Assembly (NCBI RefSeq): GCF_000009965.1
Contig: NC_006624.1
Span: 210,001-242,000, forward strand
Length of the DNA stretch: 32,000 nt
Direction: 5' to 3'
DNA from: Thermococcus kodakarensis KOD1
GTDB taxonomy: Archaea; Methanobacteriota_B; Thermococci; Thermococcales; Thermococcaceae
In this document: piece after piece, positions 1 through 32,000 of the stretch
How the letters are laid out: every line of letters starts with the position of its first letter
How positions within the stretch are numbered: position 1 is the stretch's first letter
Program-made: the position numbers and the translations under genes
Notes under the pieces: generated by a model
What the model saw: the letters and a program-made list of their open reading frames with translations, nothing else
What the model was told of the DNA's origin: nothing
The model's database searches: none

Positions 1-1
1 T

Positions 2-490
2 GACGAGGCCTACGTCGAGTTCGCGGGGAAAGACCTCCTCGGCCTCCTGGATGAGTATCCCAACCTCGTCCTCCTGAGAACCTTCTCAAAGGCCTTCAGC
101 TTAGCTGGAGCGAGGGTAGGCTACGCCCTCGCTAGCGAGGAGATAATTGAGGCACTCTACCGGATAAAGTCGCCCTTCAGCGTGGACATCTTCGCCCAGG
201 CTGTCGTTAAAGTCGTGCTGAGGCACCCAGGGCTCTTCAGGGAGAGGATTAGGGAAATAGTGAGGGAGCGCGAGAGGGTGAGGAGATCGCTCGGAGAGCT
301 GGCCTATCCGAGCGACGCCAACTTCCTCCTGGTTAAGGCGGACGCGCACTCCTTCCTCCTGGAGAGGGGAATAGTTGTGAGGAAGCTCTCGGGGAGGCTG
401 AAGGGACACATAAGGGTCACGATAGGGAGGAGGGAGAACGACGCCTTCCTGAAGGCGATGGAGGAGTGGAAGGATGTGGCTGGTCTTTGA
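2..490 (+). CDS. hisC: Histidinol-phosphate aminotransferase, C-terminal part (5' end outside window)
   Basis: Frame 2 is open from base 2. Translation is DEAYVEFAGKDLL...LRTFSKAFSLAGARVGYALAS, the class-II aminotransferase PLP-lysine motif typical of HisC. The track ORF 182..490 is the tail of this frame. Confidence 0.85.
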   Translation, partial: DEAYVEFAGKDLLGLLDEYPNLVLLRTFSKAFSLAGARVGYALASEEIIEALYRIKSPFSVDIFAQAVVKVVLRHPGLFRERIREIVRERERVRRSLGELAYPSDANFLLVKADAHSFLLERGIVVRKLSGRLKGHIRVTIGRRENDAFLKAMEEWKDVAGL

Positions 491-1202
491 CGTTGACGGG
501 ACGCTCATAGACGTGGGTGAAAGCTACGACATGGCAGTGAAGCTTACCGTCGAGTACCTCCTGGAGGAGCTTGGAAAGCCCTCGGAGGTTGAAATCGAGC
601 TGGTAAGGGAGCTGAGGAGGAAGGGAGTCTTTGGAGACGACTTTAAGCTCAGCGAGGCCCTGGTGAGGGCGGTTTTCTCCGGCCTGAATGACTGGGAACA
701 AATTCCAGAGGGAGTTGGGGTTGAGTACTTCAGGAGAAACTTCCCGCTTGGAATTGACCCGGGTCACGTTGAGAGGGTCTTCAACACCTTCTACCTGGGA
801 GAGCTCTACGAGGACAGGCTCTTTGACTTCGAGGGCCTCTGGAGGCTTGAAAAGCCGCTCGTAGATGTCGAGCTCCTCCGGGAGGCGGGGGAGAGGTTCA
901 AGCTGGGCGTTGTGACGGGGAGGAACAGACTGGAGATGGAGCTTGCAGAGAGGATCATCGGCTTCAGGTTTCCGAAGGTTGTGACGAGGGAAAGCGGTTT
1001 GAAGCCCGACCCCGAGCTCCTCCGATGCCTCGTAGGGGGTGAGGAGGGGGTTTACATCGGCGACACGGCAGGGGACGAGCTGTTCATCGAGAACTACAGG
1101 AAAAAATACGGGGACTTCGGCTTTCTGATGGTCGGAAGGGACGTGGAAAATGCGAACGAAGCGATAAAAATGTTTTTGGAGGAGGTTAAACGAGGGCCTT
1201 AA
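474..1202 (+). CDS. HAD-superfamily (DDDD) phosphatase, candidate histidinol-phosphate phosphatase
   Basis: 242 aa. HAD motifs are present: I FDVDGT, II VVTGR, III K in GLKPDP, IV GDTAGDE. Its start overlaps the hisC stop by 17 nt, suggesting translational coupling. Confidence 0.8.
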   Translation: MWLVFDVDGTLIDVGESYDMAVKLTVEYLLEELGKPSEVEIELVRELRRKGVFGDDFKLSEALVRAVFSGLNDWEQIPEGVGVEYFRRNFPLGIDPGHVERVFNTFYLGELYEDRLFDFEGLWRLEKPLVDVELLREAGERFKLGVVTGRNRLEMELAERIIGFRFPKVVTRESGLKPDPELLRCLVGGEEGVYIGDTAGDELFIENYRKKYGDFGFLMVGRDVENANEAIKMFLEEVKRGP

Positions 1203-1213
1203 CGCCCTCTCGG

Positions 1214-1221
1214 TCTTTTTA
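1214..1221 (+). terminator. Oligo-T tract (T5) after the HAD gene, possible his-operon terminator
   Basis: tcTTTTTa lies 14 nt downstream of the stop at 1200-1202. Archaeal termination uses oligo-T. Confidence 0.35.
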
Positions 1222-1231
1222 GCTACTCCCT

Positions 1232-1264
1232 TGGACACCTCAGCATGTCCAAAGCCTTATATCC
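1232..1264 (+). promoter_or_regulatory. trp operon promoter: perfect Tar operator followed by a TATA box
   Basis: TGGACA (1232-1237), cctcagca, TGTCCA (1246-1251), aagcc, TTATATcc (1257-1264). This lies about 40 nt upstream of the trpC ATG. Confidence 0.8.
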
Positions 1265-1295
1265 CAACTCCCCCTTTTGACACCGGTGAGTTCAA

Positions 1296-1331
1296 ATGGG
1301 TGATGGTTTTTGGATTAAGCAGGGCTATTAG
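1296..1331 (+). other. Candidate 11-codon leader ORF MGDGFWIKQGY* overlapping the trpC start out of frame
   Basis: GGTGAG (1285-1290) sits 5 nt before ATG 1296. ATG GGT GAT GGT TTT TGG ATT AAG CAG GGC TAT TAG. It is the first AUG after the predicted TSS. Confidence 0.3.
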
Positions 1332-1986
1332 AAAAGCCGAAAAGAACGCCATAATAGCCGAGCTGAAGGTCTATTCTCCGAAGTACGGGGATCTTCTGAA
1401 GGGCAGGAACCCCTTTGAGATCCTTAGGGCCTACGAAAGGGCAGGAGCGGTTGGAATCTCTTACATAACCGACCCGAAGTACTTCAGGGGAAGCTTTGAG
1501 TTCCTCAGGAAACTCTGCAGGGAAACGGAACTGCCAGTTTTGCGGAAGGACTTCATAGCCAGCAAGGAGGAAGTCGAAAGGACTGCTGAAGCAGGAGCTT
1601 CGGCGGTTCTCCTGATAACGCGGCTTCTGAAAGAGGAACTGCCCGAGTTCGTGGACTTCGCGAAGGAGCACGGCTTGGACACCCTCGTGGAGGTGCACAG
1701 CGAGGAGGAGCTGGCGATAGCACTCCAGACGGACTCAACGATGATAGGGATAAACAACCGCGACATAGGGAAGCTTGAGCTCGACGATGGCAACGTGAGC
1801 CTAACGGAAAAGCTGGCGCCGCTCATACCGAAAAGATACGTGAAGGTCAGCGAGAGCGGCATAGCGGGCACGGAAGACCTGAAGAGGGCTTTAAGACATG
1901 CGGATGCCGCTCTGATAGGCACCGCGCTCATGAAGACCCCGGATCCTGAGGAGTTTCTCAGGAAGCTCGTGGAGGTGGAAGTATGA
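1303..1986 (+). CDS. trpC: Indole-3-glycerol-phosphate synthase
   Basis: IGPS-like sequence (AELKVYSPKYGDL, GINNRDI, SESGI). The track ORF starts at 1231 but would cover the operator and TATA, so ATG 1303 (MVFGLSRAIRK, 227 aa) is preferred. Confidence 0.9.
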   Translation: MVFGLSRAIRKAEKNAIIAELKVYSPKYGDLLKGRNPFEILRAYERAGAVGISYITDPKYFRGSFEFLRKLCRETELPVLRKDFIASKEEVERTAEAGASAVLLITRLLKEELPEFVDFAKEHGLDTLVEVHSEEELAIALQTDSTMIGINNRDIGKLELDDGNVSLTEKLAPLIPKRYVKVSESGIAGTEDLKRALRHADAALIGTALMKTPDPEEFLRKLVEVEV

Positions 1987-2960
1987 GCCTTCTTGCGAAG
2001 ATCGTCGATGGAAAGAACCTGAGCTTTGAGGAGGCCTACGAGCTCTTCAACGAGCTGAAGGGGAGCGATGGAGTGCTTATAGGGGCCTACCTGGCTGCAC
2101 TCCAGACCAAGGGCTACACCGGCGAAGAGCTCGCGGGTCTGGCGAGGGCAATGAGGGACAGCGCAGTCAAGCTCGACCTCGGGAAGGTGGCCGATACAGC
2201 CGGGACGGGGGGAGACGGCAGCTCGACCATAAACGTCAGCACGGCCTCGGCTTTGATACTCTCGGCCTTCACGAGGGTCGCTAAACACGGAAACGTTTCC
2301 ATAACATCGAAGAGCGGCTCAGCCAACGTACTTGAGGCGCTTGGCTTAAACATACGGGTTTCCCCGGAGAGGGCCAGGGAGATGGTCGAAAGCACGAACT
2401 TCACGTTCATCTTCGCTCCCGCCTATCACCCGGCACTCAGACCAATAATGCCCGTGAGAAAGGCCCTCGGGATAAAGACAGTCTTCAACGTCATCGGGCC
2501 GCTTGCGAATCCAGCGGATCCAGCATACCAGGTAGTCGGAGTCAACTCTCCAGAGCTTCTGGAACCCGTGGCAGAGGCCCTGGAGTTCCTTGGGGTTGAG
2601 AGGGCCCTGGTTGTCCACGGTTCGGGCATGGATGAGGTGTCCCCACACAGAGAGACCCTCGTCCTGGAGGTTGGCAATGGAGTTGAGAGGTACACGCTCT
2701 CACCTGAGGACTTCGGAATCGAGCCTGTGAAGCCCCTGCCGTGCTCCTCCCCGGAAGAGAGCGCCGCGAGGATAAAGGCGGTTCTAGGGGGTTCGGGAAG
2801 GCGGGAGGACAGGGACTTCATCCTCGTCAACGCTTCGGCGGCTCTCTACGCGTCAGGGGTTGCGGAGGACTTTAGGGAGGGCCTTGAGATGGCCAGGGAA
2901 GCCCTGGGCCAGGGAATGCTTGAAAAACTGGAGGAGATAGCATGCCTCTCAAAAAGCTGA
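1983..2960 (+). CDS. trpD: Anthranilate phosphoribosyltransferase
   Basis: 325 aa with DTAGTGGDG and KHGN motifs. ATGA overlap with trpC. Confidence 0.95.
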   Translation: MSLLAKIVDGKNLSFEEAYELFNELKGSDGVLIGAYLAALQTKGYTGEELAGLARAMRDSAVKLDLGKVADTAGTGGDGSSTINVSTASALILSAFTRVAKHGNVSITSKSGSANVLEALGLNIRVSPERAREMVESTNFTFIFAPAYHPALRPIMPVRKALGIKTVFNVIGPLANPADPAYQVVGVNSPELLEPVAEALEFLGVERALVVHGSGMDEVSPHRETLVLEVGNGVERYTLSPEDFGIEPVKPLPCSSPEESAARIKAVLGGSGRREDRDFILVNASAALYASGVAEDFREGLEMAREALGQGMLEKLEEIACLSKS

Positions 2961-4243
2961 AGCCCGTTGACCCTTTGAAGCTCTACAGCGCCCTTAGAGA
3001 CTTTGGGATGCCATTCATGCTCCGCTCTGCCGAGAAGGACTCCAGGAAGGCCAGATTCACCTACATATCGGCCGAGCCGGAGTTCGTCGTGGAGGTCGGC
3101 GAGGGGACTGAGATCGACGGGGAGCGAGTTTCCGACGAGAGGAACCCCCTCAGAGCTCTTAAAGGGCTCATGGGGGAGAGGGTCGAGGGCAGGAGGTTCA
3201 TGGGTGGCTTCGTTGGCTACGTCTCCTACGATTCGGTACACTCCATCATCGGGGGGAAGATCGAAGAGCCCTCGGTCTTCGGCTACTACCCCTGGACCTT
3301 CATCTACGACCACTCTACCGGCGCTCTTTCCTTCTTTTACCTCAGAGAGGCTCCTTTCGACCCCGAGGCCTTAGTTGAAAGGGCCAGGAGGGAAGAGTCA
3401 CGGCTTGAAGACGGCGGTTCGGAGGTCATATCCACCGACGCGGGCATGGAAGAGTTCGTTGAAATCGTCAGGGCTGGGAAGGAGTACATCTACTCGGGGG
3501 ACGTCTTCCAGGTGGTTCTGTCGCGCGAGTACAGGGTTAGAACGGATCTCGATGCCCTCGAAATCTACAAGCGGCTCGTGGAGCTCAACCCCTCCCCGTA
3601 CACCTTCATCCTGGAGTTCGAGAAGACCGTCGTAGGGGCCTCACCCGAAACCATGGGTTCCGTCGAGGGGAGAACCTTCAAGATAAACCCCATAGCAGGA
3701 ACAGCGCCGAGGGGAAGGACGGGGGAGGAAGACCGGGAGCTGGAAAAGGCCCTACTCTCCGACGAGAAAGAGCGAGCTGAGCACGTCATGCTCGTTGACC
3801 TTGCTAGAAACGACGTCAGGAGGGTTTCAAAGCCCGGGAGCGTTAGGCTAACCCGCTTCTTCGACGTCCTGAAGTACAGCCACGTCCAGCACATAGAGAG
3901 CGAGGTGGTCGGTGAACTCGATGAGGGGAAAAACGCGTTCGACGCCATGGAGGCGGCTTTTCCGGCGGGAACACTAACCGGAGCCCCGAAGATAAGGGCG
4001 ATGGAGATCATAGACGAGCTGGAGAGGAGCAGGAGAAAGGTCTACGGGGGAGCAGTGGGTTACTTCTCCCTCACCGGGGACGCCGACATGGCGATAGCGA
4101 TAAGGATGGCCGAGATCGAGGGCAGGAAAGCGAGCGTTAGGGCCGGGGCAGGAATAGTGGCGGATTCAGTTCCAGAGAAGGAGTTCTTCGAGACCGAGAA
4201 CAAAATGAGAGCAGTTCTGAAGGCGCTGGGGGTGAGGGAATGA
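2942..4243 (+). CDS. trpE: Anthranilate synthase component I
   Basis: 433 aa with chorismate-binding family motifs (FQVVLSR, NPSPY, GAPK, ERSRRKVYGGAVGY). 19-nt overlap with trpD. Confidence 0.95.
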   Translation: MPLKKLKPVDPLKLYSALRDFGMPFMLRSAEKDSRKARFTYISAEPEFVVEVGEGTEIDGERVSDERNPLRALKGLMGERVEGRRFMGGFVGYVSYDSVHSIIGGKIEEPSVFGYYPWTFIYDHSTGALSFFYLREAPFDPEALVERARREESRLEDGGSEVISTDAGMEEFVEIVRAGKEYIYSGDVFQVVLSREYRVRTDLDALEIYKRLVELNPSPYTFILEFEKTVVGASPETMGSVEGRTFKINPIAGTAPRGRTGEEDRELEKALLSDEKERAEHVMLVDLARNDVRRVSKPGSVRLTRFFDVLKYSHVQHIESEVVGELDEGKNAFDAMEAAFPAGTLTGAPKIRAMEIIDELERSRRKVYGGAVGYFSLTGDADMAIAIRMAEIEGRKASVRAGAGIVADSVPEKEFFETENKMRAVLKALGVRE

Positions 4244-4818
4244 TAGTCCTCGTCAACAACAGGGACTCCTTCGTCTGGAATTTAGCCGAGTACGCCTCCC
4301 TCTTCGACAGAGTGAAGGTCGTTCCGAACACTATAACCGTTGGGGAGCTCAGAAGGCTCGACCCCGATGGAGTGATAATCTCCCCCGGCCCGGGGCACCC
4401 GCTCGAGAGGAGGGAAGTGGGAAACTCGCCGGAGATAGTCCTCGAGGCGGGGGTACCTATCCTCGGGGTCTGCCTCGGCCACCAGATAATAGCGACGGCA
4501 TTCGGCGGGAAGGTGGGGAGGGTAAAGCCCAGGCACGGGAAGGCCAGCCCCGTGAAGCACGACGGGAAGGGCGTTTTGAGGGGAATCAAGAACCCGCTGA
4601 CCGCTGGAAGGTACCACTCCCTCGCCGTTCTGGAGGTTCCAAGGGAGTTTGATGTGAGCGCCGTTTCCCTCGACGATAACGTGGTCATGGGGATAAGGCA
4701 CAGGAAGCTCCCGATAGAGGGCCTTCAGTTCCACCCTGAAAGCGTTCTGACCGAATGGGAGAGGAAAGAAGGCTTGAGGATCATCAAAAACTTCGTGGAG
4801 ATGAGCAGAAATGGTTGA
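4240..4818 (+). CDS. trpG: Anthranilate synthase component II (glutamine amidotransferase)
   Basis: 192 aa with the class-I GATase triad context GVCLGHQ and FHPES. Confidence 0.95.
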   Translation: MIVLVNNRDSFVWNLAEYASLFDRVKVVPNTITVGELRRLDPDGVIISPGPGHPLERREVGNSPEIVLEAGVPILGVCLGHQIIATAFGGKVGRVKPRHGKASPVKHDGKGVLRGIKNPLTAGRYHSLAVLEVPREFDVSAVSLDDNVVMGIRHRKLPIEGLQFHPESVLTEWERKEGLRIIKNFVEMSRNG

Positions 4819-5437
4819 GTTCGTTAAGATATGCGGCGTAAAAACAATGGATGAGCTCAGGCTTGTCGAGAGGTACGCCGATGCAACGGGAGTGGTGGTG
4901 AACTCAAGGTCGAAGAGGAAGGTGCCGCTGAAGACGGCCGCGGAGCTGATTGAGATGGCAGAGATCCCAATCTACCTCGTTTCCACCATGAAGACCTTCC
5001 CAGAGTGGGCCAACGCGGTAGAGAAGACCGGGGCCGAGTACATACAGGTGCACTCGGACATGCACCCCAAGGCCGTCAACAGGCTGAAGGATGAGTACGG
5101 GGTGAGCGTTATGAAGGCCTTCATGGTCCCAAGGGAGAGCGACGACCCCGCGGAAGATGCGGAAAGGCTCCTCGAGCTCATAGGGCAGTACGAGGTTGAC
5201 AAGATACTCCTCGACACAGGGGTGGGGAGCGGGAGGAGGCACGACTACAGGGTGAGCGCGATAATAGCCAAGGAGTACCCGATAGTCCTGGCCGGAGGTT
5301 TGACCCCGGAGAACGTTGGGGAAGCGATAAGGTGGGTTAAACCAGCTGGAGTCGACGTTTCGAGCGGCGTTGAGAGGAACGGCGTCAAGGACAGGGTTTT
5401 GATAGAGGCCTTCATGGCGGTGGTGAGGAATGGATGA
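4811..5437 (+). CDS. trpF: Phosphoribosylanthranilate isomerase
   Basis: 208 aa with VKICG N-terminus and AGGL..ENV motif. Position between trpG and trpB. Confidence 0.9.
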
Positions 5438-6599
5438 TATGTTCTTCGGAAGGTTTGGGGGCCAGTTCGTCCCCGAGACGCTTATAGAACCTTTGAAGAA
5501 GCTTGAAAGGGCTTACAAAAAGTTCAAGGACGACCCTGAGTTCAACGAAACCCTCGAGTACTACCTGCGGAACTGGGCGGGAAGGCCGACGCCCCTCTAC
5601 TACGCGGAGAGGCTTAGCAAAAAGCTGGGAGGGGCGAAGATATACCTCAAGAGGGAGGACCTCCTCCACGGCGGGGCCCACAAGACGAACAACGGCATAG
5701 GGCAGGCCCTCCTCGCCAAGTTCATGGGCAAGGAGAGGCTCATAGCCGAGACCGGGGCGGGCCAGCACGGCGTCGCCACGGCCATGGCGGGGGCGCTCCT
5801 CGGGATGAAGGTAGACGTTTACATGGGCGCCGAAGACGTCGAGAGGCAGAAGATGAACGTCTTCCGCATGGGGCTGCTCGGCGCGAGGGTTATTCCCGTC
5901 GAAAGCGGCTCAAGAACCCTGAAGGATGCCATAAACGAGGCCCTCCGCGACTGGGTTGCCACCTTCGAGTACTCCCACTACCTAATAGGCTCGGTTGTCG
6001 GGCCCTACCCATACCCGGTCATCGTGAGGGACTTCCAGTCGGTAATAGGCAGGGAGGCCAGGGAGCAGATACTCGAAGCCGAGGGGACGCTACCGGATGC
6101 GGTAGTGGCATGTGTCGGGGGCGGGAGCAACGCAATGGGCATCTTCTACCCCTTCGTGAACGATAGGGTCAGGCTCATAGGCGTCGAAGCCGGGGGAAAG
6201 GGCCTCGAAACGGGCCTCCACGCGGCCTCGCTGAACGCCGGCGAGCTCGGCGTTTTCCACGGCATGCTCAGCTACTTCCTCCAGAACGAGGAGGGCCAGA
6301 TAACTCCTACCCACAGCGTTTCGGCGGGGCTCGACTACCCGGGAGTTGGTCCCGAGCACGCCTACCTCAAGGATAGCGGAAGGGCCGAGTACGTCACGGT
6401 GACCGACGAGGAGGCTCTGAGAGCCTTCCACGAGCTTTCCAGGACGGAGGGAATACTTCCAGCGCTCGAATCGGCCCACGCGGTAGCCTACGCGATGAAA
6501 ATAGCCCCAGAGATGGATAAAGACGAGATAATCATAGTCAACCTCTCTGGGAGGGGCGACAAGGACCTGGATATAGTCAGGAGGGTCGGGAATGTTTGA
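5430..6599 (+). CDS. trpB: Tryptophan synthase beta chain
   Basis: 389 aa with [17 protein letters not shown] and GGGSNA motifs. An alternative ATG exists at 5439. Confidence 0.95.
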
Positions 6600-7347
6600 G
6601 AAGGGCTCGCTGATTCCCTATCTCACGGCCGGCGACCCGAGTGTCGAAAAGACCCTTGAGTTTTTACTAGCGGTCGAAGAGTTCGCCGGTCTAATAGAGC
6701 TCGGAATCCCCTTCAGCGACCCGATGGCGGACGGGAAGACGATCCAGGAGTCCCACTACCGCGCCCTGAGGAACGGCTTCAAACTCGATGATACCTTCAG
6801 GATCCTCCGCGAGTTCAGGAGGCACTCCTCTACCCCAGTAATTCTGATGACCTACTACAACCCGGTTTTCAGGACGGGCGTTAAGAAGTTCCTCGGAGAG
6901 GCTAAGGCCAGCGGGGCCGACGGGATCCTCGTGGTTGACCTTCCTGTGAGCCATGCAGGGGAATTCCTCGATGCGGCCAAGGAAGAGGGGCTAAAGACAG
7001 TATTTCTTGCAGCCCCAAACACTCCCGATGAAAGGCTTAGGGAGATAGATAAAGCCTCTACCGGCTTCGTCTACCTTATCTCCCTGTACGGGACCACTGG
7101 AGCCCGCGACAGACTTCCCGAGACGGCTTTCGAGTTCGTGAGGCGCGCCAGAAAGATATGCAACAACAAGCTGGCAGTCGGCTTCGGTGTTTCGAGGAGG
7201 GAGCAGGTGGAGGAGCTTTTGAAGGCTGGAGCCGACGGGGTTGTCGTTGGAAGCGCGCTTATAGAGCTAATATCCCGCAGTGAGAACCCCGTGGAGGAGC
7301 TGAGGAGAAAGGTGGCGGAGCTCTCGGGCTACTCCAGAGCTCTGTAG
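6592..7347 (+). CDS. trpA: Tryptophan synthase alpha chain
   Basis: 251 aa with [14 protein letters not shown] and GFGVS motifs. 8-nt overlap with trpB. Confidence 0.95.
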
Positions 7348-8099
7348 AACCTTTCGTAGGCCTCTTCTATTTCTTCCCATTCCAGTTTTTCCCTGAGTCT
7401 CTCCGGGTCCGGCGGGTTTTTCCTCATGAAGTCTAGGAACTCCTCTATCTGCTCCCTGGACATGCTGAGGACTTCCCTTATGAAATCGGGAGAATCGTGG
7501 AGCACCGCCTTTCCGTAGGTCTCCAGGAAGGCCCAGGAGGTTCCGCCAAACTCCTCCAGTCCGAGCTCCCTGGAGAGCGAGAGGTAGCTTAATCCGATGA
7601 AGTAGGGGACGCCTATGACGAAGCCCATGAGCCTGTCGTGGGTCTTCCAGTCGAGGAAGGACACGTTCCCCCCGATGGAGCGTATAAAGTCGGCGACTTC
7701 CTCCGCATCCTTCTCCCTTCCTGGAATGGGGACCGTTATGAACCTCTTCCCCTCGATGGTCTTCGCCCCGGGCCCGAACATCGGGTGAACGCTCGCAACT
7801 CTTGTTTCCTCGCCAAAGCCCGCGTAGGCTTCAACAACGCGGGACTTGAAAGTGGCTATGTCGAAGACGATCTTTTTCCCGCCGTGCTCCCTCGATATTT
7901 CCGCGAGCCTCTCCAGCCTTTTCGGGACAGTGTCGAGGGATGAGGCTACCATTATCACGTCCGACTTCAGGTAGAGTTCCTCCAGCGATCCAACGTCGCT
8001 CCGCCCGTGTTCGGAGTAGAAGATCACCTCGAACCTTCCGCCGAGACACCTCTCGAAGAGCCTTCCCATCCTTCCGTAGCCCGCGATTCCAATGCGCAT
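7329..8099 (-). CDS. tyrA: Prephenate dehydrogenase
   Basis: 256 aa with N-terminal Rossmann MRIGIAGYGRMG. Last gene of the CM-aminotransferase-tyrA unit. Its 3' end overlaps the trpA 3' end by 19 nt. Confidence 0.85.
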   Translation of the reverse strand: MRIGIAGYGRMGRLFERCLGGRFEVIFYSEHGRSDVGSLEELYLKSDVIMVASSLDTVPKRLERLAEISREHGGKKIVFDIATFKSRVVEAYAGFGEETRVASVHPMFGPGAKTIEGKRFITVPIPGREKDAEEVADFIRSIGGNVSFLDWKTHDRLMGFVIGVPYFIGLSYLSLSRELGLEEFGGTSWAFLETYGKAVLHDSPDFIREVLSMSREQIEEFLDFMRKNPPDPERLREKLEWEEIEEAYERFYRALE

Positions 8100-9118
8100 T
8101 CCAACTCCTCCCTAATGACCCTTAATCCCCTCTCAAGCCCCTTCCCTGAGAGGGATATCCTTATGAAGTTGGGGTAGTCGCCAAAGGCCATTCCTGGAAA
8201 AACGGCAACTCCCCTTGAGAGCAGCCTCTCGGCGAAGGCCATCCCGTCCTGGGGCGTTCTGAGGAAGATGTAGAAAGCTCCCTCCGGCTCAACGAAGTCG
8301 AAACCCCTGAGCATCTTTGAGGCCATCCTGACCCTCTCAAGGTATGCCCTCCTGACTTCTTTGATGAGTTCATCCCTGAGTTCGAGTGCCTTTACTCCAG
8401 CCCTCTGAACGAAGGGAGGGACACATGTTACCGTGCTCTCTATGAACCTCTGTATCCTCCTGATCTCGTTCCGCTCTCCTATTGCGTAGCCGAGCCTGAA
8501 GCCGGTCATGGAGTAGAGCTTTGAAAAGCCCTTAACTGTAACGACGTTTTCGTAGAGCTCTCTCGCTGGCGTAAAGCGGGTGAAGCTGAGCTCAGCGTAA
8601 ACCTCGTCCGAGAGCACCTTAACACCGTTCTCCTCGGCGACATCGAGCAGTCCCCTGATCTCCTTACCAGACAGAACCCTCCCCGTCGGGTTGTTGGGGT
8701 AGTTGATTATGATGAGGTCAGCTTTTATCTCCTCAACCCTCGGAATCCACCTCTCATCCAGGGTCGTTTTTATAACCTCTACCTCCCTCCAGAACTGGCG
8801 GGCTATCAGCGAATAGGCGTTCCAGCGGGGAGAAACGACGGCCACTTTTTTAGCAGACGCTATCTCCGCCGCTATGAGGATCTTCGCACCTGGGGCGACG
8901 ATGACTTCATCGGCCGAAACCCCCTCGAACTCGGCTATCCTCTCCCTCAGCTCCCTTATTCCGCCGGTACTCGTGTAACCGGTTTCTCCCCTCCTGAGCG
9001 ACTCTACAGCCTCCTCGATTATCTCCCTCCTGACCGGTATGTCCGGCTGACCGGCGTCGAGCCTCGACTCAGGCCTAACCTCATTTATCCTGTTGAAAAA
9101 CTCGTAAACGTTGAACAT
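8024..9118 (-). CDS. Class-I PLP aminotransferase, probable aromatic/aspartate aminotransferase
   Basis: 364 aa with NYPNNPTG and the PLP lysine in GFSKLYSMTGFRLGY. It sits between chorismate mutase and tyrA. Confidence 0.9.
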   Translation of the reverse strand: MFNVYEFFNRINEVRPESRLDAGQPDIPVRREIIEEAVESLRRGETGYTSTGGIRELRERIAEFEGVSADEVIVAPGAKILIAAEIASAKKVAVVSPRWNAYSLIARQFWREVEVIKTTLDERWIPRVEEIKADLIIINYPNNPTGRVLSGKEIRGLLDVAEENGVKVLSDEVYAELSFTRFTPARELYENVVTVKGFSKLYSMTGFRLGYAIGERNEIRRIQRFIESTVTCVPPFVQRAGVKALELRDELIKEVRRAYLERVRMASKMLRGFDFVEPEGAFYIFLRTPQDGMAFAERLLSRGVAVFPGMAFGDYPNFIRISLSGKGLERGLRVIREELECALESRATEGWEGSSRGVSAEGSR

Positions 9119-9359
9119 CCCTGCTCACCTCAAGGATGGCTTCGAAAACCCTCCTAAATTCGCCTGCCCTGGATAGAACTTCTCTCTCCCTGTCCGGGTC
9201 GTAAACTGGCATTTCGAGCTTTAGCTTGGCTTCCCCTATGGCCTTTGCTACTTCCATCCTCCTCTGGAGAAGCTGGAGAATTTCCCGGTCAATCTCGTCT
9301 ATCCTTCTCCTCAGAATGGCAAGTTCTACAAGATCAGGACTCGATATTGGCGGGACATC
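9081..9359 (-). CDS. AroQ-type chorismate mutase, not in the ORF track and lacking an in-frame ATG/GTG/TTG before the catalytic helix
   Basis: My own translation of the - strand: (GDVPP)ISSPDLVELAILRRRIDEIDREILQLLQRRMEVAKAIGEAKLKLEMPVYDPDREREVLSRAGEFRRVFEAILEVSRDVQRLRVFQQDK*. This is the LRxxIDxIDxxIL signature. The first canonical in-frame start is ATG 9257, giving only 58 aa. The 5' boundary is uncertain. Confidence 0.8.
   Translation of the reverse strand, partial: DVPPISSPDLVELAILRRRIDEIDREILQLLQRRMEVAKAIGEAKLKLEMPVYDPDREREVLSRAGEFRRVFEAILEVSRDVQRLRVFQQDK
9326..9358 (-). other. Candidate 10-codon leader ORF MSRQYRVLIL* out of frame with chorismate mutase
   Basis: GGTGACGGTG precedes ATG 9358. 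ATG TCC CGC CAA TAT CGA GTC CTG ATC TTG TAG. It is the first AUG after the predicted TSS. Confidence 0.3.
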
Positions 9360-9362
9360 ACC
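9346..9362 (-). repeat. Copy of the 17-nt module GGTGATGTCCCGCCAAT
   Basis: Exact match to the copies at 17688-17704 and 17724-17740. With GGTGAC upstream, the similarity to the copy at 17724 extends to about 23 nt. Confidence 0.9.
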
Positions 9363-9390
9363 GTCACCGTTTTGAGCTTGAAGTTCGAAG

Positions 9391-9421
9391 ATTTAACCTT
9401 TTGGACAGGTTCACCTAACCA
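9391..9421 (-). promoter_or_regulatory. Internal tyr-phe promoter: Tar operator plus TATA, overlapping the aroC 3' end
   Basis: The - strand reads TGGTTA-ggtgaacc-TGTCCA-aaagg-TTAAAT. One half-site is perfect and the other matches 4/6, with the same layout as the trp promoter. It overlaps the aroC stop codon (9411-9413). Confidence 0.65.
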
Positions 9422-10478
9422 TCCCCTCCCAGGCCCTCCTCCTCAGGAGGTGGTCGGCTATTACGAAGGCAACAGAGCTTTCCACAACTGGGAGGGCCTT
9501 TGGGACTATGCAGGAATCGAAGCGTCCCCTAAGCTTGAGCGTGACTTCCTCCATCCTCCCCAGGTCAACCGTTCTCTGGGGGAGGTAGATGGATGGTGTC
9601 GGCTTGAAGGCAGCCCTCACCACGAGCGGCATTCCAGTCGTCATGCCCCCCAGAACACCGCCGTGGTTGTTGGTCTCGGTCACAACCTTTCCGTCCTTCA
9701 GGACGAAGGGGTCATTGGCCTGGCTCCCCCTGAGCTCCGCTAACCCGAAGCCCAGGCCGAACTCAACGCCTTTGACGGCCGGGATCCTGAAGAGGGCCGA
9801 GGCTATATCCGCCTCGATGTCCTCCTCCCAAGGCCCGCCTAGGCCCGGAGGAACGTTGAAGGCGACGGCCTCAACAATTCCTCCAACACTATCGCCGGCC
9901 TTTCTGGCCCTTTCCATCTCCTCAACCATGGCCTCGAAGGCCCCCTCGTCGGGGCAGTAGGGGTTTTCAGAGCTCAACAGCTCCTCGGGAGAAACATGAG
10001 CCTCCACGCGCCCTATCCGCTTGAGGTAAGCTCTCACCTTGATTCCTTCCCTTTCCAGGAGCTTCTTGGCGAAGTAGCCCGCTATAACGACCCCAACCGT
10101 CAGCCTCCCCGAGAAGTGGCCCCCGCCCCTGTAGTCGTTGTATCCGAAGTACTTTATCCCCGCTGGATAGTCCGCATGCCCCGGTCTCGGCGTGTTCCTT
10201 ATCTCCTCGTAGTACGAGGAATCCACGTCCCTGTTCTCCACGATGACGGCGACAGGTGTCCCAGTTGTCCTCCCCCTGAAGACTCCTGAAAGGATCTTCG
10301 GCTCGTCAGTTTCTTTCCTCTTGGTTGCAAACCTCTCTATGCCCTTCCTCCTCTCAAGCTCCCGCTTGAGCTCCTCAACGCTGACCTCTATTCCAGGGGG
10401 GAGCCCCTCTACAAGGACTCCAACAGCTTTTCCGTGGCTCTCGCCAAACAGGGAAAAGCTCAGCAGTTTCCCCCTCAT
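9411..10478 (-). CDS. aroC: Chorismate synthase
   Basis: 355 aa with N-terminal FGESHG and the RPGHAD motif. Confidence 0.95.
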   Translation of the reverse strand: MRGKLLSFSLFGESHGKAVGVLVEGLPPGIEVSVEELKRELERRKGIERFATKRKETDEPKILSGVFRGRTTGTPVAVIVENRDVDSSYYEEIRNTPRPGHADYPAGIKYFGYNDYRGGGHFSGRLTVGVVIAGYFAKKLLEREGIKVRAYLKRIGRVEAHVSPEELLSSENPYCPDEGAFEAMVEEMERARKAGDSVGGIVEAVAFNVPPGLGGPWEEDIEADIASALFRIPAVKGVEFGLGFGLAELRGSQANDPFVLKDGKVVTETNNHGGVLGGMTTGMPLVVRAAFKPTPSIYLPQRTVDLGRMEEVTLKLRGRFDSCIVPKALPVVESSVAFVIADHLLRRRAWEGMVR

Positions 10479-11722
10479 TCCAGGAGCCTCCTCAGGTCGT
10501 CGAAAAACCCCGGGTGCGACTTGGAGACGCTCTCCGTGTCCTCGATGATAGATGGCCCAGTAGCGCCGAGAGCCGCTATGCTCATCGCCATGGCTATCCT
10601 GTGGTCGTTGAAGGTCTCTACCTTAGCTCCCCTCGGCCGTCCGCCCTCTATCTCAAGCCCGTCCTCAAGCTCCCTCACCTTAACCCCCATCCTCGACAGG
10701 TTGACCGCCATCGCCCTCACCCTGTCGCTCTCCTTGAACCTTAGCTGTCTCGCCCTTATCACGCTCCTGCCCTCTGCGTAGGCCGCAACAACGGCCAGTA
10801 TGGGGAACGAATCTGGAAAATCGGAGCAGTCGAGTGCAACAGCTTTAAGCTCGCCCCCCTCGACCTTCACGTAATCCCTCCCCCTCTTCACCCTCGCCCC
10901 GAACTCCTCAAGCGCATCCAGGAAGGCCATATCCGCCTGCACATCTTCCCTCAGGAGGTTGTTCACCCTAACTTTACCGTACAGGGCCCCAGCTGCCAGG
11001 AAGAAGGAGGCAGTTGAGTAATCTCCCGGAACCTTATACCTTGTCCCCTTAACTCCAGGATATACCTCGAAGGAGAAGCCCTCCCTCTCAAATTCCACTC
11101 CAAAGGCCTCCATCGTCCTGAGCGTCATCTCGATGTAGGGCTTTGAAACGGGGTTCCTGGCCTCGACCTTCAGCCCGACCTCCGCCCCCAGGAGGAGCAG
11201 GCCGCTGACGAACTGGGAGGACTTGGATGCGTCGACCGAGACCCTCCCGGACTTTACGGGGCCCTTCACGGTAAGCGGGAGGCTAAAACCATCAACCTCC
11301 GCCCCAAGGCCCTTCAGGGCTTTCACGAGCCCGTCCATCGGTCTCTCCCTCAGCCTTCTCGCCCCATCTATGAGGGTTTTCCCCCCAATACCCCCAGCGA
11401 GAGCAGTCGAAAACCTCGCCGTTGTCCCGGATTCCCTGGCGTAGACAAAGCCGGGGGAGGGCTCTTCTGGGGGCACAACGGTTTTTCCATCAACACCAGC
11501 ACCGAAGGATCTGATGGCTTCTATAGTTGCAAGGGTGTCGTCGCAGACCAGGGGGTTCTCTATGGTGCTCTCCCCCTCAGCCAGCAGGGCAAGGAAGTAG
11601 GCCCTGTGAGTGTAGCTCTTCGAGGGAGGGGCGTTGAGTTCTCCCCTGACTTCATCAACGGGCCTGATTATCAACGCGATCACCTCAGCTCTGTTGTCAG
11701 GACTTTCCCAAACTGCTCCCAC
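10475..11722 (-). CDS. aroA: 3-phosphoshikimate 1-carboxyvinyltransferase (EPSP synthase)
   Basis: 415-aa ORF with [10 protein letters not shown] and family-wide similarity. A more likely start is TTG 11674, preceded by GAGGTGAT, just after the aroK stop. Confidence 0.93.
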
Positions 11723-12495
11723 TCCTCGGCAAGCTCCTCTGGCTCATTCGTGACGGCAAAAACCGCCGGTCCCTTCCCGCTCAGCCCAACCACGGCCCCC
11801 CTCTCTAGGGCAATCCTGAAGGGCTCGATGGGGTGGCCGAGATACGTCGAGTAAACCAGACCGTTTATGAGGGCCGCTTTCCTCCACTCACCCTCAAGGG
11901 CCAGCCTCACGGCCTCCTCCACGTAAGGTCTGATTGGGGAGAAGTCCCTTCCGCCTAGACTCTCTGTTAGGAGGGTTTTTCCAGGGAGTAAGAGCACAAC
12001 GGGAAGGGGCTCGACTTTGGAACTGTGGAGAACCCTCATCCCGAGGTTGTCGGTGACCCAGAGCGAACCGAAGTAGGAGGCGCAGGCGTCGTCAAAGGCC
12101 CCTGTTAGGGTAACGCCAGCCCTCTTAGCGGCCTCGACCCCGGCTTTAACCACTTCCATTTCGCTCATATCAAGCCCGAGGGCATCGGCCAGGGCCTTTG
12201 AGAGGGCGTTAGCCGCTGCGGAGCTGCTCTTGAGGCCCATCGCAATTGGTATCTCCGACTCTATCCTGAACTTGATACCGAACTCCTCGCCTGTTTTCTC
12301 CCTGAAAACATCAGCGACCGCTTTAACGAGTCTGAAATCCCTAACCTGCTCCCCTCTAACCCTGATCTCTCCCTCTATTCCATCACCCTTTAGCTTGACC
12401 TCCGCCCTCGTCCAGAGGTCTATCCCGATAGCTGAACCTACTCCCGTTGCGAAGGCGTTGACAACGGTAACGGCGCTACTCGCTGATGCCCTCAA
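11680..12495 (-). CDS. aroK: Archaeal GHMP-type shikimate kinase
   Basis: 271 aa with GHMP motif [11 protein letters not shown]. Position between aroE and aroA. Confidence 0.88.
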
Positions 12496-13294
12496 GCGCA
12501 GCCCCCCTCATAAGCCCTTCATCTGGCTTAAATCCCGTCCAAAGCCTGAAGCTCTCGATGCCCTGATAGACGAGCATCCAGAGACCGTCAACTGTTTTAC
12601 AGCCCCTCAGCTCGGCCTCGGTGAGGAGGCGCGTCTTCAGGGGCTTGTAAACTATGTCCATGACGACGAGGTCTCTCCTCAGCAGCTCGGCGGGAACAGG
12701 AGTTTCCCAGGAGTTCATTCCGACGGAGGTGGCGTTTATCAAAACCTCGGCCCATTCCAGGTACTCCCCAAGGTTCTCTCTGTTCAGAGCGTCCCCCGTT
12801 ATTCCAAAGCGCTCCAGGGCCTTCGCCTTTTCGGGGGTTCTGTTGAGGACGACCACCTCGTTGTCCCTGGAAAGTTCGTAGGCTATTGCCTTCCCCGCAC
12901 CGCCCGCTCCGATGATGAGTATCCTCCTTCCCCCCAGCTCGATGGCCCTTTCGAGGGCCCTCCTCGCGCCCAAGCCGTCGGTTGTGTGGCCTTCCAGCCT
13001 CCCTTTCCTGTTAACGACCGTGTTAACGCTCCCGATTTCTCCCGAATCCTCGGAGAGTGAGTCGAGGAAATGAATCACCGCCTCCTTGTGGGGCATTGTG
13101 ACGTTCAATCCGGATATTCCGAGGGCTTTGGCGCCCCCAATAGCCTCCCCAAGCTCCTCCGGGGGGACTTCGAAGGCCAGGTATACCGCGTTGATTCCGA
13201 GGGCTCTGAAAGCTGCGTTGTGCATTACCGGGCTGAGCGAGTGTCTCGCCGGAAAGCCGATCACCCCGTAGAGCCTCGTTTCCGCGTCAGCCAA
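12476..13294 (-). CDS. aroE: Shikimate 5-dehydrogenase
   Basis: 272 aa with YGVIG.P..HSLSP, NVT.P.K and GAGGA motifs. Confidence 0.93.
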
Positions 13295-13928
13295 AGAGCA
13301 TCACCCTCAGTCTGTCCAGTTCCTCCGCCCGGAGCTGTCCTGGGGCCACCTCCCCCTCAAGGGGGGCGTACGTGAACGGCGCCAGCTGGGCCGAAAAGAC
13401 CCTGGAGATTCTCCCGAGGGGCCCCATGCAGAAGGCGATGAGGTTCTCAGCATGCTCGTAAAGCCTCAGAACCCTCAGGTTGTCGAGGGGGGAGTTTGCT
13501 GTGGTGACTATCTTTATTATCTCAGGCTCCAGCTCCTCCATGTCCTCGAGGAGCGTCAGGAGCTTCCCAAAATCCGGGGTTCCATTGAAGTCGTGGTAGG
13601 AGAGAATAACACCAACCCCCTTCTCTTTCGCAAGCTCCATAACTTCCTGGGCTATATCCGAGGCGAATTCCACGTCAACGTAGGCCGGTTTGAGCTCCAT
13701 AACCCTTCTGTAGAGGCTCAGTCTTGTCCCGTCATCGAGGGGCCTGATTCCCCCTTCTTCCCTCCTCCTCGGCGTGAAGATGAGCTTTTTAGAATATTCC
13801 CCCAGCACTTCCAGTCCCTCAAAGCTCTCAAAGGAGTCGAGCCTGACCTCGTAGAGGTTAAACTTCGAGGTTTTTATCTTCTCAAGCGCTTCCCCCGGGT
13901 TTCTGGCAGTCACCACTCCCGCTATCAT
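13287..13928 (-). CDS. aroD: 3-dehydroquinate dehydratase, type I
   Basis: 213 aa with type-I DHQase-like sequence (VRLD, SYHDF). Position in the operon. Confidence 0.88.
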
Positions 13929-14907
13929 CCCTCGTTGCCTCCAGGGCCCTTTTCAAAACAGCCTCATCGACTTCCTCAACGACGACATCGCCTATTTCAA
14001 CCGGGATGACGAAGGTTATCCTCCCGTACCAGGCCTTCTTGTCGAGCCTCATCTCCTCCAGTATCTCCTCCGCCCTAAAGGGGTGCCCCGTGGGGAGCCC
14101 GAGCTTCTTCAGGAGCTCTTCGGTCTTTCCAGAATCGAAGCCGTAGAGCTCTTCCCCGACCTTCGAGGCCACCATGAGTCCCATCGAAACCGCAAGCCCG
14201 TGCTTTATTCTGTAATTCGACAGCTTCTCGATCGCGTGTCCGGCTGTATGCCCGAGGTTGAGTATCCTCCTCAGCCCGCTCTCCCCCAGGTCCTTCTCAA
14301 CTACCTCCACCTTGAAGAGGGCGCATTCCCTGATGAGGGTCTCGCTTATCCCTTCAAAGTTCCTGGCGAGGGCGTAGACCTTCCTGTCGAGCAGAGCATA
14401 CTTTGCAACTTCCCCAAGGCCGTTCCTTATCTCCTCCTCTGGGAGCGTGGAGAGGGTTTCATGGGCTATCAGGACGAAGTTTGGAAGGTAAAACGTCCCT
14501 ATCATGTTCTTCCCGTTGAAGTTCACCCCTGTCTTGCCCCCTATGGCCGCGTCCACCTGGGCCAAAAGCGTCGTTGGGACGAGGCCGAGGAGGGTTCCCC
14601 TCATGTAGGTCGAGGCCACGAAGCCCGCTATGTCTGTCACGACTCCCCCACCGAGGCCTATAAGGAGGGACTTCCTCGTGAAGCCCTCCTCCTGGAGCCT
14701 CTTCCAGATGGCTACGGCAGTCTCAAGGCTCTTGTACTTCTCGCCGTCTGGGATGACTATCCTTATCGGCTCCTCTATCCCTTCGGCGGCCTTTTCAAGC
14801 CAGAGCCTCTCCACCGTCGTGTTCGTCAGAAAGGCGACTCTGTGGGGGTTGAGCTCCTCCGCGAGGGAGGGAAGGATGGAGAGGGGGCCGAAGCTCAGGC
14901 CCTCCAT
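13882..14907 (-). CDS. aroB: 3-dehydroquinate synthase
   Basis: DHQS motifs [11 protein letters not shown] and GHT.GHA. The track ORF starts at 15027, but codon usage there is poor, so ATG 14907 (MEGLSFG, 341 aa) is preferred. It overlaps the DAHPS stop by 13 nt. Confidence 0.9.
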
Positions 14908-15809
14908 CCGAGCCCCCCCAGCTCCATGAGGAAGACCTCGGTGTACCAGTCGTTCTCCTCGACCCTCTCCGAGAGCACGTACCTCGGAACGCCCTCTGCG
15001 GCCTCTCTCGATGTTGTCCCTTTCCATCCGAGCCCTTCAAGCTCCCCCAAAAGCCTCTCGAAGTCCTCGAAGGTCAGCTGCTGGGCAGAGTCCGAGAGGG
15101 CCTTATCCGGCTCGGGGTGAACCTCGACCATTATCCCGTCGGCCCCGACTGCATAAGCCGCTTTTGCCAGGGGTATCACGAGCTCCCTCCTGCCCGCTGG
15201 ATGCGAGGGGTCAACTATTATCGGCAGGTGTGAGAGCTCCTTGACGACTGGGACGGCCGAGATGTCCAGGGTGAACCTTGTGGAGGTTTCGAAGGTTCTT
15301 ATGCCCCTCTCGCAGAGGATAACGTTCTCGTTGCCCCCGCTTAGTATGTACTCGGCCGAGTAGAGGAGCTCCTGGACGGTGTTTGCCATGCCCCTCTTCA
15401 GAACCACGGGGTTGTCGACCTTTCCCACTGCCTTAAGCAGCTCGAAGTTCTGGGAGTTCCTGGCGCCGATCTGGAGCATGTCGGAGTACTTCGCAACCAG
15501 CTCCACCTGCGAAACGTCCATAACTTCCGTAACGGTTACGAGGCCGTATTCATCGGCTGCTCTCCTCATCCACTTCAGGGCCTCTTCCCCGTGCCCCTGG
15601 AAGGAGTATGGACTCGTCCTCGGCTTGAAAGCCCCTCCGCGGAGCACTTTAACGCCCATCTCGGCCAGGAACTCTGCAACCTTCATTATTTGCTCCTGGC
15701 TCTCCACCGCGCAGGGACCTGCTATTACCGTGAATCCGTCGCCGATTTTAACCCCTCCGACCTTAACGACAGTTTTCGGCTTGGAGCCCTTCTCGAATTT
15801 GAACCTCAT
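14895..15809 (-). CDS. DAHP synthase, class I-beta (KDO8PS-like), with about 40-aa C-terminal extension
   Basis: 304 aa with [18 protein letters not shown] and DPSH motifs. The tail [40 protein letters not shown] has strong G/C third-position bias, so it looks coding. Confidence 0.9.
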
Positions 15810-16726
15810 GTCAGCATCACCTCAACCTTCTTCACGACGCTTTCCGCAGTCAGACCATAGCGCTCCAGGAGTGAGAAGTAGTCCCTGCTCGACCTGCCGA
15901 ACTCCGTCGTCCCGATCCTGATGAGCCTCTTCGGCATCTTTTCCGAGAGAACCTCCGCTACCGCTCCCCCGAGGCCGCCGTGAATGCTGTGCTCCTCAAG
16001 GGTAACGACCAGGTCTACCTTAGCGGCCAATCTCAGCAGCGTTTCCTCGTCGAGGGGCTTTATCGTGTGCATGTCAACGACTCCAGCGCTTATTCCCCTC
16101 TCCTCAAGCTTCCTCGCCGTTTCGAGGGCCACCGACACCATAACGCCAGCGGCCACAAGGAGAACGTCGCTTCCCTTTCTGAGGACACTTGCCTTTCCCA
16201 GCTTCAGCTTTGGACTATCATAGACCCTTGGAGCGTGGTCCCTGCCGAGGCGCATGTAGACGGGCCCCTCGAGCTCGATGACCTGTTTGAGGAGGACGGG
16301 AACTGAGGGGGCGTCCGCCGGAACAACTACCGTCATGTTCGGGAGGACGCGCATGAGGGCTATGTCCTCAAGGCACTGGTGTGATGAGCCGTCCATGTGG
16401 TCTGAAAAGCCAGAGTGCGTTGGAATGAGCTTGACGTTGAGGTTGTCCCTGGCTATCGTGTTCCTTATCTGCTCCCAGGCCCGCATCAGGAAAGCCGCAA
16501 AGGCCGAAACAACTGGGATTTTGCCCCCTATGGCCAGACCCCCAGCCATCGAGACCATGTCCTGCTCGCTTATACCCACCTGGATGAACCTCTCGGGAAA
16601 GGCCCTCTCGAAGTAGGCCGTTTTCGTCGAGCTCTTGACGTCCGCATCTAGGACAACGATGTTCGGGTTCTCCTCCCCTAGCTCAACCAAAGCCCTCCCA
16701 AAGGCTTCCCTGAAGCTTTCTATCAC
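15806..16726 (-). CDS. Transketolase, C-terminal (pyrimidine-binding) subunit
   Basis: Matches the Pyr and C-terminal transketolase domains. Preferred start is GTG 16726 ([10 protein letters not shown]), preceded by GAGGTGG and forming a GTGA overlap with the upstream stop. The track start at 16849 is an extension. Confidence 0.9.
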
Positions 16727-17382
16727 ACTTCCCACCTCGCTATGATGACCTTCGGCCTTCCCCCGAGTTTTTTGGCCGTTTCGAGGGCCTTCTTGAGCTC
16801 CTCCTTCCTGTTGGGAACCCCCATAACCTCCCAGCCGAAGGCCCTCCACTTGTCCGCCAGCGGTTCCTTGCTCAGTATCTCCTCTGTTCCTCCCGTGAGC
16901 TGGAAGTAGTTCCTGTCGACTATCGCTATCACTCTATCGAGCCTGTGGTGCGATGCTGTCATAGCAGCTTCCCAGACCTGGCCCTCGTCCAGCTCGCCGT
17001 CGCCGAGAATGACGTAAACGTATCCCTCTTCCCCGTCCATACGCTTGGCCATCGCTATACCGTTGGCCACCGAGAGTCCCTGGCCGAGGGAACCGCTGGA
17101 GACCTCTATGAAGGGCAGCCCCCTGATTACGTGGCTCGGGAGGCCGTCTATGTCCGCGAAGCTGTAGAGCTCCTCGTCGCTGAGAAGACCCATTTCGTGG
17201 AGCATCACGTAGAAAGCTGGAGCCGAGTGGCCTTTGCTGAGTATTACGACGTCTTTCTCTCCCTTCTCCTCGAGCACTGCTGAGAGAATTTCGAGGCAGG
17301 TCTCCGAGGACTCGAGGTGGAAGTTGTTGACGGGCTGGAGCATGCTCTGGAGCTTTGTCCTCGGATCGAGGGCCTCACTCAT
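16723..17382 (-). CDS. Transketolase, N-terminal (TPP-binding) subunit
   Basis: 219 aa with SKGH, GSLGQGLS and GDGELDEG TPP-binding motifs. Confidence 0.88.
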   Translation of the reverse strand: MSEALDPRTKLQSMLQPVNNFHLESSETCLEILSAVLEEKGEKDVVILSKGHSAPAFYVMLHEMGLLSDEELYSFADIDGLPSHVIRGLPFIEVSSGSLGQGLSVANGIAMAKRMDGEEGYVYVILGDGELDEGQVWEAAMTASHHRLDRVIAIVDRNYFQLTGGTEEILSKEPLADKWRAFGWEVMGVPNRKEELKKALETAKKLGGRPKVIIARWEV

Positions 17383-17689
17383 GGCCGTCCACCTCCAGAA
17401 GGCTGAGAATCATTCTCCCGTGCTCGGTAAGCCTAACGGGCCTGGGGTTTTCCTTAGTGCCGTAGTCTATGAGCCCGAGTTCCTTCAGAATTCTGGCGTT
17501 CAGCTTCAGCGTCGAGAGGGCTTTTCTTTCCTTTCTGCTGAGCTCCTCAAGGAGAGAATTCAGGGAGCGGTGTCTGCCGCTTATGCTCCTCAGTATCAGT
17601 CTCTGGTTCTCGTTCAAAGCCCTCAGAACGAGCTTCCTGATTACCTCTTCCCCGCCGGGGGTTACTAATATTGGCGGGGCATCACCCAT
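17375..17689 (-). CDS. tar: Small winged-helix transcriptional regulator, Tar-like aromatic amino acid activator
   Basis: Predicted wHTH core (EEVIRKLVLRALNENQRLILRSI...LKELGLIDY). First gene of the aro unit, with an 8-nt overlap on the transketolase gene. The track start (TTG 17767) lies 4 nt from the TATA box and so cannot be used. ATG 17689 (MGDAPPILV, 104 aa) is preferred. GTG 17746 is an alternative if the mRNA is leaderless. Confidence 0.75.
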   Translation of the reverse strand: MGDAPPILVTPGGEEVIRKLVLRALNENQRLILRSISGRHRSLNSLLEELSRKERKALSTLKLNARILKELGLIDYGTKENPRPVRLTEHGRMILSLLEVDGHE

Positions 17690-17736
17690 TGGCGGGACAT
17701 CACCTGGTTTGAAGACTTCATAAATTGGCGGGACAT
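17665..17736 (-). other. Candidate 23-codon leader ORF MSRQFMKSSNQVMSRQWVMPRQY*
   Basis: GGTGATCGGTG precedes ATG 17736. This frame runs through all three 17-nt modules. TTT, TGG and TAT each follow one module, and the ORF stops at TAG 17667-17665. Confidence 0.3.
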
Positions 17737-17740
17737 CACC
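17670..17740 (-). repeat. Three copies of the 17-nt module GGTGATGTCCCGCCAAT, with starts 18 and 36 nt apart
   Basis: Copies at 17724-17740 and 17688-17704 are exact. The copy at 17670-17686 has one mismatch (GGTGATGCCCCGCCAAT). Confidence 0.92.
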
Positions 17741-17770
17741 GATCACCGGAGACGGATGAATCAGCAACCC

Positions 17771-17802
17771 TATTTAAACTATTCGCCAGGTTTGCCTGTC
17801 CA
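17771..17802 (-). promoter_or_regulatory. aro/regulator promoter: Tar operator plus TATA
   Basis: The - strand reads TGGACA-ggcaaacc-TGGCGA-atag-TTTAAATA. One half-site is perfect and the other matches 4/6. The TATA box is consensus-like at 17771-17778. Confidence 0.7.
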
Positions 17803-17865
17803 ATTCCCAAAAAAGGACGTCCATCTCATCAATCTGTTAAAAATCAGTGTGAAAACTGGCGTATT

Positions 17866-17882
17866 TTTGTCGATTTGACAAA
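17866..17882. promoter_or_regulatory. Palindrome TTTGTC-N5-GACAAA in the divergent tar/proC intergenic region
   Basis: Read directly: tttgtcgatttgacaaa, flanked by GGCGT on both sides. About 55 nt upstream of the proC ATG. Confidence 0.3.
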
Positions 17883-17935
17883 CAGGCGTCCAAAAATGTT
17901 ATCATACGGTTCAAAAATCGACACGCGGTGGTTAA

Positions 17936-18723
17936 ATGCGGATAGCGGTGATTGGAGCTGGGATGATCGGTGGGGCTGTCGCGAGGGCCCTCGCCGAGAA
18001 GGGCCACGAAGTTATCGCCACGAGGAGGAACGTTGAGAAGGCAAAATGGCTTGGGGAATACGGGGTTAAGGTCATCAGGAACAACCTGGAGGCAGCGGAT
18101 TGGGCCGAGGTTGTTTTTCTGGCGGTGAAGCCCAACAAGGTAGCGAAGGTGCTAGGAGAGATAAGAGAGGCACTTAACGGCAAGATACTCGTATCTTTGG
18201 CCGCTGAAGTTCCAATAAAGGCCCTAAAGGGGCTTGCCCCGGGGTAAAGGTAGTTAGGGCGATGCCCAACATAGCCATACTCGTGGGGGAGGCCTTTACA
18301 GGCTACGCCACGATCGATCTTGAGCCCGATGAGAGGGAGAAGGTCGAATCCCTTCTCAGGGCCTTCGGCGAGTGTCTTCTCGTCGATGAGGAGCACATGG
18401 ACGCGATAACCGGGCTCAGCGGCTCCGGGCCGGCCTACGTTTCGGTGTTCGTTGAGTCGATGATCTACGGCGGTTTGAGAGTCGGTCTTCTGAGGGAGGT
18501 GGCAAAAATAGCCGCCCTCCAGACCCTCCTCGGCACTGCAAAGCTCCTGCTGAACTACGAGGGCCATCCAGCTGAGATAAGGGACATGGTGACGACCCCG
18601 GGAGGGACTACGATAGACGGCATCTTCGAGCTTGAGGAGGGAAAGATAAGAACGGCGATAATGAAGGCCATAGATGCTGCAACTAAGAAGTCCAGGATCC
18701 TCTCAACGAGAACTTTACCCTGA
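17936..18723 (+). pseudogene. proC: Pyrroline-5-carboxylate reductase split by a 1-nt frameshift
   Basis: Track ORFs 17936..18247 (MRIAVIGAGMIGG...KALKGLAPG*) and 18262..18723 (MPNIAILVGE...TTPGGTT) are the two halves of ProC. The downstream frame is open from 18208 and reads ...GVKVVRAMPN. One extra G in the run CCCCGGGG (18237-18244) restores a single 262-aa ORF. Confidence 0.85.
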
Positions 18724-19749
18724 GAGGGCCTTTCCCGCTTCCCTCTCCCCGCTTTCTTCAGCGGCCCTTTCCTTGGCTCCTTTGAGTTCCTCGATGACGT
18801 CCACCAGAACGTCTATTGCCAGGAGGTATTCGCTGAGGCTGATGCGCTCGTGGGGTGTGTGGTCCAGCCTGGAATCGCCCGGACCGTAGGCGACGGCATC
18901 AACGCCGAACCTCGGGCCCAGGATGTTCATGTCGGCTGTTCCGGTCTTCTTCTTCAGTCTCGGCCTCATGCCGTTCCTCCTTATGCCCCTGACGAAGGCC
19001 CTGACGAGTGGACTCCTCCTGTCGACCTGGTAGGCGGGAACGAAGTCGAGGATCTCCCAACCCTTGGGCGGATTGTAGCCTGGGGGAGTGCGGAGGTTTA
19101 TCACCATCTCGCCGTAGAAGTCGAAGTCCCTCTCGTAGGCGTGGAGCTCCACTATCCTGCCGCTCAAGGCGTCGAAGCCCTCTCCAAAGGAGGACTTTAT
19201 CTCGAGCCATCTGTTTATCAGCCTCTCAGCGGCGTCAACCCCTAAACTCCCGTGAACTTTCTCGACGCTCTCAACGAATTTTGCAGTCAAACTGCCCTTG
19301 TATCCTATCGTGACGCCGTCGACGCCGCTCGGCTCGCCGATGATGATGTAGTCAGGTCTGGGAACGTCGAGGTTCTTGGCGCCCTTGGAAAAGCCCTCCT
19401 CGTCTACCAAACCGGCGAAGATTATGTTTGCGTTGCTCTCCAGCGTGGCGAAGAAGAAAGTCGCAAGCGGGCCCTTGGCATCGACGCTCCCCCTGCCCCA
19501 GAGGACCCCGTCCTCTATCCTGACCGGGATTATCCCCGGGACGGTATCGACGTGGCCGGCGAGTAGTATCCTCGGACCCTTCCCTTCCCTTATCGCTATC
19601 GCGTTTCCCACCTCATCGACGTAAGCATCAACCCCAAAGCTCTCAAAGGACTCGACGATGAACTTTACTGCCTCACTCTCCCTTCCGGTGGGGGAGTAAA
19701 TCTCCACGAGCTTCCTCAGGAATTCAACCTTCTCCTCAGAGGATATCAT
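18715..19749 (-). CDS. lysK: [LysW]-lysine/ornithine hydrolase (M20/ArgE-family deacylase)
   Basis: 344 aa with M20 peptidase motifs (AGHVDTV, DEEG). Last gene of the lysW cluster. Confidence 0.88.
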
Positions 19750-20833
19750 TCAGAACACCCTCTATCTCTTTCCTTGCTTCCTCCAGCGTGTCCCCCTCGA
19801 TTATCAGCGGCGGGAGGAGTCTTATCACCCTGTTTCCTGCCGTGTTGACGAGGATTCCCCTCTCCTGGAGGGCCTTAACGTAGTTCCCCGCGGGCCTTCT
19901 GAGGACTATCCCGATCATGAGCCCCCTTCCCCTGGTCTTGACCACCCTTTCGCCCGAGAACTCCATGAACTTTTCACCGGCCTTCTCAACGAGCCTGTCT
20001 CTCCTTAGTATCCTCAGCGTTGTCGCCACGGCCCTGCAGGCGAGCGGGTTGCCTCCAAAGGTGGAGCCGTGCTTTCCCCTCGGTATCTCCAGGTCGGTTA
20101 GAGTAAGGCTCACGGGGAAGCCGTTGCCTATTCCCTTTCCCATCGTCACTATGTCCGGCCTCACCCCGTAGTGCTCTATTGCAAGGAACTTCCCCGTTCT
20201 GAGGCCGCTCTGGACTTCATCCGCTATCAAAAGGGCCCCCACATCCTCCGTGAGGTCCCTGAGGGTTTTAACGAACTCCTCATCTGCCGGAACGATGCCG
20301 CCCTCTCCCTGGATGGGCTCGAAGATAACAGCGGCAGTTTCCTTTGTTATGGCCTCCTTAGCAGCTTCGACGTTGTTGAAGGGTATATGCTTGAATCCGG
20401 GGACGAGGGGTCCAAAGCCCTCGCGGTACTTCTTCTTCCAGGTGGCGCTGAGGGAACCGAGTGTTCTTCCGTGGAAGGCGTTGGTCATGGCCACTATCTC
20501 CGAACGCCCAGTTGCGAGGCGGGCGAACTTTATGGCGGCTTCAACGGCTTCGGTTCCCGAGTTGCCCATGTAGACGTACTCGTAGTCTACCCAGTGGGAG
20601 AGCTCCTCGAGCATCTCCTCCCTCTCGTCGTGCTCGAACATTGGACCAGCAACGACTATCTTCTCCAGCTGGCGGCTCATATCGAGTACCCACTCCGGGT
20701 GGGCATGGCCAAGGACGTTCACGCCTATTCCGGCTATGAGATCCAGGTAGCGTCTTCCCTTCTCGTCCCAGACGTAGACACCTTCGCCCCTTACGAGCCT
20801 GAGCCTCTTCCTGTAGAGCGGCATCTCCCTCAA
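19736..20833 (-). CDS. lysJ: [LysW]-aminoadipate semialdehyde / acetylornithine-type class-III aminotransferase
   Basis: 365 aa with the class-III aminotransferase signature ([22 protein letters not shown]). Confidence 0.9.
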
Positions 20834-21585
20834 GTTATCACCGTCCTTCCGTTGAGGCCCTGGATGACCACCCTTTCAACGCCGCTCTCAACTGCCTTTG
20901 CGGCCATCATGAGCTTCTTCCTCATCCCCCCTTTAGCGTATCCGAGGAGCTCTGGGAGCTCGTTCAGGTTCACCCTTTCTACGACGCTCCCATCCGCCAT
21001 AAAGGCCGAATCTGAGACGAAGACGAGCTCCCTCGCCTTGGTGGCCAGGGCCATGTGGTAGGCCACTTTATCCCCGTCGACGTTCAGTGGGACGTTCTCA
21101 ACGGGATCGTAGGCCACCGAGGCTATAACTGGCAGCCCGAGCTTCCTGAGCTCCATCAAAGCCCCAACGTTTATCCTCTCCACGGTTCCCGAGTAGTCGT
21201 CTCTTATTGCAACCGTTTTTCCGTTGATTACTGCCTTTACGAGCTTCTTCCTCCTCCCAATCACCAGCTCGTGCTCAATTCCCATAACGCCCACCGCGTT
21301 TATTCCCCTGACCTGAAGGAACTCCACGAGCTCCCTGTTCGCCCTCATCATAGCTGCCAGATAAACGTCGAGGACTTCCTTAGTTGTCCTCCTGAAGGTC
21401 ACTCCGGAGGGGCTGGTGAGCCTTTTGATCTTCACCCCGAGCTTCCTTGAGAGCTCGTCGACGTGCCTCGAGCCACCGTGCACAACGACCGTGTCAGGGC
21501 TCCTCAGCGAGCTTGAGAGGCCGTCGCTTGCCCAGACCTCCTCAAACCTCACCAGTGCGGCCCCACCTATCTTAACGATCCTCAT
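20830..21585 (-). CDS. lysZ: [LysW]-aminoadipate kinase (amino acid kinase family, ArgB-like)
   Basis: 251 aa with VKIGGA and VVHGG motifs. Confidence 0.9.
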
Positions 21586-21594
21586 GGTACCACC

Positions 21595-22587
21595 TCACAC
21601 GGGGTAGACCGGGTAGTAGTTCAGACCGGTCCTCTCGTCGAGTCCGAACATGAGGTTCATGTTCTGAACCGCCTGCCCGGAACCACCTTTGATGAGGTTG
21701 TCTATGGCCGAGAGGACTATCGCCCTGGAGTTCTCCTCGTCGTGGGCAAAGCCTATGTCCGCGAAGTTGCTCCCTATCACGTACTTCGGATCCGGAAAGC
21801 GCTGGAGGCCGCCTTTGTCGGTAACGAGCCTCACGAAGGGTTCATCCTTGTACACCAAAAGCTTCCTCAAGAGCTCCCTCGTGCTCCCCTCGAAGCGGAA
21901 GTAGATGGTGGCAAGAAGTCCCCTGATGATGTCAACGGAGTGGACGGTGAAGGCCGCCTTAACCCCGGTCTCCTGGATCACCTCGCCCTCGTGCCTGTGG
22001 TGGTAGGGCTTGTATACCCTGACGACGTGGCTCCTCTCCGGATGTATGCTCGCCACGTTCTCCCTCCTTCCCCCCGCAGACGAGCTAACCTTGAGATCGA
22101 CTATCGCCTCATCCGTGAGCTCCCTGAAGGGGTAGAGCGCGAGGATCGTGGCGGTCGCGTTGCAGCCTGGGTTTGCGACCAGCTCGGCCTTCCTTATCTC
22201 CTTCCTGTGGAGCTCGGGGAGACCGTAGACGAACTCTTCTATGAGCTCCGGCCTCTTGTGCTCGCCGTAGTACTCCCTGTATAGATCTTCCCTCAGCCTG
22301 AAGTCCGCGCTCATGTCTATGATCTTCGCGCTCCCGAGGTAGTCGTCTATTATCTCCATCGAGGTCCCGTGGGGGACCGCTAAGAAGATAACGTCGGCAT
22401 CGAACTCCTTGGTGTTGGTGAAGCGTAAGTCGAGTCCCCTGAGGTTGGGATGAACCTTGTGTACCTTCTGGCCGGCGAAGCGCCTCGATGTTATAGCCGT
22501 GATCTCGACCTCGGGGTGCATGGCCAAAAGCCTGACTAGTTCCCCACCAATGTAGCCGCTGGCACCGACAACCGCGGCCTTTATCAT
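21595..22587 (-). CDS. lysY: [LysW]-aminoadipyl-phosphate reductase (ArgC-like)
   Basis: 330 aa with N-terminal GASGYIGGEL and the active-site NPGC motif. Confidence 0.9.
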   Translation of the reverse strand: MIKAAVVGASGYIGGELVRLLAMHPEVEITAITSRRFAGQKVHKVHPNLRGLDLRFTNTKEFDADVIFLAVPHGTSMEIIDDYLGSAKIIDMSADFRLREDLYREYYGEHKRPELIEEFVYGLPELHRKEIRKAELVANPGCNATATILALYPFRELTDEAIVDLKVSSSAGGRRENVASIHPERSHVVRVYKPYHHRHEGEVIQETGVKAAFTVHSVDIIRGLLATIYFRFEGSTRELLRKLLVYKDEPFVRLVTDKGGLQRFPDPKYVIGSNFADIGFAHDEENSRAIVLSAIDNLIKGGSGQAVQNMNLMFGLDERTGLNYYPVYPV

Positions 22588-23405
22588 GTCTTAGCCACCT
22601 CCACAGCGTATTCCACCAGCTTTCCGGCCATGTCAGCGCCGGTGACCCTGGCGGCGTTCTTGAACTCCATGTTGGGGTTGACCTCGTTCACAAGGAGACC
22701 TTTTTCGCTCTCGAAGATGTCTATAGCCAAAGCTCCCTCGCCGAAGGCCTCCCAGGCCTTAACCGAGAGCTCCTCGACCTCGGGATCGCTGCAGGGCTCC
22801 GCTTTGCCGCCCCTCGCTGTGTTCGTTATCCAGTGGTTGGAATAGCGATAAATCGCCCCGACGAACTCCCCTCCTATGACGTAGCTCCTTATGTCCCTTC
22901 CGGGCTTCTCCACGAACTCCTGGAAGTAGTGGATTCCGTAGAGAGGGTTCTTCATCCACTTCCTGTGCTCCAGGACGGCCTCCAGCGAGTCCCTGTCGTT
23001 CACCTTCGCGAGGAGCCTTCCCCAGCTTCCAAAAACCGGCTTTGAAACGAGCGGATAGCCGAGGGAATCCGGAACTCTCAGGGCTCCTCCCTCGCTCAAA
23101 GCGGCCTTCCACTCGGGAACGGGAACCTTCCCGGCCAGCCTCAGAGTGGCGAACAGTTTATCACCTGCCTCGAAGATGAGCCTGGAGGAGTTAACTGTCG
23201 GAATCCCCTCGCTCTCGAAGAGCCTGGCTGTGTAGAGGGCCTTGAAGTGGCTTACGTTCCTTATTATGACGACGTCGAGGTCGTAGTTCCCGGGGAAGAG
23301 CAGGTCGTCCTCGTGGAGCATAACCACTTCCCCAAACTCGCCGGCCCTCTCCTTTATGGCCATTTCCTCCCTTCTGAGAACCGTGTAGGTGATCCCTATC
23401 CTCAT
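22584..23405 (-). CDS. lysX: RimK-type ATP-grasp ligase, alpha-aminoadipate/glutamate-LysW ligase
   Basis: RimK/LysX-like ATP-grasp sequence. ATG 23405 (MRIGITY), preceded by GGTGGTGGTG, is preferred over the track TTG 23417. Confidence 0.88.
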   Translation of the reverse strand: MRIGITYTVLRREEMAIKERAGEFGEVVMLHEDDLLFPGNYDLDVVIIRNVSHFKALYTARLFESEGIPTVNSSRLIFEAGDKLFATLRLAGKVPVPEWKAALSEGGALRVPDSLGYPLVSKPVFGSWGRLLAKVNDRDSLEAVLEHRKWMKNPLYGIHYFQEFVEKPGRDIRSYVIGGEFVGAIYRYSNHWITNTARGGKAEPCSDPEVEELSVKAWEAFGEGALAIDIFESEKGLLVNEVNPNMEFKNAARVTGADMAGKLVEYAVEVAKT

Positions 23406-23431
23406 CACCACCACCAAAAAAATTGAAGGGG

Positions 23432-23593
23432 TTACTCCCCCCAGTCCTCCTCGACCTCGGGGAGCTCCTCTAATGTTAGGGGCTCGAGGCTCACAACCTC
23501 AAGCTCCGCTCCGCAAACCGGGCATTCGACTATCTGGTGCAGTTCGACCTCTCCGATCTCTATTTCACTTCCGCATACAGGGCATTCCACCAT
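23432..23593 (-). CDS. lysW: LysW amino-group carrier protein (53 aa)
   Basis: MVECPVCGSEIEIGEVELHQIVECPVCGAELEVV...EEDWGE*. It has two CPxCG zinc knuckles and the acidic EDWGE C-terminus. GGAGGTGG lies 7 nt before ATG 23593. The track ORF (79 aa from 23671) is over-extended. Confidence 0.9.
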   Translation of the reverse strand: MVECPVCGSEIEIGEVELHQIVECPVCGAELEVVSLEPLTLEELPEVEEDWGE

Positions 23594-23629
23594 TCTTCCC
23601 CACCTCCATTCTTCGCCGCATATCGGGAA

Positions 23630-23667
23630 CTTAAAGGCTTCGTAACAAATGAAATCCGCTTTAAAGC
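23630..23667 (-). promoter_or_regulatory. Possible internal promoter upstream of lysW
   Basis: In the 94-nt gap, the - strand has the 10-nt palindrome GCTTTAAAGC (23658-23667) and CCTTTAAG (23630-23637), the latter 36 nt before the lysW ATG. CGTAAC/GTTACG arms flank the first element. Confidence 0.3.
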
Positions 23668-23687
23668 TCAAGTTACGGATGCAACAC

Positions 23688-24731
23688 TCACCCCGCCATT
23701 CGGCTTATGTCGCTCTCCAGTCTGCTCAGCCTGATCTCATCCCGCCAGACCTCATCCATAGACAGAAGGTCCTCTATCTCGCCGATTATTCCCCTGACGA
23801 CGTCCTCAGTCCTCGCCCTTCCGCCCATGTCCGGCGTTAGCTCTCCGTTCACAACGTAGCCCCTCACAGCCGCCCTGATGAGCGAGCCGTCAAGTCCGAG
23901 GTAGTCGAGGAGCATCGCACCGCTCAGTATGGCCCCTATGGGGTTGGCTATCCCCTTTCCAGCTATGTCGGGGGCAGAACCGTGGACCGGCTCGAAGAGC
24001 GCTATTCCGTCCCCATAGTTCCCGCTGGGAACGATACCTATACTGCCCGCGTGAACTGTGGCGAGGTCGCTCAGTATGTCGCCAAAGAGGTTCTCGCTGA
24101 GAATTACTCCGTGCTCCCAGGGGTTCCTGACGAGCTTTATAGTGAAGGAGTCGATTATGGCATCCCTGACTTCAACGCCCTCCTCCCCCGCCACTTCCCT
24201 GACTATCCTCCTGAAGAACTTGTCGCCTGTGAGGACGTTGGCCTTGTGGACGAAGGTTATGAAGCTCCCCCTGGCCTTGGCCTGCTCCACGGCAAAGCGG
24301 GCTATTCTTTCGGCACCTTCCCTCGTGATGAGCCTGACGTCTACAGCTCTCCCGTTCACAACCGCGCCTATTCCGAAGTAGAGGCCCTCGCTGTTCTCCC
24401 TGACTATGACGATTTCCCTTCCCGTTCTAAGGTCGGGGATTATTCTCAGGTTGGCGTAGAGGCCGAGCTCCTTCCTGAGGGTGAGTATTAAACTCCTGTA
24501 TCCAGGAAGGTCGAAGGGAGTCGTGGTAGCTCCAAATAGAACCGCGTCGCTCCTCCTTATCTCCTCAAGGTCCTCCTCCCTGATTGGGCTCCCGCACTCC
24601 TGGAAAACATCCACGCCGCCCTCGTAGTACTCGAACCTTACCCTGCCCGTTACGGCTTTCAAGACCCTCACCGCACCATCTATGACCTCTGGCCCTATTC
24701 CATCGCCGGGGATCACGGCTACTCTATACAC
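23688..24731 (-). CDS. Homoisocitrate dehydrogenase (isopropylmalate/isocitrate dehydrogenase family)
   Basis: 347 aa with family motifs ([19 protein letters not shown]). Context is next to the LysW genes. Confidence 0.88.
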
Positions 24732-25210
24732 AGGTCACCCCTCCTCGCTATGAAGCTCAGTATTCCTCCCTCCTCGACGATCCTGAGCAGGAAGCCGTCG
24801 AGCGGTTTGAAGTGGAAAACTCCGTTCTCGGTTCTCACCTCACCGGTCCGCCAGTTCACCTCGACTACCTCTCCGTCCCTGAGCCCGCTCGTGTCGCCGA
24901 CGAGCAGGGGGAGGCCGAGGTTCACGGCGTTGCGGTAGAATATCCTTCCGAATGACTCCGCTATAACCCCCGCAACTCCCGCCGCTTTGAGCGAGAGGGC
25001 AGCGGATTCCCTGGAGGAGCCTATCCCGAAGTTCCTCCCGCCTACAACAACGTCCCCCGGCTTTACCTCCCTTGAAAACTCGGGGCGGGCCTCTATGAAG
25101 GCTATCCTTGCCAGCTCCTCCGGATCCTTCGTGAGGTTGTACCTCCCGGGGGTTATCGTGTCGGTCGAAACGTTGTCCCCGAAGCGCCACACTCTTCCCC
25201 TCGTTATCAT
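24719..25210 (-). CDS. Homoaconitase small subunit (LeuD-like)
   Basis: 163 aa with the aconitase swivel domain ([11 protein letters not shown]). Confidence 0.88.
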
Positions 25211-26349
25211 GCCCCTCCCTCCGGGGTTGTTATCTCTCCATAGAGGGCGCTGAGGGCAGCGGTTACCGGACTGGCAAGATAGATCTCGGAGTTGGGCGAG
25301 CCCATCCTTCCCCTGAAGTTCCTGTTTGTAGTGCTCAGAATAACGTCGCCATCACCTGCAACACCCATGTGCCTTCCGAGGCACGGGCCGCAGCCCGGTG
25401 GGAGTATGACCGCCCCAGCATCTATCAGAACCTTTGCAATGCCTGTCTCGATCATCCTGCGGTAGACGTTGGCCGATGCTGGCCCTATTATCGTCCTGAC
25501 CGCGACTTCCTCCCCGGCGAGTATCTCTGCTGCCCTCTCAATCTGCTCGAAGCGGCCGTTGGTGCACGAGCCGATGAAAACCTGGTCTATCTTCGTCCCC
25601 TCGACCTCTTCAACGGGAACGCCGTTCGAGGGATGGTGTGGTTTCGCCACCATCGGCGGGAGGGATGAGAGGTCAATCCCGAGCTCCAGGACGTAGCCGT
25701 CCCCGCTGTACTCCTCCCCGATGATTCCGGTCTTGGCGTTGGCCTCGACGCTGAAGTTGGTGAGAGTTAGTCTCTCGTCAAAGCTGAAGGGGACGTTGAA
25801 GAACTCGATAGCTTTGTAGTTCATCTCGAAGTCCCTCAAAGCGGTGATGATGTGTATCATCGCATCGGCCGCCATGACGTTTTTTCCGGGCCTTCCCTCG
25901 AAGACCACCGAAACGCTCTCGGGAACGCGGAACCAGGTTTTTCCGAGCCCCATGACGACGGCTGTATCCGTGGCCCCTATCCCAACGGCGAAAACCCCAA
26001 GGGCCCCCAATGTGGGCGTGTGGCTGTCGGCGCCCACAACTATCCTGGCGTTATCTGCCAGGCCCATCTCGACGGCAAGCTGGTGCGATATCCCCTGACC
26101 TTGAATCACCGGAATCCCCTGCTCCCCCGCGAACTCCAGGATTTCCTTCTGGAGGTTGGCTATCTTGACCGTTGGGGCTGGAAATACGTGGTCGAAGAAA
26201 ACGTACGTTCTCGGCACAACCCTTGTGAAGTTCCTCCTGAAGGCCTCTATTATGAGGGGCATCGTGCCGTCGTGCGCGTAAACGAGGTCAACTTCCCTGA
26301 CGACGACCTCACCGGTTTTGGCTCCGAGAAGTTCCTCAACGAGCGTCAT
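25207..26349 (-). CDS. Homoaconitase large subunit (LeuC-like)
   Basis: 380 aa with aconitase-family Fe-S cysteines ([15 protein letters not shown]). Confidence 0.88.
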
Positions 26350-27431
26350 GTCATCATCCTCCTCGCTTCTTCGGCCAGCATCTCGGGTGTGAAGGGCCTC
26401 CTTGAGGCCTTTACCCTCCTGAGGAGCTCTTCGATTATCTCCTCGTCGTGGATTCCGAATCTGGATAGATGGAAGCGTATCGTCTCCCTGCCTGCGAAGC
26501 GGTCGACGTAGATGGTCCTCTCCCTGCCGAATGTTTCAGCCGGAAGGAACTCGTAGAAAGACGGATCCCTGACGACCGCCGAAACGTGCAGGCCGGCCTT
26601 GTGTGTGAAGGCGTTCTGGCCGACTATGGGGTAGTTGACCTGGACCTGAAGGCCGGTTATCTCGCTCACGAGTCTGCTCAGCGAGTAGAGCTTCTCCAGC
26701 CTGTACTTTTTGACCCCGTAGTGGTAGTAGAGCGCCGCCAGAAGATGGGACAGGTCGACTATCCCTGCCCTCTCCCCAATTCCGTTAACGGTGGCATCCA
26801 CCAGCGTAGCCCCGGCCTCGATTCCCATTATCGCGTTTGCCAGGGCCAATCCCAGGTCGTTGTGGCAGTGCACATTTACGGGAATCCCGAACTCGACGAC
26901 GCGCTTGACGAGGTCGTAGAACTCGAGGGGATGAGCGGCTCCGGTTGTGTCCGCTATGCTCACCCTGTCGACCTTGAGCTCCCTGGCGAGGTTCAGAGCT
27001 GCTGTGAGGTTCTTCCACTCCGTCCTCGTGGTGTCCTCCGGTGTGAAGCGGATCTTCAGCCCGTGGTCCTTGGCGTATAGAATAGCATCCTCGACCCTGG
27101 TGAGGGCTCCGCTGAGATCCGTCCTGAACCTCCTTTCCAGGCACCTCTGAGAGAGGCACATGAAGATACCTATCCATTCTGCTTCGGCCTTCAGAACGAG
27201 GTCGATATCGCTCCTCAGGGCCCTTGAGTGCGCCAGAATGTTCGCGTTGAGGCCATGGGAAGCGAGAAGGCGTATCCCCTCAAGGATCTCCCCGCTTACT
27301 GCCGGATGGCCGGCCTCTATAAAATCGACTCCGACCTCATCGAGGGCGATTCCTATTCTAAGCCTGTCCTCCGGGCTGAAGTTTACCCCGGGTGTCTGCT
27401 CCCCTTCCCTGAGCGTTGAATCCAGCACCAT
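26346..27431 (-). CDS. Homocitrate synthase (LeuA/NifV family, no LeuA regulatory domain)
   Basis: 361 aa with DSTLREGEQ and HCHNDLG motifs. First gene of the aminoadipate/LysW operon. Confidence 0.88.
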
Positions 27432-27479
27432 TATTCCACCGCTTAATATGCATCACCCACTCAGCCGTGTGAGGGAGGG

Positions 27480-27487
27480 TATATAAA
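27480..27487 (-). promoter_or_regulatory. TATA box of the lys (aminoadipate/LysW) operon
   Basis: The - strand reads TTTATATA, 49 nt upstream of ATG 27431. GGTGG SD lies just before the ATG. Confidence 0.55.
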
Positions 27488-27489
27488 TC

Positions 27490-27600
27490 TTTCGGCAATT
27501 TTGAAGTTTTGTCGAACAAATTTTTCAAAAATCGAAAAAATAGAAAAATTTTTCTCTAAAAACTTGTTTTAGTCGATTAAATTTCGGCAAAATTCAGAAA
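27490..27600. promoter_or_regulatory. AT-rich repeat and palindrome cluster upstream of the lys promoter, also the terminator zone of the nitroreductase gene
   Basis: TTTCGGCAA occurs twice (27490, 27582). GTCGA..AAATTT occurs twice. Palindromes are ATTTTTCAAAAAT (27520-27532) and AGAAAAATTTTTCT (27542-27555). There are several T5-T6 runs on the - strand. Confidence 0.4.
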
Positions 27601-27656
27601 TGTTGGCATTGTGCAAATTGCTAACTTTACAAATATCAAGGAGAAAAGAGAAAGAC

Positions 27657-28220
27657 TCAGAACCCGTTGAAGCTCACTACATCTTCCAGCTTTTTCCTCT
27701 CGTACTTTGGCTTTGGATCGGCGGGATAACCTACCGGGAGTATAGTCTGGAGCTTGTAGTCCTTTGGGACATTTAGAAGCTCCTCCACCGGCTTGGGGTT
27801 CGGTGGTGTATAAGTCACCGTTCCCAGGCCGAGCTCCTCAAGCGCTAAAAGGAGGTATCCAATGGCTGTCCACGTCGACTGGAGCCAGTAGGGAGCTTTA
27901 GTGTGTCCGAAGACGAGTATCAGATACGGTGCCTCGCTCAGGAAAGGTTTTTCGGGAGTAAACCCTTTCTCTTTTAGCCACTCTCCCAGCTCACCGGAGA
28001 CTTTCTCGTGGAACTTCTTCTCTACCTCCTCACAGACCTCGCGGATTTTAGCCTTCAGCCAGTGGTCGTCTATGATTACGAACTTCCAGGGCTGGGCGTT
28101 CATTCCCGAAGGGGCTTCCTTGGCAGCTTCTATGGCCTTGAGGATGTCTTCCTTTGGCGGTTTATCGGGTAGGAACTTTCTTACGGTTTTTCTATTTTTA
28201 GCCAGCTCGAGGACGCGCAT
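27657..28220 (-). CDS. Nitroreductase-family flavoprotein
   Basis: The nitroreductase fold signature (RKTVRKF, PSGMNAQPWKFVII) begins at MRVLELAK. ATG 28220 follows GGTGATCAA. The track extension to 28388 is low-complexity. Confidence 0.85.
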   Translation of the reverse strand: MRVLELAKNRKTVRKFLPDKPPKEDILKAIEAAKEAPSGMNAQPWKFVIIDDHWLKAKIREVCEEVEKKFHEKVSGELGEWLKEKGFTPEKPFLSEAPYLILVFGHTKAPYWLQSTWTAIGYLLLALEELGLGTVTYTPPNPKPVEELLNVPKDYKLQTILPVGYPADPKPKYERKKLEDVVSFNGF

Positions 28221-28329
28221 TTGATCACCATACCATCTTAAGTGTTCTGCAAAAAAGCTTTGCGGGGTAGTGTGAGGGCTCTTAAAACCTTTAAATTTTA
28301 TGCCAACAAAGATTATCCTGATGAGGATA

Positions 28330-29690
28330 ATGTTTGTCAACCGCAGGGAAGAGCTGGCTTTTCTGGAGAGACTCCCTCGCTCCGGCAAAAAAGAAGTGCT
28401 GATAATTTACGGGCGCATGCGCGTTGGAAAGACCTAACTGATAAAGCGGTTTATTGCCGGGAAGAAGGCAGTCTATTTTTTAGCGGACAGGGGAGGGCTC
28501 GAAACTAACGCGATGCGATTCTACAGAGAGGCTGCCGAGATGCTCGGTCTCCCCGATGTTGAGGTGGGGGGCTTCAGAAGGGCCTTTGAGTTGATAAAGC
28601 TGAAGGCGCCCCGAAGGCTGGTGGTCGTCATAGACGAGTTTTCATACCTGCTACTGGCAGACAAAAACACTCCTGCCGTTTTTCAAGCGATAATAGATGA
28701 GAAACTCGATGACAGGTTCTTTCTGATACTGGGCGGCTCCCTCCTGGGTCTGATGGAGGGTCTGATGGGGTACACCAATCCGCTCTACGGGAGAAGAACG
28801 GCCCAGCTAAAGCTGAAACCCCTCGGCTTCTTCCACGTGGCAGAATACTTCAGGGATAAGCCCGTTGAGACAGTTGTTAAGATTTACTCCGTCACAGGCG
28901 GCGTTCCAATGTACTTCAGACTCTTCCGAGGCGATGACTTTGGGAGGGAGCTTTTAGAGACTGCGTTTTCGTCGACTTCCATCTTGTATGAAGAGCCTGA
29001 ATTCATTCTCCGGGAGGAGCTTAGGGAAGTACACCGCTACTACATAATCCTTGAAGCAATGGCGAGCGGGAAGCACAGGTTGAGCGAGATCGCCCATTGG
29101 GCTGGGATAGAAGCAAAGGACATGCCCAAGTACCTGAGGACTCTCATTTCTCTTGACCTTGTGAGGCGGGAAGTTCCAGTAACTGAGAGCGAGAGGAGCA
29201 GAAAAGCGCGCTACTACCTCAAAGACCGCTTCTTTGAGTTCTGGTTCCGCTTTGTAAAACCAAACAGGGGAAGGGTAGAGATTGGAACTTTTGAAATGGA
29301 CTGGGAGGCTTTCAACACCTACGTTGGGAAGGCCTTTGAAGAGATATCAAGGCAGTTTTTGCTCGAGCTGAACAAAACCAACGGGCTCCCGTTCAGATTC
29401 ACCAAAATCGGCCGCTGGTGGCACAAGAAAGAGGAGGTTGACCTCGTTGCCCTCAACGAAAGGGAGAAGAAGGCGCTTTTCATCGAGGTGAAGTGGAAGG
29501 AACTGGGGAAAGGGAAGCGAAGGGAATTCTGAAAGACCTTGTGAGAAAGTCAACACTGGTGGGTCTGGACGGCTGGGAGACGGACTACGGGCTTATCGCC
29601 AGGAAGGTAGCTGGAAAGGAGGAACTAAGGAAAGAGGGATATCCAACCTGGGATCTTGGAGATTTCAAAAACCTCCGCTCTCAGACGTAG
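28330..29690 (+). pseudogene. Archaeal ATPase (P-loop, DUF234-type C-terminus) disrupted by a nonsense codon and a frameshift
   Basis: From ATG 28330: MFVNRREELAFLERLPRSGKKEVLIIYGRMRVGKT*LIKRF. TAA at 28435-28437 sits inside the Walker A motif, in the same frame as ORF 28513..29532. The C-terminus continues in ORF 29493..29690 after a 1-nt shift at the G4 run 29505-29508. Confidence 0.8.
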
Positions 29691-30430
29691 AACACCATCC
29701 CGTCGTACGCTACCAGAACCTTGTTCCCCCACCTTTTTCTCACATATTCAACGAGCTCAAGGAAAGGCAGGTTCTTATGGGAGATGTGGCTCAGAACGGT
29801 TCTCTCCGCCAGCTGAAGGCCTATTTCTGCTGCTTCATCCACGTTGTTGTGGTAGGGGTCATTAAAGCCCGGCGGATAGGTGGCGTCCACAACTACTCCC
29901 CTCAAGGGGGCTTTCTTCCTCAAAACCTGCCAGGTCTCTTCCGGAAGGCCTTTAGTATCATAGAGCAGGGCAAAACTCTTTCCGTCCTCTTCTATTAGGT
30001 AACCGAGGGTTTCTACCTGGTGGTTGAGCTTCAAGGCGGTGATTTTTAGAGTGTCGATTTTTATCCTGTCCATGGGCTTCAGAGTCTTTGGTTTCAGGTT
30101 CTTTGGCTCGTTGAGAATCAGCGCGTCGGCCTGCCCCTCAGGCGCGTAGAGTTCGGTCTCCATCGCCATCCAGCGGAGCTTGTAGAGGCCGTAGATGTGA
30201 TCGTGGTGCCAGTGGGTCAGGAAAATAGCCTCAAGGGGGACGTTGAGGAAGTCTCTTATGTCCGTCCCAACGTCGAAGAGAACTGTTTTTCGATTTTCAG
30301 TGACTACGGCGAGCGTTGAGGGCCTTCTCTGGGCGAAGCCGAACTTTCGAGCTTCGTTGCAGGAGGAGCAGGTGCAGAGATGGGCAGGAATTCCCTCGCT
30401 ACCGCCGGTGCCGATGAAGTAGACTAGCAT
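29681..30430 (-). CDS. Metallo-beta-lactamase-fold hydrolase (PhnP-like)
   Basis: 249 aa with the HWHHDH motif and an N-terminal GTGGSEGIP..C.C..C zinc-knuckle region. Confidence 0.85.
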   Translation of the reverse strand: MLVYFIGTGGSEGIPAHLCTCSSCNEARKFGFAQRRPSTLAVVTENRKTVLFDVGTDIRDFLNVPLEAIFLTHWHHDHIYGLYKLRWMAMETELYAPEGQADALILNEPKNLKPKTLKPMDRIKIDTLKITALKLNHQVETLGYLIEEDGKSFALLYDTKGLPEETWQVLRKKAPLRGVVVDATYPPGFNDPYHNNVDEAAEIGLQLAERTVLSHISHKNLPFLELVEYVRKRWGNKVLVAYDGMVFYV

Positions 30431-30572
30431 CTCCCATCACCCATATTTTATGGCTATAAAACTTTGCCCCTCCTTATAAACATTGCTTACATCTTTGTGC
30501 ACTAAAGTACCACTTCAGGTGAATCACTACTTTTATTAACACTGAGCATCAGTTTTGTTCGAGGTGTTGTTA

Positions 30573-32000
30573 ATGAGTGAGGCTATTGAGACATGTTGTA
30601 CAAACAGCCATGGCAAAATAGAGAAGGAGCTCGAGAGGAGGCGCTCCTCCATAAGGCCCATAAACGAGAGGGTCGCTAAACTCAGAGAAGAAAGCGTGAA
30701 CACTGAGGTGAGAATCTCTTCTGAGAGGGCGAGGCTGATAACCGAGTTCTACAAGAGCGACCTGGCGAAGGGAAAATCGATCCCAGTTCAGAGGGCGCTT
30801 GCCTTCAAGTACCTCCTCGAGCACTGTAGCCTACCTGTTGAAGACGGGCAGCTCATCGTCGGGATTAGGGGCACTGGCGTTAAAGAGGTTCCAACTTATC
30901 CTGAAATCACCGTTCACAGCATAGAGGACCTTGAAATTTTGAACTCAAGGGAGAACATGCCATACAGGGTTGATGAGGAGACTAAAGAACTCTACGAGAG
31001 GGAGATAATCCCCTTCTGGAAAGGAAGGGCGATGAGGGATATAATTTTCGAGAACCTGCCCCAGGAGTGGATTGATGCTTACGAAGCCGGCGTCTGGACG
31101 GAGTTCATGGAGCAGAGGGCTCCGGGACACACTGCGGGTGGCGAGAGAATTTTCAAGATGGGCGTTCTCGACATCAAAGAGGAGATCAGGAGGAAGATGG
31201 AGGAACTCGACCCGAGCGACCCTGAGTATTACGAGAAGATGGAAGAGCTTAAGGCAATGGACATCGTTGCAGATGCGATTTTAATCTACGCCCGGAGATA
31301 CGCTGAAAAGCTGGAGAAAATGGCGGAGGAGGAGACCGACCCCAAGAGAAAAGAAGAGCTGAAGCAGATGGCCGAGATATGCAGGTGGGTGCCCGCTCAT
31401 CCCCCCAGAACCTTCTGGGAGGCCTTACAGCACTACTGGTTCATACACGTGGGAGTCACCTATGAGACCAACCCGTGGGACTCATTCAACCCCGGCAGGA
31501 TAGACCAGCACCTCTACCCCTTCTACAAGAAGGACATAGAGGAGGGAAGGCTTACGAGGGAGAAAGCGAAAGAGCTCCTCCAGTGCTTCTGGCTCAAGTT
31601 CAACAACCAGCCTGCCGTTCCGAAGGTTGGGGTGACTGCGGAGGAGAGCTTCACATACAACGACTTCTCAAAGCTCAACGTTGGCGGACTGAAGGAGGAC
31701 GGCTCCGATGGAGTTAATGAGCTCTCCTATCTGATTCTTGAAGTCCTCGGCGAGATGAGGACTTTGCAGCCAAACACTGCCGTGCTGGTGAGCGAGAAGA
31801 ACCCTGACTGCCTCCTCATTGAAGCCCTGAAGGTGGTTGGGCCGGGATTCGGCGAGCCGCCGTTCTTCAACTTCGACGGCGTCATAGTGAAGATGCTCAG
31901 GCAGGGTAAGAGCCTTGAGGATGCGAGAACTTCGGGAGTGAGCGGCTGCGTGGAGAGCGGAGCCTTCGGGAAGGAAGCCTACATACTCACCGGCTACTTC
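30573..32000 (+). CDS. Glycyl radical enzyme, PFL-like / dehydratase-type (5' 476 codons, 3' end outside window)
   Basis: My own translation from ATG 30573, with GAGGTG 6 nt upstream, is open to the window end. It reads MSEAIETCC...RTFWEALQHYWFIHVG...NPWDSFNPGRIDQ...TSGVSGCVESGAFGKE. The GCVE active-site motif is typical of PflD/glycerol-dehydratase-type GREs. It is absent from the track because no stop falls in the window. Confidence 0.85.
   Translation, partial: MSEAIETCCTNSHGKIEKELERRRSSIRPINERVAKLREESVNTEVRISSERARLITEFYKSDLAKGKSIPVQRALAFKYLLEHCSLPVEDGQLIVGIRGTGVKEVPTYPEITVHSIEDLEILNSRENMPYRVDEETKELYEREIIPFWKGRAMRDIIFENLPQEWIDAYEAGVWTEFMEQRAPGHTAGGERIFKMGVLDIKEEIRRKMEELDPSDPEYYEKMEELKAMDIVADAILIYARRYAEKLEKMAEEETDPKRKEELKQMAEICRWVPAHPPRTFWEALQHYWFIHVGVTYETNPWDSFNPGRIDQHLYPFYKKDIEEGRLTREKAKELLQCFWLKFNNQPAVPKVGVTAEESFTYNDFSKLNVGGLKEDGSDGVNELSYLILEVLGEMRTLQPNTAVLVSEKNPDCLLIEALKVVGPGFGEPPFFNFDGVIVKMLRQGKSLEDARTSGVSGCVESGAFGKEAYILTGYF

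Follow-up and report, generated by a model that had tools for sequence, protein, structure and literature searches.

How is a chorismate mutase gene translated when its reading frame contains no ordinary start codon? This question is raised by a locus in a 32,000-nt window of the Thermococcus kodakarensis KOD1 genome (positions 210001-242000), on the - strand between aroC and an aminotransferase gene. The gene is TK0261. It was annotated at 219081-219257 (58 aa) in the original record and as a 66-aa "chorismate mutase" in a later NCBI record (P0003), where the first residue M stands in place of an Ile (ATT) of the present frame. Every detail of the sequence observation made in the preliminary description was confirmed, with the qualification that the gene is not unknown. 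The interpretation offered there was only partly supported, as discussed below.

The reading frame and the identity of TK0261

On the - strand, the frame following TAA 9395-9393 reads IFELQAQNGDGDVPPISSPDLVELAILRRRIDEIDREILQLLQRRMEVAK...QQDK and stops at TGA 9083-9081. The listing of open reading frames reports only 9081..9257 in this frame, and a codon check showed no ATG, GTG or TTG before ATG 9257. From the in-frame ATA 9347 to the stop, the frame (9347-9081) comprises 88 codons. The product belongs to the AroQ (type II) chorismate mutases, matching Pfam CM_2 with 69.7 bits against a cut-off of 27 (E 2.4e-19) and the solved chorismate mutase structure 1ybz_A with E 2.2e-22 over residues 8-81 of 88. 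The match to E. coli 1ecm covers query residues 9-61 and chain residues 7-59, equal spans that were read as ungapped, which places R13, R30, K41, D50, R53 and E54 on EcCM R11, R28, K39, D48, R51 and E52. S75 and Q79 correspond to S84 and Q88 by spacing only, which is inference. A start at ATG 9257 (residue 31) would remove the two catalytic arginines R13 and R30, and thus cannot be the functional start. Strain KU216 grows without Tyr or Phe, which is only indirect evidence of enzymatic activity, as a second chorismate mutase elsewhere in the genome is not excluded.

The 17-nt module GGTGATGTCCCGCCAAT is exact at 9362-9346. Three more - strand copies are located at 17740-17724, 17704-17688 and 17686-17670, the last with 1 mismatch. 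Four matches in the window compare with 0.08 expected, and 0 of 100 shuffled sequences reached four. The ATG at 9358 lies in the +1 frame relative to chorismate mutase and opens a short tyr-phe leader ORF (9358-9326), ATG TCC CGC CAA TAT ... TAG, encoding MSRQYRVLIL-stop with TAG at 9328-9326. In the chorismate mutase frame, the module supplies GGTGAT + 9 nt + ATA 9347, as the preliminary description stated.

Promoter and 5' end of the mRNA

Published dRNA-seq data place the transcription start site (TSS) at G 9368, so that the mRNA begins with GGTGAC-GGTGATG. The 5' end (9368-9346) consists of a first Shine-Dalgarno sequence, GGTGAC (9368-9363), and the module (9362-9346), which includes the Shine-Dalgarno-like GGTGAT, ATG 9358, CAA 9349-9347 and the first T of TAT. 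AUA 9347-9345 overlaps CAA and TAT. The tyr-phe promoter (9421-9391) carries the Tar box TGGTTA-N8-TGTCCA (9421-9402), with 2 mismatches to TGGACA-N8-TGTCCA, and the BRE/TATA element AAAAGGTTAAAT (9402-9391), with the TATA at 9396-9391, about 28 nt before the TSS. The TAA that closes the chorismate mutase frame is part of this TATA box. Binding and activation by Tar have been shown experimentally by others (Yamamoto et al. 2019).

In 130 called Thermococcales genes, GGTGA lies mostly 4-6 nt from the start (25 of 38 cases). ATG 9358 lies at the ideal 5 nt from the 5'-terminal GGTGA, whereas ATA lies 10 nt from GGTGA. Hence the GGTGAT + 9 nt spacing of ATA noted in the preliminary description is not supported as a good initiation geometry.

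Leaders of the aro and trp operons

The preliminary description missed that the three other copies of the module form one leader ORF with Phe, Trp and Tyr codons in front of the regulator Tar (TK0271), and that the trp operon has its own F/W/Y leader. The aro leader (17747-17665, - strand) starts at TSS 17747 with GGTGATC, contains the three modules and encodes MSRQ-F-MKSSNQV-MSRQ-W-V-MPRQ-Y-stop from ATG 17736 to TAG 17667-17665. The Tar ATG 17689 overlaps CAA-TGG of module 2. The trp leader (1285-1331, + strand) starts at TSS 1285 (GGTGAG) and encodes MGDGFWIKQGY-stop from ATG 1296 to TAG 1329-1331. It contains GGT TTT TGG and overlaps the trpC ATG 1303, which lies in its +1 frame. All three TSSs are the first G of GGTGA, and the leader AUGs lie 5-6 nt from it. 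The Tar boxes of the three promoters are found at 1232, 9421 and 17802.

The leaders fold no better than shuffled sequences (z from -0.74 to +2.01) and no T-run follows. The only hairpin, CCCCGCC/GGCGGGG in the aro leader, is not conserved in the lineages L003 or L002 (L numbers designate the lineages compared here). Thus, short 5' ORFs with codons for the end products of the pathway are present, conserved in more than 10 lineages, but the alternative terminator and antiterminator structures of a transcription attenuator were not found. No Rfam hits were obtained in the window, and a T-box-like element or riboswitch was rejected. A small hairpin GGUG/CGCC around the leader AUG has only 4-5 bp, is not maintained in L003 or L098 and was judged irrelevant at growth temperature.

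Conservation of the start-less arrangement

A scan of genome contigs with the chorismate mutase alignment was dominated by bacterial chorismate mutases and gave only three useful loci. Orthologues were therefore recovered through protein look-ups and one metagenome pattern scan, in which ten of 24 hits were chance matches without a Tar box or TATA box and were discarded. No ATG, GTG or TTG occurs between the start of the mRNA (mapped in KOD1, inferred from TATA spacing in the others) and the catalytic region in the chorismate mutase genes of KOD1, L001, L002 and L085. The same holds for Tar in eight or more lineages, among them T. barophilus MP (L083), L087, L088, L089, L090, L098, L105 and L109. 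All carry GGTGAY GGTGATG N5 CCAATAT. Every intact module is in frame with the gene body through the AUA position, although the linkers are 12, 15 or 18 codons for chorismate mutase and 11 to 22 codons for Tar. In T. gammatolerans, chorismate mutase has ATG at exactly the position of ATA 9347. The module is therefore not incidental, but conserved upstream of chorismate mutase and Tar genes in many Thermococcales.

The leader frame also bears signs of selection. Among the 36 Tar-linked modules returned by a pattern search, which required CAA followed by T so that neither was free to vary, 35 read GGTGATG and 35 have C (one has T) before CAA, although the codon ending in that base encodes seven different amino acids. 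The codon after CAA is always TTT, TGG or TAT, never TTC or TAC. These leader codons are rare: KOD1 genes use TAT for 10% of Tyr, TTT for 21% of Phe, CAA for 6% of Gln and CGC for 8% of Arg. Where Tar residue 8 is Leu, it is written TTA or TTG (2% and 5% of Leu codons in KOD1), as a TAT in the leader frame requires, and where it is Ser, it is TCT. Indels between modules are multiples of 3, and the leader stop follows the last aromatic codon by 0 or 1 codons in most lineages.

Entry into the chorismate mutase frame

The analysis, together with the published transcript data, establishes that TK0261 is an intact chorismate mutase by sequence, that its mRNA starts at G 9368 and that AUG 9358, the only canonical start on the 5' end, opens a short ORF in the +1 frame written in rare codons. 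It likewise establishes that the chorismate mutase frame has no canonical start but contains AUA 9347 overlapping CAA-UAU, and that this arrangement is conserved and in frame. We conclude that the frame is entered at AUA 9347 from this leader. The way of entry, the trans-frame protein and the catalytic activity are inferred, from sequence and transcript data rather than from protein.

The mechanism that we prefer, tentatively, is a -1 shift at a hungry UAU codon. In this view, ribosomes start at AUG 9358 and reach the rare Tyr codon UAU with Gln-tRNA on CAA in the P site. When Tyr-tRNA is short, the waiting ribosome would slip back one base (C-CAA to CCA-A), read AUA as Ile and continue in the chorismate mutase frame, giving MSRQ-ISSPDLVELAIL... 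of 92 aa, with the tryptic peptide QISSPDLVELAILR. The Shine-Dalgarno-like GGUGAU, which lies 8 nt upstream of CAA in every module, including internal ones, may help by pulling the mRNA back. When Tyr is plentiful, the ribosome would end at the nearby stop. The same module, repeated with UUU, UGG and UAU in front of Tar, would turn shortage of any one aromatic amino acid into more Tar, which then activates all three operons. A stall at UAU covers AUA, so simple occlusion would repress when Tyr is short, and only a shift gives induction on starvation. [quoted passage not shown]

Several findings speak against this mechanism. The two overlapping frames have the layout of a programmed -1 site, with the leader frame ending soon after the site and the -1 frame carrying the functional protein, but there is no slippery heptamer X XXY YYZ. 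The sequence is C CAA UAU, and after a -1 slip the Gln anticodon would pair with CCA at positions 1 and 3 only. No downstream stimulatory structure is predicted. A review of recoding states that slow A-site codons matter more for +1 than for -1 shifts, and that no natural starvation-induced trans-frame protein is known. Finally, T. gammatolerans chorismate mutase and KOD1 Tar have ATG at the AUN position, showing that initiation there is at least possible, and AUA, AUU and AUG are all near-cognate or cognate starts.

A broader reading, which remains possible though less likely than not, is that Thermococcales sense Phe, Trp and Tyr with the ribosome itself. Each module (Shine-Dalgarno-like element, 8 nt, the rare Gln codon CAA, then a rare aromatic codon) would be a starvation-triggered -1 recoding switch moving ribosomes from a dead-end leader into the frame of Tar or of chorismate mutase, and the trp leader would use a +1 version at UUU-UGG. 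This would be the first natural case of hungry-codon frameshifting that yields a functional protein and the first translational amino acid sensor in Archaea, and would explain why lack of any one aromatic amino acid induces all three operons.

Alternative explanations

The strongest alternative, doubtful but only somewhat less favoured than the shift, is near-cognate initiation at AUA 9347, one of the options in the preliminary description. A 30S subunit held by the second GGUGAU would start directly at AUA and give an 88-aa chorismate mutase beginning (M)SSPDLVELAILR. The AUG-led mini-ORF would then be a competing regulatory upstream ORF, whose stalling at the aromatic codon acts on mRNA stability or transcription, not by a frame change. 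AUA, AUU and AUG at the same module position all pair with the initiator anticodon at two or three bases. Besides the ATG of T. gammatolerans chorismate mutase, KOD1-type Tar starts at ATG in module 2 with the same geometry, and several lineages have ATA followed directly by TTG. Non-canonical starts have been proven by N-terminal proteomics in a bacterium (PMC2830850), and chorismate mutase and Tar are plausibly low-abundance first genes. However, AUA lies at an unusual distance from GGTGA, and a strong AUG 11 nt upstream with ideal spacing would out-compete it, yet that AUG is conserved. A ribosome stalled at UAU sits on AUA, so starvation would lower chorismate mutase and Tar, which is the wrong direction. 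Neither the invariant pyrimidine before CAA nor the retention of the Shine-Dalgarno-like element in internal modules is explained.

Termination-reinitiation, also considered in the preliminary description, appears unlikely. Ribosomes would translate the mini-ORF, stop and restart without leaving the mRNA, at AUA or at a downstream non-canonical codon such as AUU 9314 or CUG 9311. The leader stop lies within a few bases of AUA in most lineages, and the Shine-Dalgarno-like element could retain the 30S subunit. This does not generalise, however, because the stop sits 0 to 15 codons after the Tyr codon in different lineages. In KOD1 it is 19 nt downstream of AUA, and in L003, L090 and L098 it is further still. 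A restart at AUU 9314 would leave one residue before the catalytic Arg, the conserved in-frame relation of module and gene body would be unnecessary for a downstream restart, and output would fall on starvation.

It is very unlikely that the module is an operator or RNA site for a trans-acting factor (a Tar half-site or an RNA-binding protein), or simply a duplicated ribosome-binding region, with the aromatic codons a coincidence. TGTCCC in the module resembles the Tar half-site TGTCCA, the repeats are spaced at 36 and 18 nt, and the conserved blocks GGTGATG and CCAAT flank a variable 5-nt core. But the supposed half-site is the variable part of the module (CAACG, CCTTC, CCGAA), and the two or three bases after CCAAT specify Phe, Trp and Tyr in nearly all lineages, including divergent ones such as L003, Pyrococcus ST04 and P. 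abyssi. Indels preserve the frame, a stop follows the last aromatic codon, and this view gives no account of how start-less genes are translated.

Two other routes of translation were rejected. Orthologue proteins begin MNLSKRLNPEVQ... from an ATG or GTG overlapping the aroC stop, from which the frame is open in several relatives. This stretch is the Tar box plus the TATA box and lies upstream of the mapped TSS, the spacer differs by 1 nt between KOD1 and L001, and the frame is closed by different stops in KOD1, L085 and L003, so it was rejected as the general start. A leaderless GUG at +2 of the mRNA is in the Tar frame in KOD1-type aro leaders (GGTGATC spacing), but in the leader frame in all chorismate mutase leaders and in L003, and is not a general route.

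A sequencing or assembly error or a dead gene, as by a missing C (a fourth C would give an ATG-led frame) or a TTG to TCG change after ATA (relatives such as T. stetteri, L097 and L112 have ATA TTG), is the least likely explanation and is not supported, since the module sequence is identical in L001, the TCCCGCC/CCCCGCC stretch and the start-less state recur in independent genomes and metagenomes, all catalytic residues are intact and the strain is prototrophic for Tyr and Phe.

Comparison with known systems

Literature searches on TK0261, archaeal leader peptides, ribosome profiling in T. kodakarensis and programmed frameshifting in Thermococcus, confined to open-access papers, found no description of these leaders. 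The Tar regulon itself is known from the same three promoters (Yamamoto et al. 2019). That study describes transcriptional activation only, found no amino acid effector and does not mention a leader, attenuation, a start codon or frameshifting. A leader ORF with one Phe, one Trp and one Tyr codon in front of tar, plus leaders on the other two operons, gives a concrete and testable answer to how aromatic amino acids may be sensed.

As in the bacterial attenuators E. coli trpL, pheL and hisL, a short ORF at the 5' end of a biosynthetic operon mRNA carries codons for the amino acids made by the pathway, and poorly decoded or repeated regulatory codons are favoured. Those leaders are read as sensors of charged-tRNA supply. 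Here, there is no terminator/antiterminator hairpin pair, the leader overlaps the start of the first gene, which often lacks any canonical start, one leader carries one codon each for three different amino acids, and the host is an archaeon. The 2014 T. kodakarensis transcriptome paper stated that no attenuator had experimental support in Archaea. If the sensor reading is true, ribosome-mediated amino acid sensing, a textbook bacterial mechanism, would extend to Archaea in a structurally different form.

The autoregulatory frameshifts of E. coli prfB (+1) and dnaX (-1) share a short zero-frame ORF ending soon after the shift site, a slow codon in the A site, a Shine-Dalgarno-like element at a fixed distance upstream and a functional trans-frame product, the last of which is only inferred here. 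The module differs in offering no perfect re-pairing (CAA to CCA), and its putative direction, -1 at a hungry sense codon, is not a known natural case. The trp leader GGUGAU-GGU-UUU-UGG resembles the layout of prfB, an internal Shine-Dalgarno-like element followed by 3 nt, CUU and UGA. In Sulfolobus solfataricus, fucA1 is an archaeal gene expressed from two overlapping frames by a -1 programmed frameshift (PMC1616953). The fucA1 site is a classical A-AAA-AAT heptamer in mid-gene and is not known to sense a metabolite. In TK0261 the shift would be at codon 4/5 of a leader, without a heptamer.

Non-AUG initiation used for control (E. coli infC AUU) and the proteomically proven non-canonical starts of Deinococcus deserti are similar in that an AUN codon stands where relatives have AUG and the gene products are plausibly of low abundance. 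The atypical Shine-Dalgarno spacing and the conserved strong overlapping AUG are different, and no archaeal precedent for AUA was found. As inferred from sequence, two conserved proteins, chorismate mutase and Tar, are made in many species without any canonical start codon, either by recoding or by AUA initiation, both of which are rare. The annotation is affected as well: TK0261 is truncated in the databases, and many orthologues carry false N-terminal extensions that translate the Tar box and the TATA box.

Genomic Context and Identity of the Chorismate Mutase Gene

The genes of the region (T. kodakarensis KOD1, genome positions 210001-242000) were matched to the supplement of the primary transcriptome paper, where gene coordinates equal the window coordinates plus 210000 (TK0261, 219081-219257; TK0262, 219411-220478; TK0271, 227375-227689). 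The + strand carries the trp operon. The - strand carries the tyr-phe operon, consisting of chorismate mutase TK0261, an aminotransferase (9118-8024) and prephenate dehydrogenase (8099-7329), and the aro operon, which extends from the gene of the regulator Tar (TK0271) down to chorismate synthase (10478-9411).

The preliminary description had reported a chorismate mutase frame without a canonical start codon, preceded by a 17-nt module and a mini-ORF containing a Tyr codon, and all of these statements hold. The - strand frame following TAA 9395-9393 encodes ...GDGDVPPISSPDLVELAILRRRIDEIDREIL... down to TGA 9083-9081 and contains no ATG, GTG or TTG before ATG 9257. The product matches the Pfam family CM_2 (E 2.4e-19) and the PDB chain 1ybz_A, deposited as chorismate mutase (E 2.2e-22). 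The match to E. coli 1ecm covers equal spans (query 9-61, chain 7-59) and, read as ungapped, places R13, R30, K41, D50, R53 and E54 on the catalytic residues R11, R28, K39, D48, R51 and E52. A protein starting at ATG 9257 (residue 31) would lack two catalytic arginines; the preliminary description had noted that this start would delete the catalytic first helix. The 17-nt module occurs four times on the - strand against 0.08 expected, and ATG 9358 gives MSRQYRVLIL-stop in the +1 frame. The gene is already known, but it is mis-annotated. The database versions are truncated, namely the original 58-aa version and a 66-aa NCBI version (protein record P0003), whose first residue M stands where this frame has Ile (ATT).

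Transcription Start Sites and Promoters

The module is the 5′ end of the mRNA. Differential RNA-seq by Jaeger et al. maps primary transcription starts at 219368(-), which is window position 9368, the first G of GGTGAC-GGTGATG; at 227747(-), which is window position 17747, the first G of GGTGATC-GGTGATG; and at 211285(+), which is window position 1285, the first G of GGTGAG. Each of these lies about 28 nt after a TATA box that follows a Tar box TGGACA-N8-TGTCCA, and the run-off lengths given by Yamamoto et al. (360, 286 and 250 nt) imply the same starts. The transcriptome supplement also lists antisense transcription starts at 9398 (+) and 1267 (-), 30 nt and 18 nt upstream of the tyr-phe and trp sense starts, respectively, which would represent divergent transcripts from the same Tar box/TATA regions. 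In supplement file 10 of the same work, for the region 16723-17689 (- strand), the read counts for TK0271 are 4 to 15 times those of the next gene TK0270 in three of the five numeric columns (for example, 1299 against 86). This may reflect 5′-end enrichment, processing or partial termination after Tar.

It follows that the N-terminal extensions annotated on many orthologues (MNLSKRLNPEVQAQNGDGDVPPI...) are the Tar box, the TATA box and the promoter spacer read as protein. Such extensions are carried by many database entries for chorismate mutase and Tar (protein records P0001, P0002, P0005, P0008-P0012, P0016, P0018 and P0021; for example, MNLSKRLNPEVQ... and ...LPKSLNRL...) and are systematic start-site mis-annotations. 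In KOD1, this frame is broken by one extra base in the spacer and closed by the TAA of the TATA box, while in L085 and L003 (loci of relatives, the latter from a divergent metagenome bin) it is closed by other stops.

Leader ORFs with Aromatic Codons

Each of the three mRNAs opens with a short ORF, the AUG of which lies 5-6 nt after the terminal GGUGA. In 130 called genes from six Thermococcales loci, GGTGA sits 4-6 nt from the start in 25 of the 38 cases where it is present. The tyr-phe leader reads MSRQYRVLIL-stop. The aro leader (17736-17665) reads MSRQ-F-MKSSNQV-MSRQ-W-V-MPRQ-Y-stop; here, the three other module copies are in one frame, and each is followed by a different aromatic codon. 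The trp leader (1296-1331) reads MGDGFWIKQGY-stop and overlaps the trpC ATG 1303. In the KOD1-type aro leader (17665-17747, - strand), a GTG at +2 of the mRNA (17746) is in the Tar frame and open through to Tar. Tar could therefore also be made as a 123-aa leaderless product (VIGDVPPIYEVFKPGDVPPMGDAPP...), and some database entries (P0015, P0022) annotate it that way.

The pattern is conserved. The aro leaders read MSRQFTRPSNQVMSRQWVMPRQY in L001, MSRQFTRSSNQVMSRQWVMPHQY in L002 and MSSQFMEYKPVKSRQWVMPNQY in the divergent L003. Further aro leaders read MPRQFTQSKVMPRQWVMPCQYL (L081 and Pyrococcus sp. ST04), MPRQWVMPRQWVMPRQY (T. stetteri), MSRQFVKSSNQVMSRQWVMSRQYW (L085) and MRGEFKVMPYQWKILE (P. 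abyssi type), and single-module forms read MPRQYL or MSRQYL (T. barophilus group). The trp leaders keep ..G[DE][GC]FW.. behind an in-frame ATG or GTG in four other lineages; the GDGFW core and an in-frame upstream start are kept in L001, L003, L084 and L085. The number and type of modules vary among close relatives (P0013, P0018; L084, 1653-1760), with two modules (W, Y) in P0013 and P0018 and W-W-Y in T. stetteri with a decayed first module. This looks like unequal recombination between the repeats.

Evidence for Selection on the Leader Frame

Several features indicate that the leader frame is under selection. The pattern search for Tar-linked modules required GGTGA, CAA and a following T, but left free the two bases after GGTGA and the base before CAA. 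Among the 36 Tar-linked modules returned, 35 read GGTGATG, and 35 have C (one has T) before CAA, although this base ends codons for seven different amino acids. Since CAA and the following T were required by the pattern, these two features are established by direct reading of the loci obtained through protein look-ups rather than by that search. The codon after CAA is always TTT, TGG or TAT, never TTC or TAC. TAT accounts for 10% of Tyr codons in KOD1, TTT for 21% of Phe, CAA for 6% of Gln and CGC for 8% of Arg, i.e., these are rare codons.

Inside the undisputed Tar coding region, where residue 8 is Leu, it is written TTA or TTG (2% and 5% of Leu codons in KOD1), as a TAT in the other frame demands, and where it is Ser, it is TCT. 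The base after ATA is T in every locus obtained through protein look-ups, although the residue it starts varies between S and L; the metagenome hits had this T imposed by the search pattern and were not counted for this point. Indels between modules are multiples of three, and the leader stop follows the last aromatic codon by 0 or 1 codons in most lineages.

Conservation of the Start-Less State

The start-less state is conserved and hence is not an error. Between the start of the mRNA (mapped in KOD1, inferred from TATA spacing elsewhere) and the catalytic region, there is no ATG, GTG or TTG in the chorismate mutase frame of KOD1, L001, L002 and L085. The same holds for the Tar frame of T. 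barophilus MP, where the deposited protein begins with M at an ATT codon, and for the Tar frame of loci L087, L088, L089, L090, L098, L105 and L109. All of these have the same 5′ end, GGTGAY GGTGATG N5 CCAATAT. In every case, the ATA inside CCAATAT is in frame with the gene body and no stop intervenes, although the linker lengths differ: 12, 15 or 18 codons to the I-D-E-I-D motif of chorismate mutase, and 11 to 22 codons to the LRALN motif of Tar. No out-of-frame case was seen among the loci that have a Tar box and TATA box.

Where a canonical start exists, it sits at or next to this position. T. gammatolerans chorismate mutase has ATG in place of ATA, with a decayed leader MFR-stop. T. stetteri, L097, L112, T. 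paralvinellae and T. gammatolerans Tar have ATA TTG, which reads Tyr-Trp or Tyr-stop in the leader frame. The chorismate mutase genes of T. barophilus and T. paralvinellae have no module, and the T. barophilus gene starts at an ordinary GTG. The module is therefore one solution among several and not a necessity. The host strain KU216 grows without Tyr or Phe, while the Tar deletion does not; the pathway through chorismate mutase therefore works, which is only indirect evidence for the enzymatic activity of the product of this gene.

Possible Routes of Entry into the Chorismate Mutase Frame

The preliminary description had considered initiation at AUA, reinitiation after the mini-ORF, a 1-nt deletion and a real inactivating mutation, and this interpretation is only partly supported. 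The analysis of sequences and published transcription starts establishes the intact reading frame, the position of the module at the 5′ end of the mRNA, the leader ORFs and the conserved absence of a start codon, whereas the enzymatic activity of the product, the translation of the leaders and the mechanism by which the chorismate mutase frame is entered are inferred. Two routes fit the anatomy.

The first route, which we prefer only tentatively, is a -1 shift. In this view, the ribosome starts at AUG 9358, reads Ser, Arg and Gln and waits at the rare UAU; with the A site empty, it slips from CAA to CCA and reads AUA. This route needs exactly what is conserved: the AUG, the pyrimidine before CAA (which would pair with the third anticodon base), CAA rather than CAG, a slow aromatic codon, an early stop in the leader frame and a Shine-Dalgarno-like element at a fixed 8 nt in every module, internal ones included. 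It would also give the right regulatory direction, as starvation for Tyr would yield chorismate mutase, and starvation for Phe, Trp or Tyr would yield Tar, which activates all three operons. This matches the published finding that the lack of any one of the three amino acids induces all three operons, while Tar itself does not respond to them. However, the weaknesses of this route are real. There is no slippery heptamer, re-pairing is possible at only 2 of 3 positions and no stimulatory structure is predicted. In addition, a review of recoding states that slow A sites matter more for +1 shifts and that no natural starvation-induced trans-frame protein is known.

The second route, initiation at AUA, is possible but somewhat more doubtful. 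It is supported by the ATG found at that position in relatives and by the AUN pattern. However, the spacing from the Shine-Dalgarno sequence is atypical, a strong competing AUG is conserved, and a ribosome stalled at UAU would cover AUA, so that starvation would lower expression. Reinitiation is considered very unlikely, an operator or other non-coding role for the module slightly more so, and an error or a dead gene the least likely of all; the rest of the probability is assigned to none of these readings.

In the trp leader (1285-1331, + strand), the geometry is different, as the trpC frame is +1 relative to the leader. GGU-UUU-UGG would allow perfect +1 re-pairing of Phe-tRNA at a waiting Trp codon, into the trpC frame, behind a Shine-Dalgarno-like GGUGAU 3 nt upstream. 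Since trpC has its own ATG, this reading is only suggestive.

Comparison with Known Systems

In logic, the closest relatives of these leaders are bacterial leader-peptide attenuators, although the defining terminator/antiterminator structures are absent here. The layout resembles prfB- and dnaX-type frameshift sites, but the slippery sequence is missing. Archaeal -1 frameshifting has a precedent in Sulfolobus fucA1. No Rfam family matches the window. Literature searches, limited to open-access text, found no description of these leaders or of the start problem. The lack of a start codon is a conserved feature tied to a previously undescribed family of aromatic-codon leader ORFs on all three Tar-controlled operons, for which the proposed mechanisms remain unproven.

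Related Modules and Mini-ORFs

The module also heads Tar-like genes in divergent metagenomic archaea. In the metagenomic locus L104 (8413-10172), two module-led Tar-like ORFs sit in one aro operon containing transketolase, DAHP synthase, dehydroquinate synthase, dehydroquinase and shikimate dehydrogenase. The first runs in frame into the transketolase N-terminal-domain ORF (289-aa ORF, 8482-9351), and the second sits before the transketolase C-terminal-domain gene. In L090, a module-led Tar-like gene lies outside any aro operon.

Mini-ORFs in a GGTGATG context were also observed at the starts of other biosynthetic operons. The first gene of the homocitrate/isopropylmalate synthase-LysW cluster (27431-27480, - strand) is preceded by GGGTGATGCATATTAAGCGGTGG, an out-of-frame ATG in a GGTGATG context reading MHIKRW.... 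The ATTAAGCGG (I-K-R) core is kept in L081 (1000-1056), and this may be an analogous leader on a lysine/leucine operon. The T. barophilus aspartate kinase/threonine cluster (L083, 9717-9760, - strand) is preceded by GGTGATGCACTATCGGTGA, a 4-codon ORF MHYR-stop overlapping the annotated GTG start.

Follow-up and report, generated by a model that had tools for sequence, protein, structure and literature searches.

The window, i.e., the whole stretch of 32 kb of T. kodakarensis KOD1 DNA analyzed here (genome positions 210001-242000), carries the promoters of the aro, tyr-phe, and trp operons. Window coordinates equal genome coordinates minus 210000, and the window ORFs coincide exactly with the coordinates of TK0260, TK0262, TK0270, TK0271, and TK0272. 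The Tar homologue TK0271 is the first gene of the aro operon in T. kodakarensis, an order that is the same in relatives. The aro promoter and the 5' end of its transcript comprise the following features:

17783 to 17802, minus strand: Tar box TGGACAGGCAAACCTGGCGA, with two mismatches to TGGACA-N8-TGTCCA
17771 to 17778, minus strand: TATA box TTTAAATA, with the mapped TSS 24 nt downstream
17747, minus strand: primary TSS of the aro/Tar mRNA (dRNA-seq TTS0227747_-); the transcript begins GGUGAUC, which places the SD at +1
17724 to 17740, minus strand: module copy 1 (GGTGATGTCCCGCCAAT); the Tar-frame codon over the F codon is ATT (17725-17723)
17688 to 17704, minus strand: module copy 2, whose CAA-TGG runs across the annotated Tar start ATG 17689-17687
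17670 to 17686, minus strand: module copy 3 with one mismatch, on Tar codons 2-7 (GDAPPI); ATA 17671-17669 lies over the Y codon
17665 to 17736, minus strand: aro leader ORF MSRQFMKSSNQVMSRQWVMPRQY and stop TAG, with a second stop TAA at 17664-17662
Minus strand: aromatic codons of the aro leader, F TTT 17724-17722, W TGG 17688-17686, Y TAT 17670-17668
17650 to 17680, minus strand: predicted 7-bp stem of CCCCGCC 17680-17674 with GGCGGGG 17656-17650, weakly supported and not universal
17375 to 17689, minus strand: Tar gene TK0271, first gene of the aro operon, in frame -1 relative to the leader ORF

A first-pass annotation of this DNA had described a triplicated 17-nt module at the 5' end of the aro transcript, and all three positions as well as the single mismatch proved correct: GGTGATGTCCCGCCAAT occurs on the minus strand exactly at 17740-17724 and 17704-17688, and with one mismatch at 17686-17670. 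By chance, 0.08 matches with at most three mismatches are expected, and four matches were reached in none of 100 shuffles. An independent repeat search returned the same three aro copies, spaced 36 and 18 nt apart. A fourth exact copy of the 17-mer, absent from the first-pass annotation, lies at 9362-9346 on the minus strand at the 5' end of the tyr-phe operon mRNA. Reading from ATG 17736, the aro leader ORF contains F, W, and Y exactly once each, as had been claimed, and its TGG codon does overlap the annotated TK0271 start ATG 17689.

The primary TSS of TK0271 was mapped by dRNA-seq to genome position 227747, i.e., window position 17747 (Jaeger 2014, PMC4247193 supplementary file 2). This is 24 nt past the TATA box and 7 nt ahead of module copy 1, so that the leader lies within the transcript, as expected from the TATA box at 17778-17771; a TSS downstream of 17700 had been named as evidence against a transcribed leader. 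With RBS consensus GGDGRD, the SD opens the mRNA and the leader ATG follows at +12. As an observation from the same type of data, TK0271 received about 10 times the reads of TK0270 in the dRNA-seq libraries Pexp and PS, and not in library C; such counts are uninformative on premature termination and were dropped as a readout of it.

The tyr-phe and trp operons begin in a similar manner:

9402 to 9421, minus strand: Tar box TGGTTAGGTGAACCTGTCCA of the tyr-phe promoter, with two mismatches
9391 to 9396, minus strand: TATA box TTAAAT of the tyr-phe promoter; the primary TSS is 9368 and the transcript begins GGUGAC
9346 to 9362, minus strand: fourth copy of the 17-mer, exact, at +7 to +23 of the tyr-phe mRNA
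9326 to 9358, minus strand: tyr-phe leader ORF MSRQYRVLIL and stop, with Y codon TAT 9346-9344
9081 to 9347, minus strand: chorismate mutase (CM) frame in the extent that has to be translated, beginning at ATA 9347 or farther upstream, in frame -1 to the leader ORF
1232 to 1251, plus strand: perfect Tar box (0 mismatches) of the trp promoter, followed by TATA box TTATAT at 1257-1262
1285, plus strand: primary TSS of the trp mRNA, whose transcript begins GGUGA
1296 to 1331, plus strand: trp leader ORF MGDGFWIKQGY and stop, with F 1308-1310, W 1311-1313, and Y 1326-1328
1307-1311, plus strand: T5 run in the trp leader

The analogous aromatic-codon ORF at the trp mRNA 5' end was likewise missed by the first-pass annotation. 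It overlaps the trpC start ATG 1303, with the trpC frame at +1. Transcripts from all three primary TSSs (17747, 9368, and 1285) begin with GGTGA, and the leader ATGs follow at +12 (aro), +11 (tyr-phe), and +12 (trp), 5-6 nt after GGTGA. For 15 window genes, the spacing from SD to start is 3-7 nt. The Tar boxes lie 4-5 nt before the TATA box at all three promoters.

The promoters with these three leaders are precisely the three that have the TGGACA-N8-TGTCCA box and respond to activation by Tar (PMC6737238). Consensus and function of the box were established by Yamamoto 2019 (mBio, PMC6737238), and the Tar footprints map to the palindrome upstream of TATA. The same study reported that all three operons are induced when any single one of Trp, Tyr, or Phe is missing, while Tar binding is insensitive to Trp/Tyr/Phe, and its authors called the sensing mechanism unknown. 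Its scope is the DNA-binding activator together with an effect that erythrose-4-phosphate has in vitro, and a leader ORF is not mentioned (PMC6737238).

For the comparison with relatives, a profile search of genome contigs with a Tar alignment returned mostly distant wHTH proteins (Bathyarchaeia and others), and the loci L001-L011 were the useful ones. The following aro leaders were found:

L001: MSRQFTRPSNQVMSRQWVMPRQY
L002: MSRQFTRSSNQVMSRQWVMPHQY
L004: MSSQFMEYKPVKSRQWVMPNQY
T. chitonophagus: MPRQFTQSKVMPRQWVMPCQYL
P. abyssi-like: MRGEFKVMPYQWKILE, a single module; F and Y occupy new positions
T. gammatolerans: MSRLGRSSNQVMPHQYW
Eight group-B loci: M(VM)[PS][RC]QY, then 0-1 codon and stop

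Across approximately 20 Thermococcales loci the middle of the module drifts, and GGTGATG, CCAAT, and the next aromatic codon are kept. The six middle bases vary in both frames; GGTGATG, C-CAA-T, and the identity of the aromatic residue are invariant. The alignment of orthologous leaders that the first-pass annotation had called for reveals conservation of the leader ORF and its aromatic codons across Thermococcus and Pyrococcus, while the bases between them drift. Taking the unrelated matches of a metagenome pattern search as the null for the codon after CCAA, all of the approximately 33 CAA-Txx codons in real leaders are aromatic, against 24% in 118 unrelated matches to the same pattern; because the modules share ancestry, these counts are not independent events. 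Six trp leaders keep F-W, and the T5 run precedes TGG in all six.

The metagenome search used the loose pattern GGTGAN{1,8}GGTGATGNNNNNCCAAT. Among the matches listed, about 117 contigs were unrelated and at least three were relevant (L120, L171, and L201), the first and last of which are single metagenomic contigs found by a search that requires the module. L120, whose nearest named relatives are Asgard MAGs, encodes the leader MQRQYLLPLGQIPAGWMVMSRQF* (Y, W, F) before genes for aspartokinase, ASA dehydrogenase, a DeoC-type aldolase, and DHQ synthase II, i.e., before an Asgard-like DKFP aro operon. In L201 the leader MVMSCQF* precedes the gene of PheRS alpha (pheS). Both modules occur without a Tar box, and these are the only two loci in which the leader ORF is separate from the first gene. 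The -1 frame is open for 71 codons in L120 (P ~0.04) and for 49 codons in L201 (P ~0.03); its end lies 20 nt past the start of the main gene in the former and 4 nt short of that start in the latter. A 149-aa ORF in the -1 frame of Jordarchaeales-like contigs had no Pfam match. Occurrence of the module before a DKFP aro operon and pheS suggests a widespread device.

The codon content of the leaders tracks the product of the operon. Leaders of aro-only operons contain F, W, and Y codons. Those of group-B operons (Tar-aro-CM-aminotransferase-prephenate dehydrogenase) contain Y only, and so do those of the CM-AT-PDH operons of T. kodakarensis, L001, L002, and L004. Leaders of trp operons contain F-W, a pair that overlaps conserved TrpC residues (M-V/I-F-G). 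In T. kodakarensis, F, W, and Y occur once each in the aro and trp leaders and Y occurs in the tyr leader; the chance of this pattern is approximately 4e-5 to 1e-4, with the leader W codon being partly a by-product of ATG followed by G. An exception is given by the tyr-operon leader of T. gammatolerans, which has F instead of Y and overlaps CM by a UAAUG stop-start arrangement.

Several of the first genes have no canonical start. In the Tar frame after the TSS, no ATG, GTG, or TTG was found in the group-B loci L005, L006, L008, L009, and L171, and the same holds for the CM frame after the TSS in T. kodakarensis, L001, and L002. For T. kodakarensis, the scan of the CM frame covered the TSS to 9257. 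The annotated TK0261 (9081-9257, 58 aa) lacks positions 1-19 of the CM_2 profile and matches only from position 20, while the extended frame is matched from profile position 1 with E = 2.4e-19, i.e., as a full domain including the first helix. The upstream part of the frame is thus required by the CM_2 profile. All of these start-less Tar and CM genes are in frame -1 to the leader ORF.

Codon usage at the overlap is unusual as well. In T. kodakarensis genes, CAA accounts for 1 of 58 Gln codons, TAT for 12 of 156 Tyr codons, and TTT for 52 of 238 Phe codons; by the choice of these rare codons in the leaders, an AUN is created in the -1 frame. GGTGAT precedes CAA by 7 nt in every module, which puts an SD-like element at a fixed distance from a possible shift site: SD-like GGUGA lies 8 nt before the P-site codon, a distance longer than the initiation spacing. 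After a -1 slip in the aro and tyr leaders, tRNA-Gln would re-pair at two of three positions (CAA to CCA), and the site is not of the classical X XXY YYZ type. In the trp leader, UUU would re-pair perfectly as UUU on the invariant U5 run.

From these observations we infer that the module is the working unit of short translated leader ORFs that open the mRNAs of the Tar regulon, with trp carrying a variant form. That the leader ORFs are sensors of aromatic tRNA charging is probable, in view of the TSS and SD geometry, the conservation, the two further leaders, and the match between codons and products, all of which support the earlier suggestion of a translated leader that reports the end products of the pathway. 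That their output is a hungry-codon frame switch into the first gene is put forward more tentatively. The whole explanation, in which the leaders report charged tRNA-Phe, tRNA-Trp, and tRNA-Tyr by way of a frame switch, is one that we hold with somewhat less than even confidence.

In this explanation, an SD (GGUGA at +1) would open each mRNA, and an AUG 10-11 nt further on would start an ORF of 10-23 codons. Within it, the rare Gln codon CAA and then an aromatic codon would be read one base out of register with the first gene, over either the start (AUG, AUA, or UUG) or the reading frame of that gene. With plentiful aromatic aminoacyl-tRNA, ribosomes would complete the leader ORF and stop a few codons later. 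With scarce cognate tRNA, they would pause while CAA occupies the P site and the aromatic codon the A site; the peptidyl-tRNA would slip one base back (C-CAA to CCA-A), and AUU, AUG, or AUA would be read instead, such that the slipped ribosome would proceed in the Tar or chorismate mutase frame. The equivalent in the trp leader would be a +1 event, in which tRNA-Phe slips on the U5 run before UGG into the trpC frame.

The predicted trans-frame CM product would begin MSRQ-ISSPDLVELAILR and that of TrpC MGDGF-GLSR, and the trans-frame Tar products would include MSRQ-IYEVFKPGDVPPMGDAPPILVTPGGEEVIR, ...MSRQ-MGDAPPILV, and ...MPRQ-ILVTPGGEEVIR. Initiation at ATN or ATG would instead give the Met-initiated products MGDAPPILV... 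and M-SSPDLVELAILR. The aro leader has its F, W, and Y modules, one of each, in frame with Tar; a shortage of any single one of these amino acids would therefore raise Tar, which in turn would activate all three promoters. A frame shift would not be obligatory, because Tar starts with a normal ATG or TTG in many species, and each of the six trpC genes with ATG or GTG.

Should this proposal hold, it would provide the Tar regulon with its missing input and Archaea with their first amino-acid-sensing leader. The leaders could account for the induction of all three operons by a shortage of just one aromatic amino acid, and a leader with one codon per amino acid over the start of the activator would be a concrete answer to the question of sensing. 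The frame switch in particular would explain the seemingly start-less TK0261 and group-B Tar genes, and it would represent a regulatory use of hungry-codon frameshifting, i.e., a new regulatory class of recoding. T. kodakarensis is genetically tractable, so that the proposal is directly testable.

The same leaders might be translated aromatic sensors without recoding, with the stalled ribosome acting otherwise, a reading that we consider rather unlikely. The overlapping start could be freed or blocked, termination could be followed by reinitiation, the ribosome could protect the mRNA from a 5'-3' exonuclease, or transcription-translation coupling or factor-dependent termination could be involved; coupled transcription and translation and polarity have both been described for T. 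kodakarensis. All of the conservation and codon-content evidence applies to this reading too. The UAAUG arrangement between leader ORF and CM in T. gammatolerans suggests reinitiation rather than shifting, the bridging frame of L201 stops before the pheS ATG is reached, and there are aromatic codons outside the C-CAA context, namely F and Y in the P. abyssi-like leader and W in L120. However, a ribosome stalled at W or Y sits on the Tar start, which in single-module genomes is the only possible start; occlusion or reinitiation thus predicts less Tar under starvation, the wrong sign for an activator. Furthermore, the first genes without a canonical start, the invariant rare CAA, and the long open -1 frames of L120 and L201 are left unexplained.

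It is improbable that the module is simply an initiation region composed of the SD GGUGAU, a 9-nt spacer, and an AUN start, such that the short ORF and its aromatic codons are by-products and group-B Tar and chorismate mutase start at AUA. The first-pass annotation had offered this as graded start codons, and one part of it stands: every ATN codon shares the frame of the first gene, in many species the annotated Tar ATG occupies the homologous position, and start-less genes carry ATA at exactly that position. Aromatic codons would also arise easily, as half of the possible next bases after ATA-N or ATT-N yield one. The other part is not supported by the distance, with 10 nt between SD and ATN (GGTGA register) against 3-7 nt in the 15 window genes, or by the list of archaeal start codons, which names only AUG, GUG, and UUG in a review of initiation (PMC7531240). 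An initiation region also leaves unexplained the conserved ATG within GGTGATG, the T that always follows ATA or ATT whichever residue is encoded (L, S, F, Y), the additional F and Y codons of the P. abyssi-like leader, the trp leader as such, and the match between codons and pathway.

Still less credible is a binding site for a protein or small RNA, either a DNA operator at +8 to +24 or a site in the mRNA, that would add a second layer of control. Four copies are identical at the nucleotide level in one genome, they stand at the start of the transcribed region in two promoters, and TGTCC in copies 1, 2, and 4 resembles a Tar half-site. However, the TGTCC part is the least conserved (TGCCC, TGCAA, TGCCT, TGCCA), and the half-site was rejected for being the most variable part of the module between genomes. 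The conserved parts, GGTGATG, CCAAT, and the aromatic triplet, are what the translation machinery reads, and the trp leader lacks the CGCCAAT part yet keeps an aromatic ORF. The Tar footprints cover the palindrome ahead of TATA. The DNA operator considered by the first-pass annotation is unlikely because the module occurs without a Tar box in other archaea, as in L120 and L201.

We regard it as very unlikely that the repeats are a functional N-terminal peptide repeat GD[VA]PP[IM] of Tar and CM or a recent neutral duplication. Many annotated Tar homologues do begin with MGDAxPI, the copies keep the frame of both Tar and CM, and L120 has MDGDVPPILV...EE in the same frame. The third positions of Gly, Asp, and Pro are nevertheless fixed (GGT, GAT, CCA) while the middle residue is free (P, L, T, F, Q, E, A, S), which is the reverse of selection at the protein level. 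At the P. abyssi-like and NA2 loci, a stop only a few codons ahead of the ATG interrupts the Tar frame, yet the leader ORF continues upstream; moreover, the module precedes the unrelated genes of CM, aspartokinase, and pheS. From the identity of the copies, the first-pass annotation had argued for nucleotide-level or dual-frame constraint or for very recent duplication. The duplication is old, being common to Thermococcus and the T. chitonophagus lineage.

An attenuator of the bacterial type, in which the ribosome position would pick hairpins between the CCCGCC copies and GGCGGGG that halt RNA polymerase, is just as remote. The pairing proposed by the first-pass annotation does appear in the predicted fold, as one 7-bp GC stem of copy 3 with 17656-17650; three CCCGCC copies are available as alternative partners, and several relatives have a local GC hairpin 7-9 nt past the Y codon. 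But the predicted folds of the three leaders are no more stable than those of shuffled sequences (z = +1.47, -0.51, and -0.50, computed at 37 C for an organism that grows at ~85 C), and an Rfam search of the whole 32 kb gave no match at gathering score; on these grounds a structured RNA, riboswitch, or attenuator was rejected. No T-run follows, and a mutually exclusive terminator/antiterminator pair with a U-run is not present. GGCGGGG is missing from the group-B, tyr-phe, and trp leaders, the stem is absent from single-module genomes as well, and in T. kodakarensis it lies inside the Tar coding region (PGG codons).

Sensing of amino acid supply by ribosomes on a leader ORF is a textbook bacterial mechanism, known from trpL, pheL of pheA, pheM of pheST, and hisL, and we know of no established case in Archaea. 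Like these leaders, the present ones are short ORFs that open a biosynthetic mRNA and possess an SD and AUG of their own, predicted to be translated, with codons for the amino acid products of their own operon, and the quantity sensed would be charged tRNA by way of ribosome speed. The Phe-codon leader before pheS in L201 parallels E. coli pheST. In contrast to bacterial attenuators, there are no terminator/antiterminator hairpins and no U-run, the aromatic codons are single rather than in runs, and the transcription machinery is archaeal. In Thermococcales the leader overlaps the start or frame of Tar, CM, and TrpC instead of lying upstream and separate, and one leader joins three amino acids and would control the transcriptional activator of the pathway.

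Our literature search on archaeal leader peptides, uORFs, and hungry-codon frameshifting in archaea found no earlier description, in accordance with the first-pass annotation, and, among the papers searched, no ribosome profiling of T. kodakarensis. A 2021 review of archaeal recoding contains no such case and leaves Thermococcus and Pyrococcus unmentioned (PMC8211752), and the T. kodakarensis transcriptome paper notes that attenuators in Archaea lack direct in vivo support. The leaders look like the first ribosome-based amino acid sensor proposed in Archaea, judged by their sequences. Extending the frame switch to Thermococcales and at least one Asgard-like lineage, which would sense aromatic amino acids by starvation-triggered switching of the ribosome and translate Tar or the first enzyme of the operon only after the slip, is a possibility that we advance with particular caution.

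Parallels for a setting of regulator amount by a short frame exist in eukaryotes, namely the antizyme +1 frameshift (polyamines) and the GCN4/ATF4 uORFs. There, too, a short upstream or overlapping frame sets the amount of a pathway regulator by product level; those systems, however, use polyamines or eIF2 phosphorylation and a scanning ribosome, and there is no sequence relation.

Closer comparisons for the proposed shift are E. coli prfB (+1), dnaX (-1), and the hungry-codon frameshifting of Gallant and Lindsley. In common with prfB and dnaX, the leaders have an internal SD-like element at a fixed upstream distance; as in these and the hungry-codon cases, a slow A-site codon and a useful product in the shifted frame would be involved, and the shift rate would depend on the supply of the reader of the A-site codon, as with RF2 on prfB. 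A P-site codon able to re-pair, as in programmed frameshifts, may be given in the trp leader by UUU on the U5 run. Unlike in prfB and dnaX, the slow codon is a sense codon for the end product of the pathway, the -1 site C-CAA-UNN departs from the canonical slippery heptamer, no pseudoknot lies downstream, and the shift is proposed here from sequence. A prfB-like spacing in the trp leader was set aside, the distance in the anti-SD register being within normal initiation spacing; GGTGAT precedes TTT by 3 nt in four of the six trp leaders.

Four ORFs of the window match KOD1 genes base for base (genome coordinates, i.e., window plus 210,000):
227375-227689, TK0271 (Tar)
226723-227382, TK0270
219411-220478, TK0262
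218024-219118, TK0260

The repeat and its leader ORF are therefore located before TK0271, the gene named Tar by Yamamoto et al. (2019, PMC6737238). The 17-mer module GGTGATGTCCCGCCAAT is present where the first-pass annotation had placed it, in two exact copies and one with one mismatch, far above chance (0.08 matches expected; observed count reached by 0 of 100 shuffles), and the mini-ORF proposed to start at ATG 17736 indeed translates as MSRQFMKSSNQVMSRQWVMPRQY, followed by two stops. The annotation had regarded a TSS downstream of 17700 as incompatible with this leader; the primary TSS in the published dRNA-seq map (Jaeger 2014, PMC4247193) is genome 227747, i.e., window 17747, 24 nt past the TATA element TTTAAATA. 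The aro transcript thus starts GGUGAUCGGUGAUG; its initial six bases match the T. kodakarensis RBS consensus GGDGRD, and the leader ATG lies at +12. A GTG in the Tar frame at 17746-17744 (minus strand), one base from the mRNA 5' end, occurs in T. kodakarensis and the related loci L001-L003, with no conservation beyond this group; gene callers use it for 121-123-aa Tar versions (MIGDVPPIY...).

A fourth exact copy of the 17-mer, missed by the first-pass annotation, maps to the tyr-phe promoter:
9421-9402, minus strand, Tar box, 5' of the fourth copy
9396-9391, minus strand, TATA, 5' of the fourth copy
9362-9346, minus strand, fourth copy

In the dRNA-seq map, transcription of TK0261 starts at window 9368; the tyr-phe mRNA therefore begins GGUGACGGUGAUG, and its first ATG opens MSRQYRVLIL and a stop. 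The sequences between TATA and module are unrelated in the aro and tyr-phe promoters, so the module has been selectively kept. The third promoter under Tar control, trp, reveals a perfect Tar box at 1232-1251, a published dRNA-seq TSS at 1285 and, as in the aro and tyr-phe mRNAs, the 5' end GGUGA. Its leader ORF (1296-1331, plus strand; ATG 1296) comprises 11 codons, with F, W and Y once each, and overlaps the trpC start (1303) in a different frame. By chance, the aromatic content of the three leaders is expected at about 4e-5 given the codon usage of the window genes, or about 1e-4 given base composition only. The dRNA-seq table also holds antisense/divergent TSSs in the tyr-phe and trp TATA regions, at 9398 (plus) and 1267 (minus), which suggests that these Tar-activated promoters initiate bidirectionally.

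Loci with Tar homologues were taken from a scan of genomes, from named isolates looked up individually and, in one case, from a metagenome contig. Every one of them shows GGTGA 19-24 nt past TATA, as in T. kodakarensis, and then the module. Their aro leader ORFs read:
L001, MSRQFTRPSNQVMSRQWVMPRQY
L002, MSRQFTRSSNQVMSRQWVMPHQY
L003, MSRQFTKFLSQVMPCQWMIPRHYHQVLAGEM
L004, MSSQFMEYKPVKSRQWVMPNQY
T. chitonophagus, MPRQFTQSKVMPRQWVMPCQYL
T. litoralis-like, MSCQWVMTRQYL
T. gammatolerans, MSRLGRSSNQVMPHQYW
Pyrococcus NA2, MCGDKKVMPYQWKILL
P. abyssi-like, MRGEFKVMPYQWKILE, single module
eight group-B loci (barophilus/sibiricus-like), M(VM)[PS][RC]QY, zero or one codon, stop; single module

The six middle bases of the module vary freely (TCCCGC, CCCTGC, CAACGC, CCTTCC, TCCAGT, CCGAAC, CCCTAC, ACTCGC), with changes in either reading frame, while GGTGATG and C-CAA-T are kept and the codon that follows stays aromatic. 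In the P. abyssi-like leader, a Tyr codon has replaced the Arg codon and a Phe codon has been gained upstream. An aromatic codon follows CAA in all of about 33 cases in real leaders, which, given the common ancestry of the modules, do not count as independent, compared with 24% of 118 unrelated loose-pattern sequences among the matches listed. Two Pyrococcus genomes have lost the aro operon and kept an orphan Tar, followed directly by an ABC transporter:
L205:9984-10040, orphan Tar region, P. horikoshii-like
L207:9949-10040, orphan Tar region, P. kukulkanii

The third P. kukulkanii module is decayed. No separate promoter serves the P. horikoshii Tar, whose module begins 1-2 nt past the stop of the preceding lysK-like gene.

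The aromatic codon content of the leaders follows the operon product.

Leader aromatic codons by operon
aro operon (chorismate only); T. kodakarensis group, T. chitonophagus, P. abyssi-like; F, W and Y
single operon Tar-aro-chorismate mutase (CM)-aminotransferase-prephenate dehydrogenase; group B; Y only
separate CM-aminotransferase-prephenate dehydrogenase operon; T. kodakarensis, L001, L002 (MVMQRQYP, stop), L004 (MVMPSQYRRMMNRS, stop); Y only
the same separate operon; T. gammatolerans (MVMFR, stop); F only, an exception
trp operon; six leaders; F-W in 6/6, on an invariant T5 run

The trp leaders read MGDGFWIKQGY (T. kodakarensis), MTGDGFWPEQGY, MGGDFWTEQENKEVH, MGDGFWIKQGNKNL and, starting with GTG, GGDFWVK and SGDGFWIEQDD, each closed by a stop. 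Their conservation is partly forced by the TrpC residues M-V/I-F-G; F-W also needs the minor codons GTT or ATT plus TTT each time.

In the T. kodakarensis genes of the window, CAA occurs once versus 57 CAG, TAT 12 versus 144 TAC, and TTT 52 versus 186 TTC; despite these counts, the leaders use CAA before every module aromatic codon, plus TAT and TTT. In the other frame the module reads GGT GAT xxx xxx CCA ATN, with invariant third positions of Gly, Asp and Pro and a varying middle residue, opposite to what selection for a GDxPPI peptide would produce. The bases under selection are thus those of an SD, an ATG, C-CAA and an aromatic triplet. The first two bases of this triplet also complete the ATN codon of the -1 frame. 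The SD lies 5-6 nt from the leader ATG (3-7 nt in 15 window genes) and 10 nt from ATN, the annotated Tar ATG included.

Several first genes have no canonical start. The Tar frame of the group-B loci L005, L006, L008, L009 and L171 contains no ATG, GTG or TTG from the presumed TSS up to its conserved core; from the first transcribed base, it runs GGT GAT GGT GAT GCC CCG CCA ATA TCT... in group B. The same holds for the CM frame of T. kodakarensis, L001 and L002, checked back to the TSS. Annotated TK0261 is a 58-residue fragment starting at ATG 9257 (region 9081-9368, minus strand). The Pfam CM_2 match starts at profile position 1 in the extended frame versus position 20 in the annotated protein; thus, the helix completing the domain (about 20 residues) is encoded upstream of the annotated ATG, and TK0261 is either mis-annotated or non-canonically started. 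In all cases, the startless Tar and CM genes lie in the -1 frame to the leader ORF, through CCA-ATA. In T. gammatolerans (L083:18124-18200, plus strand), the called CM GTG start is inside the Tar box, upstream of TATA; the real ATG likely overlaps the stop of the 5-codon leader (TAATG).

A metagenome scan requiring the module, irrespective of aromatic pathway context, yielded among the matches listed two single contigs, L120 and L201, with a module after an archaeal TATA and no Tar box:
L120:7088-7348 in plus coordinates (~7170-7430 on the reverse strand), leader region
L201:6717-6880, plus strand, TATA, GGTGAGATGGTGATGTCCTGCCAATTTTAA (leader MVMSCQF, stop) and -1 frame

The L120 leader (GC of contig 51%), MQRQYLLPLGQIPAGWMVMSRQF and a stop, contains Y, W and F once each in two modules, the second of which, with its TTT, is identical to T. 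kodakarensis over 19 nt. Downstream follow aspartokinase, aspartate-semialdehyde dehydrogenase, a DeoC-type aldolase and 3-dehydroquinate (DHQ) synthase II, the enzymes of the DKFP pathway, an alternative way into aromatic biosynthesis. The contig is Asgard-like: among named relatives, those nearest to this DHQ synthase II are MAG proteins from Jordarchaeales and Freyarchaeota (78-79% identity). Related MAG contigs (L213-L218) retain only a degenerate leader, ATG CAG CTC CAA TAT GGC TTT; a 149-aa ORF overlapping it has no Pfam match. In L201 (GC 36%, AT-rich archaeal), the leader with its Phe codon lies about 150 nt 5' of the PheRS alpha subunit gene, pheS, whose ORF probably contains a 1-nt assembly error. 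The -1 frame is open for 71 codons in L120 (P ~0.04), ending 20 nt past the aspartokinase start, and for 49 codons in L201 (P ~0.03), ending 4 nt before the pheS ATG.

Taken together, the leader ORFs probably are translated and serve as sensors of aromatic aminoacyl-tRNA. As output we favour, tentatively, a hungry-codon frame switch; translation, pausing and slippage are what we infer from sequences, TSSs, conservation and frame relations. The ribosome would pause while CAA occupies the P site and the aromatic codon the A site, slip -1 onto CCA, read AUU, AUG or AUA, and proceed in the Tar or CM frame; in the trp leader, a +1 slip of tRNA-Phe on the U5 run that precedes UGG would lead into the trpC frame. 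Such a switch accounts for the sign of regulation (the activator Tar is needed under starvation, and a ribosome stalled at W or Y covers the Tar start), for first genes without start codons, for the invariant rare CAA and the C before it, for the SD-like element fixed 8 nt 5' of the P-site codon, and for the open -1 frames. As the F, W and Y modules, one of each, all share the Tar frame, lack of any one amino acid would raise Tar and hence all three operons; lack of any one aromatic amino acid does induce all three (PMC6737238). Against the switch, tRNA-Gln, once slipped, would re-pair at just two of three positions, the C-CAA context is missing at some aromatic codons, and the start is normal for Tar in many species and for trpC in all. 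The UAAUG overlap in T. gammatolerans also speaks against it and suggests reinitiation.

Reinitiation belongs to a second, rather doubtful reading, a stalling sensor without recoding that acts by occlusion, reinitiation, 5'-end protection or coupling to transcription; it gives the wrong sign of regulation and leaves the missing start codons unexplained. Duplicated initiation regions with ATN starts are unlikely. They explain the frame relations, but the spacing of the SD, the conservation of an ATG, the fixed T behind ATA and ATT, the additional aromatic codons and the fit between codons and pathway are left without an explanation; moreover, a review of archaeal initiation (PMC7531240) names no start codons besides AUG, GUG and UUG. 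A protein or sRNA binding site is improbable, the most operator-like part of the module being its least conserved. An N-terminal peptide repeat or neutral duplication deserves very little credence, since selection runs opposite to that at the protein level, and equally little a hairpin attenuator, whose structure is not significant and which has no T-run. The three leaders are no more stable than dinucleotide shuffles (z = +1.47, -0.51, -0.50), and the 32-kb window holds no Rfam family match. The CCCCGCC/GGCGGGG stem of the first-pass annotation is predicted to form, but it lies inside the Tar coding region, is missing from the group-B, tyr and trp leaders, and is followed by no oligo-T tract.

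The functionally nearest system is bacterial leader-peptide attenuation. The Thermococcales leaders, however, have no alternative hairpins with a U-run and are not separate from the first gene; lacking these two defining features, they are therefore not members of that family. Their architecture resembles SD-stimulated frameshift sites and hungry-codon frameshifting, whose defining trans-frame product is putative here. The searchable literature yielded no description of leader ORFs for TK0271 or archaeal aromatic operons, and the T. kodakarensis transcriptome paper noted that in vivo support for archaeal attenuators was lacking. The leaders offer a testable answer to an open question stated in the Tar paper (PMC6737238).

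Upstream of the T. gammatolerans his operon (L083:5986-6130, minus strand), a short ORF, MIPASPTPSTLLLPLSDSCHHPF and a stop, follows a TATA element (CCTTATTAAGTA); it has two adjacent His codons and terminates some 20 nt 5' of the SD that belongs to the first his gene. It may be a histidine leader ORF, which, if true, would hint that the principle extends past aromatic operons. LysW (lysine) operon leaders of three genomes share GGTGGTG(A/C)NTATTAAG just 5' of the homocitrate synthase start:
L081:985-1060, lysine-leader motif
L084:1265-1320, lysine-leader motif
L206:1290-1345, lysine-leader motif

In T. chitonophagus, an overlapping ORF (MPRRVVSIKRQR...) in this leader is rich in Arg and Lys codons. 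Finally, in T. kodakarensis the DAHP synthase ORF (304 aa) has a C-terminus about 40 residues longer than its relatives (262-265 aa), so that 133 nt (window 14895-15027, minus strand) overlap with the DHQ synthase ORF as read from its most upstream start; Yamamoto et al. (PMC6737238) speculated on a role of this extension in feedback inhibition.
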